A stretch of 64,000 nucleotides of DNA from Clostridia bacterium. Lineage in GTDB: Bacteria > Bacillota > Clostridia > Christensenellales > CAG-138. This document shows positions 1-64,000 of the stretch, in pieces; position 1 is the stretch's first letter, and each line of letters starts with the position of its first letter. A program made the position numbers and the translations under genes. The notes below the pieces were generated by a model, which searched no databases, was not told the DNA's origin, and was given only the letters and a program-made list of their open reading frames with translations. The stretch spans positions 5,597-69,596 of the forward strand of contig JAGACA010000013.1 of assembly GCA_017614315.1 (NCBI GenBank), written 5' to 3'.

Positions 1-1
1 C

Positions 2-520
2 TTTGCCGAGAAGGGCTCGCTGTTGCCCGAGCTCACCGGCTCCATGAAGGTCGCTTCGAGCATCATCAGCCTGAGCCATCTGTGGAACCGCGTCCGCGTT
101 CAGGGCGGCGCATACGGCGCCGGCATGCGCGTAAGCGACAGCGGGATGCTCTGCCACTACACCTACCGCGATCCGTCCCCCGCGAGGAGCCTTGACGTAT
201 TCGGCGAGGAGGCCGGATTCATCGGCGAATTCTGCGAAGGCGGCGAGGATATAACGAAGTTCATAATCTCCACCGTCGGAAACACCGAGCCCCTGCGCTC
301 CCCCGCGGAGCTCGGCGAGGAAGCCGATATGGATTACCTGAACGGCATGACCGACGAGAAGCGCAGGAAGCTTCGCAAGGAGATGCTCGAGACCGACGGC
401 GAAAAGCTTAAGGCCTTCGCGAAGGAGCTCAAGAACTGCGCGGACAACGGCGCGGTCTGCGTCGTCGGCTGTGACTCCGCGCTCAAGGAGATCGAGGGCA
501 TCACGGTGTTCGATCTGTAA
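2..520 (+). CDS. insulinase/M16 family (presequence-protease-like) metallopeptidase, 3' part only
   Basis: LWNRVRVQGGAYG and YRDP motifs typical of the M16C C-terminal half; the frame is open to the window edge. Confidence 0.85.
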   Translation, partial: FAEKGSLLPELTGSMKVASSIISLSHLWNRVRVQGGAYGAGMRVSDSGMLCHYTYRDPSPARSLDVFGEEAGFIGEFCEGGEDITKFIISTVGNTEPLRSPAELGEEADMDYLNGMTDEKRRKLRKEMLETDGEKLKAFAKELKNCADNGAVCVVGCDSALKEIEGITVFDL

Positions 521-573
521 TAAACGGCTTTACGGGGAAACGGCACGGCTGTTTCCCCGATCATTGAGGTGTT

Positions 574-1569
574 ATGAAAAACGATTTCGGAATAAGGAAC
601 GACCATCCCGTTCTGAACGAGGCGCGCGCGAAAAAGCCCGGCCTTCGCGTCGGGCTCGAAATACTCGTCTTCTTCGCGCTCTTTATCGCAGCGTCTCAGA
701 TCGAGAGCATACCCGCCGCGATATCGACGGGAGTATGGATCGCGAACGACAGAGCGTTCATCGACGGGATACTGCCCCTTGCCTCGAGCGGCGATTTTGC
801 GGGCGTTATCGCGTTCGTGAACGCCTTCGTCAAGAACATGCCCGTATGGCTCGCGCTCGTGTCGCTCTTCGCGACGGTTCTCGCGACGATAGTCGGCATT
901 GTCTTCTGCCGCGTCATACAGAAGCGCGGCCTTTCGTCGATGGGCTTCGTCCGCCGTCATGCCGTAAGGGAATACCTCCTCGGCGCGCTCGTCGGAGCGG
1001 TCATGATCTCGGCGACGGCGCTCCTCGGGGCGGCGTTCGGAGCATTCCGCTATACGCCCGCAAAGCCCAAATGGTGGCTGATCGCGCTGTTCCTTCTGGG
1101 GTATTTCTTCCAGGGCATGAGCGAGGAGGTTCTCTGCCGCAGCTGCTTCATGGTGTCGCTCGCGAGGCGCAATAACGTCTGGCTCGCGATCGCGGTAAGC
1201 TCCGGCATGTTCGCGCTCCTGCACGCGTTCAATCCCGGCTTCGGCGTGATCTCGTTCGTCAACATACTGCTGTGCGGCGCGTTCTTCGCGGTGTATTTCT
1301 TAAAGCGCGGGAGCATTTGGGGCGCGTGTGCGATCCACACCTTCTGGAACTTCTTCCAGGGCAATTTCTTCGGCATAAGCGTAAGCGGTACAGGCGGCTC
1401 GGACGCGGTATCCGTGTTCAGTTCCGAGACCCTGCAGACGATGAAACTCACGACCGGCGGCGATTTCGGCATCGAGGGCAGTATCTGGTGCACCGTCGTT
1501 ATGGCTGCGGCGCTCGCGATCACAGTATTCCTCGTGAAGCCGAAAAAAGGCCTTTACGACGCGGAATAA
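574..1569 (+). CDS. CPBP (CAAX/Abi) family intramembrane glutamic endopeptidase
   Basis: Multiple TM segments with the EExxxR (SEEVLCR), FxxxH (FALLH) and HxxxN (HTFWN) motifs; RBS GAGGT. Confidence 0.9.
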   Translation: MKNDFGIRNDHPVLNEARAKKPGLRVGLEILVFFALFIAASQIESIPAAISTGVWIANDRAFIDGILPLASSGDFAGVIAFVNAFVKNMPVWLALVSLFATVLATIVGIVFCRVIQKRGLSSMGFVRRHAVREYLLGALVGAVMISATALLGAAFGAFRYTPAKPKWWLIALFLLGYFFQGMSEEVLCRSCFMVSLARRNNVWLAIAVSSGMFALLHAFNPGFGVISFVNILLCGAFFAVYFLKRGSIWGACAIHTFWNFFQGNFFGISVSGTGGSDAVSVFSSETLQTMKLTTGGDFGIEGSIWCTVVMAAALAITVFLVKPKKGLYDAE

Positions 1570-1576
1570 GCGATAT

Positions 1577-1608
1577 TAAAACACGGTCCCGTTCGGGACC
1601 GTGTTTTA
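1577..1608. terminator. bidirectional intrinsic terminator
   Basis: AAAACACGGTCCC-GTTC-GGGACCGTGTTTT hairpin between convergent genes. Confidence 0.85.
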
Positions 1609-1618
1609 GTATGCGTTT

Positions 1619-2530
1619 TTACAGGGCGCATGCGATCTTCGCCGCGAGCTCGACGTTGTTCAGTACGAGCGCGATGTTCGTTTCGAGGCTCTCGCCGCCG
1701 GTCACGTCCTTGATCTCGGCGAGCAGGAACGGGGTGATCTTCTTGCCCTTTACGCCGAGCGCGTTCGCCTTTTTGACCGCCGCGTCGATGACCGCGTCGA
1801 TCCTGTCCTTATCCATGGAATATTTCTCGGGCACGGGATTCACGATGAGCGTTCCGCCCTCTATGCCGAGGCGCGCCTTTTCGTTTATCGCTCGGGCGAT
1901 CTCCTCGGGCGTATCCATGCGGTAATCGACGCCGAAGCCGGAGCTCCTCGTATAGAACGCGGGCATCTCGTCAGTGCCGTAGCCGATGACCGGAACGCCC
2001 TTCGTTTCGAGGTATTCGAGCGTGAGACCTATGTCGAGTATGCTCTTCGCGCCGGCGCAGACGACCGCGACGGACGTGCGTCCGAGCTCGTCGAGGTCGG
2101 CGGAGATGTCCATGGTCTCGGCTGCGCCCCTGTGGACGCCGCCTATGCCGCCGGTCGCGAAAACGCGGATACCGGCGAGCTTCGCCGCGATCATCGTCCC
2201 CGCGACGGTCAGCGCGCCGTCGCCGCCCCTCGCCGCGATGACGCCCATGTCCCTGCGGCTCGCCTTCGTGACCGCGAGGCCGGATCTGCCGAGGTGCTCG
2301 AGCTGTTCGCCGGTCAGCCCCGCGCAGAGCCTGCCGCCGATAATGGCGCAGGTGGCGGGCACGGCGCCGAAGCTGCGCGCGGTCTCCTCGCAGCGCCTTG
2401 CCGTTTCGACGTTCTGGGGATAGGGCATCCCGTGCGAAATGATTGTGGACTCCAGCGCGATAACGGGGCGGTCATTCAGTATCGCCTCCGCGACCTCGGG
2501 AGAATAACGGATGTTTTCGTTAAGCTTCAT
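1619..2530 (-). CDS. psuG: pseudouridine-5'-phosphate glycosidase
   Basis: ALESTIISHGMPYPQN, ATGGIGGVHRG, DISADL, GAKSILD and TPFLL motifs. Confidence 0.95.
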   Translation of the reverse strand: MKLNENIRYSPEVAEAILNDRPVIALESTIISHGMPYPQNVETARRCEETARSFGAVPATCAIIGGRLCAGLTGEQLEHLGRSGLAVTKASRRDMGVIAARGGDGALTVAGTMIAAKLAGIRVFATGGIGGVHRGAAETMDISADLDELGRTSVAVVCAGAKSILDIGLTLEYLETKGVPVIGYGTDEMPAFYTRSSGFGVDYRMDTPEEIARAINEKARLGIEGGTLIVNPVPEKYSMDKDRIDAVIDAAVKKANALGVKGKKITPFLLAEIKDVTGGESLETNIALVLNNVELAAKIACAL

Positions 2531-2577
2531 AATATCGTCATAAAAAGAGCGGCGTCAGCCGCTCTTAACCTTTCCGC

Positions 2578-2793
2578 TTACGCGTTCTTGGACGCGAGCC
2601 AATCGTTGATGGTCCCGACGAGCTGATCGCAGTCTATACCGTGAACGGCGCAGGCCTGCTCGAGGTTTTCGCCGCTCGCCATAACGCAGCCGAGGCAGTG
2701 CATGCCGCTTGCCAGAAGTATGTTCGCGATGCCGCGGTCGACCGTGATGATCTCCTCGATGGTCATATTCTTGTTGATCTCCATGTTTTTCAT
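2578..2793 (-). CDS. DUF1858 / hybrid-cluster-associated redox disulfide small protein
   Basis: GMHCLGC...E.LEQAC.VHGID signature; RBS AAGGAG. Confidence 0.85.
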   Translation of the reverse strand: MKNMEINKNMTIEEIITVDRGIANILLASGMHCLGCVMASGENLEQACAVHGIDCDQLVGTINDWLASKNA

Positions 2794-2882
2794 CTCCTTT
2801 TCTTTTTTGACGAGAGTATTATACCCGCTTTGCTCAAGGAATGCAAGCTATTTCGATATGAATGCTTTTTTTGTCCGCGCTA

Positions 2883-2910
2883 TTGACTTTTTTCCGTTTT
2901 GTGTCATAAT
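2883..2910 (+). promoter_or_regulatory. sigma70-type promoter for the EIIC-EAL gene
   Basis: TTGACT-16 nt-CATAAT with an upstream TG. Confidence 0.55.
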
Positions 2911-2946
2911 TGAAACGGAATAATATACCGCTGAGGAGCAGACAAG

Positions 2947-5037
2947 ATGAGGGTGCCCAGAAAGTCCGGCGTTTTCTCAAGGCTTGAGCAGACGACCGTC
3001 GTCCGCGCGGTTCGCGGCGGCCTTACGAATATAATACCCGTTCTTACGGTCGGAGCGTTCGCGCTGATACTGAAGTCCTTCCCCGTCGACGCCTACCAGA
3101 AGGCGATCGCGGGATTCGCGGGGGGCTTTCTCCCCGAGCTGTTCAACATTGTTTTTCAGGCGACGTTCGGCGCGCTTTCGGTCTACATGACGTTCTCGAT
3201 AAGCTGGGCGTTCATCAAGCTCAAGGCCGACGACGACACGGTCAAGGGCGGCGCGCTCGTCGCGTCCCTCATATCCTTCTTCATACTCGCCGGCGCGAAC
3301 CTTTCCTCGTTCGGCACCGACAGCATGGGGCCGAAGTCGATGTTCCTCGCGATAATCACCGCGCTCGGCGCATCTTATCTGTACCTCGTTTTCTCCCACC
3401 TGCTCGCCAAGCGTTCGAGGAGGCTTTACACGACCGGCGGCGACCGTGATTTCAATCACATGCTCCGCACGCTGATCCCCATCGCGGCGGTCTCGCTCAT
3501 CTTCGCGCTGTTCAACGCGCTGGTCATCCGCCTGTTCTCCGTCGATTCGTTCCGCTCCCTTGTCGCCGAGGTGTTCGATCAGCTCTTCTCGTTCGGTCAC
3601 GCCGGATTCATAAAGGGCTTCCTGTTCGTGTTCATATCCTCGATACTGTGGTTCTTCGGCATACACGGCAGCGACATACTCGAGGGCGTGATGCAGACAT
3701 ATTTCGTCCCCGGGCTCCAGGCCAACCAGGCAGCGGTGCTCGTGGGGGGCGCGCCGGTGAACGTGCTTACGAAGGAATTCTTCGACTGCTTCGTTCTGAT
3801 GGGCGGCTGCGGCGCGACCATATGCCTTCTTATCGCCATACTGCTGTTCTCCCGCAGCCGTTCGCGGCGAAGGCTTGGACTTACTGCGGCGTTCCCGATG
3901 ATTTTCAACATAAACGAGCTGATGGTGTTCGGGATTCCCATTATCCTCAATCCGATAATGCTGATCCCCTTCCTGCTCGTTCCGCTCGTATGCTACTCGA
4001 CGGCGTATTTCGCGATCTACATGGGCTGGGTGCCCATGATAACGAGCTCCGTCGAATGGACGACGCCGATACTGCTCGGCGGCTTCCGCTCCACCGGCTC
4101 GATCGCGGGCTCGATACTCCAGCTTGTGAACGTGGCGCTGGGCGTTTTGATCTATCTTCCCTTCGTCCGAATGCTCGACCGCCAGTCCGAGGAGGACGTC
4201 CGCCGCGGATTCGAATCGTTCATGGAGTTCTACCGCAGGAACGAGCCGGAGCTCCTTGGCCTCAGTCTTATCGACCGCGGCGACGTTTACGGCGATTTCG
4301 CGAAGAATCTTTGTGAGGAGCTCAAAAACGATCTTCCAGAAAAAGTCGTGCTCTATTATCAGCCGCAGTATCATTACAACGGCTCGCTGATCGGCGTCGA
4401 GGCGCTCCTGCGCTACAAGCACCCCATCCACGGGATGCTTTATCCGCCGCTTATATTCAAGCTTGCCGAGGACGGCGGCTTCCTGCCCGAGCTTGAGGAG
4501 GCGGTGCTCGCGGCCGCGCTCCGCGACCGGGATAAGGTCCTTGCGCGGTTCGGCGCGGACGTCAAGCTTTCCGTCAATGTAACTGGCACCACCATCGTGA
4601 GCCCGAGGTTCATCGAGTACTGCCGCGAGCTGAACGAAAAGGCTCCCTTTGACGGCAAGAACATCTGCCTTGAGGTTACCGAGCAGGCGGCGCTCCTCTT
4701 CAACGGCGACACGATGCGCATACTGCGCGAGCTCCGCGACATGGGCATGCTGCTCGCGATCGACGACTTCTCCATGGGTCAGACCTCGCTCCATTATCTT
4801 GCGGATAACCTGTTCGACCTCGTCAAGCTCGACGGGTCGCTGGTGCGCGGACTGTTCACGCACACGAACACGCGTGAGATAATCGCCTCGGTCGTGCGCC
4901 TTGCGGATTCGCTGGAAATAAAGGTGCTTGCCGAGTTCGTCGAGACCGAAGAGCAGCGGCAGGCTCTGCACGAGATCGGCTGCGACCGCTACCAGGGTTA
5001 CCTCTACTCCGCCGCAGTGCCGCTTGACAGGAATTGA
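2947..5037 (+). CDS. PTS EIIC (cellobiose/lactose type)-EAL domain fusion protein
   Basis: N-terminal EIIC motifs (WFFGIHG, MGGCG, FNINE, WTTP); C-terminal EAL motifs (YQPQ, VEALLR, EVTE, DDFSMG, KLDGS, AEFVET, QGYLYS). Confidence 0.9.
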   Translation: MRVPRKSGVFSRLEQTTVVRAVRGGLTNIIPVLTVGAFALILKSFPVDAYQKAIAGFAGGFLPELFNIVFQATFGALSVYMTFSISWAFIKLKADDDTVKGGALVASLISFFILAGANLSSFGTDSMGPKSMFLAIITALGASYLYLVFSHLLAKRSRRLYTTGGDRDFNHMLRTLIPIAAVSLIFALFNALVIRLFSVDSFRSLVAEVFDQLFSFGHAGFIKGFLFVFISSILWFFGIHGSDILEGVMQTYFVPGLQANQAAVLVGGAPVNVLTKEFFDCFVLMGGCGATICLLIAILLFSRSRSRRRLGLTAAFPMIFNINELMVFGIPIILNPIMLIPFLLVPLVCYSTAYFAIYMGWVPMITSSVEWTTPILLGGFRSTGSIAGSILQLVNVALGVLIYLPFVRMLDRQSEEDVRRGFESFMEFYRRNEPELLGLSLIDRGDVYGDFAKNLCEELKNDLPEKVVLYYQPQYHYNGSLIGVEALLRYKHPIHGMLYPPLIFKLAEDGGFLPELEEAVLAAALRDRDKVLARFGADVKLSVNVTGTTIVSPRFIEYCRELNEKAPFDGKNICLEVTEQAALLFNGDTMRILRELRDMGMLLAIDDFSMGQTSLHYLADNLFDLVKLDGSLVRGLFTHTNTREIIASVVRLADSLEIKVLAEFVETEEQRQALHEIGCDRYQGYLYSAAVPLDRN

Positions 5038-5047
5038 TCGGTAAAGC

Positions 5048-5080
5048 AAAGGGCCGTGAGATGATCTCACGGCCCTTTTT
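5048..5080. terminator. bidirectional intrinsic terminator
   Basis: AAAGGGCCGTGAGA-TGA-TCTCACGGCCCTTTTT hairpin. Confidence 0.85.
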
Positions 5081-5091
5081 CTGTATCGGGA

Positions 5092-7464
5092 TTATAACTG
5101 TTCGATCTTTTCGATGTGCCAGATCTCGCTCGCATACTGCGAGATGGTGCGGTCGGATGAGAACTTGCCCGCGGAAACGACGTTGTTCAGGCACTTTTTC
5201 GCGAACTCGTCGGCGTCCTTCGTGTCGTAGATCGCGCGGAGCTTCGTATCGATATAGCCGTGCAGGTCGTAGAGGTTGAAGTAATAGTCGGGCTTGCGCC
5301 AGTCGCCGATTAGGAGCGAGTTGTATATCTCGCGCAGTATCCTCGCAGACTCGTCGTTCTTCGCGACGGTGCCGTTTACAAGGGAATCGACGGCGCGCCT
5401 TACGACCTCGTCGGAATTGTAGACGTCCATCGGGCTGTAATTCGGGCGTATGCGCTCGAGCTCGTCGACCCTCGCGCCGAAGATGTAGTTGTTCTCCTCG
5501 CCCGCCTCGCGCACGATCTCGATATTGGCTCCGTCATAGGTGCCGAGCGTGACCGCGCCGTTCAGCATGAGCTTCATATTGCCCGTGCCGGACGCCTCCG
5601 TGCCGGCGGGGGATATCTGTTCGGAGATGTCGGCGGCGGGGATTATCACCTCGGCGTAGGAGCAGTTGTAGTTCTTTACGAACACGACGCGCATCCTGTC
5701 TTTGACGTCGGGATCGTTGTTGATGACCTTCGCGACGTCGTTGATGTACTTGATGATGTTCTTCGCCATGATATAGCCCGGCGCGGCCTTCGCGCCGAAT
5801 ATGAACGCCGTCGGGGGCATATCGGGGAGCGAGCCCTCCTTGACGCGGTAATAGATGTACATTATGGACAGCGCGTTCATGAGCTGGCGCTTATACTCGT
5901 GCATCCTCTTGACCTGCACGTCGAACACGAAGTTAGCCGGGATATGCACGCCCTCGCGCTCCGCGATCTCCCTTGAGAGGCGCACCTTCATGTGATGCTT
6001 GACCTCGCGGAACTTTGCGATCGTCTCGGCGTTGATGTACTGGCGGAACTTCGATATCTGGGAAAGATCCTTTATGAAGCCCGAGCCGATCTTCGAGGAG
6101 ATGAGGTTGGTGAGCTCGGGATTGCAGAGCCCCAGCCAGCGCCTCGGCGTGATGCCGTTGGTCATATTGAGGAAGCGCTCGGGATACACGGCGTACCAGT
6201 CGGCGAGGACGCTCGTCTTCAGAAGATCGGAGTGTATCTCCGCGACGCCGTTTACATAGGTGGAAACGTAGGTCGCGAGCTTCGCCATGTGCACGAGGCC
6301 GTCCTTTACTATGAGCATGCGGTCGATGCGGTCCTCGGGGACGTTCTTCGCGCGGAGCTCTGTTACGAGCCTGTCGTTTATCATGTAGATTATATCGAGC
6401 ATGCCGGGAACGACGGCGCGGATGAGATCGACATGCCATTTCTCGAGCGCCTCGGCCATGAGCGTATGGTTGGTGTAGCTGAAGGTCTGTGCGGCGGTAT
6501 CGAAGGCCGCGTCGAAATCCATGCCCTCGAGCATGAGGAGCCTTATGAGCTCGGGTATCGAGATGGTGGGGTGCGTGTCGTTGAGCTGTATCGCGCAGTG
6601 GGCGGCAAAGCCCGTGAAGTCCTTGCTCCTTATGCGCTTATAGCGGCGCACGATATCCTGCATGGACGCGGAGGAGAGGAAGTACTGCTGCTTCAGCCTT
6701 AATTTTTTGCCCGCCTCGGTGGAGTCGTTGGGATAGAGCACGCGGGTGATATCCTCGACCTGATTCTTCTCCCTTACGGCGAGGGCGTATTCCTGCGCGT
6801 TGAAGAGGCCGAAGTCCAGCTCCTCGATGGGCTCGGACTGCCAGAGCCTCAATGTGCCGACGTTGTCGGTCTTATAGCCGATGATCGGCATGTCGTAGGG
6901 AACGGCCATGACCTTCTGCCCCTCGAACTCGACTATGACCGCCTTGTCGTCGCGGCGGCGGCTCCACGGGTCGCCCTGCTTCTGCCAGTTGTCGGCGAGC
7001 TCGGCCTGGAAGCCGTTGTTGAAGCCCTGCTTGAAGAGCCCGAATTTATAGCGCAGGCCGTAGCCGTCAAGCGGCAGGTCGTGCGTGGCGGCGCTGTCGA
7101 GGAAGCAGGCGGCGAGCCTTCCGAGGCCGCCGTTGCCGAGAGCGCAGTCCTCGATATCCTCCATCACGGCGATATCCACACCCCTGTATTTGAGTATGTT
7201 TTTGATGTCGTCGAGTATCCCGAGGGCGTAAAGGTTATTGTAGACCATGCGTCCGGTCAGATATTCGGCGGAAAGGTAATACGCTTTTCTCGTCGCCTCG
7301 TGAGCGCGGCGGCTCCTGCGCCAGTCGTCGCTAATGGCGTACATCACCGCGTTCGAGAGTGCGCGGTGCAGCTGCGCCACGGTCGCCTCGTTGAGCTCCA
7401 CGAGATATTCGCTCCTCAGCTCTTCCTCGGCTCTCCTGACAATGCCCTTAGCATCCATCAACAT
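5092..7464 (-). CDS. glgP: glycogen/maltodextrin phosphorylase
   Basis: LGNGGLGRLAACFLDS, QLNDTHP, KRMHEYKRQ and the PLP-site EASGTGNMKLMLNG. Confidence 0.97.
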   Translation of the reverse strand: MLMDAKGIVRRAEEELRSEYLVELNEATVAQLHRALSNAVMYAISDDWRRSRRAHEATRKAYYLSAEYLTGRMVYNNLYALGILDDIKNILKYRGVDIAVMEDIEDCALGNGGLGRLAACFLDSAATHDLPLDGYGLRYKFGLFKQGFNNGFQAELADNWQKQGDPWSRRRDDKAVIVEFEGQKVMAVPYDMPIIGYKTDNVGTLRLWQSEPIEELDFGLFNAQEYALAVREKNQVEDITRVLYPNDSTEAGKKLRLKQQYFLSSASMQDIVRRYKRIRSKDFTGFAAHCAIQLNDTHPTISIPELIRLLMLEGMDFDAAFDTAAQTFSYTNHTLMAEALEKWHVDLIRAVVPGMLDIIYMINDRLVTELRAKNVPEDRIDRMLIVKDGLVHMAKLATYVSTYVNGVAEIHSDLLKTSVLADWYAVYPERFLNMTNGITPRRWLGLCNPELTNLISSKIGSGFIKDLSQISKFRQYINAETIAKFREVKHHMKVRLSREIAEREGVHIPANFVFDVQVKRMHEYKRQLMNALSIMYIYYRVKEGSLPDMPPTAFIFGAKAAPGYIMAKNIIKYINDVAKVINNDPDVKDRMRVVFVKNYNCSYAEVIIPAADISEQISPAGTEASGTGNMKLMLNGAVTLGTYDGANIEIVREAGEENNYIFGARVDELERIRPNYSPMDVYNSDEVVRRAVDSLVNGTVAKNDESARILREIYNSLLIGDWRKPDYYFNLYDLHGYIDTKLRAIYDTKDADEFAKKCLNNVVSAGKFSSDRTISQYASEIWHIEKIEQL

Positions 7465-7525
7465 ATTTCGATAACCTTCCTTTTCAGTCGGATTCTGTTC
7501 GTTTTATACGGTATAAGCCCGGTTT

Positions 7526-9028
7526 TCAGTTTAGAAGCTCCCCGAGCTTTTTCTTGAACACTTCGTACTCCGCGGGAGTGATGCGGCGGGTCCAGTTGCC
7601 CGACGCGGTCGCGGGTGTGTTCATCCTCGCCTCACTGCCGAGGAGCAGTACGTCCCAGAACGGCACGAGCGCGTAGCGGGCGTTCGAGCCCATCGTTGCC
7701 TTTACTATGCCGCGGGGCATGTCTGAGGCGTACTCACCCGCGTATTTTTCCGCAAGCTCCTTCGTACGCTCGTCTGCGCCCTCCCACCACTCGGCAAGGG
7801 GCGGATTGTCGTGCGTGCCGGTATAGGCGATCTTGTTTTTGAGGGTGCGGATATCGCCGTCCCACCTCTTATTCTTATGGGGATTGGCGGGATCGTCATC
7901 AAAGGCGAACTCCATCACCTGCATGCCGGCAAAGCCGGTCCTGGTGAGCAGGCTTTTCACATCCCTCGTGATGAAGCCGAGATCCTCGGCCACTATCTCG
8001 ACGGGGAGCTCCTCGCGCGCGGCGGCGTTGAAGAGCCTCTGCCCCTCCGCCTTGATCCATTCGCCCTCGCGCGCGTTGGGCGCGCCGGCGGGTACTGCGT
8101 AGTAGGAGGCAAAGCCCCTGAAATGGTCTATCCTTAAAATATCGTAGAGCTCCGAGGTGCGGCGGAGCCTCCTGAGCCAGAAGCCGAAGCCGTCCTTTCG
8201 CATATACGGCCAGTCATAGACGGGATTGCCCCAAAGCTGGCCGTCCTCGCAGAAATAATCGGGCGGCACGCCGGCGACGAGCGTCGGCCTCCCGTCCCTG
8301 TCGAAGCGGAAATTGTCGCGGTACGCCCAGCAGTCGGCCGAGTCGTAAGCGCAGTATATGGGAAGGTCGCCCATTATGAGTACACCCTTTTCGAGCGCGC
8401 GCTGCTTGAGCGCCGACCATTGACATGCGAGCTTGAACTGTAAGAATTTGTGGAAGCCGACCTCGCAGGAGATCTTCGGCGCGATCTCTGCCATGGCGGC
8501 GGGCTCGCGGTTCCTGAGCCCCTCCGGCCACTCGTACCAGGGGATCCCGTTTTCGGCGTCCTTTATCGCCATGAAGCGGGCGTAGTCGTCGAGCCACGGC
8601 GCGGTCTTCTCGAAATCCTCGATCAGCTTTTCGTGATCGGGCAGCTTAACGAACCTCGCGTACGCCGTCATGAGGAGCGGCAGGCGGTTTTGGTAAAGCT
8701 TGCCGTAATCGACGCGCTCGGGATCGGCGCCGAAATCGGTCGCGCCGCATTCGTCCTTCGTAAGGAGGCCTTCCTGAATGAGTATGTCGAGATCGAGGAA
8801 ATACGGATTGAGCGCAAAGCTCGAAAAGCTCTGGTAGGGGGAATCGCCGTAGCCGGTGACGCCGGTCGGCAGTATAGCCCATATCGACGCGCCGCGGGAT
8901 GCGACGTCGTCGATGAAATCGAAAGCGGTCTTTCCGAACGTGCCGACGCCGTACTCGGACGGCAGTGAGAACACGGGCATGAGAACGCCTCTTCTCCTGG
9001 CATAGACGGGTTCGGTCTTTTCTTTCAT
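7526..9028 (-). CDS. malQ: 4-alpha-glucanotransferase (GH77)
   Basis: SPYQSFS, GVPPDYF, RIDHFRG, AEDLG and GTHDN motifs; ATG at 9028 with a GGGAGG RBS. Confidence 0.95.
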   Translation of the reverse strand: MKEKTEPVYARRRGVLMPVFSLPSEYGVGTFGKTAFDFIDDVASRGASIWAILPTGVTGYGDSPYQSFSSFALNPYFLDLDILIQEGLLTKDECGATDFGADPERVDYGKLYQNRLPLLMTAYARFVKLPDHEKLIEDFEKTAPWLDDYARFMAIKDAENGIPWYEWPEGLRNREPAAMAEIAPKISCEVGFHKFLQFKLACQWSALKQRALEKGVLIMGDLPIYCAYDSADCWAYRDNFRFDRDGRPTLVAGVPPDYFCEDGQLWGNPVYDWPYMRKDGFGFWLRRLRRTSELYDILRIDHFRGFASYYAVPAGAPNAREGEWIKAEGQRLFNAAAREELPVEIVAEDLGFITRDVKSLLTRTGFAGMQVMEFAFDDDPANPHKNKRWDGDIRTLKNKIAYTGTHDNPPLAEWWEGADERTKELAEKYAGEYASDMPRGIVKATMGSNARYALVPFWDVLLLGSEARMNTPATASGNWTRRITPAEYEVFKKKLGELLN

Positions 9029-9142
9029 TGTCCCTCCCGCGCCGTGAAGGCGCGCCGTCATTCGGGTATTGCCCCCGAAAAAATTAAATATATTATAGCA
9101 CGGGCGACCCCGTTTAACAATACCAAATTGTTTTTTTCGCGG

Positions 9143-11236
9143 TCAAGGTATCCTGTAAAGCGTCGTGCCGCCCTCGTGCCAAACGACCTCGTATCTTCTG
9201 AAATACGCCGTATCGACGCTGTACGAGCCGCGTTCCCAGGTGCTTATAAGCACGTAATCGACGCCGTATTCCTCGGCGTAACGTTCGAAAAACTCGCCGG
9301 GCTCCTCGTACATCTTTTTTACCCTGTCGTACCTTTCGCCGTAGTTCACGCCGTGGAAATAGAGGAAAGTCGGCGCGCCGCATACGATGCTGCGTCCGGT
9401 GAGCATCGCGACGGCGTTGTTGTGATTGGTCGCCGTCAGGAAAACCGCGTCGGGCTCGGCGTTTTCGTTGATCCAGTCGGTCAGCCTTTTGAGCTCGGCG
9501 GAAACGACCTGATAGCCGTTCTCCTCATATTTCAGCTTGGCGTTCACATGGTCGGCGGAGACGTATTCGCGGGCGAGCGTCATCGAGCCCGAAAGGAGCA
9601 TCGAGAAAATGAGCCCCGCGAAAACGAGCCCGTACGCGAGCCGTTTTATTAACGGCGACCTCTTCTCGACGATCCCGCCGCCGTCCGGCGAGAGCGTCTT
9701 TTCGGTGCGGAGCCTGTGCCATGTGTCGGCGATGAACTCCGCGTCAATGCCGCAGGTGAGCGCGAACCACACGAACAGGAGCTTGTTATTGTCGTAGGTG
9801 TTAGGCTGGAACACGACGAATTCGCAGAGCAGCCATATCACGAACGTGCCGCCGTAGAAGAGCTTCGTTTCCTTCTTTGCCGCGATGAACGCGGGGATCA
9901 TAAGCAGGAATATGAAACCCATGTTCTTAATATAGAACCAGAGCCACGAATCGGACTGGTTGCACCAGTTGAAATGCCATTTGAGGAAGCCGCCCGCTGA
10001 GGACTGTCGGAACGTGAACCCGAAAAGCTGCGGCGCGGCAAGCGCCACGGCGATGAGGCCGTAGTACACGAAGAACAGCAGCGTCTTTTTGCCCTGTTTT
10101 TTCTCCTCCGCGTCCTTGCACAGAAACTGACCTGCGCCGAGGGCGATTATGAGGAAGAGGCTGATGAGCCCGAGCGCAAAGAAGCTGTGCGTGTGCACGA
10201 GGGGCATGGCTCCCGCGAGTATGCCGAGGGGGATGAACAGCCTGTATTCCTTACCCAGCGCGGCGCGCCTCAAGAGCCCGAGCGCGGGGAACAGGAGCGC
10301 CCAGCCGAAAAGCGTCGCCCTTTGGGGGATGAGCATGTCGGCAATGGTGTTTACCCATCTTAAGCCGTTGTCGACGAAGTTGGTCGGCGTCTTGTACCAG
10401 CCCTCGAGGAGCATCTTTTCCATATCGACGGTCGGCGAGCCGCTTACCGTGACGCGGAAGCCGAGCGTTTCGCGGATCCAGTTGGCCCAGTCGCCGCCCG
10501 CGCTCAGGCTCTCGAAGGTCTTGGCGTGATCGAAGAAATACCAGAAGCCGAAGCCGCCGCCCACGAAGAACAGCCATGTGCCGAGCACGGCGGCGGAGTT
10601 CTTTTTGAACCATTCCTCGAAGAGCATGTAAACGCCGGTGACGACGCAGACGAGCGCGTACACCGACGGGAGTATCACGGCAAAACGGAGCGACGCGCCG
10701 AGCGTATAGAACGTGGAGCTCACGCTGTCGCAGAGGAAGGGATAGCCGAGCTGCGTATCCGGAAGTATCGAATACATCGGCGGGAAGGTCTTCTGCACCG
10801 AAATGCTGGTGATGAAGCCGAGATGCATGCAGAGGTCGCCGTAAGTGCACTGCCCGACGTGGAGCGAGCCGTCCGAGGCGGCGACGATGTTATGATTCAG
10901 CATGAGCACCGTGCCGACGAAAATTATGGGCAGCACGGTCAAAAGGAACGCGCATTCCTCCTTGAGCTTGAATTTGCCGGTGCGCGCGCGCTTCCTGCCG
11001 AGCACGGCGAATAGGACGCCTGCCGCGGCGGCAACGGCGAGCGCGAGGAGCTGGGCGAGGAGCGTGAATCCTATCGCGAACGCAAAAAGCACCGGCAGCC
11101 ACATGAGCATCGCAAGCCCGAACGCAAGCCCCATGACCGTCTGCCGGGTAAGGCGGTCGTCGGGGAGAGCGAATCTCGCCGCCGAGAAGCCCGCCAGCGC
11201 GAATATAAGAATGTAGAGTACGGAAAGAAGGTTCAA
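9143..11236 (-). CDS. polytopic membrane protein, probable GT-C fold glycosyltransferase
   Basis: About 13 TM segments, an external loop YGDLCMH...FPP...GYPF, a PQRA motif, and a soluble C-terminal domain (WINEN...LTGR...YGVDYVL) like DUF2298/STT3-type GT-C proteins. Confidence 0.65.
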   Translation of the reverse strand: MNLLSVLYILIFALAGFSAARFALPDDRLTRQTVMGLAFGLAMLMWLPVLFAFAIGFTLLAQLLALAVAAAAGVLFAVLGRKRARTGKFKLKEECAFLLTVLPIIFVGTVLMLNHNIVAASDGSLHVGQCTYGDLCMHLGFITSISVQKTFPPMYSILPDTQLGYPFLCDSVSSTFYTLGASLRFAVILPSVYALVCVVTGVYMLFEEWFKKNSAAVLGTWLFFVGGGFGFWYFFDHAKTFESLSAGGDWANWIRETLGFRVTVSGSPTVDMEKMLLEGWYKTPTNFVDNGLRWVNTIADMLIPQRATLFGWALLFPALGLLRRAALGKEYRLFIPLGILAGAMPLVHTHSFFALGLISLFLIIALGAGQFLCKDAEEKKQGKKTLLFFVYYGLIAVALAAPQLFGFTFRQSSAGGFLKWHFNWCNQSDSWLWFYIKNMGFIFLLMIPAFIAAKKETKLFYGGTFVIWLLCEFVVFQPNTYDNNKLLFVWFALTCGIDAEFIADTWHRLRTEKTLSPDGGGIVEKRSPLIKRLAYGLVFAGLIFSMLLSGSMTLAREYVSADHVNAKLKYEENGYQVVSAELKRLTDWINENAEPDAVFLTATNHNNAVAMLTGRSIVCGAPTFLYFHGVNYGERYDRVKKMYEEPGEFFERYAEEYGVDYVLISTWERGSYSVDTAYFRRYEVVWHEGGTTLYRIP

Positions 11237-11251
11237 TTATCCGCCCACCTT

Positions 11252-11788
11252 TCAAGCGAAAGCTCTAAACCGTTCAAAGGGCAGTATCAAAATGCGCGCG
11301 GCGCCGTAGACCTCGGAATAGGGGAAGATGAAGCGTTCGGGATCGAGCACGCCCGAACGGTCGTCGGGAAGCAGAAGCAGCGAGCCCTCGGGGATCGTCA
11401 CGCTGAAATCGACGCCTTCGCTCCACGAGCCGCCGTAGGCGCTCTCGTCGATGAGCGCGCCGTCAAGGTACGCCCTGCCGTTCCTAACGGTGTATTCCTG
11501 ACCGCCGGCCGCGGCGCAGCGCAGGAAGAACACGCCCTCCTCCGTCCTTGCGTTCAGCACGTCGCCGAGCTCGTAATCGACGAAGAACCTCGACACCCTG
11601 TCGACCAGCACGACGTCTCCCTCCTTAAGCTCCTTCACGCTGTCCGCGCCGACTTCGCAGGGGACGAGCGCGAAGCGGAAAAGAAGGAAGACGATGAGTA
11701 CGGAGACCACGAGCACGACCGCAACGTCGGCGGCGCGCCACAGGTATGAGTCCGTTCTCGTATAGGTGCTTCTGACCGTGTAATCCAT
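11252..11788 (-). CDS. signal peptidase I-like protein lacking the catalytic Lys
   Basis: S26 architecture (TM, GDVVLVDR, YLDG..IDE, VTIPEG), but box D reads FFLRC instead of VKRI and box E reads PDDRSGVLD instead of GDNRxxSxDSR. Confidence 0.75.
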   Translation of the reverse strand: MDYTVRSTYTRTDSYLWRAADVAVVLVVSVLIVFLLFRFALVPCEVGADSVKELKEGDVVLVDRVSRFFVDYELGDVLNARTEEGVFFLRCAAAGGQEYTVRNGRAYLDGALIDESAYGGSWSEGVDFSVTIPEGSLLLLPDDRSGVLDPERFIFPYSEVYGAARILILPFERFRAFA

Positions 11789-12438
11789 CAGCTGACTTTC
11801 CTTATGTTCTTAAACGGGAATACGACCCCGTGCACGCGGCCGATGACGTACGAAAGCGGTATCGCGCCGACCACGCGGGAGTCCTGGGAATTGGTGCGGT
11901 GATCGCCCATGACGAATATGCAGCCCTCGGGAACGGTGAAAACGCCGTCCTCCGCACCCTCGCAGGTGATCCTGTTATATCTGGTTATGCTGTCGATCAG
12001 CATGGTGTCTTCATACGCGGATTCGTCGAGCGGCTCTCCGTCGACGTACACCCGCATGACCGCCCCGGAGGACGACGCCTCGTTGGATACCTTCCTGACC
12101 TCGACGGTCTGCCCGGCGGTCGCGACTATGCGCTTGACGAACGCCTCGTTCTCCCTGCCGGGGAAGTGGATTATGACTATGTCTCCCTGCTTGGGAGAGG
12201 CGAACAGATAGCCTATCTTTTCGACGAAGCAGCGCTCTCCGTTCTGGAGGGTGTTCTGCATGGACGGGCCCTCCACGCGGACGGGCTCGAAAGCGAACGC
12301 CCTCACGGCGAGCATTATGAGCACCAGCCACATGAGGAACCTTAAAAAATCGACGTTGCCCGCCGACCTGAAGCCGGGTTCCTTATCGTGCAGAGCTTCC
12401 GAAAGCTTAAGCGTTTTTTTTGCGTTACCGTCCATCAT
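11788..12438 (-). CDS. lepB: signal peptidase I
   Basis: GPSMQNTL (Ser), FVKRIVA (Lys) and MGDHRTNSQDSR boxes intact. Confidence 0.95.
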   Translation of the reverse strand: MMDGNAKKTLKLSEALHDKEPGFRSAGNVDFLRFLMWLVLIMLAVRAFAFEPVRVEGPSMQNTLQNGERCFVEKIGYLFASPKQGDIVIIHFPGRENEAFVKRIVATAGQTVEVRKVSNEASSSGAVMRVYVDGEPLDESAYEDTMLIDSITRYNRITCEGAEDGVFTVPEGCIFVMGDHRTNSQDSRVVGAIPLSYVIGRVHGVVFPFKNIRKVS

Positions 12439-12625
12439 CTTCTCCTTTGAGCATCTTTGCCGCCCTCAGAAAGTCGCCCCTATCGAGCATTACCGTCCGC
12501 CCGCAGAAGACGCATTTTATCTTTACGTCGGCGCCCGTCCTCGTGATCTCCCATTCGTTGGCGCCGCAGGCGTGCGGCTTGCGCATTATCACGCGGTCTC
12601 CGACCTTGAAATCGTTGGATATCAT
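12425..12625 (-). CDS. DUF951 family small protein
   Basis: MRKPHACGANEWEITRTGADVKIKC..CGR signature. Confidence 0.9.
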   Translation of the reverse strand: MISNDFKVGDRVIMRKPHACGANEWEITRTGADVKIKCVFCGRTVMLDRGDFLRAAKMLKGEDDGR

Positions 12626-12629
12626 CCGA

Positions 12630-14612
12630 TCAATTGCCTCCGACCCATCTTAAGAAGAAATACAGCGCGGCGCCCTTCAGCGCGGCAATATGATCGTCGC
12701 CGCAGGTGTAGAGCGTCATGAACCTATCCTCGAGCACGACCTGTACCTCGTATCCGAGCTGGTTCCGTTCGAGCTGATACATGATCCATTCGAGCTTCTG
12801 CTCGTCGGTCTTCCTGTCGTAGGTGAGGGGCCAGTTGAGGTTGTAGAGCCTCGAAGACATGTACTCGTTCGGGAACGCGCCCTCCTCGTACATCGCCCAT
12901 ACCTCCCACCAGCCGCTTTCGCCGTAAACGTTTATGTACCAGACGCGGTTCTCGTAATCGTTCAGCGTCTCGCTCCTGTCCTGAATAACGTGGAGCTCGT
13001 GGAACATGGTTCCGGTCGGGCGCGAGTTATGCCCCGCGATGACTATATTGCCTGTGGGCTTCTCATAGAAGTACGATATGCAGCCCCTTGCCAGTGTCTT
13101 TCTGTCTATGCCGTGATACTGATAAAAGAAATCGTCGCCGTAGAGTATCGGATAGCAGATATTGGTGTCGGGGAGCTCAATGTATCCCGTCGCGTCGGGG
13201 TTTATGCGGCGGGCGACCGCAAGAGGCGTCGTGTACTTGTCCGTCTTGGCGTACTGGTCTATCGCGCCGCCGGACTGCGCTTCCTTGAGAATGAGCTCGA
13301 TGTCGCTGACGTCGATCGATCCGGGCAGCTCCTCGTCCACTATTATGTTCGCGGCGCGCAGGTACGCTCCTTCGAGCGGCGCGGAACCGTCGGCGTGCGC
13401 CTTCGCGGCGTCGACATCCGAAAGATCTATCACGCCGTCGCCGTTCACGTCGCCCAAAAGCACGCATACCGCCTCGCGGGAAGCGCCCGTCGCGGGATCG
13501 AAATAAGTCGTGATCTGACCGGTATGGACGGGTTCGCCGTCCATCTCGGATCCGGGCTGAAGCCCGAGGAGCCAGCCCTCGTCGGTCACGTACGGCAGGA
13601 GCCGCCACCAGCCGACCGTGAGCCTCAGATCGCGGTCCTCACCGAAGCCCTCCGCTCGGCCGCTGCCGTAAAGCACCACCGCGTGCTCTCTGCCCGCAGC
13701 GACGAAGTAGACGTCCTCGACCCCGTATGGAACGAACGGCGCGTCGGTCACGAGGGTCCCTCCCAATGTAACGGCGTACGTCGCGCCCTCCGCGGCGAAC
13801 ACCTTTATGAGATCGTTTCGGAAGAAGGGCTCCTTCTCCTCGCCGGTCGAAATATCGTAAGTCCTGACCTTTCCGTCCTCGCCGAGCGCCGCGAGGTGAT
13901 CGGGAGCGGCGGCGATCGCCACGACGCGGTGCGCGTTGACGGCGTCGTCGAATTCCGCGCCCAGCGTGGTCTTCACGCCGAGCCAGTCGGTCAGCCCCGC
14001 GGTATAGCTGCCCGCGGCATCGATCATGACGACACGCTTCCACGAAGAGACCTCCGCGCCGGCGCCTTCGCCCGCGGAAACGAGCGTGCCGTCGGCCTTA
14101 AGCCCCACGATATGCGCGTCTCCGAGCTTGATATCGACTATATCCGTCCACTCCTCCGCCTCGGGGAACGGGTTGACCGCGCCCGCGCCGGTGAAGAGGA
14201 GCGTCCCGTCGCCGGTGAGAGCTATCGTTCCCAGATCGTTTGTCGCGACCCTTCTTACGTCGGCCCAGCCGCGGATGTAATTCTGCCCGGCGGTCGGCCT
14301 GCCTATGAACCGGATCGAGCCGTCGTCGGCCACGCCGAAGGTGCCGTGCTCGTCGGTGACGAGGAATGCGTCCCTTCCGGGGATCTCATTACAAACGAAG
14401 TCGGGCAGTATGGGCTCGGGAGTAACGGGGATCTCGGTCGGCGCCGACGTCGGAGCCAATGTCGTCGCGGGCGTGTCGGTGACTTCAGGCAGCTCTTCCG
14501 GAGCCTTCTTTTCCCTGACCTTCGGCAGTACGACGAACCACACGACCGCTATCGCCGCGGCAAGCGCGGCGAGCGCCGATATCTTGATGATATAGCCCTT
14601 TTTCGTTCGCAT
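12630..14612 (-). CDS. membrane-anchored RCC1-like repeat / dockerin / class B sortase fusion protein
   Basis: N-terminal TM, Pro/Thr linker, repeats of type W.D...I..G..H...L..DG, dockerin loop GDVNGDGVIDLSD, and sortase-B motifs (NPD..GYI.LPDTNI.YP, IAGHN, MFHEL, TLYTC); ATG at 14612 with a GGAG RBS. Confidence 0.8.
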   Translation of the reverse strand: MRTKKGYIIKISALAALAAAIAVVWFVVLPKVREKKAPEELPEVTDTPATTLAPTSAPTEIPVTPEPILPDFVCNEIPGRDAFLVTDEHGTFGVADDGSIRFIGRPTAGQNYIRGWADVRRVATNDLGTIALTGDGTLLFTGAGAVNPFPEAEEWTDIVDIKLGDAHIVGLKADGTLVSAGEGAGAEVSSWKRVVMIDAAGSYTAGLTDWLGVKTTLGAEFDDAVNAHRVVAIAAAPDHLAALGEDGKVRTYDISTGEEKEPFFRNDLIKVFAAEGATYAVTLGGTLVTDAPFVPYGVEDVYFVAAGREHAVVLYGSGRAEGFGEDRDLRLTVGWWRLLPYVTDEGWLLGLQPGSEMDGEPVHTGQITTYFDPATGASREAVCVLLGDVNGDGVIDLSDVDAAKAHADGSAPLEGAYLRAANIIVDEELPGSIDVSDIELILKEAQSGGAIDQYAKTDKYTTPLAVARRINPDATGYIELPDTNICYPILYGDDFFYQYHGIDRKTLARGCISYFYEKPTGNIVIAGHNSRPTGTMFHELHVIQDRSETLNDYENRVWYINVYGESGWWEVWAMYEEGAFPNEYMSSRLYNLNWPLTYDRKTDEQKLEWIMYQLERNQLGYEVQVVLEDRFMTLYTCGDDHIAALKGAALYFFLRWVGGN

Positions 14613-14718
14613 TTTCCCGTCTCCGTTCGAAAATATCATACCGAGTTTATCATACCATAAATACACAAAAAAATAAAGAGGCGAATAATATTTTATCCGC
14701 CCCGGCATGTTTCCCGTT

Positions 14719-15483
14719 TCAGTTTCCTATGGGTATCTGCGCCCGCGCCCGCGCCGTTTCCGCGGGATCGACCGCGACGTTCACAACGGTCTCGTTTATG
14801 CCGGCGTTCGCGATCACCCGTCCCCATGGATCGACCGCGATGGAGTTCGCGTATGAGACATAGGAAGCGTCCGTGTTCCGCGAAGGAGCGCAGCCGAAAG
14901 CGAACATCTGGCTGTCGACTGCGCGCGCCCTGAAAAGAAGCTCCCAGTGCATAGGACCGGTCGTCATATTGAACGCCGCCGGGACGAAGAGCATATCCGC
15001 CCTCATGTCGTTAACGAAGCTCGAAAAGCGGACGTCGAAGCAGACGCACACCCCCGCCTTTCCGAACGGCGTTGGGAACACCGTCGCCGAACCGCCCGCG
15101 GAAAGCGTGTCGGACTCGCGGAAGCTCTGTCCGCCCTCGACGTTTATGTCGAAAAGATGCGCCTTACGGTGACGCGCGATAAGCCCGCCGTCTTTCCCGA
15201 AGACAAAGCAGGTGTTGTAGATCCTGCCTCCGTCCGATTCCGGCATGCTGCCGCCGATCAGTACGGCATTCCTCTTCGCTGCGATACCGGAAAGCGCCTC
15301 CGTGACCCTTTCCCCGAAGGGCTCCGCGTTCTTCACGAACGAAGCCGCGTCGTAGGGACAGCAGAACATCTCGGGCAGCATTATAAAGTCCGCGCCGTCC
15401 GACCTTTCGGAAAGCGCCTCCGCGCGGGCGAGGTTTTCGAGCTTGTCTTCCGTGACGGAAGACTGTATCAGCGAAACGATCAT
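14719..15483 (-). CDS. carbon-nitrogen hydrolase (nitrilase/omega-amidase family)
   Basis: Glu-Lys-Cys triad (LPEMF, HRKAHLFD, VCFDVRF), plus PAAFNMTTGPMHW and RARAVD. Confidence 0.92.
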   Translation of the reverse strand: MIVSLIQSSVTEDKLENLARAEALSERSDGADFIMLPEMFCCPYDAASFVKNAEPFGERVTEALSGIAAKRNAVLIGGSMPESDGGRIYNTCFVFGKDGGLIARHRKAHLFDINVEGGQSFRESDTLSAGGSATVFPTPFGKAGVCVCFDVRFSSFVNDMRADMLFVPAAFNMTTGPMHWELLFRARAVDSQMFAFGCAPSRNTDASYVSYANSIAVDPWGRVIANAGINETVVNVAVDPAETARARAQIPIGN

Positions 15484-16217
15484 TTTCCCCCTCCGATCCT
15501 GTAATAAACATAGCTTGCGTCCCGCTTCTCGCGCCGCAGCGCGCCTGCGGACATGATCGACCTCGCCATCGCGCCGGCAACGCGGTTGGGTATGCCGAGC
15601 GCCTTTTCGAGCTCCTTTACCGTGAAGCCGTCGAGCCCGTCGGGAAGCAGCATCAGCCAGTCCGCGCTCTCCGCGAATACGCGCTCGTCGGCGAGCGCCG
15701 TCGGAACGAGCTCGAATTTATCGTAGCCCTTGTCGCGGAACCGCCTTTTCGGCTCCCTTTTCACGCGGTATTCGTCCGCGTCGATCACGGGCACGACGAT
15801 CATGAGGTTTTTGTCGGAGAGCCTTTTTCTAATATGCATCAGCTCGAAGAACAGGCTCTCGATCCTGCCCTTTTTGGGCGAGCTCCTCGGCTTCGTCATC
15901 TCGCCCGTTTCGGGATCGAGATAGATTATCCTCTTGTTCCGTATCAAGGGGCAGACGAGCGTAACGGGGTATTCCCCGAGGAACACCCCGAGCTTGCGGT
16001 CGATATGGAAGAAGCTTCCGGTCTGTATCTCGGTTACTCCGTCCGCGTTGAGTATGTCCGCGAAAAAGCCGCAAAGCTCCGCTTCGTGCTTCGTTTCGTC
16101 CGGCTCGTAATAGTATTTGAGAGCGCTGTGCAGGGTCTTTTCGGCAAGCGTGCCTATGCCGCCCGACTCCCTCGCCTTCGCGCGCTCCACCGCTTTTCGA
16201 AAGGCTTCCGTATCCAT
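15480..16217 (-). CDS. conserved hypothetical protein with a PD-(D/E)XK-like nuclease motif and a C-terminal winged-helix-like tail
   Basis: H..LK...E...ADI....EIQT pattern; stop overlaps the nitrilase start (ATGA); probable leaderless start. Confidence 0.55.
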   Translation of the reverse strand: MDTEAFRKAVERAKARESGGIGTLAEKTLHSALKYYYEPDETKHEAELCGFFADILNADGVTEIQTGSFFHIDRKLGVFLGEYPVTLVCPLIRNKRIIYLDPETGEMTKPRSSPKKGRIESLFFELMHIRKRLSDKNLMIVVPVIDADEYRVKREPKRRFRDKGYDKFELVPTALADERVFAESADWLMLLPDGLDGFTVKELEKALGIPNRVAGAMARSIMSAGALRREKRDASYVYYRIGGGK

Positions 16218-16276
16218 GTAAGAATAATACCATACCCGCCGACGCAATTCAATCCGGATCGTGTCCGTCAAAACTT

Positions 16277-16329
16277 TTTATTGTTTTACAATAAATTATT
16301 GTTGACTTTCTTCGTTTTCGGTGTATAAT
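16277..16329 (+). promoter_or_regulatory. palindromic operator plus promoter for the DUF2975-HTH pair
   Basis: TTTATTG-TTTTA-CAATAAA palindrome at 16277-16295, followed by TTGACT-16 nt-TATAAT. Confidence 0.6.
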
Positions 16330-16359
16330 GGATACAAAGGACCGATAATGGAGGAAATC

Positions 16360-16842
16360 ATGAAACAAAAAACTCTCGCAAGGCTCATAATGGCGGCGAT
16401 AATAGGCGTCGCACTGTGTCTTCTTATCGCGTACATATTCATCATACCCGCCTTCGCGGAGCATCTTGCCGGGATCGCAGGCGGCGAATTCGCGTCGTTC
16501 AAGACCCCCTGGCTCGTGCTCGTTTCGATCACTGCGCTGCCGCTCTTCGCGATGCTGGCGCTGGCGTTCGTCATCGCGGTGAACATTTCCCGCGACCGCT
16601 CGTTCATTATGACGAACGCAAAGCTCCTCGCGGCGATGAGCCTGCTCGCGGCGGCGGATTCGGCGTATTTCTTTGTCGGGAACGTGGTAATGCTCCTGCT
16701 CAACATGAATCACCCGGGAGTATTCCTTTTCGACATGATCATCTGCTTCCTGGGGCTTGCCGTGACGCTTATCTGCGCCGCGCTCTCCCACTATGCGCGC
16801 AAGGCCGCCGAGATGAAGGCCGACGCGGAACTGACGATATGA
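16360..16842 (+). CDS. DUF2975 family membrane protein
   Basis: Four TM segments and a C-terminal A.EMK.D.ELTI ending, paired with a YozG-like HTH gene; RBS GGAGG. Confidence 0.85.
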   Translation: MKQKTLARLIMAAIIGVALCLLIAYIFIIPAFAEHLAGIAGGEFASFKTPWLVLVSITALPLFAMLALAFVIAVNISRDRSFIMTNAKLLAAMSLLAAADSAYFFVGNVVMLLLNMNHPGVFLFDMIICFLGLAVTLICAALSHYARKAAEMKADAELTI

Positions 16843-16850
16843 GGCGAAAT

Positions 16851-17093
16851 ATGGACGAATTCGATCTTATTGACCACGGCGAGCTCGTTTTCAACATCGA
16901 CGTGATGCTCGCGAAAAGAAAGATGAAGGTCGGCGACCTTGCCGACAAGATAGGCATAACCATATCGAACCTTTCCATTTTGAAGAACGGCAAGGCGAAG
17001 GCTGTGAAGGTCTCCACGCTCATACGCCTCTGCGAGGCGCTCGACTGCCAGCCGGGCGATCTTATGGAATACAGAAAACCGGAAGGCGACTGA
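16851..17093 (+). CDS. Cro/CI-type (YozG-like) HTH transcriptional regulator
   Basis: IDVMLAKRKM...GIT.SNLSILKNGKAK...LCEALDCQPGDL. Confidence 0.92.
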   Translation: MDEFDLIDHGELVFNIDVMLAKRKMKVGDLADKIGITISNLSILKNGKAKAVKVSTLIRLCEALDCQPGDLMEYRKPEGD

Positions 17094-17121
17094 CGGCTCG
17101 ATACTTTTCTTCCTCCTTAAC

Positions 17122-17154
17122 GAAAAAGCCGCTGCTTTTTAAGCAGCGGCTTTC
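17122..17154. terminator. bidirectional intrinsic terminator
   Basis: AAAGCCGCTGCTT-loop-AAGCAGCGGCTTT hairpin. Confidence 0.8.
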
Positions 17155-17162
17155 GTTCGTTC

Positions 17163-18050
17163 TCAGTCGTTGTTCCCGCCGAACCATCTGTTCCAGACGT
17201 CGGTGAAGAAGTCGCCTATCGTCTTGAAGAACTCGCCAATCGAGGTGATTATCGACTGGACGGTCTCGCCGAAGGTCTGCGCCTTTTTGGCGGCGTTCGC
17301 CATGTTGACGAGCCTCTGCTGGATCTCCTCGGCGGAGAGCCCCTCGAACATGCGGGCGAGAGTAAAGACCTGCTTCGACTGTTCGTCGGTGAGGGATACG
17401 TTGTACTCCGCGGCGATCTCGTTGATGCGCGTCATGACGTCCTCGTCGCTCATGGTACGGGTCTCGTCTAGTATCTTCTTTACGTCGCGGATGATAGCGA
17501 GGGCTTCCTCGGAACCCACGTACTCCGCGAGCTCGCCGGTGGCGATGAGCTCCTCGATGCCGAGATCCTTCGCGGCGGCGTCGAGCATGCGCCCGGTCAT
17601 GTCCTCATAGGCCTTGTAGATGCCGGTGAGGGCGGCGGTGCCGCTTAAGGGGCGCGGAGCCCAGATCTTGATATCCGCGTCGGTGATGCCGGCGGAGATA
17701 AGTGCGTTTTCATACATCTCGGCGGTGCAGTAGTTGATGTTGAAGGTCTCGATATGAAGCCCCGAGCCTTCTGCGCGGCCGACGATATAGATGGACGAGA
17801 GCGCGACGCGGCCAAGCCTCTCGTCGGGAAGCTTGCCCTCGAAATACTGGCGCTCGTCGCGGTTGGTGACGGTGAGCACGGGGACGTCCCCGTCCGCCGC
17901 GCCGAAATACGCGAGCGCTTCCTGCTTCTGTTCATCGGTAAGATCGGCGCCGAGGACTATCCTCGCCTCGTTCTCGCCTAGGGCGAAGGCGGCGGAAAAG
18001 GCGGTGAGCGCCATGAACGCCGCAAGCATTATCGTAAGTATTTTTTTCAT
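17163..18050 (-). CDS. DUF1002 family secreted protein
   Basis: Signal peptide, LGADLT..Q, VTN..E, MY.NAL.SAGI.DA and SGTAALTGIYKAYE motifs. Confidence 0.9.
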   Translation of the reverse strand: MKKILTIMLAAFMALTAFSAAFALGENEARIVLGADLTDEQKQEALAYFGAADGDVPVLTVTNRDERQYFEGKLPDERLGRVALSSIYIVGRAEGSGLHIETFNINYCTAEMYENALISAGITDADIKIWAPRPLSGTAALTGIYKAYEDMTGRMLDAAAKDLGIEELIATGELAEYVGSEEALAIIRDVKKILDETRTMSDEDVMTRINEIAAEYNVSLTDEQSKQVFTLARMFEGLSAEEIQQRLVNMANAAKKAQTFGETVQSIITSIGEFFKTIGDFFTDVWNRWFGGNND

Positions 18051-18145
18051 TTTATTACCTCCGAAAAGGAACTCGTTTTTGCTTTTGCCGGGCTGCGCCC
18101 GGATACTAATATAACGCGCGGGAACGAAAAAGGTTCCATATATTA

Positions 18146-19027
18146 TTATCCGCGCGCGGCGAGCCTTAAGATCTCCCCCGGCAGAGGCGCCGAGAGCGAT
18201 ACCGTCTCCCCCGTCATGGGATGCGTGAAAACGAGCCTTGAAGAGTGGAGCGCGGGCCGGTCGATGCGCGGATCCTCCTCGCCGTAGAGCCAGTCGCCGA
18301 CGATGGGGTGACCGATCGCCGCCATGTGCACGCGGAGCTGATGCATGCGTCCCGTCCTCGGCACGAGCCTGACGAGGGTATTCTCCCCGAAGACCTCGAC
18401 CGCCTCGTATTCCGTGACGGACGGACGCCCGTCCTCCCTGACCTCCATCTTATAGTGCGAGCCCTCGGGATGCGCGAGCGGGAGCTCGACCGCGCCCTTA
18501 TCTTTATCGAAGCGCCCCTTTATGAGGGCGAGGTATTCCTTATAAAAACGCTCGGTGTGCAGAATGCGGATCATGCGCTCGTGCACATATCCGGACTTCG
18601 CGGCGGTCATGAGCCCGCTGGTGCCGCGGTCGAGGCGGCTTACCGTATGCACGAACTCGTCCTCCTTAAAATGCGCGGTCAGCGCATTTTCGACCGATCC
18701 GCCGACGCCCGCCCTTTCGGGATGCACGGTCATGCCGGCGGGCTTGTTGACGACGGCGAGCCATTCGTCCTCAAAAACTATGTCGAGGGGCGCCTCCATC
18801 GGCTCGAGCCTCTTCGTGTCCGGTGGGTCGCTTATCAGCGCGGTCACGGTATCGCCGGGAGCGCATACCGCGGTGACATAGCACGGGGCGCCGTTTAAGA
18901 GTATGCCGCCTTCGCGCCGTTTAAGCCTTGCCGTGTGCGAATGCGACATATAAAAGATCTCGTTAAGGATGTGTTTTACCGTCATGCGGGAAGCGTCCTG
19001 CGGGACGGTGTAGGTCAGTGGCCTCAT
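18146..19027 (-). CDS. RluA family RNA pseudouridine synthase
   Basis: VNKPAG, SRLDRGTSG (catalytic Asp), TGRMHQLRVH and GHPIVGD..YG. Confidence 0.95.
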   Translation of the reverse strand: MRPLTYTVPQDASRMTVKHILNEIFYMSHSHTARLKRREGGILLNGAPCYVTAVCAPGDTVTALISDPPDTKRLEPMEAPLDIVFEDEWLAVVNKPAGMTVHPERAGVGGSVENALTAHFKEDEFVHTVSRLDRGTSGLMTAAKSGYVHERMIRILHTERFYKEYLALIKGRFDKDKGAVELPLAHPEGSHYKMEVREDGRPSVTEYEAVEVFGENTLVRLVPRTGRMHQLRVHMAAIGHPIVGDWLYGEEDPRIDRPALHSSRLVFTHPMTGETVSLSAPLPGEILRLAARG

Positions 19028-19031
19028 AAGC

Positions 19032-19856
19032 CTATACGCACTTTTTCCTCAATATCTCTTCGGTCTTTATAAGCTCGTCCGTATCGCGCCAGGCGCAGCC
19101 GAGCTGCGCCTCGGGACGGTGCGGACCGTGGAAGTCGCTGCCGCAGGTGGGACGGAGCGAGAACTCCTCCGCGAGCGACAGGAAGAACGCGGTCTCCTCG
19201 GGGGTCGAGGTCGAGTAATAAGCCTCCACGCCCCAGAGCCCGTGATCGGTCATGTCCTTAATGAGCGCGCGGTGATCGCAGCGCATCTTCATGGGATGCG
19301 CGAGCACCGGATACCCGCCCGCGTCGAGTATCGCCTCGAGCACCTCGGGCATGGCTGGATACTCCTGACGGACGTCGAAGGGGCGTCCCTTGCGAAGGTA
19401 TTTGTCGAACGCCTCCGCCGCGGTCTCGCAGTAGCCCGCCGCGACCATGGCGAGGGCGATATTCGATTTGTTTATGAGCCCGTTCGTCGGGGCGATGTGG
19501 CCGTACACGCTGAAGCCGCCGTCCGCAAGCTTTTTAAGGAGCTTTTCGTTCCTCTCGGCGCGGCGAACGGCATGAAGGCCGATCAGCCCTTTGAGCTTTT
19601 CGCCCTCGGGATCGACGCCGAGGCCGAGCACGTGGAGCTGCGAGGTGAAATCGGCCTCGAGCTCCGTCCCGATAAGGAGCGGTATCCCGAGCCTCTCGGC
19701 CGCTTCCCGCGCACGCGGTATCCCCGCGAGGCTGTCATGGTCGGTAAGGCCTATGAGCGTGAGCCCCGCGGATGCGGCTTCCTCTATTAATTTCTCGGGC
19801 GGGAAAGCCCCGTCCGAGAAATTCGAATGCGTATGCGTATCGTACATTTTATTCAA
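19032..19856 (-). CDS. PHP domain phosphoesterase
   Basis: DTHTHSNFSDG, LTDHD, LAHP and GSDFHG motifs. Confidence 0.92.
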   Translation of the reverse strand: MNKMYDTHTHSNFSDGAFPPEKLIEEAASAGLTLIGLTDHDSLAGIPRAREAAERLGIPLLIGTELEADFTSQLHVLGLGVDPEGEKLKGLIGLHAVRRAERNEKLLKKLADGGFSVYGHIAPTNGLINKSNIALAMVAAGYCETAAEAFDKYLRKGRPFDVRQEYPAMPEVLEAILDAGGYPVLAHPMKMRCDHRALIKDMTDHGLWGVEAYYSTSTPEETAFFLSLAEEFSLRPTCGSDFHGPHRPEAQLGCAWRDTDELIKTEEILRKKCV

Positions 19857-21990
19857 GGCCGTTTTTCTTGACCTCGTCCTTGTCCTCTTCGATGTGCTTC
19901 TGCTTCGGGGTCTCGATAGTCTCGGGTTCGGGAGCGGGTGCCTCGGGCTTGACGTCTTCGGTCTCCGGCTTGTTCTCGCTCGACGGCTTGCCGTCGGTGG
20001 GCTTATCCTCCCAGTCCGCCTCGCCGTTCACAAGCTTCTCGAACTCTGTGCCGGTCAGGTGCTCCTTCTTGATGAGCGCGTCGATGATGACGGTCATCAC
20101 GTCGGCGTTCTCCTCGATTATGCTCTTCGCCCTCGCGCAGGCGTTCTCCATAATGCGCCTGACCTCGCGGTCGATATCCGCGGCGACGGCCTCGGAGTAG
20201 TTGGGCTGATGCCCCCACTCGCGGCCGATGAATACCTCCTCGTCGCCGGCGAGGAACACCGGACCGATGTTCTCGCTCATGCCGAACTCGGTGACCATGC
20301 GCTTCGCGATCTCGGTCGCGCGCTTTAAGTCGTTCTGCGCGCCGGCGGAGATGTCGTCGAGGCGCACCGCCTCGGCCATGCGTCCGCCCATCGCCATGGT
20401 GATGGTGTCGAGCATCTTGCCGCGGGTGATGTGCTTGTGATCGTCGTCGGGTATGAAATTGGTATAGCCCGCGGCGCGTCCGCGCTGTATGACGGAAAGC
20501 TCGTCTATGCGCTCCGCCCTGTTGAGCTTATAGCCGACTATCGCATGGCCGACCTCGTGCGTGGCGGTGATGAACCTGTCCTCCGCCGAGACGATGCGGC
20601 TCTTCTTTTCGGGACCCCACTCGACGCGCTTCATCGCCTCGGAGATGAGGTTCGTGTCTATCTTTTTGAGCTTGCGGCGGGTCGCGAGTATCGCCGCCTC
20701 GTTGAGCACGTTTTCAAGATCCGCGCCGGTGAAGCCCGGTGTGAGCTTCGCGATCCTCTCGAGGTCGACGTCGTCCGCCATGGGCTTTTTCTTCGCGTAC
20801 AGCTTGAGTATCGCCTCGCGGCCCTTCACGTCGGGATAATCGACCGTGATGGTGCGGTCGAACCTGCCCGGCCTCTGGAGAGCGGGATCGAGTACGTCCG
20901 GCCTGTTGGTCGCGGCGATGACGATAACGCCCTCGTTGCCGTCGAAGCCGTCCATCTCGACGAGGAGCTGGTTGAGCGTCTGCTCCTTCTCGTCGTGACC
21001 GCCGCCGAGACCCGCGCCGCGCTGACGGCCGACCGCGTCGATCTCGTCGATGAATACGAGCGCGGGAGCAAGACGCTTCGCGGTCTGGAACAGGTCGCGC
21101 ACGCGGCTCGCGCCGACGCCGACGAACATCTCGACGAAATCGGAACCCGATATCGACAGGAAGGGCACGTTGGCCTCGCCCGCGACCGCCCTTGCGAGCA
21201 GCGTCTTACCGGTGCCGGGAGGGCCTATGAGCAGCACGCCCTTGGGGATCCTTGCGCCCATCGCGGTGAACGCGGCGGGATCCTTAAGGAAATCGACGAG
21301 CTCTTTTATCTCTTCCTTTTCCTCGTCGCAGCCCTGAACGTCATCGAAGGTCTTTTTGTCCTTGCCGTCGGCGAGCCTCGCGCGGGATCTGCCGAAGTTC
21401 ATCGCCTGACGGTTGTCGCGGCCGGAGGCTCTGACGATTATGAGCATCGTCACAATGAGCACGACGCCGAGTATGAGATACGGGAGGAGCATTAAGAACC
21501 ACGACACCTCCGCCACCTTGATAAGGTAAGTGAAGCCGTAGTCGTTGATGGTGACGGTATCGGGATCCACGCCCTTCGCCTCGGCGACGATCCTCGTGAT
21601 CTCGTTCTGGACGTTGGCCGCGGAGGAGACAGTAACGTGGAAGTCGCTGGTCTTGCCCTTCTTGAAGCTTTCGAGCCTGGTGCTCGCGTCGCGCGCGGTG
21701 AGCTCCGTGCCGGTTATCACCTCGTAATGTTCGGGCGTGAAAAGACCGTAAAGCTCGGTATCGGTGACGCGCACGGCGGCGACGCAGTTGTTCTGAACTC
21801 CGCCGTCGGAGGCGACCTTGGTGCTCTGCTTAAGAAGCGTGGAAAATTCGCCGTAGGTGTATTCGATGGGCTTGGGCTTCAGCGCAGACTGCCCCGCGAT
21901 GATGAGGAACACGAGCAGAGCGCCTATAACCAGATAGATTATCAGTGTTCTGTATTTCTTCAAAAGCTTTCCTTCCTGTCCGCGCCTCAT
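19849..21990 (-). CDS. ftsH: ATP-dependent zinc metalloprotease FtsH
   Basis: Two TM segments, [28 protein letters not shown] and HEVGH; start codon uncertain. Confidence 0.97.
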
Positions 21991-22151
21991 GCGCAGACTT
22001 CCATTCTATATTATTACCACGCTATACTACCATAAAACATCGGAATGTTCAAACCCCAAAAGGTAAAATTTTTGTAAATATTTTGGATTTTGTCGAACAA
22101 AACAAGAAAGCCGCGCCTATGGCGCGGCAGTATGTGCCGTCCGTTATTGTA

Positions 22152-22526
22152 TCATTTTCTTTCGCCGCCGCGTTCTTTTATGTGCTTTTTGACCGCTTCG
22201 AACGTCTCGTCGCTCAAATAATGTTCTATCCTGCACGCGTCCTCCGCCGCGGTCTTTTCGCCTACGCCGAGGCTGACGAGCACCTCGGTCAGTATCGTGT
22301 GCCTTTCGTAGATCGAGTTCGCGATATCGAGCCCCGCCTTCGTGAGCGTTATCGCGCCGGAGGAGTCGACGTCGATCAGCTTCCTCGTGCGGAGTATGTT
22401 CACGGCGCGCGAGACCGAGGGCTTCGAATACCCCATACGCTCCGCCACGTCTACTGAACGGACGGTCTCCTTCTCGCCCGAAAGTATCAGTATGTTTTCG
22501 AGATACATCTCGCCGGATTCCTTCAT
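22152..22526 (-). CDS. DtxR/MntR family metal-dependent transcriptional regulator
   Basis: ESGEMYLE, SKPSVSRAV, IYERH and DACRIEH; divergent from feo. Confidence 0.93.
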   Translation of the reverse strand: MKESGEMYLENILILSGEKETVRSVDVAERMGYSKPSVSRAVNILRTRKLIDVDSSGAITLTKAGLDIANSIYERHTILTEVLVSLGVGEKTAAEDACRIEHYLSDETFEAVKKHIKERGGERK

Positions 22527-22616
22527 AACAAGCTCCCGTCAGCGTTCTTTTCTCATATAATATCATCCCCGGCGGCTTTCGGCAAGAAAAAAAACGGCTT
22601 TTTTACAAAAAAGGTG

Positions 22617-22704
22617 TTGACAAGTTAGCAAACGCTAACTATAATACAGATGGTTAGCGGAAGCTAACCGATCATTTGCCGGCAGGGTTAGCGTAGGCTA
22701 ACCC
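22617..22704 (+). promoter_or_regulatory. feo promoter with three DtxR-like operator boxes
   Basis: TTGACA(22617)-17 nt-TATAAT(22640); GTTAGC-N4-GCTAAC palindromes at 22623-22640, 22652-22669 and 22685-22704. Confidence 0.85.
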
Positions 22705-22741
22705 CGCCGCGGCCGGGCATTGGCCGGCGAAAGGAGGAATC

Positions 22742-22954
22742 ATGATGCCTTTGATCTTCGCGGAAGCGGGCAAGGTGAACATCATAAAAAAGATCGGCGG
22801 ATCTCCCGAGGTAAAGCAGCACCTTGAGGACATGGGATTCAACGTAGGCGGGCAAGTCAGCGTCATAAGCACGCTCGGCGGGAACGTGATCGTCCGCGTT
22901 AAGGACGCGCGCGTCGCGCTCGACTCCGGGCTCGCCGCCAAAATAATGATTTGA
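22742..22954 (+). CDS. feoA: ferrous iron transport protein A
   Basis: HLEDMGF..G..V.V...GN.IV.VK..R.AL; RBS AAGGAGG. Confidence 0.9.
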   Translation: MMPLIFAEAGKVNIIKKIGGSPEVKQHLEDMGFNVGGQVSVISTLGGNVIVRVKDARVALDSGLAAKIMI

Positions 22955-22974
22955 ATCGTAAGGAGGATCATCGT

Positions 22975-23196
22975 ATGACTTTAAGAGACGTTCCGGTGGG
23001 CGGCACTGCGACCGTCGTGAAGCTTCACGGCGAGGGCGCGGTAAGGCGCCGCATAATGGACATGGGGATCACGAAGGGCGTCAAGGTATTCGTCCGCAAG
23101 GTGGCTCCGCTCGGCGATCCCGTCGAGGTCAACGTCAGGGGCTATGAGCTTTCGATAAGGAAGGCCGACGCGGAGATGGTGGAGGTGACCGTATGA
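22975..23196 (+). CDS. feoA: ferrous iron transport protein A (second copy)
   Basis: RRIMDMGIT.G, APLGDP and RGYELSIRK; RBS AAGGAGG. Confidence 0.93.
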   Translation: MTLRDVPVGGTATVVKLHGEGAVRRRIMDMGITKGVKVFVRKVAPLGDPVEVNVRGYELSIRKADAEMVEVTV

Positions 23197-25697
23197 GCGG
23201 GATCCGCATAGCCCTCGCGGGCAACCCGAACAGCGGCAAAACGACGCTGTTCAACGCGCTGACCGGCTCGAACCAGTTCGTCGGGAACTGGCCGGGCGTC
23301 ACCGTCGAAAAGAAGGAAGGCAAGCTGAAAAAGCAGGACGGCGTAACGCTGACCGACCTTCCCGGCATCTATTCGCTTTCGCCCTACACCCCCGAGGAGG
23401 TCGTGGTGAGGAATTACCTTTTGAGCGAGCGTCCCGACGCGATACTGAACATCGTCGACGGCACGAACCTCGAAAGGAACCTCTACCTCACTACCCAGCT
23501 TACGGAGCTCGGCATCCCCGTGGTGGTCGCGGTGAACATGATCGACGTCGTAAAGAAAAACGGCGACTCGATCGACATTTCCGAGCTCTCGCGTCAGCTC
23601 GGCTGCAGGGTGGTCGAGATCTCCGCCCTTAAGGGCACGGGCGTCGCGGAGGCGGCGGACGCCGCGGTAGAGGCCGCGAGATCCGGAAAGACGGTGCCGC
23701 TCCACACCTTCTCCGGCCCCGTGGAGCACGCGCTCGCCCACATCGAGGAAGCGGCGGTGCACTCCATGCCCGAGGAGCAGCAGCGCTGGTATGCGATAAA
23801 GGTATTCGAGCGCGACGGCAAGGTGCTCGAGGAGCTGAATATCGAAAAGAGCGTCCTGGAGCATATCGAGAACGATATCGCCGCCGCCGAGAAGGAGCTC
23901 GACGACGATGCGGAATCCATAATCACCAACGAGCGCTATATTTGCATAGGATCTGTCATAAAGGCCTGTTACAGGAAGAAGAACAAGGGCAGCCTGACCG
24001 TTTCGGACAAGATCGACAAGATCGTCACCAATCGCTGGCTGGGACTTCCGATATTCGCGCTCGTGATGTTCCTCGTCTACTTCATAGCCATGGCGCCCAA
24101 CGCGCCGGGCACGAAGGCGACCGACTGGATGAACGACGGCGTGTTCGGCGACGGCTGGTTCCTCCTCGGCATAGGAAGAAGGGCGTACGACTCCGACGCG
24201 GGCGACTATGAGGACGCGATGAACGCCATAGGCGCGTATTACGACCTCGATACCGAAGCGGAAGACTTCGATCCCGCTTCCGCCCTTAAAGAGATAAACG
24301 CCGTCGTCCCGGAAACGCCCTCCGCCGTCATAGAGGTCGAGGACGACGAAACGCTCGAGATCAGCGAAAAGACGGTCTGGTTCGACGCCGTTCCCGAAGG
24401 CGCGGACGAGGAGACCACGGTCGGCATGAGCTATAAGGACGCCGCCGCGTATTTCGGCGAAAAGGGCTTCGACGAGCCCGATCCCGCGGACTACGGCCCG
24501 TGGGTGCGCTCCATACCCGACGTCGTCGAGGGCTGGCTCGATAAGGCGAACGCCGCCGAATGGCTCAAGGGGCTGATCCTCGACGGCATCATCGCGGGCG
24601 TCGGAGCCGTGCTCGGCTTCGTTCCCCAAATGCTCGTACTGTTCCTGCTCCTCGCGTTCCTCGAGGCCTGCGGTTATATGGCGAGGATAGCGTTCGTACT
24701 GGACCGCATTTTCAGAAGGTTCGGGCTTTCCGGCAAGTCGTTCATACCCATGCTCGTCGGTACGGGCTGCGGCATACCCGGCATCATGGCCTCGCGCACC
24801 ATTGAAAACGAGCGCGACCGCCGCATGACGATAATGACGACGACCTTCATCCCCTGCGGCGCGAAGCTGCCGTTCATAAGCATGGTCGCAGGCGCCATAT
24901 TCGGCGGGAGCCCGTGGATCGCGGTATCCGCGTACTTCCTCGGCATGGCGGCGATAATCGCTTCCGGCGTGATGCTGAAAAAGACGCGCATGTTCTCGGG
25001 CGAGCCCGCTCCGTTCGTAATGGAGCTGCCCGCATACCACTGGCCCACTCTCGGAAACGTCCTCCGTTCCATGTGGGAGCGCGGCTGGTCGTTCATAAAG
25101 AAGGCGGGGACCGTGATACTCCTTTCCACCATCGTAGTCTGGTTCCTTTCCTTCTTCGGCTGGGTGGACGGCGCTTTCGGGATGCTCGAGAATTCGGAGC
25201 TTGAATACTCCATACTCGCAAGGATCGGCAACGGCGTCGCGTGGATATTCAGGCCGCTCGGCTGGGGCACCTGGCAGGCGGCGGTCGCGTCCGTCACCGG
25301 CCTTGTCGCCAAGGAGAACATCGTCGGCACGATGGGCATACTCTACGGCGCGGGCGAGCTGACGGCGTGGCAGGCCATCGGCCGCGCGTTCAACGGCGTG
25401 ACGGGTTACAGCTTTCTCGCGTTCAACCTGCTCTGCGCTCCCTGCTTCGCGGCGATGGGCGCGATCAGGCGCGAGATGAACAGCGCGAAGTGGACATGGT
25501 TCGCGATAGGCTATCAGTGCCTGTTCGCCTACGCTGTTGCGCTGATGATCAATCAGTTCGGCGGTATCTTCACCGGGAACGTGAGCGTCGTCGGCCTGAT
25601 CGCCGCCACGCTCGTGCTGGGAGGCATGGTCTATATGCTCTTCATCAGGAAATACCGCGAGGCTACCACTCTTACGAAGAAGATAAGCGTGAAATGA
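23193..25697 (+). CDS. feoB: ferrous iron transporter B
   Basis: GNPNSGKTT, VGNWPGVTVE, DLPGIYSL, NLERNLYL, PCGAKLP and MELP.Y. Confidence 0.97.
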   Translation: MSGIRIALAGNPNSGKTTLFNALTGSNQFVGNWPGVTVEKKEGKLKKQDGVTLTDLPGIYSLSPYTPEEVVVRNYLLSERPDAILNIVDGTNLERNLYLTTQLTELGIPVVVAVNMIDVVKKNGDSIDISELSRQLGCRVVEISALKGTGVAEAADAAVEAARSGKTVPLHTFSGPVEHALAHIEEAAVHSMPEEQQRWYAIKVFERDGKVLEELNIEKSVLEHIENDIAAAEKELDDDAESIITNERYICIGSVIKACYRKKNKGSLTVSDKIDKIVTNRWLGLPIFALVMFLVYFIAMAPNAPGTKATDWMNDGVFGDGWFLLGIGRRAYDSDAGDYEDAMNAIGAYYDLDTEAEDFDPASALKEINAVVPETPSAVIEVEDDETLEISEKTVWFDAVPEGADEETTVGMSYKDAAAYFGEKGFDEPDPADYGPWVRSIPDVVEGWLDKANAAEWLKGLILDGIIAGVGAVLGFVPQMLVLFLLLAFLEACGYMARIAFVLDRIFRRFGLSGKSFIPMLVGTGCGIPGIMASRTIENERDRRMTIMTTTFIPCGAKLPFISMVAGAIFGGSPWIAVSAYFLGMAAIIASGVMLKKTRMFSGEPAPFVMELPAYHWPTLGNVLRSMWERGWSFIKKAGTVILLSTIVVWFLSFFGWVDGAFGMLENSELEYSILARIGNGVAWIFRPLGWGTWQAAVASVTGLVAKENIVGTMGILYGAGELTAWQAIGRAFNGVTGYSFLAFNLLCAPCFAAMGAIRREMNSAKWTWFAIGYQCLFAYAVALMINQFGGIFTGNVSVVGLIAATLVLGGMVYMLFIRKYREATTLTKKISVK

Positions 25698-25742
25698 CGG
25701 CTCATGGCGGGGAGGCTCCCCTCCCCGTGAAAGGAGGCAGCT

Positions 25743-25919
25743 ATGTTCGAATGGCTTAAAGCCAATCTTGCGACGGTGCTCATCTCCGCGGCTCTCGTCG
25801 CCGTAATAACGGCGATCATCGTCGGCATGGCGAAAAGGAAGAAGAAGGGCGGCGGCGGCTCCTGCGGCTGCGCCGAATGTCCCATGCGCGGCGCCTGTCA
25901 CGGGGGAAAGAAACAATAA
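25743..25919 (+). CDS. FeoB-associated Cys-rich small membrane protein (58 aa, not in the ORF track)
   Basis: RBS AAGGAGG; MFEWLKANLATVLISAALVAVITAIIVGMAKRKKKGGGGSCGCAECPMRGACH. Confidence 0.88.
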   Translation: MFEWLKANLATVLISAALVAVITAIIVGMAKRKKKGGGGSCGCAECPMRGACHGGKKQ

Positions 25920-25937
25920 GTGAAGAAGAAAGCGCGA

Positions 25938-25970
25938 GCGGCTCCGGCAGGAAACTGCCGGAGCCGCTTT
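25938..25970 (+). terminator. terminator-like hairpin after the feo operon
   Basis: AGCGGCTCCGGCAG-GAAA-CTGCCGGAGCCGCT followed by a short T run. Confidence 0.7.
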
Positions 25971-26030
25971 GCCGCCCTTGACATAATTTTAAATGAGTGA
26001 TAACATTTCGGCGTACCGGAGGAAAGTGAC

Positions 26031-27497
26031 ATGAAACGTGTTGTTTCGCTGTTTTTGTTTGTAATAATGCTCGCGGGCGCCGCGTCGTGCCTGCCAGCGG
26101 TCGATCCCGGCGCGCATGCCGGCACGCCCGCGCCGACCGAGACCACGACCGAAGAGCCGTCGTCCGCGCCGACGCCCGAGCCAACCGAGGCGCTCACCCC
26201 CGCTCCGACGCCCGAGCCCACGGAGGAGCTCACGGAGGGACCGACCGAAGAGCCCACCGAGGAGCCGACGGAGATCCCAACGCCCGCACCCACGCCGTAT
26301 TATACTCCCGTGATCACCGAGGAGCCAACGCCGACGCCGATGCCCACTCCCGTTGAGCCGACGCCGACCCCCGATCCCAACGCCTCGCTCAAGTTCTATC
26401 CCTCCGCGTCCCTTCCCCTGCCGAACGAAGCCGAGCTCATACCCTCAGGTCAGCCCTTCTGCTTCGGCGGCGTGGTAAAGTGCGAAAACCCGATCCTCTC
26501 CGTTACCGCTGTCATCACCGCCGATAGCGGCAATGTCAGGACGTACACCGTCGAATTCGACCAGTACGAGGGCGTGAGGAGCATAGAGCTCTTCGACCGC
26601 ACCTTCCCCAAAACTGGCGACAAGTCCCTTTCAGCGAAGTCGAAGATCGGCGAGCTGCCCGCCGGGCATTACACGTTCGAGCTTTACGCCTCCGCGATAG
26701 GCTGTCCCGAGGAGCTTCTTGCGAGCTCCGGCTTCACGATGACGGACAGCACGTGGAGGAGCCTCATAAGCAATAATTTAAGGAACAGCTACGCCTACGC
26801 TCTGAGCTTTTTCGGCTCGCGCGACGAGTTCATGTTCGAATACAAATGGCAGGCGCCGACCGGCCGCGACATCGATATAAAGGGCGGCAAGGACGCCTGG
26901 GATTCGGCGCACATGACGTACGTATCGAATCCCACCGGCGGCAGATGGCATGTCCACAAGAAGGCCGCCGCGGGCTTCAGCGCCGCGGTCGATTACATGA
27001 AGTTCACCTATATCCGTGTGCACGGCACTAACGGCGACAGCGGGATAATCAGGCTCGCCGACCTCATACAATCCTTCGACGGCACGTGGAACCCGCGCTT
27101 CGTCTCCGACCGCAGCTTCGTCAGCCATCACGCCTTCGGCGCGGCGATCGACCTGAACGCCTCTATGGACGCGAACGGGAACAGCCTGTCGAACCGCAGC
27201 CTCATAAAGAGCGAGGTGCGCGACCACCTCGCCTATAACGGGATAATGGAATATAACGGCGTGTACTATTACGACTTCACCTACGATGGAAACCATTCTT
27301 CGAAGTACAGGAGCGTGCCCACCACCGTTATCAACTACCTGCTCTATGAGCTCGCGTTCTACCGCGCGGGATTCAACTGGGGCTATTACTACGACCACAC
27401 CTGCGACGCGATGCACTTCGGGCTTTCCGAAATGACGTCGAACATACACAACACCTCGTCGAGATCCCTCCGCAAGGTGTATGATTATGTACAGTGA
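26031..27497 (+). CDS. lipoprotein with a Pro/Thr/Glu linker and an M15-family (D-Ala-D-Ala/L,D-type) metallopeptidase domain
   Basis: Lipobox-like AASC, a PTEE/PTP low-complexity linker, and Zn ligands in R...SHHAFGAAIDLN...DAMHF. Confidence 0.8.
   Translation: MKRVVSLFLFVIMLAGAASCLPAVDPGAHAGTPAPTETTTEEPSSAPTPEPTEALTPAPTPEPTEELTEGPTEEPTEEPTEIPTPAPTPYYTPVITEEPTPTPMPTPVEPTPTPDPNASLKFYPSASLPLPNEAELIPSGQPFCFGGVVKCENPILSVTAVITADSGNVRTYTVEFDQYEGVRSIELFDRTFPKTGDKSLSAKSKIGELPAGHYTFELYASAIGCPEELLASSGFTMTDSTWRSLISNNLRNSYAYALSFFGSRDEFMFEYKWQAPTGRDIDIKGGKDAWDSAHMTYVSNPTGGRWHVHKKAAAGFSAAVDYMKFTYIRVHGTNGDSGIIRLADLIQSFDGTWNPRFVSDRSFVSHHAFGAAIDLNASMDANGNSLSNRSLIKSEVRDHLAYNGIMEYNGVYYYDFTYDGNHSSKYRSVPTTVINYLLYELAFYRAGFNWGYYYDHTCDAMHFGLSEMTSNIHNTSSRSLRKVYDYVQ
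26121..26378 (+). repeat. coding low-complexity PTEE/APTP repeats
   Basis: Imperfect tandem CCGACG/GAGCCC-type units encoding the Pro-Thr-Glu linker. Confidence 0.8.
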
Positions 27498-27543
27498 GAA
27501 ACAGCATATAAACAGCGCTCCCGGTTCCCGGGGCGCTGTTATT

Positions 27544-28098
27544 TTACTCTCTTTCCGCCGCGGCGGTCAGGAGATCGCCGTTTTCCTTGAGCCATTTATT
27601 GTGTTTGCGGTATTCGGGGAAGACGCGGAGCACCTCGTTATAGAACGCCCGCGAATGATCCATCACCCTGCGGTGGCAGAGCTCGTGCACGACGACGCTG
27701 TCCACGACCTCGTCGGGAGCGAGCATTAAAAGACTGTTGAATGTGAGGTCACCCTTCGACGTACAGCTTCCCCAGCGGGTCTTCATACGGCGGATCGTGA
27801 TCCTGCCGAACGTTACGCCGACGAGCGGGGCGTAGTGCCTGGCGCGTTCGGGTATGACCTCCTCCGCGCGCTTTTTGAGCGCCGAAAGCTCCGCGTCGGT
27901 CAGCCGCCTTACGCCGGCCTTCGCCTTCTCGCGCTCGCGGGCCTTTTCAAGATGCTTCCCGATCCTGTCCGCGTTCTCGTCAAGGAACAAACGTATCTCC
28001 CTTTCGGAGGCGCGTCTCGGCGCGCGCACGATCAGCCTGCCGTCCTTTATCTGCGCCGCTATCGTCCTGCGGTCGGAGCGGATAAGCTCATATTCCAT
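27544..28098 (-). CDS. YgjP/DUF45 (SprT-like) zinc metalloprotein
   Basis: RWGSC, VVVHELCH (HExxH) and H...FY motifs. Confidence 0.9.
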   Translation of the reverse strand: MEYELIRSDRRTIAAQIKDGRLIVRAPRRASEREIRLFLDENADRIGKHLEKAREREKAKAGVRRLTDAELSALKKRAEEVIPERARHYAPLVGVTFGRITIRRMKTRWGSCTSKGDLTFNSLLMLAPDEVVDSVVVHELCHRRVMDHSRAFYNEVLRVFPEYRKHNKWLKENGDLLTAAAERE

Positions 28099-28342
28099 CG
28101 ACGATCTCTCCGTGAACGCATACACGCCCGCCGTCGGGGCATTTGACGTCGAACGCCTTCGCCGAGGCCTCGCCGCAGTCGAGCGACGCGCCGTTCAAAA
28201 GCGCGAAGACGCAGGGATACGCGGCGTTCCAGAGCTCGTGGCAGAGAGGCGGGCAGATATCCTCCACGATGAACTCGTCGCCTTTTTTGTGATAGCCGCA
28301 TCTGCATGCGCTTTCGGTAACGGTCAGCTTGACTTTCGGCAT
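28088..28342 (-). CDS. TIGR04076 family Cys-rich small protein
   Basis: CRCG.HK.GD.F, CPPLC.ELW...YP and CPDG. Confidence 0.8.
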   Translation of the reverse strand: MPKVKLTVTESACRCGYHKKGDEFIVEDICPPLCHELWNAAYPCVFALLNGASLDCGEASAKAFDVKCPDGGRVCVHGEIVDGI

Positions 28343-28373
28343 GAGTGGGATCCTTTCTTTACCGCTTGTTTAC

Positions 28374-29009
28374 TCATTCCCCGTCGTATAAGCTCATTTC
28401 GTCGACCCAGACGGGGTCGTTTTTGATCCTGCCGTTCTCGGATCTGCATTTGGGACAGACCGCCTGACGGCTCGTGTATCTCGCGCCGCACCTCGAGCAT
28501 CGGTATACGGCCTTTCCGAAAAGATGTTCCTCCTTATACCATATTCCCGTCCTGCGCGATCTGCGGTCCTCGATCCTGTTGGTTATGCTGTAAGCCTTTG
28601 AAACGGGCTTCGTTTCGACTATCCTGTATCTGCTTTTGTCCTTGTATCTTTTTCTCAAAGCCCGTCTTTCGTCCCTGTCGGTGACGGCGTCGGCGTACCC
28701 GTTCGCCGTTTTTACTCTCTTGACGGAGATATCTATCGGGATGCGCATGTCGGCAGCCCTTTGTGCGGAGCTTTCCCCGATAATCGCCTTGCGGATGACC
28801 TTCTTCGTCTTGTCGAGGGGATAAGGAACGTTCTTTTTCTCATATACGCCGACGTGTGTGACGATCGCCGCCTTTTCCTCCGCGCCCGCCGGTACGATCA
28901 CCCGGTCGTTCACGCGGATGCTCCTGTCGTTCGTGCGGTAGCAGTAAAAGTGTCTTCCTCCCGGAAAACAGACGAAAACGTATATGTATTTCCTGCCGAA
29001 TAAGCCCAT
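28374..29009 (-). CDS. hypothetical protein with a C-terminal zinc ribbon
   Basis: RBS AAGGAGG; CSRC...CPKC; N-terminal small beta-domain (Y.Y...D....GD.V.VP.G). Confidence 0.7.
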   Translation of the reverse strand: MGLFGRKYIYVFVCFPGGRHFYCYRTNDRSIRVNDRVIVPAGAEEKAAIVTHVGVYEKKNVPYPLDKTKKVIRKAIIGESSAQRAADMRIPIDISVKRVKTANGYADAVTDRDERRALRKRYKDKSRYRIVETKPVSKAYSITNRIEDRRSRRTGIWYKEEHLFGKAVYRCSRCGARYTSRQAVCPKCRSENGRIKNDPVWVDEMSLYDGE

Positions 29010-29117
29010 GCCGTTCCTCCTTTTTGATTATACACTATCGCGGCGGATCGTCATAGACAAATTTCGGTACTCAAATCGTCCGCAGGAAAATATATTATCG
29101 GATCGGCTGCGGCAAGG

Positions 29118-29410
29118 GCAGATGGAGAGATTTGCTTCTCCGCCCTTCGAATCTCCTCATTAATAAAACAACCCGTTTCAGTCCTGTTGGGCTGAAACGG
29201 GTTGGTGCAGATGGAGAGATTCGGTTTTTCGCGCATCGGGTCTCGAAGCCGGCTCACACCGCAGCCTTCTCGCCCTGCAACGAAAAACACGGGGCGGGCA
29301 AATCATCCACCGGATGATTTGCTTCTCCGCCCTTCGAATCTCCTCATTAATAAAACAACCCGTTTCAGTCCTGTTGGGCTGAAACGGGTTGGTGCAGATG
29401 ACCTGATTCG
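29118..29410. repeat. tRNA-linked tandem repeat, 187-bp period
   Basis: 29129-29213 is identical to 29316-29400; copies of the tRNA-Leu 3' end at about 29118-29132, 29203-29223 and 29390-29410. Confidence 0.9.
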
Positions 29411-30650
29411 CTGTCAAAAAAGCCTTGATTTTACACTGCTTTTTCAGATGCCGTGTGCAACCGGTGTGCAACGGAAGATGATCCAACTTAACTCAAGCTA
29501 TTCTTTATTCGGTCATTCATGGAATATTCGAAATCTAGGAAATAAAAAAGGCGGGAGGTCTCGCATCGTAAAAATGCAAACCCTCCCGCCAAAGTTTTTT
29601 CGAGTGTCAATTACCCGGCTGTTTTAAGAAGCTTGATGAAAAGTTTATGTCTCCGGATCACTCCGGGCCATGCGACATTGCTTCGTTCCTTGATACGCCC
29701 GAAGGCGAGGAGGCGGATATGAAAAAACAAGATGCATATCAAACGGTGCATTATCTTGTGATGAGTTTAGGAGGATAGAATTGACCAAATAAGGGCTCGT
29801 CAGAGGTAGTTATATGAACAAGATTACAGATATAACCAGAAGGGATATAATAGATATTATCAACAACGGGTTTATCGAACAATTGGATGGCCCGGTTTAT
29901 GATAATGAAAAAGGGGCTTTTGTTACTGAAAGAGCTATTTTCATGCCGTTCTATGGTCGGCTTGATGAGATCGGCTTCTTCTCGAGGCTGTATGATTTGA
30001 CTACATTGCCTTCATACGACCATAGGTATCATGATGCCTTGGGAGACATCAAATGTCACCTTGGTTGGGGAGACTATGAAAAAGGTTGGTTTTTTCATGA
30101 TCGAAGATTCAAGCTGCTTCCGGAAAATGGCGACGAGCCTCTCCTTAACTTTATCTGTGAAATGCTGCACCCAGCCGTACGTGCCACAAATTCTCCATGG
30201 AAGCTATACTTGGAAAAGTTTAACGAATTGCTGCGTGCTGACGGTTATGAGATATATGCTGCTCAGCATATATCTGGAAGGGATGTTTTCAAGGCAAGGC
30301 CCTATACGCCGTTAGAAACTCAATTGCTGCCGGACAACCTTTTCACAGAGCGTTATAAAGAACTGATAATCATTGGCGAAGGAGTGGCGGCGATTACCTA
30401 TTTGACGATTGTATCCGCATTTTTACTGTTGAAGTTTCAGATCGCAGAAGCCAAAAACTTTTCCATTGCTACAAGAAAATCTGCTCCGAGCCCGTGTGCA
30501 ACCGGTGTGCAACGCATACGACTTTTAACATTCTCAAGCCGATTCAAGTCGAAATACCGAGCTTCAAAAAAGCCTTATGATCATTGGATTTTAGGCGTTT
30601 TGAGAAAAGAAAGATCCGGGTTAAGAAAACCCGGATTTTGGTGCAGATGG
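29390..30650. mobile_element. integrase-less mini-island/remnant inserted at the tRNA-Leu 3' end
   Basis: Abrupt AT-rich segment flanked by TGGTGCAGATG direct repeats, with an identical 23-bp CCGTGTGCAACCGGTGTGCAACG at 29451 and 30492. Confidence 0.7.
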
Positions 30651-30689
30651 AGAGATTCGAACTCTCAAGCTTTCGCCGACGGATTTTAA
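29814..30689 (+). pseudogene. truncated AbiJ N-terminal-domain-like protein; the ORF tail reads through the att region
   Basis: ITDITRRDI...GRLDE..F.SRLYDL..LPS.D.R...A.GDI..H...F.CE.LHP.VR...N..L..DG.E pattern; after about 30380 the ORF runs over the arm site and antisense into the tRNA. Confidence 0.65.
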
Positions 30690-30721
30690 GTCCGTTGTGT
30701 ATGCCGTTCCACCACATCTGC
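30639..30721 (-). tRNA. tRNA-Leu(UAA)
   Basis: GCAGATG acceptor stem, ACGGA-CTTAAAA-TCCGT anticodon arm, long variable arm, GAGAG-TTCGAAT-CTCTC T arm and an encoded CCA. Confidence 0.97.
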
Positions 30722-30730
30722 GTCCCGGTA

Positions 30731-30759
30731 ATTATACAACGGATCGGTTACTCCGTCAA
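30731..30759 (-). promoter_or_regulatory. sigma70 promoter of tRNA-Leu
   Basis: TTGACG-17 nt-TATAAT on the minus strand. Confidence 0.8.
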
Positions 30760-30773
30760 CCGCAATTATCTTT

Positions 30774-32057
30774 TTAAATCACGCGATCGGTGATGCAGTC
30801 GTACCAGTGCACGTACGTTTCGCCGTTGATCGTGAGCGTTTCGTTCTCCGGATACATCTCGTTCCAAAGCTTTCCGAAGCTTTCGACGCGCCAGTCGTTT
30901 TTGTTGAAGCGGCGCCAGAGCACCGTCCTGCCGGTCGTGTCGATATACTGCTCGGTCGCTACGCCGTCGCCGCAGTAATCCTCGACGTCCATAACGCATA
31001 TCGTGTCGTAGGTCTTTCCGCTGATCGTGACTGAGTACCTGCCGACCACGTCGATGAGCTGCTTTTTGTCCTTAGCGGACACGGCGCTGCCGTTCCTCGT
31101 GATGTCGCCCTTCGGGGCTATATCGGTCTCGTTGCCGCAGTTGTCCTCGCCGAATCCCCAGTTGTTGAGGAATTCATCGCCGTCCAGGAAGGTGTGATAC
31201 TTCATGACGCCTCCCTCCTCGTGGGCTTCCGCGAGCATGCGGCAGTGCGTGGCGGTGAGCTGAGCGACGAAACGGCGCTCGTTGTAACTGCGGTCGTCGA
31301 TGCGGTTGTTCTCCATGGGCTCATATTCCTTCGCGAGTATGGAAACGCCCTCGACGCCGTGCACTTCGGCGCGGCCTGTGACCTCCTCGGTCACGTATTC
31401 GGCGCGGTTCCTCTTGGGGAAATCGTACATCGCCCATTCGAGCTTTTCCCCAAGCTTCGGGACTATGAACCAACCCATTACCTCCTCCCACTTGACCCTG
31501 AAGGGGGCTTTGTCCGTGGGCTTTATCGTGTATTCGGGCATTGTTTCGGGCATCTTCGTTAACATGTTTTTCACTCCTTTCGGCGGGTAGGGATAAAGTT
31601 TTTCAAAATGCTTCCTGGCCGAGCTCAGCCTGCTCTTGACCGTGCCTTCGGCTATGCCGAGCTTCTTCGCGATCTCGGGGATCTTCATGTCCTCAAAGTA
31701 ATGAAACCTCAGTATCTCGCGGTCGCCGGACGAGAGCTCCTCGAGCGTTTCCATGACGGGCGACGCGCCGATCAGTCCGACGCGGCTCATCGTGAGCTCG
31801 TTCTCCGGTACGGAGTCGATCGGAACCTCGTCGGTGCGCTTCCTGTAAAAGTCCGCGCATTTGTGACGGGCTATGCCGATGATCCATATGCGGAACCGTT
31901 CCGTATCCATGGTCGGGTCGAATCCGCGGAACGCGGCCAGCCTGACCTCCTGCAGAACGTCGTCGGCGTCGTGCCTGCCGCTTATTTTGAACCTTACGAA
32001 CCTTGTAAGCGCGGGATCGATCAGCTCGAGCATTTCCTCAAACGTCATCCTTTCCAC
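30774..32057 (-). CDS. ECF sigma-70 factor with a soluble C-terminal extension of about 260 aa
   Basis: Region 2 (DADDVLQEV, WIIGIARHKCADFYRK) and region 4 (EIAKKLGIAEGTVKSRLSSAR), followed by an unknown domain. Confidence 0.88.
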   Translation of the reverse strand: MERMTFEEMLELIDPALTRFVRFKISGRHDADDVLQEVRLAAFRGFDPTMDTERFRIWIIGIARHKCADFYRKRTDEVPIDSVPENELTMSRVGLIGASPVMETLEELSSGDREILRFHYFEDMKIPEIAKKLGIAEGTVKSRLSSARKHFEKLYPYPPKGVKNMLTKMPETMPEYTIKPTDKAPFRVKWEEVMGWFIVPKLGEKLEWAMYDFPKRNRAEYVTEEVTGRAEVHGVEGVSILAKEYEPMENNRIDDRSYNERRFVAQLTATHCRMLAEAHEEGGVMKYHTFLDGDEFLNNWGFGEDNCGNETDIAPKGDITRNGSAVSAKDKKQLIDVVGRYSVTISGKTYDTICVMDVEDYCGDGVATEQYIDTTGRTVLWRRFNKNDWRVESFGKLWNEMYPENETLTINGETYVHWYDCITDRVI

Positions 32058-32350
32058 CTCCTTTTTTTGTTTTTCAAAGCGCTTTCACCGTAATAGTCGC
32101 AAAGACGCCCCGAAAGGTTCGGCGCGGGGAAAATATATTTTTTCCGGCCGCCCTTACCGAGCCTTTCTCGAAACTATTTTCACACTCCGCGCGGCTTTTG
32201 TCAACCGTCGGGACGAAACGCGGTATTTTCGTTAAAATATATATTGAAAACCACTTTATCTGAACGGGGTTTGGTTATATAATAAAGGGGATAATGCGGG
32301 GAAGGTATGACCTTTTCCGAAGCAAATTTTCAAGAAGGAACAGGTGTGAT

Positions 32351-33427
32351 ATGGACGAACTGAAAAAAACTCCGCTTTACGAGGCGCATATCGCTCTCGG
32401 CGGCAAAATGGTCGATTTCGGCGGCTGGGCTCTGCCCGTGCAGTACAGCTCCATAATCGAGGAGCACAAGGCCGTCAGGACTGCCTGCGGTCTGTTTGAC
32501 GTTTCCCACATGGGTGAGGTTTTCGTGGTCGGCAATTCCGCTTTCGATTACATCCAGAACCTCGTCACCAACGACATCACCACCATGACTCCCGGCCGCT
32601 GCCGCTACGCAGTCATGTGCTATGAGGACGGCGGCGCTGTCGACGACGTCCTGATCTATAAGTTTGCGGACGACCGTTATATGCTCGTCGTGAACGCCGC
32701 GAACACCGCAAAGGATATCGAGTGGATGAAGAAGAACGTTATGGGCGACGTTCAGATCATCGACGAGAGCCCCCTCTGGGCGCAGCTCGCTCTCCAGGGC
32801 CCGAAGTTCGAGGAAGTCCTCCGTGCCGCCGGCTACGAAGGCGAGATCCCCGCGAAGAATTACACCTTCACCGAGAACAACGTCGTTGCCGGCGTTAACT
32901 GTCTCGTCTCCCGCACCGGTTATACCGGCGAGGACGGCGTCGAGCTCTACTGCAAGGCGGCCGACGCGATGAAGCTCCATGCCGCGCTGCTTGCTGCCGG
33001 CAAGGAATTCGGTCTTCTCCCCTGCGCGCTCGGCGCGAGGGACACCCTCCGTTTCGAGGCGTCCATGCCCCTTTACGGTCACGAGATGAGCGACAAGATC
33101 AACCCCGTCGAGTGCGGCGTCGATTTCGCCGTCAAGTTCAAGAAGCCCGCCTTCATCGGCCGTGAGGCTCTCATTCAGCCCGCAAAGCGCATGCGCATCG
33201 GCCTCAAGGTCCTCAAGGGTCTTGCCCGCGAGCATATGCCCGTTCTCGCGAACGGCGTCGAGGTCGGCTTCACCACCTCCGGCGGTCCCGCTCCCAGCCT
33301 CGGCGGAAATTACGCCATGGCGATCGTCCCCGTCGACGTTCCAGAAGACGCCGTGTGGACGATCGACGTCCGCGGCAGGCAGATTCCCTGCGAGCGCGTC
33401 GCTCTTCCGTTCTATAAACGCGCGTAA
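32351..33427 (+). CDS. gcvT: glycine cleavage system aminomethyltransferase T
   Basis: KTPLY, FGGWALPVQY, LFDVSHMGE, RTGYTGEDG and GARDTLRFEA. Confidence 0.96.
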   Translation: MDELKKTPLYEAHIALGGKMVDFGGWALPVQYSSIIEEHKAVRTACGLFDVSHMGEVFVVGNSAFDYIQNLVTNDITTMTPGRCRYAVMCYEDGGAVDDVLIYKFADDRYMLVVNAANTAKDIEWMKKNVMGDVQIIDESPLWAQLALQGPKFEEVLRAAGYEGEIPAKNYTFTENNVVAGVNCLVSRTGYTGEDGVELYCKAADAMKLHAALLAAGKEFGLLPCALGARDTLRFEASMPLYGHEMSDKINPVECGVDFAVKFKKPAFIGREALIQPAKRMRIGLKVLKGLAREHMPVLANGVEVGFTTSGGPAPSLGGNYAMAIVPVDVPEDAVWTIDVRGRQIPCERVALPFYKRA

Positions 33428-33483
33428 GGCACGTCCGTGCTTTCGTTATAAAAACAAAAACTACCATATGGAGGTAAAATAAT

Positions 33484-33858
33484 ATGGCACCCAATGATCG
33501 TAAATACACCCGTGACCACGAGTGGGTAATGGTTGAAGGCAGCATCGCGAAGATGGGCATCACCGTCCATGCCGCCGAGGCTCTCGGCGATATCGTATAC
33601 GTCGAGCTCCCCGCCGTCGGGGACGAGACCGTTATGGGCGAAAGCTACTGCGTAGTCGAGTCCGTCAAGGCGAGCTCCTCCGTCTACTCCGCCGTCACCG
33701 GCAAGGTCGTCGAGGTCAACGAAGAGCTTGACGGCGCTCCCGAGAAGCTGAACGAGGACGCTTTCGCGAACTTCATCGCCGCCGTTGAGTTCACCGAGAT
33801 CAACGAGGACGAGCTCATGAACGCCGACGAGTACGAAAAGTTCTGCGCCGAGGAATAA
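33484..33858 (+). CDS. gcvH: glycine cleavage system H protein
   Basis: HEWV, LGDIVYVELP and the lipoyl-Lys motif VESVKA. Confidence 0.96.
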   Translation: MAPNDRKYTRDHEWVMVEGSIAKMGITVHAAEALGDIVYVELPAVGDETVMGESYCVVESVKASSSVYSAVTGKVVEVNEELDGAPEKLNEDAFANFIAAVEFTEINEDELMNADEYEKFCAEE

Positions 33859-33930
33859 TCGAATAATCCGCTCTTCCGCCGGCGAGTATGATCGTCGGCG
33901 GAAATGATATTTCAGAAAAGGAGTCCTTTT

Positions 33931-35271
33931 ATGAGATCTTACGTTCCGAACACCGAAAAAGAACGTCGGGAAATGCTCGAATCCATCGGCATGACCGAGA
34001 TGGACGATCTTTTTGCGGATATCCCCAAGGATCTGAGGCTTGACCGTCCTCTCGATCTTCCTCAGCCCATGAGCGAGATGGAGCTTCGCGACCTGCTTTT
34101 TGATTACGTCAGCATGAATGACGAGGGCGGCCCCCTCTTCCGCGGCGCGGGCGCGTACCGTCACTACATCCCCTCGCTGGTGCCGCAGCTTGCCGCGAGG
34201 AGCGAGTTCTATACCGCGTACACCCCCTATCAGGCCGAGATGAGCCAGGGCATGCTCCAGAGCCTCTTCGAGTATCAGACCGTGATCTGCGATCTGACCG
34301 GGCTCGACGCCGCCAACGCCTCCGTTTACGACGGCGCCACCGCGGCGGCCGAAGCGATGCTCATGCTGCGCGACAACAAGAGAAAGAAAAAGATACTCTA
34401 CGCGGCCTCCCTCAATCCAAACGTCGTCACCGTCATGAAGACCTACGCGCACTGCGCCGGTCTTGAGCTCGTCGAGATCCCGATGACGGACAAGGGCGTT
34501 ACGGATATCGACGCTGTCGCCGCCAATATGGAAGGCGCGGCGGGCTATATCGCCGCCAACCCCAACTATTACGGCTGCCTTGAGCCGATGGACGAGGTCG
34601 CGAACGCCGTTCACGCGGCGGGCGGTCTTCTGGTCGCATACGTCAACCCCATCACCCTCGGCGTCATCCGCCGCCCGGGCGATTACGGCGCGGACATCGC
34701 GATCGGCGACGGCCAGCCCCTGGGTCTGCCCCTTTCGTTCGGCGGCCCGTATGTCGGGTTCATGGCCGCGACCAAGAAGCTCATGCGCAACCTCCCCGGC
34801 CGTATCGCCGGCGAGACCGCCGACGCGGAGGGCAACCGCGTGTTCGTACTGACGCTTCAGGCGCGCGAACAGCATATCCGCCGCGAGATGGCCTCCTCTA
34901 ATATCTGCTCCAACCAGATGCTCTGCGCGATAATGGCTTCCATGTACTGCTGCACGATGGGCCCCGCCGGCATGCGCGAGGTCGCCGAGCAGAACATCAA
35001 TAAGGCGCATTTCCTCGCCTCGAAGCTCTGCGCGATAAAGGGCGTCAAGCTCCGCTACCCGAACACGCCGTTCTTCAACGAGTTCGTCATCGACGTCGAT
35101 AACGCCGCCGAGATCAACGAGGCGCTCGCCAAGTATTCCATCACCGGCGGTCTGGTGCTTCCGGACGGCGGCATGCTCTGGTGCGCTACCGAGATGAACA
35201 GCGCCGACGAGTTCGATTTCGTCTGCGATCTGATCCAGGACACCCTCGATCCCATGGGAGGTGAAGACTGA
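33931..35271 (+). CDS. gcvPA: glycine dehydrogenase (decarboxylating) subunit 1
   Basis: [25 protein letters not shown] and [16 protein letters not shown]. Confidence 0.96.
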
Positions 35272-36719
35272 TGCGTTCCGAATACAAACTGATCTTTGAG
35301 CGTTCCCACGAAGGACGCCGGGCTTACGATCTGCCCGCCTGCGACGTTCCCTCCGCCATTCTCGAGATACCCGACGGGATGCGCGCGAAGGAGCCCCTTA
35401 AGCTTCCCGAGCTGGGCGAGGTCGATCTTGTCCGTCATTACACCAATCTTTCCCGCAGGAACTTCGGCGTGGACAACGGCTTCTATCCCCTCGGCTCCTG
35501 CACGATGAAGTACAATCCCAAGATCAACGAGGAGCTTGCTCCCATGTTCGACGACGTGCATCCCCTGCTCGACGCCGAGATGTGTCAGGGCTGTCTTGCC
35601 CTCATGCGCGACATGGAAGGCATGCTCTGCGAGATCTGCGGCATGGACGCCTTCACTCTCCAGCCCGCGGCCGGCGCTCACGGTGAGCTGACCGGACTTA
35701 TGCATATTAGGGCTTATCACGAGCATCGCGGCGATCTTGAGCGCAAAGTAATGATCGTTCCCGACGCGGCGCACGGCACCAATCCCGCCTCCGCCGCCAT
35801 GGCCGGCTTCAAGGTGAAGGAGATCAAGTCCGCTCCCGACGGCGGCGTCGATCTCGACGCTCTCCGCGAGGCGGTGGGTCCCGATACCGCGGGTCTTATG
35901 CTCACGAACCCCTCGACGCTCGGCCTCTTCGAGCGCAACATCAAGGAGATCGCGAAGATCGTCCACGAGGCTGGCGGCCTGCTCTATTACGACGGAGCGA
36001 ACCTCAACGCCATAATGGGCATCGTCCGTCCGGGCGACATGGGTTTCGACGTTATGCATATCAACCTGCATAAGACCTTCTCCACGCCTCACGGCGGCGG
36101 CGGCCCCGGCTCCGGTCCGGTCGGCGTAAAGAAGCACCTCATCCCCTTCATGCCCGTTCCGCGCATCGCGGAAAACGACGACGGCGAGCTCTTCCTCGAT
36201 TACGACAAGCCCGAGACCATCGGCAAGATCAAGAGCTTCTACGGCAACTTCGGCGTTATCGTCAAGGCTTACTGCTATATCCGCTCCCTCGGCGCGAAGG
36301 GTCTTAAGGAGGCCTCCGAGAACGCGGTGCTGAACGCCAACTACATCATGAATCAGCTCCGCGGCGTGTACGACATCCCCCACGACCGCATCTGCATGCA
36401 CGAGTGCGTCGTCACCCCGACCGAGGATATGATGGCAAACGGCGTCCACACCTCCGACGTCGCAAAGGCGCTGATCGACCGCGGGTATCATCCCCCGACG
36501 ATCTACTTCCCGCTGATCGTGCATGAGGCGATGATGATCGAGCCCACCGAGTCCGAGTCCGTCGAGACCCTCGACGAGTTCGTTGAGGCGATGAAGGGCA
36601 TCGCGGATCAGGTCAAGTCCGATCCCGCCGCCATCCACGCGGCGCCCGTCACCACCCCCGTCGGCCGTCCCGACGAGGTCACCGCGGCAAGGAAGCCGAT
36701 AGTCAAGTACGAGTGGTAA
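35271..36719 (+). CDS. gcvPB: glycine dehydrogenase (decarboxylating) subunit 2
   Basis: [20 protein letters not shown] and the PLP Lys in [16 protein letters not shown]. Confidence 0.97.
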
Positions 36720-36729
36720 AAGAACAACT

Positions 36730-36757
36730 AAAAACTCCGCCGCAAGGCGGAGTTTTT
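36730..36757. terminator. bidirectional intrinsic terminator
   Basis: AAAAACTCCGCC-GCAA-GGCGGAGTTTTT. Confidence 0.85.
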
Positions 36758-36765
36758 GTTTGCGT

Positions 36766-37563
36766 TTATCCTCTCCCGAACCTTTTGTCGATCGCCTTTT
36801 CGAGCCACGCGACGGCGTAGTACATGATCGCCGCGAGCGCACAGAGTATCACTATGCTCGCCATGACGAGGTCGAGCTTGAAAACCTGTCCGCCGTAGAC
36901 GATGAGATAGCCGAGCCCGCGCTTCGAAACGAGGTATTCGCCGACGATCACGCCTACCCAGCTCATGCCTACCGAGATCTTGAGCGCGCTCATCAATGTC
37001 GGTACGGAACCCGGCAGAACGACCTTCATGAAGGTCTGCAGCCGGTTCGCGCCGAGCGTCGCCATTAGCTTGAGCTTCGCCGGATCGGTCTCGATGAACC
37101 CCGCGAGCACCGTCATCACCGTGACGACCGTCGACACGAGGAGCGCCATAACGATTATCGCCGAAGCTCCCGCGCCTACCCACACGATGAGTATGGGGCC
37201 GAGGGCTATCTTCGGCAGGGCGTTGAGCACCACGAGATAGGGATCGAGCACCCTTTCGGCGAACGGGCAGAACCACAGGAGCACGGCTGCCGCAACGCCT
37301 ATCGCCGTGCCCGATACGAAACCCGCGACCGTTTCGAGGAAGGTGGCGAATATATGCGGGAAGAGGTCGTGCGACGAATAGAGCGAGGCGATCGTCCTGA
37401 CCACCCTCGCGGGGGACGACACGATGAACGCGTCCGCCATGCCGAGGCGCACCGCGCCCTCCCATGCGCCGAGGAGCAGCGCGAGGAGTATTATCTGCGC
37501 CGCTCTTTTGAGCGCCGCCTGCCGTTTGAGCCTTTTTAAGTACAGTTCATGCTCCGCGCTCAT
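36766..37563 (-). CDS. NitT/TauT family ABC transporter permease
   Basis: SSP..V, LNALPKIALGP, GA...Q.F.KV.LP and GEYL....GLGYLI. Confidence 0.9.
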   Translation of the reverse strand: MSAEHELYLKRLKRQAALKRAAQIILLALLLGAWEGAVRLGMADAFIVSSPARVVRTIASLYSSHDLFPHIFATFLETVAGFVSGTAIGVAAAVLLWFCPFAERVLDPYLVVLNALPKIALGPILIVWVGAGASAIIVMALLVSTVVTVMTVLAGFIETDPAKLKLMATLGANRLQTFMKVVLPGSVPTLMSALKISVGMSWVGVIVGEYLVSKRGLGYLIVYGGQVFKLDLVMASIVILCALAAIMYYAVAWLEKAIDKRFGRG

Positions 37564-38318
37564 GCTCTCAGCTCCTTCCATATCCCGTCGAAGAGCCGCG
37601 AAAAACCTGGGCTCGACCTTCTTTCGAAGGCGGAGCCTTTAATGTCTACGTCGAATTCCCTTCTCACCCGCGCGGGTCTTCCCGAGAACACCGCCACGCG
37701 GTCGCTCATCGCTATCGCCTCGGAGATGTCGTGCGTGACGAGTATCGCCGTGTAGCCGCCCTTTATTATCGCGTCGCGCACCTCGTCCTCCAGTATCAGC
37801 CGCGTCTGGTAATCGAGCGCGGAAAACGGCTCGTCGAGGAGCAGGAGCTCCGGCTCGAGCGCAAGCGTCCTGACGAGCGCCGCCCTTTGCCGCATGCCGC
37901 CGGAAAGCGCGGAAGGGTACGATCTTCTGAACTCGCCGAGCCCGAATCTGTCGAGGAGCGCGAGCGTCTTCGCGCGGGTCTTGCGGGTGAGCTTCTTCCT
38001 CACCTCGAGCCCGAGGAGCGCGTTCTTCTCGATGGTGCGCCACTCGAGGAGCTCATCCCTCTGCAGCATATATCCGACGCGGCTGCCCGCATCGCCGGGC
38101 TTCCCTCCGAGCACGCTGACCCTGCCGCCCGACGGCTGAAAAAGCCCGGCGATCAGCGAAAGGACGCTCGTCTTTCCGCAGCCCGACGGGCCGACTATCG
38201 AAACGAATTCGCCGCGGCGGACGTTAAGATCGAGCCCGTCCACGGCCAAGGTCTCCCGCGAGGGCTCGTGATAGACGAGCTTCACGCCGTAAAGACCGAC
38301 TGCTGTATCTTCGTTCAT
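37560..38318 (-). CDS. NitT/TauT family ABC transporter ATP-binding protein
   Basis: GPSGCGKT, LSGGMRQR, LLLDEPFSALD and VTHD. Confidence 0.92.
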   Translation of the reverse strand: MNEDTAVGLYGVKLVYHEPSRETLAVDGLDLNVRRGEFVSIVGPSGCGKTSVLSLIAGLFQPSGGRVSVLGGKPGDAGSRVGYMLQRDELLEWRTIEKNALLGLEVRKKLTRKTRAKTLALLDRFGLGEFRRSYPSALSGGMRQRAALVRTLALEPELLLLDEPFSALDYQTRLILEDEVRDAIIKGGYTAILVTHDISEAIAMSDRVAVFSGRPARVRREFDVDIKGSAFERRSSPGFSRLFDGIWKELRA

Positions 38319-38414
38319 TTTATTCCTCCGAACAGTATCATACTGTGATACTATGCTTTATCACCCAAAAACGACAAAAGCCCGACCGCGAAGGCCGGGC
38401 AAAAGGTATTGTTT

Positions 38415-39602
38415 TTATATCTTAAAAATCAATGCAACCAACTGGTACAGCCAGTTTGCCGCGATTCCCGCTACCAGACCGCCGATCGTGTGGCTGCCTA
38501 TCGCCTTGCCGGTAAGGTACTTATAGCCCAGGCTGTCCATCATTGACACGTGGGTGGAGAGGTATCCCGACCAGCACATGCACATCGCGGTGAACACCGC
38601 GACGTCGTGCGCGTTTGCGAAGCCCTCCTTGAGCAGGTTCGGCACGAGACCCATCGCCGCGCCCGCGGAACCGAGCGCAGTTATGGGCACGCTGACGCCG
38701 CCCGCGGAGGCGAAGCCGAACAGGGGCTTTAATATGAAATTGATCTTGTCGGCGATCACGGGAAGAAGGCCGATGCCCTCGTACGCCGCGCCGGAATATG
38801 CGCCGTCCGCGCCCGCGCCGTTCGTGAGCATCATTACGAGCGTGCAGATAATGACCACGCCGGGGATTATCCCGAGACCGAGCTGTACGCCGGACTTGCC
38901 GCCTTCGAGGAGCGCGTTCATCGTCCTCATGCCGATGGTCTGGTCGGTATGCTCGACTATATCGTGCTCGTGCACGTCCTTTTCCTCGATCGCGGGGGAT
39001 TCCTTGCCGAACACCTTTTTGGTGAACAGGAGCATTATCCTCGTCGATACGATCGAGCCGATTATCGCTGCGAAATTGCCGACGAGCACGGCGGGCATGA
39101 GGCTCTGCCCCGCGGCGCCCTCCTGACCGAGCATGAACGTGGTGACGATGAGGCCCATTCCGAAGGAGGTGCCGATATTGGTGAGCGCGGGGAGCTGATA
39201 TCTTTTGAAGAAGCTCTTGAATCCCTTATCCTCCGCAAGGGAGAGTATCGCGGGGTTGTCGGAAAGATACGTCGTGACGACGCCGAGCGCCGCCGCGCCG
39301 GGGAGGTCGTAGACCGGCTTCATGAGGGGCGAAAGTATCCTGTTCAGCATATTGACGACGCCGAACTCCGTGAAAACAGCGGATAGCGCGCCCATCAGCA
39401 CGGCTATCGCCATAATGTAAAGGCAGGTGTTGACAAGGATATCGAAGGCCGTGTTCATCAGCGTGGAGAACATGTTCGAGAGCCCCATGGGTATCCCGAG
39501 CAGCACGAATATGCCTATGACTATGACAAGGCAGATCATGGCCGACACCCATTTGGGCGCGTGCCGCTTTTTCCACATGTCTTTGAGCTTCGTGCGCTTC
39601 AT
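38415..39602 (-). CDS. polytopic membrane protein (CD0519/CD1768-like, Gate-type transporter candidate)
   Basis: Multiple TM segments with TYLSDNPAI, TNIGTSFGMG and MCWSGYLSTH motifs. Confidence 0.7.
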   Translation of the reverse strand: MKRTKLKDMWKKRHAPKWVSAMICLVIVIGIFVLLGIPMGLSNMFSTLMNTAFDILVNTCLYIMAIAVLMGALSAVFTEFGVVNMLNRILSPLMKPVYDLPGAAALGVVTTYLSDNPAILSLAEDKGFKSFFKRYQLPALTNIGTSFGMGLIVTTFMLGQEGAAGQSLMPAVLVGNFAAIIGSIVSTRIMLLFTKKVFGKESPAIEEKDVHEHDIVEHTDQTIGMRTMNALLEGGKSGVQLGLGIIPGVVIICTLVMMLTNGAGADGAYSGAAYEGIGLLPVIADKINFILKPLFGFASAGGVSVPITALGSAGAAMGLVPNLLKEGFANAHDVAVFTAMCMCWSGYLSTHVSMMDSLGYKYLTGKAIGSHTIGGLVAGIAANWLYQLVALIFKI

Positions 39603-39949
39603 GCCGTTCCTCCGGAAAAATACGCTTCGATCTTCCGATCACGCTTATTATACCATATAAAAAAGTTTTTTGTTGATTTTATTCGCGCGGAATAAATATA
39701 TTTGTTCCTTTCGGGAACCGAACGCCCCTCCCGCGCGTCATATGATCGAACGCACAAGGCATGACGCCGAAGAAAACCGGAGGCGCCGTGCCCTGACCCG
39801 TTCGCGGCGAACACCCCCTCGCGGAAAAGAAAACCTTGCCCGCGAAGGTATAAATAGATGATCCATATAGATCGGCAGACCGAAAGGTCTGCCCCTTTTT
39901 TCGAAAAAGGGGATCCCGCGTCCGGCGGGATCCCCTGATCCGTTCTAAT

Positions 39950-40963
39950 TCAGTCCTCGTTTTTCAGCGCGCGGATCTTTTCCGTCAGCATGGGCACGAC
40001 CTTGTTGAGATCGCCGACCACGCCGTAATCGGCGATGTTGAATATCGGGGCGGTCTCGTCGCGGTTGATCGCGATTATTATCTCGGATTCCTCCATGCCG
40101 GCCATGTGCTGTATCGCGCCGGAGATGCCCACCGCGATGTAGAGCTTGGGACGGACGGTCTTGCCCGTCTGGCCGACCTGCAGCTCCTTATCCGCCCAGC
40201 CCGCGTCGACCGCCGCGCGGCTCGCGGCGACCCTGCCGCCGAGCGCGTCCGCGAGGTCATAGAGCATTTTGAAGTTCTCCTTCGAGCCCATACCGCGGCC
40301 GCCTGCGACAAGTATCTTCGCCTCGGAGATGTCGACCGCCTCGTTCATCTTTTTTATGACGTCGAGTATCTCGATGAAGCGGTCGTTCCTTTCGATCTTG
40401 TAATTGAAGGGCATAACGTTCGCTCGCCTTCCCGGGACGCGCTCCGCCTTCTGCATAACGCCGGGGCGGACAGTCGCCATCTGGGGACGGAAATCGGGGC
40501 AGACGATGGTCGCCATGAGGTTGCCGCCGAACGCTGGACGCGTCATGAGGAGCCTTCCCGTCTCCTTTTCGATCTCGAGCTTCGTGCAGTCGGCGGTGAG
40601 GCCGGTATGCACCCTCGCGGAGACGCGCGGCGCGAGGTCGCGGCCGATCGTGGTCGCACCGTAAAGGACTATCTCGGGCTTGAAATAGTCGATCACGCCA
40701 TACATCGCCTGCGCGTAAGGCTCGGTCATGTAGTCCCTGAGCTCGGGATCGTCGAGCAGCACCACGTTGTCCGCGCCGTACTCGCCGAGCTCGTCCGCGA
40801 GCGCCTTTACGCCGCAGCCGCAAAGCACCGCGGAAACGGAGGTGTTTAGCGAAGAAGCAAGCTCCTTTGCCTTGCCGATCAGCTCGAACGATACGGGAGC
40901 GATAACGCCCTCGACCTGCTGAACGAATACGTAAACGCCTTTATATTCACTGAATTCTTTCAT
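39950..40963 (-). CDS. etfA: electron transfer flavoprotein alpha subunit
   Basis: GLTADCT, RPAFGGN, GGRG, QVGQTGK and GISGAIQH. Confidence 0.95.
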   Translation of the reverse strand: MKEFSEYKGVYVFVQQVEGVIAPVSFELIGKAKELASSLNTSVSAVLCGCGVKALADELGEYGADNVVLLDDPELRDYMTEPYAQAMYGVIDYFKPEIVLYGATTIGRDLAPRVSARVHTGLTADCTKLEIEKETGRLLMTRPAFGGNLMATIVCPDFRPQMATVRPGVMQKAERVPGRRANVMPFNYKIERNDRFIEILDVIKKMNEAVDISEAKILVAGGRGMGSKENFKMLYDLADALGGRVAASRAAVDAGWADKELQVGQTGKTVRPKLYIAVGISGAIQHMAGMEESEIIIAINRDETAPIFNIADYGVVGDLNKVVPMLTEKIRALKNED

Positions 40964-40973
40964 ATCCGTTACC

Positions 40974-41759
40974 TCAAATCACGAACTTTTCGCGGAGCTT
41001 TTCGAGGAGGTAATCCGCCTCGGCCTCGGCGTCGAGCGTCACGACCTCGCCCTTGCCCTTCAAGGCCTTGGGGAAGGATTCCTTTACGCGGGTGGGCGAG
41101 CCCTTGAGCCCGATATTGCCGTCGTCGACGGGAACGTCGGGACGCGTCCAGACCGTTACCTTTTTTTCGCGGTAGGCCTCGAAGATGCCGCCCGGCGTCA
41201 TGTATCGGGGGCGGTTCAACTCGGTCAGCGCGGTGACGAGGCAGGGCATCTTTACCCTGACGACCTGATAGCTCGACTCGAACTGCCTCTTTACGATCAG
41301 CGAATCGCCTACCACGCGGATCTCCTCGGCGTAGCTGACGTTCGGCACGCCGAGATGCTCCGCCATCTGCGGACCGACCTGCGCAGTGTCGCCGTCGATC
41401 GCCTGACGGCCGGTGAAGACTATGTCGAAGGGCAGCTTCTTTACCGCGGCGGCGATGGTGGATGAGGTCGCCCAGGTATCCGCTCCGCCGAAAGCGCGGT
41501 CGCTTATGAGATAAGCCTCGTCCGCGCCCATCGCAAGCGCCTCGCGGAGCACCGCGTCGGCCTGGGCGGGGCCCATCGAAACCACGCGCACGACCGCGCC
41601 GAGCTCGTCCTTTATGCGCAGAGCCGCCTCAAGGCCGGCCTTGTCGTCGGGATTCATTATGGAAGGCACTCCCTCGCGGATCAGCGTCCCGGTCTTGGGA
41701 TCGAGCCTGACCTCGTTCGTGTCGGGGACCTGTTTTATACACACTACTATATTAAGCAT
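40974..41759 (-). CDS. etfB: electron transfer flavoprotein beta subunit
   Basis: VCIKQVPD, ALAMGAD, GADTWAT, GRQAIDGDTAQV and GLKGSPT. Confidence 0.95.
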   Translation of the reverse strand: MLNIVVCIKQVPDTNEVRLDPKTGTLIREGVPSIMNPDDKAGLEAALRIKDELGAVVRVVSMGPAQADAVLREALAMGADEAYLISDRAFGGADTWATSSTIAAAVKKLPFDIVFTGRQAIDGDTAQVGPQMAEHLGVPNVSYAEEIRVVGDSLIVKRQFESSYQVVRVKMPCLVTALTELNRPRYMTPGGIFEAYREKKVTVWTRPDVPVDDGNIGLKGSPTRVKESFPKALKGKGEVVTLDAEAEADYLLEKLREKFVI

Positions 41760-41788
41760 ACTTTTCTCCGTTCCTTGCTCCCGCGGGA

Positions 41789-42928
41789 TCAATTGAGGAT
41801 GCTCCCCGCGATTACCATGCGCTGCACCTCGCTGGTGCCCTCGTATATTTCGGTGATCTTAGCGTCGCGCATCATGCGCTCGACCGCGTATTCGCGGGTG
41901 TAGCCGTAGCCGCCGTGGAGCTGGACGCATTTTGTGGTGACGTCCATAGCCGTCTCCGCCGCAAAGAGCTTCGCCATGGCGGCCTCGACGCTGAAGCGCT
42001 TCTGCGTATCCTTGGCGTACGCCGCCTTGTAGACCAGCTGCTTCGCCGCTTCGATCCTCGTAGCCATGTTCGCTATCGTGAACTGCGTGTTCTGGAACGC
42101 CGCGATGGCGCGCCCGAACTGCTTCCTCTGCTTGACGTACGCGACGGTCGCGTCCAATGCGCCCTCCGCGATGCCGAGCGCCTGCGCCGCGATGCCTATG
42201 CGCCCGCCGTCGAGCGTCGCCATGGCGATGGAGAAGCCCTTGCCCTCCTGCCCCAGCAGGTTCTCGCGCGGGATGCGGCAGTCGCGGAATATGAGCTCGT
42301 ACGTGGACGAGCCGCGGATTCCCATCTTCTTTTCCTTGGTGCCGAAGGTGAACCCCGGCGTACCCTTTTCGACGATGAAGGCGGATATGCCCTTCGTGCC
42401 CATCGAGGGATCGGTCATGGCGAATATGACGTAGATATCGGCTTCCTTGCCGTTTGTGATGAACGTCTTGGAGCCGTTTATGACGTACTCCTCGCCGTCG
42501 AGGACGGCCCTCGTCGCCTGGCCGGAGGCGTCCGTCCCGGCGTTCGGCTCGGTCAGCGCGAACGCGCCGAGCTTATCGCCCGAGGCGAGCGGCTTTAAGA
42601 ACTCCTCCTTTTGGGAGGGCGTGCCGAATTTGAGTATCGGGTCGCAGCAGAGCGACGTGTGCGCGGAGACGATGACGCCTGTTGTGGCGCACCTTTTCGA
42701 TATCTCCTCGACGCACAGGACGTACGTCAGCGTGTCGCAGCCCTGTCCGCCGTACTCGCGCGGGATGGGAATGCCCATGAAGCCGTATTTCTGAAGCTTC
42801 TCGACGCTCCCCCGCGGGAACTCCTCCGTTTCGTCGACCTGTTCGGCATAGGGCTTTATCTCGTGCTCCGCGAAATCGGAGAAGAGCGTCCTTGCCATAA
42901 GGTGCTCGGAGCTTAGCGTAAAATCCAT
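41789..42928 (-). CDS. bcd: acyl-CoA (butyryl-CoA type) dehydrogenase
   Basis: FALTEPNAGTD, GSKTFITNG, KMGIRGS, RKQFG and IYEGTSEVQ; in an operon with etfBA. Confidence 0.9.
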   Translation of the reverse strand: MDFTLSSEHLMARTLFSDFAEHEIKPYAEQVDETEEFPRGSVEKLQKYGFMGIPIPREYGGQGCDTLTYVLCVEEISKRCATTGVIVSAHTSLCCDPILKFGTPSQKEEFLKPLASGDKLGAFALTEPNAGTDASGQATRAVLDGEEYVINGSKTFITNGKEADIYVIFAMTDPSMGTKGISAFIVEKGTPGFTFGTKEKKMGIRGSSTYELIFRDCRIPRENLLGQEGKGFSIAMATLDGGRIGIAAQALGIAEGALDATVAYVKQRKQFGRAIAAFQNTQFTIANMATRIEAAKQLVYKAAYAKDTQKRFSVEAAMAKLFAAETAMDVTTKCVQLHGGYGYTREYAVERMMRDAKITEIYEGTSEVQRMVIAGSILN

Positions 42929-43100
42929 GAATTACCTCCATAGAACCATGATTACTGATAAGCCCTTACAGGGCGTAATGATTATACCCCTTTTTCGTCC
43001 CTCTTTCAAGCTCGGCGGGCAGTATATATGATGTATCTAATATCCCAAATTAGATTTTATGCTCTTGAATATCATTTTTGTTTGTGTTACAATGCTGACC

Positions 43101-44384
43101 GTGAAGCAATCATCCGAAAACCCGACCTGGCTTAAGCTCGACAACGCGGCGAAGATCTATCCGCCCGCGCAGACCGAGGGCTGGAACGCGCTGTTCCGCC
43201 TGTCGGTCACTTTCGACGAGCCGGTCGACCGCGGCGTGCTGTCGGCGGCTCTTGCCAGGGTGCTCAAGAGATTCCCCAACTTTGCCATGAGGCTCCGTCG
43301 GGGGTTGTTCTGGTACTATCTCGACCGCCTTTCGGGACAGCCGGAGATCCAGGACGACGTGAAGAACCCCTGCGCGCGCATGAATTTCAAGGAAAACGGC
43401 GGCTTCGCCTTCCGCGTGCGCGTTTTCGGCTGCAGGGTCGCCGTGGAGATATTCCACGTGATCACCGACGGCGCGGGCGGGCTGTCGTTCATAAAGACTC
43501 TCGCGGCGGAATATGTCTCGATCAAATACGGCGTGACCGTCCCGCGCGAAGGCGACATACTCGACTGTGACGAGGCGCCGTCGAAGGACGAGCTGGAGGA
43601 CGGTTTTTTGAAGCATGCGGGGCCGAGGGCGGTGCCGCCTCCCCCGGGGCTCGCGTATCACCTTCGCAGCACTCCCGACAGGGACTTTCTGCGCGTGACG
43701 ACGGGGATCGTCGACTCCGCGGAGATATCCGAAAAGGCGAAGGCGCTCGGCGTGACCGTCACGGAATATCTCGCGACGGTGCTCCTCTTCGCCGCCGCGG
43801 ACTGGAAGCGCGCGAGGCGCGGCTTCTTCCAGTCGAGGCGCCCGGTCATCGTCAGCATACCCGTCAATTTAAGGAAGCTTTTCGGCTGCCGCACATTGAG
43901 GAACTTCGCCAATTACGCTACCGTCGGGCTCGATACGCGCCTCGGGGAATACTCGTTCGAGGAGGCGGTCAAGGTCGTGCATCATCAGCTCCGCCTCGGT
44001 ACGGATAAGCACGTGCTCGCGGCGAGGATCGCGTCGAACGTCGGCATCGAAAAAAACATACTGCTCCGCATGGTGCCGCGCGTCATCAAGAAGCCGATAA
44101 TGAGCCTCGCCTACCGCATGGAGGGCGATATGAAGAATACGACGAGCCTGTCGAACCTCGGTCAGGTGACCCTCCCGCCTGAGATGGGGGCGCATATCGC
44201 GAGGTTCGATTTCCTGCTTGGCTCGCTCGTCAGGAATCCCGTAAACGCCGCGGCCGTCGGCTACGGCGGGAAAGTCGTTATCAATTTCTCCCGCGTGATC
44301 GAGGAGAGCTTCCTCGAAAGGGCGTTCTTCCGCCGCCTCGTGAAGCTGGGCGTGCACGTTTTGATAGAGAGCAATTACAGTTAG
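43101..44384 (+). CDS. alcohol acetyltransferase/condensation-type CoA-dependent acyltransferase
   Basis: LDNAAKIYP, HxxxDG (FHVITDG), PVNLR and SNLG; probable leaderless GTG start. Confidence 0.8.
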   Translation: MKQSSENPTWLKLDNAAKIYPPAQTEGWNALFRLSVTFDEPVDRGVLSAALARVLKRFPNFAMRLRRGLFWYYLDRLSGQPEIQDDVKNPCARMNFKENGGFAFRVRVFGCRVAVEIFHVITDGAGGLSFIKTLAAEYVSIKYGVTVPREGDILDCDEAPSKDELEDGFLKHAGPRAVPPPPGLAYHLRSTPDRDFLRVTTGIVDSAEISEKAKALGVTVTEYLATVLLFAAADWKRARRGFFQSRRPVIVSIPVNLRKLFGCRTLRNFANYATVGLDTRLGEYSFEEAVKVVHHQLRLGTDKHVLAARIASNVGIEKNILLRMVPRVIKKPIMSLAYRMEGDMKNTTSLSNLGQVTLPPEMGAHIARFDFLLGSLVRNPVNAAAVGYGGKVVINFSRVIEESFLERAFFRRLVKLGVHVLIESNYS

Positions 44385-44412
44385 GAGTTATTGATTTGCG
44401 ATCGGTTTCCGG

Positions 44413-44440
44413 CTCCTAACTCCTAATTCCTCACTCCTAA
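44413..44440. repeat. heptamer tandem repeat (CTCCTAA)x4, imperfect, with an inverted copy at 44381
   Basis: CTCCTAA CTCCTAA TTCCTCA CTCCTAA, with TTAGGAG upstream. Confidence 0.75.
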
Positions 44441-44464
44441 CCGAAATATGATCCGGAGGTATTT

Positions 44465-45169
44465 GTGTCTTACTGCGTCAACTGCGGCGTCGAGCTTGCC
44501 GCTTCCGAAAAAAGATGTCCTTTGTGCGGAGTCGAGGTGATAAACCCCTCCTCTCCCTTCGACCCGACCGCCGCAAGGCCGTATCCCGACCGTCACGAGG
44601 CTATCCGCCACCGCGCCATCCGCGTGGTCGCGGCCCGGGTGCTGTCGCTGCTTATGGCGATACCGTTCATACTCGTGCTGCTTCTCGACCTCATAGAGGA
44701 CGGCTCCATGTCGTGGTCGCTCATACCCGCGGCGTCAATCGCTTTCGCGTTCCTCGCATTCGTGTTCCCCTGCCTTTTCAAGAAGCCGATACTTTGGATG
44801 TTCATGATATTCTCCACGCTTGCCGCGGCAGCATACCTTTTCGTGCTTCACATCATTCTGAAGGGCGGATGGTATTACCTCTTCGCTCTTCCCCTTACCG
44901 CGATGACCGGCGCGGCGACTATCGGCATATACCTCATGATCCGTTCGAAAAAAGCTTCGCTCCCGTTAAAGCTCATAATAATCCTCCTCATAATAATGGT
45001 GTTCGTGCTGCTCGTTCAGCTCGTGACCGAGCTCAACTTCCGCGGCGAGATCAGATTTGACTGGTCGCTCTACGTCGCGGTCAGCTGCGGCATGCTCAGC
45101 CTCGTCGTGCTGATAGTCGGCAGGCTGTACAGAAAGAGCGAACGCTTCCGCAAAAAGCTCTTCTTCTGA
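44465..45169 (+). CDS. DUF6320-like zinc-ribbon membrane protein
   Basis: YCVNCGV...CPLC, six TM segments and a C-terminal RKKLFF; RBS GGAGG with a TTG start. Confidence 0.8.
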   Translation: MSYCVNCGVELAASEKRCPLCGVEVINPSSPFDPTAARPYPDRHEAIRHRAIRVVAARVLSLLMAIPFILVLLLDLIEDGSMSWSLIPAASIAFAFLAFVFPCLFKKPILWMFMIFSTLAAAAYLFVLHIILKGGWYYLFALPLTAMTGAATIGIYLMIRSKKASLPLKLIIILLIIMVFVLLVQLVTELNFRGEIRFDWSLYVAVSCGMLSLVVLIVGRLYRKSERFRKKLFF

Positions 45170-45362
45170 GCCGCGCGGTTATTGAAAACCCGTAAAAAAC
45201 AGTATATAATAGTCGGTGTGGGGCCTTTCTTGCGTCCTGCAACCCAAGGTTGACAAAAATTGCGTCAAAATTTATGCATTTGAAAAGCAGAATTGCTGGC
45301 GCAACCGAGGGTAAACGGGGTATCATTTGCCCAGAAAAACCAAACGGAAAGGAAACCCGATC

Positions 45363-46718
45363 ATGAATATCGAAATCGCAAACCGTCTTGTAAAGATGCG
45401 TAAAGCCCACGGGTATTCGCAGGAAGAGCTTGCCGAAAAGCTCGGTCTCTCCCGCCAGGCGGTATCCAAGTGGGAAAGGGCGGAATCCTCCCCCGACACC
45501 GACAACCTTATAATGCTCTCAAGGCTCTACGGAGTATCGCTTGACGAGCTTCTCTCCACCGAGGACGAGATCCCCGAGCCCGAGGTCGTCGAAGAAGAGA
45601 CCTCCTCCGGCGAAAAGGACAGCGTTCACGTCAGCTTCATTCACGGTATCAACGTCACCGACGAGGACGGCTCGAAAGTGCACATCGGCTGGGACGGCAT
45701 TCGCGTGAACGATAAGAAGGACGGCGAGAACATCAATATCGGCTCGGCGGACGCGGAGGTCATCGACGACGATCCCGACTGGATCAATTCCTATATAAAG
45801 GATATCGAGGTCGACGACAGCGGCGTCACCTTCACCCAGAACGGCGAAAGGATCCACCGCGACTGGAACCGCTTTAAGGGCGGCAAGAAGAGCTTCGTCC
45901 ACAAGGTAAGATCCGAAAAGACCGGCAAATGGCGCACCACGATCGTGTCCGAGAACGGGCACAAGGTCGTGCTCGACACCAACGACGAGCCCTCGGACGA
46001 CGTGATCAGCTCCAACGGCGTTACCGTTTCGAAGAGCGTCTCCTCCGGCTTCCCCTATGCGGTGTTCGTGACCGGCGCGTTCCTGCTCCTCGGCTTCCTC
46101 AAGCAGTGGTGGCATCCCGCATGGGTGCTGTTCCTCACGATACCGATCTATTACACGATCGTGAACGCCCTTAAAAAGAAGAGGATCGGCGCTCTCGACA
46201 TAATCGTACCGATAGTCGTCACCGGCGCGTACGTCGCTCTCGGATGGATCTATGGCTTATGGCATCCCCTGTGGCTGATGCTTCTCGCGATCCCCGCTTA
46301 CTATGCGATCTCCATCGCCGTCCGCAGGAATTGGGGCAAGGGTTCCGCCGCGACGGGCATATACGCCCTTCTCGTTGTCGCCGCTTACATCGCGCTCGGC
46401 GTGACCTTCGGCGGCACCGCGTGGACCGTAGGCTGGCTCCTGTTCCTCACCGTCCCGATGTTCGCTTCGATCGTGACCTCCATCAGGAAAAAGTCGTTCA
46501 GGCGCTTCCTTACCCACTTCCCCTGGGAGCTCCTCATCGTCGGCGGCTATCTTTTCGTAGGTCTCATGTACGGCGTCTGGCATCCCACCTGGGTCGCCTT
46601 CCTCTTCATCCCCGTATGGCGCTGGCTCGTCAGCCTCATGGCCGGCAAGAAGAAGGACTCCTCCGTCGTTATCGACGTGGATTCGGATGACGACGATGAC
46701 GACGATGACGACGATTGA
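45363..46718 (+). CDS. XRE-family HTH regulator fused to repeated membrane hairpins
   Basis: SQEELAEKLGLSRQAVSKWE...PD, four WHPxW-like TM repeats and a poly-Asp tail. Confidence 0.85.
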   Translation: MNIEIANRLVKMRKAHGYSQEELAEKLGLSRQAVSKWERAESSPDTDNLIMLSRLYGVSLDELLSTEDEIPEPEVVEEETSSGEKDSVHVSFIHGINVTDEDGSKVHIGWDGIRVNDKKDGENINIGSADAEVIDDDPDWINSYIKDIEVDDSGVTFTQNGERIHRDWNRFKGGKKSFVHKVRSEKTGKWRTTIVSENGHKVVLDTNDEPSDDVISSNGVTVSKSVSSGFPYAVFVTGAFLLLGFLKQWWHPAWVLFLTIPIYYTIVNALKKKRIGALDIIVPIVVTGAYVALGWIYGLWHPLWLMLLAIPAYYAISIAVRRNWGKGSAATGIYALLVVAAYIALGVTFGGTAWTVGWLLFLTVPMFASIVTSIRKKSFRRFLTHFPWELLIVGGYLFVGLMYGVWHPTWVAFLFIPVWRWLVSLMAGKKKDSSVVIDVDSDDDDDDDDDD

Positions 46719-46741
46719 TTGAAAACGGCGATACGTTAATG

Positions 46742-46775
46742 GCATAAAGGGCGAAAAGCCCTTTATGCTTTTTTT
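46742..46775 (+). terminator. intrinsic terminator
   Basis: GCATAAAGGGC-GAAAA-GCCCTTTATGC followed by a T run. Confidence 0.88.
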
Positions 46776-46776
46776 C

Positions 46777-46944
46777 TTTACATTCAAAGCGGGGCGTGTT
46801 ATAATTCCGTCGGAGCATTTCCGATCATTGAATACGAGGTACACCGGCTTGAACATTCGCTGAATCGCATCATCACCCATATCCTTTTGACCCGCGCCCT
46901 TAATATGGGGCGTTGCGGTTGTGTTTTGATTCGGCGAGGTATTT
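46777..46944 (+). promoter_or_regulatory. promoter and structured leader (putative uORF attenuator) of the ABC-F gene
   Basis: TTTACA-17 nt-TATAAT; GAGGT + TTG-AAC-ATT-CGC-TGA uORF; 46857-46866 pairs with 46928-46937. Confidence 0.6.
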
Positions 46945-48483
46945 ATGATCCAACTCAATAACGTAAGCATATATCTTATCTCAAACGGGCGGACGCTCGT
47001 GGACGGTATTTCGTTTACCCTGAATCCCGGTGACCGCACCGTAATAATCGGCGAGGAGGGCAACGGCAAGTCCACCCTTCTCAAGCTCATCGCAGATCCC
47101 GCGCTGATCGCGGATCACGCGGAGTATTCGGGCTCCGTAAACGTCGGAAGGCACCGTATAGGGTATCTGCCGCAGGAGCTGACCGAGCCCGAGCGCGCCA
47201 TGCCCGTGAAGGAGTATCTCGCCGCGGACGAGGAAAAGCTTTGGCTCGCGGAGAGTCTTGCCGCCGAGACCGGCCTCGATCCCGCGATACTTTACGAGGA
47301 CCGGCCGATGAAAACGCTTTCGGGCGGCGAGAGGGTGAAGCTCCGGCTCGTGAAGCTTCTGACGGACGAGCCCGACATGCTGCTCCTTGACGAGCCTACC
47401 AACGACATCGACCTCGACACGCTCGTGTGGCTCGAGGGCTTCATATGCCGCTTCGACGGCGGCGTGCTGTTCGTTTCGCACGACGAAACGCTGATAGAGA
47501 ACACGGCGACGGCCGTAATACACCTCGAGCACGTCCATCACAAGAAGGTCGCGCGGCACACCGTCGCGAACGTGCCCTACCGCGAATACATGGCCGACCG
47601 CGAACGCGCGCTTTCGCATCAGGCGCAGGTGTCGAAGTTCGAACACGACGAGTTCCGGAAAAAGGAGGCTCGCTGGCGCGAGATATACGAGAAGGTCGAT
47701 ACAGCGCAGCGGAATCTGTCAAGGCGGGATCCCTCGACGGGAAGGCTTTTGAAAAAGAAGATGCACTCCGTGATGAGTCAGGGAAGAAAGCTCGAGAAGG
47801 AGAAGGAGGCTCTGACAGAGGCTCCGGTCAGCGAGTGGCAGATAGATCTGGCTCTTCCCGAGGTCTCCATGCCCGGACGCAAGGAGATACTGCGCTTCTC
47901 CTGCGAGGGCCTGTTCTCCCCCGACGGCGAAAGGCTGACCGCGGGCTTCCGGCTTAACGTCAACGCCGCCGAGCACGTCGCGATAATCGGCAGGAACGGC
48001 GTCGGCAAGACCACGCTCCTGAGGCTGATCGAAAGCGAGCTTAAAAAGAGGCGCGACCTCAAGGTGTTCTATATGCCCCAGAACTATTTCGAGCTCCTCG
48101 ACGGTTACGGCACGCCCGTAGAGCTGCTCGCGCCGACAGGCGAAAAGGACGCCGTGACGCGGGCAAGGACGTATCTCGGCAGCGTGCGGTTCACGAAGGA
48201 CGAGGCCGAAAGCCCGATCGAGCGGCTTTCGGGCGGGCAGAAGGCGAAGCTTTTGTTCGTCAAGATGGCGCTCGACGGGTATAACGTGCTTCTGCTCGAC
48301 GAGCCGACGCGAAATTTCAGCCCGCTGTCGAACCCGGTCATTAGGGGCATGCTCCGCGATTTCGGCGGATGCGTGATCGCCGTGACGCACGACCGCAGGT
48401 TCATAAGCGAGGTCTGCGAAAGGGCGGTAAAGCTTACCGAAAACGGGCTCGAGGAGGCAAGTCCCCTCTTCCCCGCCGGTTGA
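46945..48483 (+). CDS. ABC-F family ATPase (ribosome-associated)
   Basis: Two NBDs (GEEGNGKST/LSGGE/DEPTN and GRNGVGKTT/LSGGQ/DEPT), a long basic linker and no TM segments. Confidence 0.9.
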   Translation: MIQLNNVSIYLISNGRTLVDGISFTLNPGDRTVIIGEEGNGKSTLLKLIADPALIADHAEYSGSVNVGRHRIGYLPQELTEPERAMPVKEYLAADEEKLWLAESLAAETGLDPAILYEDRPMKTLSGGERVKLRLVKLLTDEPDMLLLDEPTNDIDLDTLVWLEGFICRFDGGVLFVSHDETLIENTATAVIHLEHVHHKKVARHTVANVPYREYMADRERALSHQAQVSKFEHDEFRKKEARWREIYEKVDTAQRNLSRRDPSTGRLLKKKMHSVMSQGRKLEKEKEALTEAPVSEWQIDLALPEVSMPGRKEILRFSCEGLFSPDGERLTAGFRLNVNAAEHVAIIGRNGVGKTTLLRLIESELKKRRDLKVFYMPQNYFELLDGYGTPVELLAPTGEKDAVTRARTYLGSVRFTKDEAESPIERLSGGQKAKLLFVKMALDGYNVLLLDEPTRNFSPLSNPVIRGMLRDFGGCVIAVTHDRRFISEVCERAVKLTENGLEEASPLFPAG

Positions 48484-48539
48484 CATATCCCGGCATATAA
48501 ACTATAATATTTCTGCAAAAAATTACGGGAGGTTAATTT

Positions 48540-50042
48540 ATGGAACTGAACGAAGCCAAACAGGCGTTCAAGGAAAGATTAAAGCTTCTGGACGCTTACG
48601 ATCACGCCATGGGCGTTATGTATTACGACATCGAGACCGCCGCGCCGAAAAACGCAGCCGCGGGCTTCGGCGACACCGTCGCGACGCTTTCCGAGGTCAC
48701 TTACAAGCTCTCCGTCAATGAAGAGGTCTTCGAGGTGCTCGATTTCCTCACCGCGCACGCCGACGAGCTTGACGAGATCACCCGCCGCGAGGTCGAGGAA
48801 GTGCAGAAGGGTCTGCGCCTTCTGAGGAACATCCCCATCGACGAGTGGGTCGAGTATCAGCGCGCGCAGGCGGAGGCCTCGAACGTATGGCACGAGGCCA
48901 AGGTCAAGAGCGATTACGCCATGTTTGAGCCGCACCTCAAAAAGCTGGTCGATTTTACCGTGCGTTTCGCGAAGTACGCCGCGCCCGAGATGGACCCCTA
49001 CGATTACTGGCTCAACGAGTACGAAGAGGGCTTCACGCAGGACGTGCTCGACAAGTATTTCGAGAAGATCAAGGCCGGGCTCGTGCCCCTTATCCATAAG
49101 ATACAGGAAAAGGAACAGCCCGACGTATCCTTCCTTCACAGGGAATATCCCGTGTGGAAGCAGCGCGAGTTCTCCGATAAGCTGATGGAGATCATGGGCA
49201 TCGACCGCGACGACTGCGCGATAGGCGAGACCGAGCACCCATTCACCACGGGCTTCAACAAGCACGACGTCCGCATCACCACGCATTATCACGAGGACGC
49301 GCTCGAATCGAACATGTATTCCGTCATCCACGAGGGCGGCCACGCGATATACGAGATGGGCAACAGCGACGAGATCTCCGAATCCAACCTTTCGGGCGGC
49401 GCCTCCTGCGGCATGCACGAGTCCCAGTCCCGCTTCTATGAGAACCTGATCGGCCGCTCCCGCGCGTTCACCGACCTCGTTTACCCGGTCATAAAGGAGC
49501 TCTTCCCCGAACAATTCGCGGACGTCACTCCCGACGCGTTCTACCGCGCCGTCAACCGCGCCGAGCCCTCGCTCATAAGGACGGAGGCGGACGAGCTGAC
49601 CTATTCGCTCCACGTGCTCATCAGGTACGAGATCGAAAAGAAGCTCCTCCACGGCGAGCTCGACACGAAGGATCTTCCCGCGGAGTGGAACAGGCTCTAT
49701 AAGGAATACCTCGGCGTGGACGTTCCCAACGACAAGGCCGGCTGCCTGCAGGATTCGCACTGGTCGAGCGGCAGCCTCGGTTACTTCCCGTCGTACTCCC
49801 TCGGCTCCGCCTACGGCGCGCAGATACTCGCCGGCATGAAGAAGGAGCTCGACGTGGACAAGCTCGTTTCCGAGGGTAAGATCTCCGTCATCACGGAATG
49901 GCTCCGCGAGCACATCCTCAAGTACGGCCAGCTGAAAAAGCCCGCCGAGCTCCTGCGTCTCTCCACCGGCGAGGACTTCGATCCGGATCATTACGTCGAA
50001 TATCTGAAGGACAAGTTCGGCAAGCTGTACGGAATAGAATAA
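48540..50042 (+). CDS. carboxypeptidase Taq (M32)
   Basis: HPF, DVRITT, HEGGH, HESQS, IRTEADE, GCLQD.HW and GYFPSY. Confidence 0.95.
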   Translation: MELNEAKQAFKERLKLLDAYDHAMGVMYYDIETAAPKNAAAGFGDTVATLSEVTYKLSVNEEVFEVLDFLTAHADELDEITRREVEEVQKGLRLLRNIPIDEWVEYQRAQAEASNVWHEAKVKSDYAMFEPHLKKLVDFTVRFAKYAAPEMDPYDYWLNEYEEGFTQDVLDKYFEKIKAGLVPLIHKIQEKEQPDVSFLHREYPVWKQREFSDKLMEIMGIDRDDCAIGETEHPFTTGFNKHDVRITTHYHEDALESNMYSVIHEGGHAIYEMGNSDEISESNLSGGASCGMHESQSRFYENLIGRSRAFTDLVYPVIKELFPEQFADVTPDAFYRAVNRAEPSLIRTEADELTYSLHVLIRYEIEKKLLHGELDTKDLPAEWNRLYKEYLGVDVPNDKAGCLQDSHWSSGSLGYFPSYSLGSAYGAQILAGMKKELDVDKLVSEGKISVITEWLREHILKYGQLKKPAELLRLSTGEDFDPDHYVEYLKDKFGKLYGIE

Positions 50043-50049
50043 CATGATG

Positions 50050-50142
50050 AAAACTCCGCCGGAGGCGGAGTTTTTACATCAATTATTCATTATTCAGTAT
50101 TCATTATTCATTAAAACGGGATCGCTTTCGCGATCCCGTTTT
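50050..50142. terminator. two terminator hairpins separated by an (ATTATTC)x4 heptamer tract
   Basis: AAAACTCCGCC-GGA-GGCGGAGTTTTT, heptamers at 50082-50112, and AAAACGGGATCGC-TTTC-GCGATCCCGTTTT. Confidence 0.8.
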
Positions 50143-50145
50143 CCC

Positions 50146-51576
50146 TCAAATTATATTCCTGTAAAGCTCGAGGTATCTTCCCGCGCTGACCTTCCAGTCG
50201 TTATCGCAGGCCATAGCCCTCTTTATGAGCGCGTTCCAGTTCTTCTTGTTCATATATGTGTCGAGCGCGAGGTACACGACGTCGCGGAACGAGCTGTATT
50301 CCCTGCCCCAGTAGCTGAAGCCGTTGCCCGTCTTTTCATATTGGTTGTACGCGTGAACGGTGTCGGCGAGTCCGCCCGTTTCGCGGACGAGGGGTATGCA
50401 GCCGTAGCGGAGCGCGAGGAGCTGCGACAGTCCGCAGGGCTCGAACGCCGAGGGCATCAGGAACACGTCCGCGCCGGCGTAGATCCGCCTTGCGAGCGCG
50501 TCGTTCATCTCCGCTCGGAAGGCGAAATTCGGGCTGGCCCAGTCGTAATGTCTGAACGCGCCCTCGTATTTTTCGTCGCCCATGCCGAGCACGACGACCT
50601 GCGCGCCGACGGACAGGAGCTCCGGCAGTATGCCGAGCACGAGATCCATGCCCTTCTGGTCGGTGAGGCGGGATATGACCGCGAACAGCGGCTTCTTCTC
50701 GTCCTGCTCGAGCCCGAGCTCCTTTATGAGCGCCCTCTTGCAGACCGCCCTGCCGGCCAGGTTCTCGGCGGAGAAGTTCTTCGCTATGTTCTTATCCGTC
50801 GCGGGATCGTAGAGCGTATTCGAAATGCCGTTCAGTATGCCGACGAGGTCGCCCGCCCTGTCGCGGAGCACGCAGTCGAGCGTTTCGCCGTATTCGGGGG
50901 AGAGTATCTCCCGCGCGTAGGTGGGGCTGACCGTGGTGATCTTGTTCGAGTACATGAGCCCCGCCTTCATCGCGGACGCGCCGCCGCCGTATTCGATCCG
51001 GTCGAGGGCGTCCTGCCCCAGCGAGAGCAGATCGTCGACGAGCTCGCGCCTGCCCCAGCCCTGGAACTTAAGGTTGTGGATCGTGAACACGGTGCGGATA
51101 TTGGAATAATCCGGACGCTTCGCGTACTGATGCACGAGCAGGGGGATGTATCCCGTCTGCCAGTCGTTCGCGTGAATCACGTCGGGCATGAAGTCGAGCC
51201 GTTTAAGGCTCTCCATGACGGCCTTGCAGAAGAAGCAGAATCGCTCCGTCTCGAAATCGCCGTAGCCGTAGACGTAATCGCTGCCGAAATAGAACTCGTT
51301 GTCGACGAACCAGTACGTCACGCCGTCGAGCACGTATTCGTCCACTCCGAGATACTGATTCCTCCAGCCGAGAGCGATATACGTGTCGAACACATGGCGC
51401 ATGTTGAACCTGTACTCCTCGGGTATGCGTCTGAATTTGGGGAGTATAACGCGGACTTCGTCGCCGCTGTTAAGCTCCTGTATCGCCTTGGGAAGCGTGC
51501 CCGCGACGTCCGCGAGCCCGCCCGTCTTGATGAACGGTACGCATTCGGATGCTGCAAACAGAATTTTCATTGTCAT
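50146..51576 (-). CDS. glgA: glycogen synthase
   Basis: KTGGLADV, HANDWQT, TIHNL, SRLTDQKG and FEPCGLSQ. Confidence 0.96.
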   Translation of the reverse strand: MTMKILFAASECVPFIKTGGLADVAGTLPKAIQELNSGDEVRVILPKFRRIPEEYRFNMRHVFDTYIALGWRNQYLGVDEYVLDGVTYWFVDNEFYFGSDYVYGYGDFETERFCFFCKAVMESLKRLDFMPDVIHANDWQTGYIPLLVHQYAKRPDYSNIRTVFTIHNLKFQGWGRRELVDDLLSLGQDALDRIEYGGGASAMKAGLMYSNKITTVSPTYAREILSPEYGETLDCVLRDRAGDLVGILNGISNTLYDPATDKNIAKNFSAENLAGRAVCKRALIKELGLEQDEKKPLFAVISRLTDQKGMDLVLGILPELLSVGAQVVVLGMGDEKYEGAFRHYDWASPNFAFRAEMNDALARRIYAGADVFLMPSAFEPCGLSQLLALRYGCIPLVRETGGLADTVHAYNQYEKTGNGFSYWGREYSSFRDVVYLALDTYMNKKNWNALIKRAMACDNDWKVSAGRYLELYRNII

Positions 51577-51617
51577 TCGTTGAGGAAGGGGCGTTCATGC
51601 CCCTTCCCTCTCCTTGA

Positions 51618-52739
51618 TCAGATTTTTGTGCCCTTCCTGAGCACGACCGGATACAAATCGTGTCCCGAAAGCGTTACGCCGCTGCCGACGATGACGCCCT
51701 TGTCGAGTATCACGCAGTTGAGCGAGGCGTTCTCGCCGATCTGGGCGGCCTGCATTATGATGCTGTTTTTGACCACCGCGCCGCGGCCGACCTTGATGCC
51801 GCGGAAAATGATGCTGTTTTCGACGGTGCCCTCGATCACGCAGCCGTCGGCGACGATCGAATTGATCGCGCGGCCTTCGCCCACATAGCTTGCGGGGAAC
51901 TCGTCCTTGACCTTGGTATAGATCGGATGGTCGTGGCTGAACAGATCCCTCGTGACTGCCTTATCGAGAAGCGCCATGTTGTGCTTGTAGTAGGAATTGA
52001 TCGAGTTGAGCCTCGCGACATATCCCTTGTACTCATAGCCCCTTATGTTCAGCTCTTTTACGTTCCTAAGGAGCACGTCGTTGGTGAAATCGTAAAGCGC
52101 GTGCGCGTAGGCGTCCTCGACGAGGTATTCGAGCAGCGTCTTTTCCATGACGAACGCGTCGCAGCTGCAGAAAGTGGTCTCGTTGTCCTTGGGGTTGATG
52201 GCGAGATCCGTCACGCGGCCGTTCTCGTCGAACTTAAGGCGAAGATCGTCGTACTGCTCGCTGAAATCGTAATTCTCCTCGGAGTTATACATCACGGTGA
52301 TGTCCGCGCCGGACTCCTCGTGCTGTTTTATCATGTCGTTGAAGGTGGTGTTGTAGATGGTATGGCTGCCCATCAGCACCACATAGCGCTGGGAGGAGCG
52401 CCTGATATAGCCCATGCAGGAGCGGATCGCGTCGACCGTTCCCTTGTAAACGCCGGTATTATCGTGCGTGACGAAGGGCGGGAGTATGAACAGTCCGTCG
52501 CGCTTCCTGTGAAGATCCCATTCCTTGCCGCTTTCAAGATGATCCATCAGGGAATGGTAGTTCCTCTGGGCGATTATGCCGACGTTGTAAATGCCCGTAT
52601 TGACGAGGTTCGACAGCATGAAGTCGATGGAGCGGTATCTGCCGCCGAAGGGCACCGCCGCAACGGAACGGGAGAAGGTCAGCTCGCGGAGCTCCATGCT
52701 CGCGTCGCCTGTGTAGATCAGACCGAATGCGTTTTCCAT
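51618..52739 (-). CDS. glgD: glucose-1-phosphate adenylyltransferase subunit GlgD
   Basis: PFGGRYR.IDF.LSN and SL.DHL.SGKEWDL.RK; lacks the GG.G.RL loop; lies after glgC. Confidence 0.93.
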   Translation of the reverse strand: MENAFGLIYTGDASMELRELTFSRSVAAVPFGGRYRSIDFMLSNLVNTGIYNVGIIAQRNYHSLMDHLESGKEWDLHRKRDGLFILPPFVTHDNTGVYKGTVDAIRSCMGYIRRSSQRYVVLMGSHTIYNTTFNDMIKQHEESGADITVMYNSEENYDFSEQYDDLRLKFDENGRVTDLAINPKDNETTFCSCDAFVMEKTLLEYLVEDAYAHALYDFTNDVLLRNVKELNIRGYEYKGYVARLNSINSYYKHNMALLDKAVTRDLFSHDHPIYTKVKDEFPASYVGEGRAINSIVADGCVIEGTVENSIIFRGIKVGRGAVVKNSIIMQAAQIGENASLNCVILDKGVIVGSGVTLSGHDLYPVVLRKGTKI

Positions 52740-52755
52740 GTGTTACTCCTTTCCG

Positions 52756-53964
52756 TCACTTTACGATCATGCCGACGGGGATACGCTTTTCTGCGGGCAC
52801 GGTCACGGTGTTGGCCACGAGAGTGATATCGCCCGTCAGCTTGGTATCGTAATCGCCGTCCTCGGGAAGCCTTTCGTCGCCGATCTTCGCGTTCGGGCCG
52901 ATGACGGCGCCTTCGCCGATTATCGCCTTTTCGATGACCGCTCCGTCGCCGATCTCGGCATTGGGCATCACTATCGAATCCCTGACAAGGGCGTTTTTGC
53001 CGATATGCGCGCCGGTGAAGAGCACGCTCTTTTCGACCGTGCCGTATACGACGCAGCCCTCGGAAACGAGGCAGTCCTTCACCTTGGCGTCGGCGCCGAT
53101 ATAGTGCGGCGGCATGGCGTTCGATTTGGAATAGATCCTCCAGTCCTTATCGGCAAGCTTGAACTCGGGCGTCTTGCCGATGAGATCCATGTTCGCCTCC
53201 CAAAGGCTGCCGATCGTTCCTACGTCCTTCCAATAGCCGCTGAAGCTCCACGCGTAGAGCCCCGCGCCGTCCGAAAGGAGCTTCGGGATTATGTTCTTGC
53301 CGAAGTCGTGATCGCTCGACTTGTCCGCCTCGTCCGAAACGAGATACGGGCGAAGCGTGCGCCAGTTGAAAATGTAGATGCCCATCGACGCCTTGTTGGA
53401 CTTGGGGACCTTGGGCTTTTCCTCAAAGTCGATTATCCTGTCGTCCTCGTCGGCGTTCATGATGCCGAAGCGGGAGGCCTCCTCCATCGGCACGGTGAGC
53501 ACGGCGATGGTCGCGTCGGCCTGCTTCTTTTCGTGGAATTTGAGCATCTTGGAATAGTCCATCTTATAGATATGATCGCCGGAGAGTATGAGCACATACT
53601 CCGGATCGTACTGGTCGATGAACTGTATGTTCTGATAGATCGCGTTCGCGGTGCCGCTGTACCACTGTCCCTCGGAGCCCGATACGTACGGGGGCAGCAC
53701 GAAAACGCCGCCGTTCATTCGGTCAAGATCCCAAGGCTGGCCGGAACCGAGATACGAGTTCAGCGCGAGCGGCTCGTACTGCGTCAAAACGCCGACCGTG
53801 TCGATATCGGAGTTTACGCAGTTCGAGAGCGGGAAGTCGATTATCCTGTACTTCCCTCCGAACGGGACCGCGGGCTTCGCCATGCTCTTCGTGAGCACGC
53901 CGAGCCTTGAGCCCTGTCCGCCCGCAAGCAGCATGGCGATTATCTTCTTCTTTGGCATTTTCAT
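52756..53964 (-). CDS. glgC: glucose-1-phosphate adenylyltransferase
   Basis: [42 protein letters not shown] and YWKDVGT. Confidence 0.97.
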
Positions 53965-54017
53965 ACCTCCCCTGTTTTTATATCTTCGTCCCCGTGTGCC
54001 CGGGGCGTTCTTTACGG

Positions 54018-55871
54018 TCAGATCCTGTAAAATGCTCCCTCGTAGCCGTACACCGGCAGAAACAGCATGCCGTTCCTGATCGGCGCTTCCGTGCCGACGC
54101 GGTTATGGGTGGAGAACACGCAGGGAAGCGAGGTCTTGTCGCCTATCTCGTCCTTGATGGGATCGAGGCTTATGCCGTATTCCCCATGCTCGCCGGGCGT
54201 AAAGTTGAATATTGCGATCAGCCCGTCGCCCGTTTTGGGATTGCGCCTCCTGAACGATATGACGGAATGCTCCGTGTCGTTGAGGGCGAGCCACGTGTAT
54301 CCCTCCCATGCGGAGAAATCATCGTGCAGCGCGGTGTTTTCGCGATAGAAGAAGTTCATCGCCTTGGCGAAGTTCTGCATGGCGCGGTGCTCCCTGTAAT
54401 CGAGCATGAACCATTCGAGCGAGCGCTTGAAATCCCACTCGCTGTACTGGCCGAACTCGCTGCCCATGAATTCGAGCTTCTTTCCCGGGAAGGCGAAGCG
54501 GTACGCGAGGAGGAGCCTCAATTGAGCGAACTGCGCCTCGTAATTGCCGTGCATCCTGCCGATCAGGGAATGCTTGCCGTAAACCACCTCGTCATGCGAG
54601 AAGGGCAGTATGTATTTTTCCGAGAAAGCGTACGCCATCGGGAAGGTCAGCTTGTCCTGATGGTATTTCCTGTAAACGCTGTCGTATTCGAAATACGAAA
54701 GCGTATCGTTCATGAAGCCCATGTTCCACTTGTAGTCGAACTTCAGACCCTCGTCGCCGGTTACGTGCGGATACGCGCTCGATTCCTCGGCGATCATGAC
54801 GGCGTTCGTCCTTTCGTGGACGAGCCAGTTAAGATGCTTTAAGAAATTCTCGGCCGCGTAGTTCCTGTTCGAGCCGTCGAAGTTCGGTCTCCATTCGCCC
54901 TTGCAGAAATCGAGATAGAGCATGGCGGAGACCGCGTCGACGCGTATGCCGTCTATGCCGTAGTTCTCGATCAGATAGAGGGCGTTCGACATGAGATAGC
55001 TTCTTACGAAGGGCTTATCGTAATCGTAAAGCAGCGTTCCCCACAGCGGCATTTCGGCGCGCAGGGGATCGGAGGACTCGAAAAGCGGCGTGCCGTCAAA
55101 GAGCCTCAGCCCGCAGTCGTCCTTTACAAAGTGTGCGGGCACCCAGTCGATTATTACGGCAAGTCCCTTCATATGCGCCCTTTCGACAAACATCCTCAGC
55201 TCCTGGGGAGTGCCGTAGCGCGCGGTTATCGCGTAAGCGCCGCTGGACTGATATCCCCAGCAGTCGTCCAGAAGATGCTCGGTTATGGGCATGAGCTCTA
55301 TCGCGGTGTAGCCCATGTCGGCGGCGTAATCGACGAGCGCGGAGGACGCGCCGACGAAGTTGAGCCCCTTTTCCCACGAGCCGAGATGCACCTCGTATAT
55401 GGATACGGGCTTGTCGTACGCAAGGCGGCGTTCGCCGTCGCACCTGTTCGCGAATTCCGCGTCCCACACGACGCTGGCGCTGCCGGGGCGGAGCTCGTTC
55501 CTTACCGAGAACGGGTCGCTCTTAAGCTTCGTCCACGAATCCGCGCCTGTCACGGCGTATTTATACCTCTCGCCGACGTGCACATACCTGCGGGTCTCCC
55601 ACACGCCGAACTCGGGTATGAAATGCATCTGCTCTCCCTGCCAGCCGTTGAAGTCGCCCGTGAGCCTTACGTTTTTAGCGTTCGGAGCGTAGACGCGGAA
55701 AAGCCACTCGTCGCCCCACACGCGGTGGGCGCCGAGCACCCTGTATGCCTCACAGCTCCTGCCCTCAAGGAAGGCGCGAAGCTCGTTTCGCACGGCTTCG
55801 CTGTCGATCGTTACGGAAGAATTGCCGGAAAAGCCCATATGGATCACTGCTCCGAATCGTTTTTTGGTCAA
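54018..55871 (-). CDS. glgB: 1,4-alpha-glucan branching enzyme
   Basis: [29 protein letters not shown] and SHDEVV; start codon uncertain. Confidence 0.95.
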
Positions 55872-55947
55872 GCTGCGTATAAGAAAAATGTGCTATTATA
55901 CAGCTCCGATTGTATTATAGCACACAAGTTATATATTGTCTACAATT

Positions 55948-57657
55948 TTACGCTTCGTTTGAGCTCCGGTTTTTTTCGGTCACATCCGCGAGTGCGTCGT
56001 CGATGTCACCGAAGAAGTTATCCTCCCCGACCCTGTCGATGAAGCCGGCCTTCTTCATTGCGGAGAGCGGCTGCTGCCTTACGTGCGAGAACACAAGCCT
56101 CACGCCCTTTTCGCCGAGCCCGGAGTGGAGCTGTTCGAGGTTGCGCATGGCGGTCGCGTCGAGCGCGTCGACCTTGCCCATGCGGAGTATCACCGTATTC
56201 GCGCCGTCCGCCGCGAGGCAGTCGAGTATCTTATCCGAGCCCGCGAAGAACATGGGTCCCGAATATTCGTACACGACCGTGCCCTCGGGGATCTTTTTGG
56301 ACTTTCGGTCGCCCGAATCCTCGTCCCAGCGTCGGACGCTCGACACCTCGCTCATGCGCTTCATGAACAGCACGAACGCGAGGAGGAGCCCCGCGATTAT
56401 CGCGACGACAAGGTCGAACACGACTGTCAGCACGAACGTCGCGATCATGACGATTATGTCGCTCTTCGGCGCGGTCTTCAAAATGTGGACGAAATGCCGC
56501 CACTCGCTCATGTTGTACGCGACCATGAACAGTATCGCGGCGATTATCGGCATGGGTATGAGCTTCGCGAGCGGCATGAGCGCGACGAGGAACAGAAGGA
56601 GCACAACGGCGTGCACCATGCCGCTTACGGGACTGCGGCCGCCGTTTTTGACGTTCGCCGCCGTCCTTGCGATGGCGCCGGTCGCGGGTATGCCGCCGAA
56701 TATGCCGGAGGCGATATTGCCTATGCCGAGGGCGATCAGCTCCGTATTGGAATTATGCCTGTCGCCAATCATGCCGTCGGATACGACGCAGGAGAGCAGG
56801 CTCTCTATCGCGGCGAGTATGGCTATCGTGAACGCGCTCGGCGCGACGGCGACGATAGTGTCGAAGCTTATCGCGGGGAACGACGGCACGGGGAAGCCTG
56901 CCTTGATATCGGGATAGAGCGAGCCGATCGTGTTGACCTTGATCGGAGTGAAGCTTACGAGGAGTATGCCCGCGATGACCGCGATTATCGAGGCGGGGAT
57001 CTTTGAAACGACCTTCGAGAATCCTCCCCTGCCGAGCTTTCCGAGCATCGGGAAGAGTATCAGTATCGCCATGCCGGCCGCGCCGACGATCAGCGCGTGA
57101 AGGTTGATCGTGTTTATAGAGAGCGCGACGGCCTTCAGCTTGTCCAGCGTCTCGATGGTCGCCATACCCGCGGGGTACGTCAGCCCGAGGAAATCCTTGA
57201 TCTGACCTATCGCGATGGTGACCGCTATGCCCGCGGTAAAGCCGACCGTGATGGTCGTCGGGATGTATTTTATGAGCGCGCCTATGCGGAAAACGCCCAT
57301 GAGTATGAGTATCGCGCCCGCGAGTATCGTCGCGATTATGAGCCCCGAAAGCCCGTGCTGGGCGACGATGCCCGCGACTATCACGGCGAACGCCGCCGTC
57401 GGGCCGGAGATATTGACGCGGCTGCCGCCCAGAAGGGCGATCACGAAGCCCGCGACTATCGCCGTGTAAAGCCCCTGCTCCGGCGAAACGCCCGACGCGA
57501 TCGCGAGCGCGATGGAAAGGGGCAGCGCGATTATCGCGACGATGACGCCCGCGACGATATCGTTTATGAGCATTTGCCCCGAATAGTCCTTAAGACATGA
57601 GAAAAGCTTGGGTGAGAATATCTTTCGCCCGGGCCTCTTTCCCTCTTTCGCTTCCAT
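55948..57657 (-). CDS. SulP family anion permease with STAS domain
   Basis: ALPLSIALAIASG, SGPT, ESLLS, ATGAIART and a C-terminal STAS (GPMFFA, LDAT). Confidence 0.93.
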   Translation of the reverse strand: MEAKEGKRPGRKIFSPKLFSCLKDYSGQMLINDIVAGVIVAIIALPLSIALAIASGVSPEQGLYTAIVAGFVIALLGGSRVNISGPTAAFAVIVAGIVAQHGLSGLIIATILAGAILILMGVFRIGALIKYIPTTITVGFTAGIAVTIAIGQIKDFLGLTYPAGMATIETLDKLKAVALSINTINLHALIVGAAGMAILILFPMLGKLGRGGFSKVVSKIPASIIAVIAGILLVSFTPIKVNTIGSLYPDIKAGFPVPSFPAISFDTIVAVAPSAFTIAILAAIESLLSCVVSDGMIGDRHNSNTELIALGIGNIASGIFGGIPATGAIARTAANVKNGGRSPVSGMVHAVVLLLFLVALMPLAKLIPMPIIAAILFMVAYNMSEWRHFVHILKTAPKSDIIVMIATFVLTVVFDLVVAIIAGLLLAFVLFMKRMSEVSSVRRWDEDSGDRKSKKIPEGTVVYEYSGPMFFAGSDKILDCLAADGANTVILRMGKVDALDATAMRNLEQLHSGLGEKGVRLVFSHVRQQPLSAMKKAGFIDRVGEDNFFGDIDDALADVTEKNRSSNEA

Positions 57658-57689
57658 TTTTCACACACCCCCGTTACGCCTTTATGATA

Positions 57690-59045
57690 TCACAGACCGT
57701 CCTTTTTTGCAAAGGCTTTGCGGCGATTTCTCAGCATAAGGAGCGCCGCCGTGAGCGCTATGCCGTCGACTATCGGCTGTACCCACATCAAGCCGTAAAG
57801 CGGCTCTATCGCGTCCGTCAGGAACAGGAGCGGGACGTCGATCACGCCCTTTCGGAGGATCGAGCAGACGAGCGACGCGGTCACCCTGCCCTCGGCCTGA
57901 AATCGTATTATTATCGGATAGCAGACGCTCATAAGCGGCATCGCCACGACCATGCGGCGGAGGAACGCCGCGGCGTAGCCCACGGTCTCTTTATCCTTGA
58001 TGAAAAACCTCGCGAGCTCAGGCGCGAACGCCTCGTACGCCGCGAGGCATAAGAGCGCGAAGCCCAGCGCGATACCCGTGCCGAGGCGGAAGCATTTTTT
58101 GAGTCTATCTTCGTTTCCCGCGGCGTGGTTGTACGCGAGGAGCGGCAGAAGTCCCGTCGCGACGCCTATCGCGAAATTGATCGGGAGCTGATCGAGCTTT
58201 TTGGTGATGCCGAGCCCGGCGACGGCCGCCGTCGGGTATTTTGAGACGAATCTCGCCTGCGCGGCTATCGCGACGACGGTCAGAAGGAACTGCGCCGCGG
58301 AGGGCAGGCCGGTCTTGAGCACCTCGCCGAGGCGTCCGAGTCCCGGGCGGAGCCTCTTTATCGACAGGCTGAGCACGCTCCCCTTCCTTAAGATGAGGAC
58401 AAGGAACAAAACCGCCGCGGCGGCGTTCGATACCGCGGTCGCGAGCCCCGCGCCTGCGACGCCCATGCCGAGGAACCGGGGGAGTATGAAAAAGGGGTCG
58501 AGTATAATATTCAGTATCCCGCCCGCGGAGAGGCCGAAAGATGCCGCGAACGACGCGCCCTCCGCGCGGACGAGGTTGGACATGAGCATTGAAAGCGCGG
58601 TGAAAACGCCGCCGAGCGAGATCGCGGTCAGCGCGTATCCCCTGCAGAACGGGAGCGTTTCCGCCGTCGCGCCGCAGAGCGTGAGCACGGGATCGAGGAA
58701 TACCGTGTATACGCCGGCGAATACGAGCGAAACGATGAGCCCGAACCAGAACGATACGGCGCTTATGTTTCCCGCCTCGTCGGGCTCCTTCCTGCCGAGC
58801 GCGCGGGCGAGAGCCGCCGCGCCGCCTACGCCGAAAAGGTTCGAGATCGCCGTCAGCATTATGAACGACGGATAGACCACCGTTGCCGCGGCGGTCTGTC
58901 TGGGATCGTTCAGGAGCCCCACGAACCATGTGTCCGCGAGGTTATAAAGGAGCGCCGTCATCTGCGCCGCTGTCGCGGGGGCGATCTGCTTGAGCACCGC
59001 CTTTACCACCGGTTCGTTCTCGAAGGTTTTTGTTCTGTCGGTCAT
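57690..59045 (-). CDS. MATE family efflux transporter
   Basis: YNLADT.FVG, NIILDP.FI and GVAGAGLAT; about 12 TM segments. Confidence 0.92.
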   Translation of the reverse strand: MTDRTKTFENEPVVKAVLKQIAPATAAQMTALLYNLADTWFVGLLNDPRQTAAATVVYPSFIMLTAISNLFGVGGAAALARALGRKEPDEAGNISAVSFWFGLIVSLVFAGVYTVFLDPVLTLCGATAETLPFCRGYALTAISLGGVFTALSMLMSNLVRAEGASFAASFGLSAGGILNIILDPFFILPRFLGMGVAGAGLATAVSNAAAAVLFLVLILRKGSVLSLSIKRLRPGLGRLGEVLKTGLPSAAQFLLTVVAIAAQARFVSKYPTAAVAGLGITKKLDQLPINFAIGVATGLLPLLAYNHAAGNEDRLKKCFRLGTGIALGFALLCLAAYEAFAPELARFFIKDKETVGYAAAFLRRMVVAMPLMSVCYPIIIRFQAEGRVTASLVCSILRKGVIDVPLLFLTDAIEPLYGLMWVQPIVDGIALTAALLMLRNRRKAFAKKDGL

Positions 59046-59147
59046 GATTCGATGATATCACAGTCGGACGGCATTTACAACTCCCCGTCCCGGGGGCAGG
59101 CCTCGTGACCCGCCCCCCGGTCGTCCGCTTTTTATGCGGGCGAATTA

Positions 59148-59354
59148 TCAGCAGCCGCAGCCGCAGCCGCCGTTATTGTTGTTCTCGCAGCCGCAGTTGC
59201 CCATGCCGCCGAGAAGCGCGATGAGTATGATGAGCCACCAGTTGTTGTTGCATCCGCAGTTGTTCTCGCAGCCGCAGCCGTTCGAGAGGAGCAGAAGGAC
59301 GATTATGATCCACCAGCCGTTCTCGCTGAAATTGCCGCACATACCGTTACACAT
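59148..59354 (-). CDS. small Cys/Gly/Asn-rich protein with two WW-II-LL hydrophobic repeats (spore coat-like)
   Basis: RBS AGGAGG; MCNGMCGNFSENGWWIIIVLLLLSNGCGCENNCGCNNNWWLIILIALLGGMGNCGC...GCGCGC. Confidence 0.75.
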   Translation of the reverse strand: MCNGMCGNFSENGWWIIIVLLLLSNGCGCENNCGCNNNWWLIILIALLGGMGNCGCENNNNGGCGCGC

Positions 59355-59570
59355 AAAGCTTTTCCTCCTTAAAAGGGAATATTCGGATACGGTTTTTCGC
59401 CGTTCACGATATAATACGCGCGATGCGTGTTTCCGGTGAATAACGCTCCTTTCTTCTTTATCCGCGCGAGTAAAAAATATGGCCGTTTCCGTCGGTTTCA
59501 TATGGACAAACCGCGTTTTTTGGGGTATAATCAAAAGGTGTTACCAATTCTTTTCCGGAGGGACAAGAGC

Positions 59571-61136
59571 TTGGAAGAAAATGTGAAAACAACCGCCGCC
59601 GGGCGCGTGCCCGCTGTCCGCATGGAGGGCATAACCAAGAGCTTCGGTTCCAAGAAGGCGAACGTCAACGTGGATCTTAACATCTATCACGGCGAGATCC
59701 TCTCCCTTCTCGGCGAAAACGGGAGCGGCAAGACCACGCTCATGAACATGCTTTCGGGCATTTATTTCCCCGACAGCGGTTCCATTTTCGTGGACGGCAG
59801 ACCCGTTTCGATCAAGTCGCCCAAGGACGCTTTCGATCTTCATATAGGTATGATCCACCAGCATTTCAAGCTGGTCAACGTGCTCACCGCCGCCGAGAAC
59901 GTCATCCTCGGCCTTAAGGAGGGCTTCGTTCTCAATCTCAAAAAAGTCCGCACGGAGGTCAAAAAGATCTGCGACAGATACGGCTTCGACGTCGATCCCG
60001 ACAAGAAGGTCTACGATATGTCCGTATCCGAAAAGCAGACGCTCGAGATCATAAAGGTGCTTTACCGCGGCGCGGACATACTGATACTCGACGAGCCGAC
60101 GGCCGTTCTGACCCCGCAGGAGACCACGAGGCTTTTCGAGGTCATGCGGAACATGAAAAAGGACGGCAAGAGCATAGTCATAATCACCCACAAGCTGCAC
60201 GAGGTCATGGAGATATCCGACCGAGTCGCCGTCCTAAGAAAGGGCGAATATGTCGGCGATATAATGACGGCCGATACCGACCCGCAGGAGCTCACCGACA
60301 TGATGATGGGCAGGGCGGTAACGCTGAATATCGAGCGCTCCGAGCCGAAGAACATCAGAAAATGCCTTGAGGTAAGGCATCTTTCCGTCATCGACGCCGA
60401 CGGCGTGAAGAAGCTCGACGACGTCAGCTTCGACGCGAACGGCGGGGAGCTTCTGGGCATCGCCGGCATTTCCGGCAGCGGCCAGAAGGAGCTCCTCGAG
60501 GTCATAGCGGGACTGCAGCCCGCGGTCGGCGGAAGCTCCGTCGTCTATACCGATATGGACGGCAAAACGTCCACCCTCCTCGGCCGCACGCCGATGGAGA
60601 TAAAAAAGCTGGGCGTGCACCTCGCGTTCGTTCCCGAGGACAGGCTCGGCATGGGTCTCGTCGGGAATATGGACATTGCCGACAATATGCTGCTCCGCAC
60701 ATATCAGGACGGCGGCGGCGTGTTCGTAGATATGAAGAAGTCGAGGAAGCTCGCAGAGGAGATCGTTCAGGAATTCGACGTCGTCACCCCGGGCATCACG
60801 ACCGAGGTCAGGAAGCTTTCGGGCGGCAACGTTCAGAAGATACTCGTCGGCCGCGAGATAGCAGGCAACCCGTCGCTCCTCATGAGCGCGTACGCCGTGC
60901 GCGGCCTTGACATAAACACCTCCTACACCATCTACCGTCTTATGAACGAGCAGAAGCAGCGCGGCGCGGCGGTCATATACGTCGGCGAGGATCTTGACGT
61001 GCTCCTCGAGCTCTGCGACAGGATACTGGTGCTCTGCGCCGGCCGCGTGAGCGGCATAGTCGACGGGCGCACCGTGACGAAGGAAGATGTGGGACTTATG
61101 ATGACTCGTTTGCCCGAGGCGGAGGAAGCAAAATGA
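59571..61136 (+). CDS. nucleoside/simple-sugar (CUT2) ABC transporter ATP-binding protein
   Basis: GENGSGKTT, IGMIHQHF, DEPTAVL, ITHKL, PEDR and LSGGNVQK; TTG start after GGAGG. Confidence 0.92.
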   Translation: MEENVKTTAAGRVPAVRMEGITKSFGSKKANVNVDLNIYHGEILSLLGENGSGKTTLMNMLSGIYFPDSGSIFVDGRPVSIKSPKDAFDLHIGMIHQHFKLVNVLTAAENVILGLKEGFVLNLKKVRTEVKKICDRYGFDVDPDKKVYDMSVSEKQTLEIIKVLYRGADILILDEPTAVLTPQETTRLFEVMRNMKKDGKSIVIITHKLHEVMEISDRVAVLRKGEYVGDIMTADTDPQELTDMMMGRAVTLNIERSEPKNIRKCLEVRHLSVIDADGVKKLDDVSFDANGGELLGIAGISGSGQKELLEVIAGLQPAVGGSSVVYTDMDGKTSTLLGRTPMEIKKLGVHLAFVPEDRLGMGLVGNMDIADNMLLRTYQDGGGVFVDMKKSRKLAEEIVQEFDVVTPGITTEVRKLSGGNVQKILVGREIAGNPSLLMSAYAVRGLDINTSYTIYRLMNEQKQRGAAVIYVGEDLDVLLELCDRILVLCAGRVSGIVDGRTVTKEDVGLMMTRLPEAEEAK

Positions 61137-62299
61137 TCCACATATCAAAGCGTGCCGATTTCACGTTGTTCAAGGGCAGGGCCGAATGGCTGAACCGCTA
61201 TGTCGGCTGGGGCATAAGGCTCTTCGCCGTGTTCCTCTCGCTCGTCGTCAGCGGACTTCTCATATTCTTCGTTACGAAGCTCAATCCTGTCAAGGTCTAC
61301 GGCGCCATGATCGACGGCGTTTTCGGCACCCCGCGGCTCACCTGGGCGTGGGTGCGCGACTTTACGCTGCTCCTCCTCATCGCGGTCGGCCTCGCCCCCG
61401 CGTTCAAGATGCGCTTCTGGAACATCGGCGCAGAGGGACAGGTGCTGGTCGGCGGCATTGTCGCCGCGGCGTTCATGATACACCTGGGCAGCGCGGGCAT
61501 ACCCGCCGCGATACTGATAATAATGATGGCGTTCGCATCCATGGCGGCGGGCGCGGCGTGGGGCGTGATCCCCGCACTGTTCAAGGCGAAATGGAACACC
61601 AACGAGACGCTGTTTACGCTGATGATGAACTACATCGCGATACAGCTGACCTCCTTCCTCGTTCCCAAATGGGAGCATCCGAAGGGCTCGAACTCCGTCG
61701 GCATAATCAACCCCGACTCCAACGTCGGCTGGTTCCCCAAGCTGTTTGAGAAGCCGATCTCCGGCATGACGCAGGGCGCGCCCATGACGCGGTTCCTGAC
61801 CGCGGGCGAGTCGGTCTACCTTAACGTGCTGATCGTCGCCGCGGTGGTCCTGTTCATGTTCTTCTATCTTAAAAAGAGCAAGCACGGCTATGAGATCGCC
61901 GTCGTCGGGCAGAGCGAGAACACCGCGAGATACGCCGCGATGAACGTAAAGAAGATAATCATCCGCTCAATGACGCTTTCCGGCGCGCTGTGCGGACTTG
62001 CGGGCTTCATGGCGGTCTCAGGCATCGACCACACGATATCGACCGGCACGGCGGGCGGCCGCGGCTTCACCGCGATAATCGTCGCGTGGCTCGCGAAGTT
62101 CAACCCGTTCATAATGATCCTGATATCGGGGCTCCTGGTGTTCCTCGAAAAGGGCTCCATTTCGATCGCCTCCGAGTTCGGCCTTTCGAAGGACGTTTCG
62201 CAGATAATCACCGGCATAATACTGTTCTTTATACTCGGCAGCGAATTCTTCATAAATTACGAGATCAAATTCGCCCGCAGGGCGAGGAAGGAGGCGTGA
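61133..62299 (+). CDS. nucleoside ABC transporter permease
   Basis: WNIGAEGQ, NETL.TLMMNY and GFTAIIVA.LA. Confidence 0.9.
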   Translation: MIHISKRADFTLFKGRAEWLNRYVGWGIRLFAVFLSLVVSGLLIFFVTKLNPVKVYGAMIDGVFGTPRLTWAWVRDFTLLLLIAVGLAPAFKMRFWNIGAEGQVLVGGIVAAAFMIHLGSAGIPAAILIIMMAFASMAAGAAWGVIPALFKAKWNTNETLFTLMMNYIAIQLTSFLVPKWEHPKGSNSVGIINPDSNVGWFPKLFEKPISGMTQGAPMTRFLTAGESVYLNVLIVAAVVLFMFFYLKKSKHGYEIAVVGQSENTARYAAMNVKKIIIRSMTLSGALCGLAGFMAVSGIDHTISTGTAGGRGFTAIIVAWLAKFNPFIMILISGLLVFLEKGSISIASEFGLSKDVSQIITGIILFFILGSEFFINYEIKFARRARKEA

Positions 62300-62302
62300 A
62301 CC

Positions 62303-63355
62303 GTGGGCACTTTCTTCGAAAAGATGATCACACTCTTGACCAGCGCGGTCGCCTTCGGCACCGTGGTCATGTACGGGAGCCTCGGCGAGATACTTACGGA
62401 AAAATCCGGGCATCTCAACCTCGGCGTTCCCGGCATTATGTACATGGGCGGAATCGGCGGCCTTCTCGGCTCGTTCTTCTATGAGATGTACGCGCCCTCG
62501 CCCGATCCCGCGGTGTGCTTGCTGATCGCGATCATGGCGGCGCTCGCCTGCTCCGTGCTGGGCGGCCTCATATACAGCTTCCTTACGGTTACGCTCCGCG
62601 CGAACCAGAACGTCACCGGCCTTACGCTCACGATATTCGGCTCTGGGCTTGCGAACTTCTTCGGCGGCAGCCTGAACAAGCTTGCGGGCGGCGTCGGTCA
62701 GATATCCGTCGCCGTCACCTCCGGCGCCGTGCGTTCGACGCAGCCGCTTACCGACAAGCTCGTGCTCGCGCTCTCGTCGAGCGGCTCCGGCTTCGTCCGT
62801 GCGCTCGGCTCCGTCATGGACGTGCTCGACAGGCTGGTGTTCAGTTACGGCTTCATGGTCTATCTCGCGCTCGTCATCGCAGTGCTGATGAGCCTTTTCA
62901 TGAACAGGACGAGCAAGGGTCTTAACCTCCGCGCCGTGGGCGAGGATCCCGCGACGGCGGATGCGGCGGGCATCAACGTAACGCGGTACAAATACCTTTC
63001 CACCTGTATTGGCGCGGCGATATCCGGCCTCGGCGGGCTCTACTACGTAATGGACTACACCAAGGGCACCTGGGCCAACGACGGCTCGATCGAGGCGCTC
63101 GGCTGGCTCGCCGTCGCGCTCGTCATATTCGCGACGTGGAAGCCCTTACGATCCATATGGGGCGCGTACCTGTTCGGCGCGCTGTACTGGCTGTACAACT
63201 ACATCCCGGGCTTGAGCCGCAGCTCGCAGGAGATCTTCAAAATGCTCCCCTACGTCGTCACGATAGTCGTGCTCATAACCGTATCCCTCCGCCACAAAAG
63301 GGAGGATCAGCCCCCGACTTCGCTCGGCATATCGTACTTCCGCGAGGACAGGTAG
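62303..63355 (+). CDS. nucleoside ABC transporter permease
   Basis: EKSG.LNLG, RANQ.VTG, LRAVGE.P..AD..GI and LPYV.T. Confidence 0.9.
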   Translation: MGTFFEKMITLLTSAVAFGTVVMYGSLGEILTEKSGHLNLGVPGIMYMGGIGGLLGSFFYEMYAPSPDPAVCLLIAIMAALACSVLGGLIYSFLTVTLRANQNVTGLTLTIFGSGLANFFGGSLNKLAGGVGQISVAVTSGAVRSTQPLTDKLVLALSSSGSGFVRALGSVMDVLDRLVFSYGFMVYLALVIAVLMSLFMNRTSKGLNLRAVGEDPATADAAGINVTRYKYLSTCIGAAISGLGGLYYVMDYTKGTWANDGSIEALGWLAVALVIFATWKPLRSIWGAYLFGALYWLYNYIPGLSRSSQEIFKMLPYVVTIVVLITVSLRHKREDQPPTSLGISYFREDR

Positions 63356-63700
63356 GCGGCAAAACGCTTTTAACGGAAAAGGGACCTTCTTCAAAAAGAA
63401 GCTCCCTTTTGTTTATGGATCCATGTGTCAGCTTTCCTTTGCGGGATCAGGAATCGGCAATGCGGGCTGTACCGCATAGGAAGAGAAGCCTCTCGCATCA
63501 GAAAGGCCGCGGCGATTTCCGCCGTGTTCAACGGTATCAACGCTTACAACGCGGTAAAGATCAGAAAAAGCTTTGATCGACAGGCGTCTGTCCTATTGAG
63601 GATCGCAAACGCGGTCCGCTTTTTTGTTTGTCTTTTTGCTTGAATTCTCCTTCATATAATGATATTATTGTATTTGAGCAAATATCGTTTTGAGGTGGAA

Positions 63701-64000
63701 ATGAACGTACTTATCGAGATCATCAAGAGCATCGTCCTCGGCCTCGTTCAGGGGTTCGGGGAGTTCCTTCCCATATCCTCGTCCGGCCATCTCGTGCTGA
63801 CCGAGAGGCTCTTCGGCATCGGCGAGGGAGGTCAGCTCATGACCGTGCTCCTGCACGTCGCGACGCTTGCGGCGGTTGTCATCGTGTATTGGGAGCAGGT
63901 ATGGGAGATAATCAAAAAGCCCATCCAGTGGAAAACGCTCTGGCTTTTGGTGGCGACCGCCGTCACCGCGGCTATGGCGATCGCCTTCAAGAAATTTTTC
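63701..64000 (+). CDS. uppP: undecaprenyl-diphosphate phosphatase, 5' part (not in the ORF track)
   Basis: RBS GAGGT; LGLVQGFGEFLPISSSGHL signature; runs off the window end. Confidence 0.92.
   Translation, partial: MNVLIEIIKSIVLGLVQGFGEFLPISSSGHLVLTERLFGIGEGGQLMTVLLHVATLAAVVIVYWEQVWEIIKKPIQWKTLWLLVATAVTAAMAIAFKKFF

Follow-up and report, generated by a model that had tools for sequence, protein, structure and literature searches.

In the FCT pilus islands of Streptococcus pyogenes, the catalytically inactive signal peptidase homolog SipA/LepA (PDB 4n31, 4k8w) works with a class B-type sortase, as set out in two reports (PMC4049620, PMC3019223), and the background on which the initial annotation of the present locus drew agrees with them. 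SipA/LepA is a membrane-anchored S26 fold without the Ser/Lys dyad and is encoded near a class-B-fold sortase, features that recur in the locus described here. Its dyad sites are Asp and Gly (PMC4049620). In Actinomyces, SafA is reported to antagonize signal peptidase at the membrane anchor of SrtA (PMC9282373). Further points of comparison are the class B sortases (SrtB of S. aureus, B. anthracis, C. perfringens and C. difficile, and Spy0129), the oligosaccharyltransferases STT3/AglB/PglB, and the GT-C_A enzymes ArnT, DPY19, PMT and AftA.

The window analyzed here is a 64,000-nucleotide stretch of a Clostridia bacterium contig, in which five co-directional minus-strand genes span positions 9143-14612 (Table 1). 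From the fusion gene to the GT-C gene the gaps are 4, -14, -1 and 15 bp, and the ORF listing agrees with the tight packing and spacings first reported. An alternative start of the fusion gene at 14708 gives 692 aa, a frame that would cross a terminator-like hairpin. This hairpin directly follows the stop codon of the upstream CN-hydrolase gene and likely sets the 5′ limit of the five-gene transcription unit. A consensus promoter scan listed nothing at 14621..14657, upstream of the fusion gene. At the other end, two promoter matches fall in the 81-bp gap ahead of malQ and possibly give malQ-glgP a transcription start of its own.

Table 1 Features of the five-gene cluster and its borders, in window coordinates.
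Feature	Position	Strand	Details
Terminator-like hairpin + T-run	14678..14703	minus	11-bp stem, 5 G-C pairs, then TTTATTTTTT
Extended -10-like TGGTATGAT	14657-14649	minus	by-eye reading, unscored; ahead of ATG 14612
GGAG ribosome-binding site	14624-14621	minus	by-eye reading; ahead of ATG 14612
RCC1/sortase fusion gene	12630-14612	minus	660 aa, counted from second ATG (ORF listing)
DUF951 gene	12425-12625	minus	66 aa; Pfam PF06107
lepB, intact signal peptidase I	11788-12438	minus	216 aa; Pfam Peptidase_S26, NCBIfam TIGR02227
Dead lepB paralog (pseudo-signal-peptidase)	11252-11788	minus	178 aa; membrane anchor + S26 fold
GT-C-fold glycosyltransferase gene	9143-11236	minus	697 aa, polytopic; structure model
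Two overlapping sigma-70-like promoter matches	9092..9146	minus	10/12 and 9/12, both with TG extension

On balance, we favor reading the five genes as a clade-specific, probably co-transcribed envelope operon, in which two genes have been added to an older, order-wide core of DUF951, lepB and a second lepB. In 12 of the 14 genomes of the host genus (g1), all five genes lie side by side; one of the other two is interrupted by contig ends, and one (L025) lacks the fusion and keeps the other four genes. They are also contiguous in both genomes of the sister genus g38, where the flanking malQ/glgP genes have been relocated. Of the seven genomes of g32, the next genus, three have the GT-C gene after the dead peptidase, and two have the fusion next to the GT-C gene in a different, convergent orientation. 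In all other genera examined the core, the fusion and the GT-C gene lie apart, and elsewhere in the family the fusion or the GT-C gene occupies unrelated housekeeping contexts or is missing: sortase-domain orthologs adjoin lysS/greA or cysS, and GT-C orthologs adjoin tyrS, DUF2461 and further unrelated genes. Outside the genus, the fusion stands alone at 16 of 20 loci. Eleven GT-C loci from other genera, one of them consisting of only 2.4 kb of sequence, contain no peptidase, DUF951 or sortase within up to 9 kb on each side, and in a species-wide collection the peptidase cluster adjoins only 5 of the 80 best GT-C loci. DUF951 preceding one to three S26 genes, with lepB directly downstream of DUF951, recurs at nearly all of the ~70 family loci inspected and in three other families of the order; in other families of the class, none of 30 DUF951 loci has a peptidase as neighbor. 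Judged by gene order, DUF951-lepB-(dead lepB) is a conserved core unit. The synteny among relatives at issue in the initial annotation is thus present in g1, g38 and partly g32, and in the rest of the family only the core is kept.

The linkage retained in g38 and g32 exceeds what pure chance packing would give and fits some selection for the cluster, a point against the favored reading. We consider it very improbable that the genes lack any functional relation, having been drawn together by chance compaction in small genomes (1.4-2.4 Mb) with the dead peptidase as a decaying relic. Other genera do pack FloA, DUF951, lepB, dead lepB, thiamin pyrophosphokinase and HAD genes equally tightly, and the flanking genes are likewise collinear within the host genus, but the five-gene block outlived the flank rearrangement in g38, and the conservation of the dead peptidase described below also speaks against a relic.

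A second alternative, close to the dedicated cleave-link-glycosylate module initially proposed, would have LepB cleave selected surface proteins, the dead peptidase hold them in the manner proposed for SipA, the sortase-like fusion link them and the GT-C enzyme glycosylate them. We judge such a dedicated line unlikely. Its operon-like cluster stands in g1 and g38, where it is tightly packed and survives despite the flank rearrangement, and partly in g32; only the core is conserved more widely, and lepB is a housekeeping gene. At the genus level, dead peptidase and fusion occur together in 15 genera, which favors the line, and are both missing from 22; 10 genera have one alone and 3 are ambiguous. 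The lone carriers count against it: in four genera the fusion occurs but the cluster has no dead peptidase, and six carry the dead peptidase but no fusion, in addition to the genus genome that lacks the fusion and some dead-peptidase genera that lack a GT-C gene. An independent-pair test of co-occurrence on a proxy tree gave p = 1 from only four pairs, and is powerless. That dead peptidase and RCC1-sortase fusion tend to turn up in the same genera is itself an observation that runs against the favored reading.

The intact peptidase carries the S59/K102 dyad and the conserved boxes B-E expected from its first description as an active signal peptidase I. It matches Peptidase_S26 (Pfam, 143.6 bits) and TIGR02227 (NCBIfam, 133.9 bits, cut-off 47), has an N-terminal membrane anchor and a GDxRxxSxDSR box, and belongs to signal peptidase I. 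Across all 17 aligned lepB orthologs, S59, K102 and GDHRTNSQDSR are either invariant or conserved. Since this gene encodes the only full-length S26 match found in the draft genome (91% complete), lepB is a housekeeping rather than a dedicated peptidase; it is the cell's general signal peptidase, which weighs against a dedicated line. The Cys-rich DUF951 protein (84.3 bits, Pfam cut-off 25) has no predicted signal or membrane segment and fits such a line poorly, whereas all the other products are predicted to act at the outer face of the cell membrane, as the line would have it.

The 178-aa paralog had been noted for its missing catalytic Lys, and L89 indeed occupies the Lys column; S50 is present and box E is degenerate (PDDR...). 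The protein matches Peptidase_S26 at 31.9 bits and still passes TIGR02227 (47.3 bits, cut-off 47), which is why public records call its relatives ‘signal peptidase I’. A working signal peptidase I is ruled out, as the catalytic Lys is gone and the Ser is not conserved: orthologs within the genus read S/R/N/T/N in the Ser column and L/L/F/Y/Y in the Lys column, the Lys column of relatives reads L/L/F/Y/Y/G/G, and Gly/Gly is the commonest dyad-site state across genera. Among the best database clusters, 37 of 38 lack the Ser and/or the Lys. In the tree, 37 dead sequences from 16 genera form one clade (SH-aLRT 97) that nests among the host family's own second lepB copies. Reading frames are intact over the 16 genera, and the neighbors are DUF951 and lepB in all of them. 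On this phylogeny, the Ser/Lys dyad of a second lepB copy disappeared a single time, in an ancestor shared by many genera. The dN/dS ratio of 0.24 (0.11 for lepB) indicates purifying selection, and the copy persists as a membrane-anchored S26-fold pseudoenzyme.

The variable dyad-site residues differ from the Asp and Gly of SipA, and the dead peptidase always follows DUF951-lepB and never lies between pilin genes. Common descent with SipA is ruled out by the origin of the dead clade from a local second lepB and by its profile, which matches SPase I (1.7e-13) better than SipA (1.2e-6) in the PDB. The dead S26 protein reported to be needed for sortase-driven pilus assembly (PMC4049620) lends the dedicated line a precedent.

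The sortase-B fusion of the initial annotation holds as to its class-B fold, by profile and Foldseek, but not as to an intact His-Cys-Arg triad. Its Pfam matches are RCC1_2 (36.7 bits) and Sortase (27.9 bits, cut-off 26.6), and it scores 39.3 bits against the NCBIfam class B sortase, far under the equivalog cut-off of 153.75. An N-terminal membrane helix (a long helix of residues 5-28 in the structure model, pLDDT 87) is followed by a Pro/Thr-rich linker, an RCC1-like β-propeller (about 80-360), a dockerin-like EF-hand pair (about 380-450) and a class-B-sortase-fold domain (about 460-660). The family profile finds SrtB (5e-19), RCC1/BLIP-II and dockerin (3.4e-5) in the PDB; PF00404 (dockerin type I) reaches only 14.9 bits over half the model and has a precomputed match in 4 of 39 fusion homologs. 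The best Foldseek match is C. perfringens SrtB 5b23 (target-normalised TM 0.83, rmsd 2.8 over 199 columns), and the sortases among the matches listed are of class B only (target-normalised TM 0.65-0.83), namely SrtB of C. perfringens, S. aureus, B. anthracis, L. monocytogenes and C. difficile together with Spy0129. The predicted structure makes the fusion a membrane-anchored extracellular protein that joins propeller, dockerin-like module and class-B-sortase fold, and such fusions occur in 19 of 50 sampled genera of the host family.

The fusion shares its fold and N-terminal membrane anchor with class B sortases, and their GHN His and TxxTC Cys motifs align with it (H528, C637). In contrast to them, it has about 430 extra residues (linker, propeller, dockerin-like module) between anchor and catalytic domain, falls under the SrtB equivalog cut-off, has no cognate substrate encoded nearby and, in the host species, carries Ala (A649) in place of the conserved Arg at the start of the last strand. 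This column, equated with the Arg of solved SrtB structures by motif position, holds Arg in 25 of 29 fusion homologs and in all stand-alone orthologs listed, and Ala in the three closest clusters. The substitution is a further point against a dedicated line.

Another role for the dead peptidase would be that of a signal-peptidase antagonist, which would keep LepB from cutting the uncleaved signal-anchor of the fusion or of further anchored exoproteins. We regard this as highly unlikely. The SafA report documents a LepB-type cut of a sortase anchor that a neighboring membrane protein blocks, and it offers, by analogy, a similar genetic link between sortase, signal peptidase and small membrane partner (PMC9282373). 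The long N-terminal helix of the fusion and the position of a cleft-bearing, non-catalytic S26 fold between lepB and membrane-anchored partners would suit such a role; SafA, however, is a small membrane protein of an unrelated family rather than an S26 fold, and the dead peptidase persists in the six genera without a fusion.

Scans of the draft genome revealed no LPXTG-, NPxTG- or SPxTG-like sorting signal, a further argument against a dedicated line, and scanning for NP(Q/K)(T/S)(N/G/S)-type signals yielded nothing beyond a cytoplasmic GGDEF-EAL protein and an antisense ORF. The window contains no pilin or sorting-signal protein, as first observed, nor do the scans find one in the draft genome; because that genome is about 91% complete, a missing substrate is not proof of absence. 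A SipA-like pilus module is argued against by the absent pilins and sorting signals, by the single full S26 enzyme, and by the occurrence of dead peptidase and fusion each alone in several genera. The cohesin scan suggested at the outset yields four cohesin modules in two proteins, and the same genome encodes 17 dockerin proteins above cut-off. The fusion may dock onto the cell's own cohesin scaffoldins.

The GT-C-like character initially assigned to the 697-aa membrane protein is borne out on its predicted model (pLDDT 84, pTM 0.87). No Pfam or NCBIfam model matches at threshold (sub-threshold, Dpy19 and DUF6798 only), and all 26 Foldseek matches at E<=0.001 are GT-C enzymes. VIA-align matches it to yeast STT3 with Z 20.9 (rmsd 5.0 over 464 residues), followed by ArnT (18.3), AftA (16.9) and DPY19 (16.4). 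Three extra N-terminal helices precede an STT3-like core and a C-terminal globular domain similar to the one in AglB (3vu0_C; Z 10.8, rmsd 2.5 over 112 residues). All 20 aligned sequences share D134, which falls at the predicted first outer loop in the STT3 alignment (model 86-697 on chain 6-683), the loop where GT-C enzymes carry a catalytic acidic residue. A WWDYG-type motif in the C-terminal domain is the mark of the oligosaccharyltransferases STT3/AglB/PglB; by eye, no such motif is seen in the C-terminal 120 residues. The protein shares the overall GT-C architecture of these enzymes and of the GT-C_A group, and differs from them by its three extra helices, the motif not seen and an identity of 7-14% (9-14% to oligosaccharyltransferases). 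From the model, it is a GT-C-fold glycosyltransferase of a family that has no Pfam model and comprises >560 loci across Clostridia.

Under the favored operon reading, the five products would occupy one compartment, and probably come from one transcript, in the host genus and its sister genus. The pseudo-peptidase, a candidate holder or regulator, most likely retains binding of signal peptides or of freshly exported chains, and beside LepB it would be a putative non-catalytic helper of general secretion rather than a sortase-specific factor. The GT-C enzyme would move sugar from a polyprenyl-phosphate donor to an acceptor at the outer membrane face. That pseudo-peptidase, dockerin-bearing sortase-like fusion and STT3-like GT-C enzyme form one maturation line in small-genome gut Clostridia that lack canonical LPXTG substrates, in which LepB products are held and then linked or glycosylated onto a cohesin-dockerin surface complex, seems to us decidedly unlikely; if true, a principle like that of SipA would have arisen anew outside pili, coupled with protein glycosylation.

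In the literature searched, we found no family-wide pseudo-signal-peptidase fixed right after lepB, no fusion of a sortase fold with an RCC1 propeller and dockerin-like module, and no STT3-like GT-C family without a Pfam model. As the pseudo-peptidase is labeled ‘signal peptidase I’, annotation pipelines overcount active peptidases in such bacteria. One sub-lineage has lost the active-site Arg and its domain has stayed under purifying selection, which amounts to a natural experiment on an Arg-less sortase fold. Should the dead peptidase act together with LepB or the fusion, it would be a second, independent S26 fold turned non-catalytic secretion helper, and such a second case would be useful for understanding how SipA acts.

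As reported in the initial annotation, the five genes are co-directional and tightly packed (inter-gene spacings of 4, -14, -1, and 15 bp in the ORF listing), and both Pfam and NCBIfam back the family labels given to them. The first encodes a membrane-anchored fusion of an RCC1-like propeller, a dockerin-like module, and a class-B-fold sortase domain (hereafter, the fusion). DUF951, the intact signal peptidase I gene lepB, and an S26 paralogue without the catalytic Lys (the dead peptidase) form the core, and a GT-C-fold protein completes the series. Upstream of the fusion, the CN-hydrolase gene stops at 14719, and just beyond it lies a terminator-like hairpin with a T-run. Two motifs precede the fusion's ATG at 14612; both were read by eye and are unscored by the consensus scan. 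On the other side, an 81-bp gap containing two promoter-like matches lies 3′ of the GT-C gene, followed by malQ and glgP on the same strand. Given the hairpin, the upstream motifs, the tight spacings, and the downstream gap, the anatomy read from the sequence fits a single five-gene transcription unit, with possible read-through into malQ-glgP.

Features of the window and of other contigs (C2, C5, C6, C16, C18) of the same draft genome
Feature	Position	Strand	Length or remark
Sortase fusion	12630-14612	minus	660 aa (ORF listing)
DUF951	12425-12625	minus	66 aa (ORF listing)
Signal peptidase I (lepB)	11788-12438	minus	216 aa (ORF listing)
Dead peptidase paralogue	11252-11788	minus	178 aa (ORF listing)
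GT-C-fold protein	9143-11236	minus	697 aa (ORF listing)
Terminator-like hairpin with T-run	14703-14678	minus	directly after CN-hydrolase gene
TGGTATGAT motif	14657-14649	minus	by-eye reading
GGAG	14624-14621	minus	by-eye reading; ahead of ATG
ORF upstream of CN-hydrolase gene	15480-16271		263 aa
Low-GC stretch	28000-32000		GC 0.51-0.52
ORF, no family match	28374-29009
AbiJ-N-terminal-domain protein	29814-30689
Sigma-70 region 2 and 4 protein	30774-32057		427 aa
Sortase, element-like locus	C2:95643-96512
Sortase, element-like locus	C16:73340-74098
Stand-alone sortase, chromosomal	C18:40007-40768
RCC1-repeat protein	C18:43935-45596		553 aa, membrane-anchored
Three-cohesin protein	C5:113293-114915		540 aa
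Single-cohesin protein	C6:43134-43973		279 aa

The ORF upstream of the CN-hydrolase gene has no Pfam or NCBIfam match, and it is conserved alongside that gene in the genus (53-82% identity). Elsewhere in the window, a stretch with a GC content of 0.51-0.52, compared with about 0.59, may be an acquired island; it encodes an AbiJ-N-terminal-domain protein, a protein whose N-terminus holds sigma-70 regions 2 and 4, and an ORF without a family match.

In the window's genus, 12 of 14 genomes carry the five genes as one contiguous block. One exceptional locus is cut by contig ends; in the other genome the CN-hydrolase gene is followed directly by DUF951, and the fusion is absent from the whole assembly. 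Because the flanks are collinear too, synteny within the genus says little by itself. Both genomes of the sister genus (g38) keep the five genes side by side, with malQ/glgP relocated. In the next genus (g32), the GT-C gene follows the core in three of seven genomes, in one of which the fusion lies convergent right after it; one further genome carries a convergent GT-C/fusion pair apart from the peptidase cluster. These three genera group in a starred clade in each of the two peptidase trees. Among the best 80 GT-C loci species-wide, 5 adjoin a peptidase cluster and 73 adjoin none of the window's genes. Eleven GT-C loci from other genera and families contain no peptidase, DUF951, or sortase in the DNA retrieved around them (at most 9 kb on either side; one locus spans only 2.4 kb); their neighbors include tyrS, UPF0029, a DUF11-repeat protein, DUF2461, and, once, GtrA. 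The fusion stands alone at 16 of the 20 fusion loci outside the window's genus. The conserved neighborhood expected under the initial annotation is thus present as a block in the window's genus and g38, partly in g32, and dispersed outside that clade.

The core has a wider distribution. Nearly every locus inspected in the window's family (CAG-138) has one to three S26 genes 3′ of DUF951, as do loci in three further families of the order; the flanks are variable housekeeping genes (alpha/beta hydrolase, MscS, metG, FloA, thiamin pyrophosphokinase, and HAD). We rejected DUF951-lepB as a class-wide pair, as none of 30 DUF951 loci from other families of the class has an S26 gene within 1.5 kb. No account of DUF951 function was found in the literature search, judged from titles. 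LepB is a complete signal peptidase I (S59, K102, and box E) and the sole full-length S26 match in its 91%-complete genome, and is therefore the housekeeping enzyme.

The dead peptidase retains the membrane anchor and S26 scaffold. Leu occupies its Lys column, box E is degenerate, and the Ser column is not conserved across its orthologues. Searched against the PDB as a single sequence, it finds no meaningful match, whereas its profile matches signal peptidase I (4nv4, 1.7e-13) and SipA (4n31, 1.2e-6). The alignment contains no conserved stretch of 7-10 columns, and the gene's dN/dS is 0.24, compared with 0.11 for lepB and 0.06-0.17 for its neighbors. In a tree of 127 S26 sequences, the 37 dead sequences (16 genera) form one clade (SH-aLRT 97), next to active "last-copy" paralogues from other genera. 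This arrangement fits a single loss of the dyad in a second lepB copy, with Gly/Gly the commonest state. Ser and/or Lys is missing from 37 of the 38 best-scoring clusters in a collection of 5.8 billion proteins; a score gap separates these from ordinary signal peptidases. On the NCBIfam equivalog model for signal peptidase I, the dead peptidase reaches 47.3 bits and just clears the cut-off of 47, which explains why public records title its relatives "signal peptidase I"; this label is likely a systematic mis-annotation.

To relate the dead peptidase to the fusion, we compared their occurrence across 50 genera, taking fusion status from a table and peptidase status from alignment columns. Both occur in 15 genera and neither in 22; the fusion lacks a dead peptidase at the cluster in 4, the dead peptidase lacks an RCC1 fusion in 6, and 3 are ambiguous. 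The association is positive, yet tracks phylogeny. An independent-pair test on a proxy tree (DUF951 plus LepB, 277 columns) yields four pairs on supported branches, too few for power. Since one occurs without the other in 10 genera, the two are not an obligate pair. Complex prediction for LepB with the dead peptidase (score 0.01, mark 0.32) is evidence neither for nor against pairing. The initial annotation had likened the dead peptidase to SipA; the likeness holds to the extent that each is a dyad-less S26 fold encoded near a sortase of class-B fold, but the two differ in descent, gene context, and substrates. A shielding role like that of SafA (PMC9282373) would be another analogy.

The fusion begins with a membrane helix (residues 5-28) and a disordered Pro/Thr-rich linker, which lead into the propeller, a dockerin-like helix pair, and the C-terminal sortase domain (pLDDT 87 for the model of the protein). 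Class B sortases rank first in a Foldseek search of the model: C. perfringens SrtB aligns with a TM score of 0.83 normalized to the target (rmsd 2.8 over 199 columns), and SrtB of S. aureus, B. anthracis, L. monocytogenes, and C. difficile as well as Spy0129 also match. The same search pairs the propeller with UVR8, BLIP-II, and RCC1. With a profile built from 22 homologues, SrtB is found at 5e-19, and a dockerin structure at 3.4e-5. His528 (of GHN) and Cys637 (of TxxTC) align with those of solved SrtB enzymes. The pattern G-[A/S/G]-R-[L/I]-Y marks the start of the last strand in 25 of 29 full-length homologues and in all listed stand-alone orthologues from sister genera; its Arg column is Ala (A649) in the window's fusion and its three closest 90%-identity clusters. 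Despite this Ala, the sortase domain is the most constrained part of the fusion, with a dN/dS of 0.23 between the window's genome and its nearest relative; the propeller reaches 0.37 and the anchor plus linker 0.67. Elsewhere, genes for sortase-domain orthologues neighbor lysS-greA or cysS and are frequently paired in tandem, with N-terminal extensions that vary. In the sister genera (loci L051, L054, L055, L056, and L057), tandem pairs of 363-658 aa with differing extensions lie 3′ of cysS and a gene for a small basic protein in several cases, and single copies lie 3′ of dus-greA-lysS in others; the arrangement suggests that this sortase clade has a conserved housekeeping location. RCC1-sortase fusions are not described in the titles and abstracts covered.

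The window's genome carries three additional sortase genes. Two occupy near-duplicate loci resembling conjugative elements, with NlpC/P60-like and VirB4-like neighbors as judged by end sequences; each lies near a surface protein of 1080 or 1097 aa that has a signal peptide and a C-terminal membrane segment, with no LPXTG. The third is chromosomal and lies 3 kb from a membrane-anchored RCC1-repeat protein, so propeller and sortase also exist as separate neighboring genes. A genome-wide scan for LPXTG-, NPxTG-, SPxTG-, and LAxTG-like signals with a hydrophobic tail yielded no convincing substrate in this genome (91% complete); two matches were rejected, one a cytoplasmic GGDEF-EAL protein and the other an antisense ORF. 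Among proteins that combine a C-terminal membrane segment with a Lys/Arg tail, no shared motif precedes that segment. The 1.7-Mb genome also encodes a cohesin-dockerin system: one protein combines three cohesins with a C-terminal membrane segment and basic tail, a second has a single cohesin and a small dockerin protein encoded directly 3′ of it, and another 17 dockerin proteins above the cut-off are encoded elsewhere. The fusion's dockerin-like module could dock to these cohesins.

The 697-aa protein matches no Pfam model at threshold. Its assignment as a GT-C enzyme in the initial annotation is borne out by the predicted fold (pLDDT 84, pTM 0.87), for which all 26 Foldseek matches at E<=0.001 are GT-C. 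VIA-align Z-scores are 20.9 for yeast STT3 (model residues 86-697), 18.3 for ArnT, 16.9 for AftA, and 16.4 for DPY19. The C-terminal 120 residues resemble the AglB globular domain (Z 10.8), and residues 1-85 form three extra helices. The family has no name in the protein atlas. In a one-genome-per-species collection, 568 of 599 candidate stretches encode a relative, and record titles place relatives in Christensenellaceae, Oscillospiraceae, Lachnospiraceae, and unclassified Clostridia MAGs. At one locus in another family of the order (L019, genome G032), an overlapping 721-aa ORF without a Pfam match precedes the GT-C homologue and a GtrA-family gene follows it; GtrA proteins are the usual companions of polyprenyl-phosphate-sugar pathways.

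This five-gene set is not described in the titles and abstracts covered by our literature search. The dedicated surface-protein module proposed in the initial annotation is unproven and partly contradicted. Taken together, the comparative sequence data support an envelope operon specific to the clade and built upon an older core. DUF951-lepB-(dead lepB) is the unit under long-term selection, and the fusion and GT-C genes are later additions to it; as these two have stayed linked in the sub-clade, there is room for a functional tie there.
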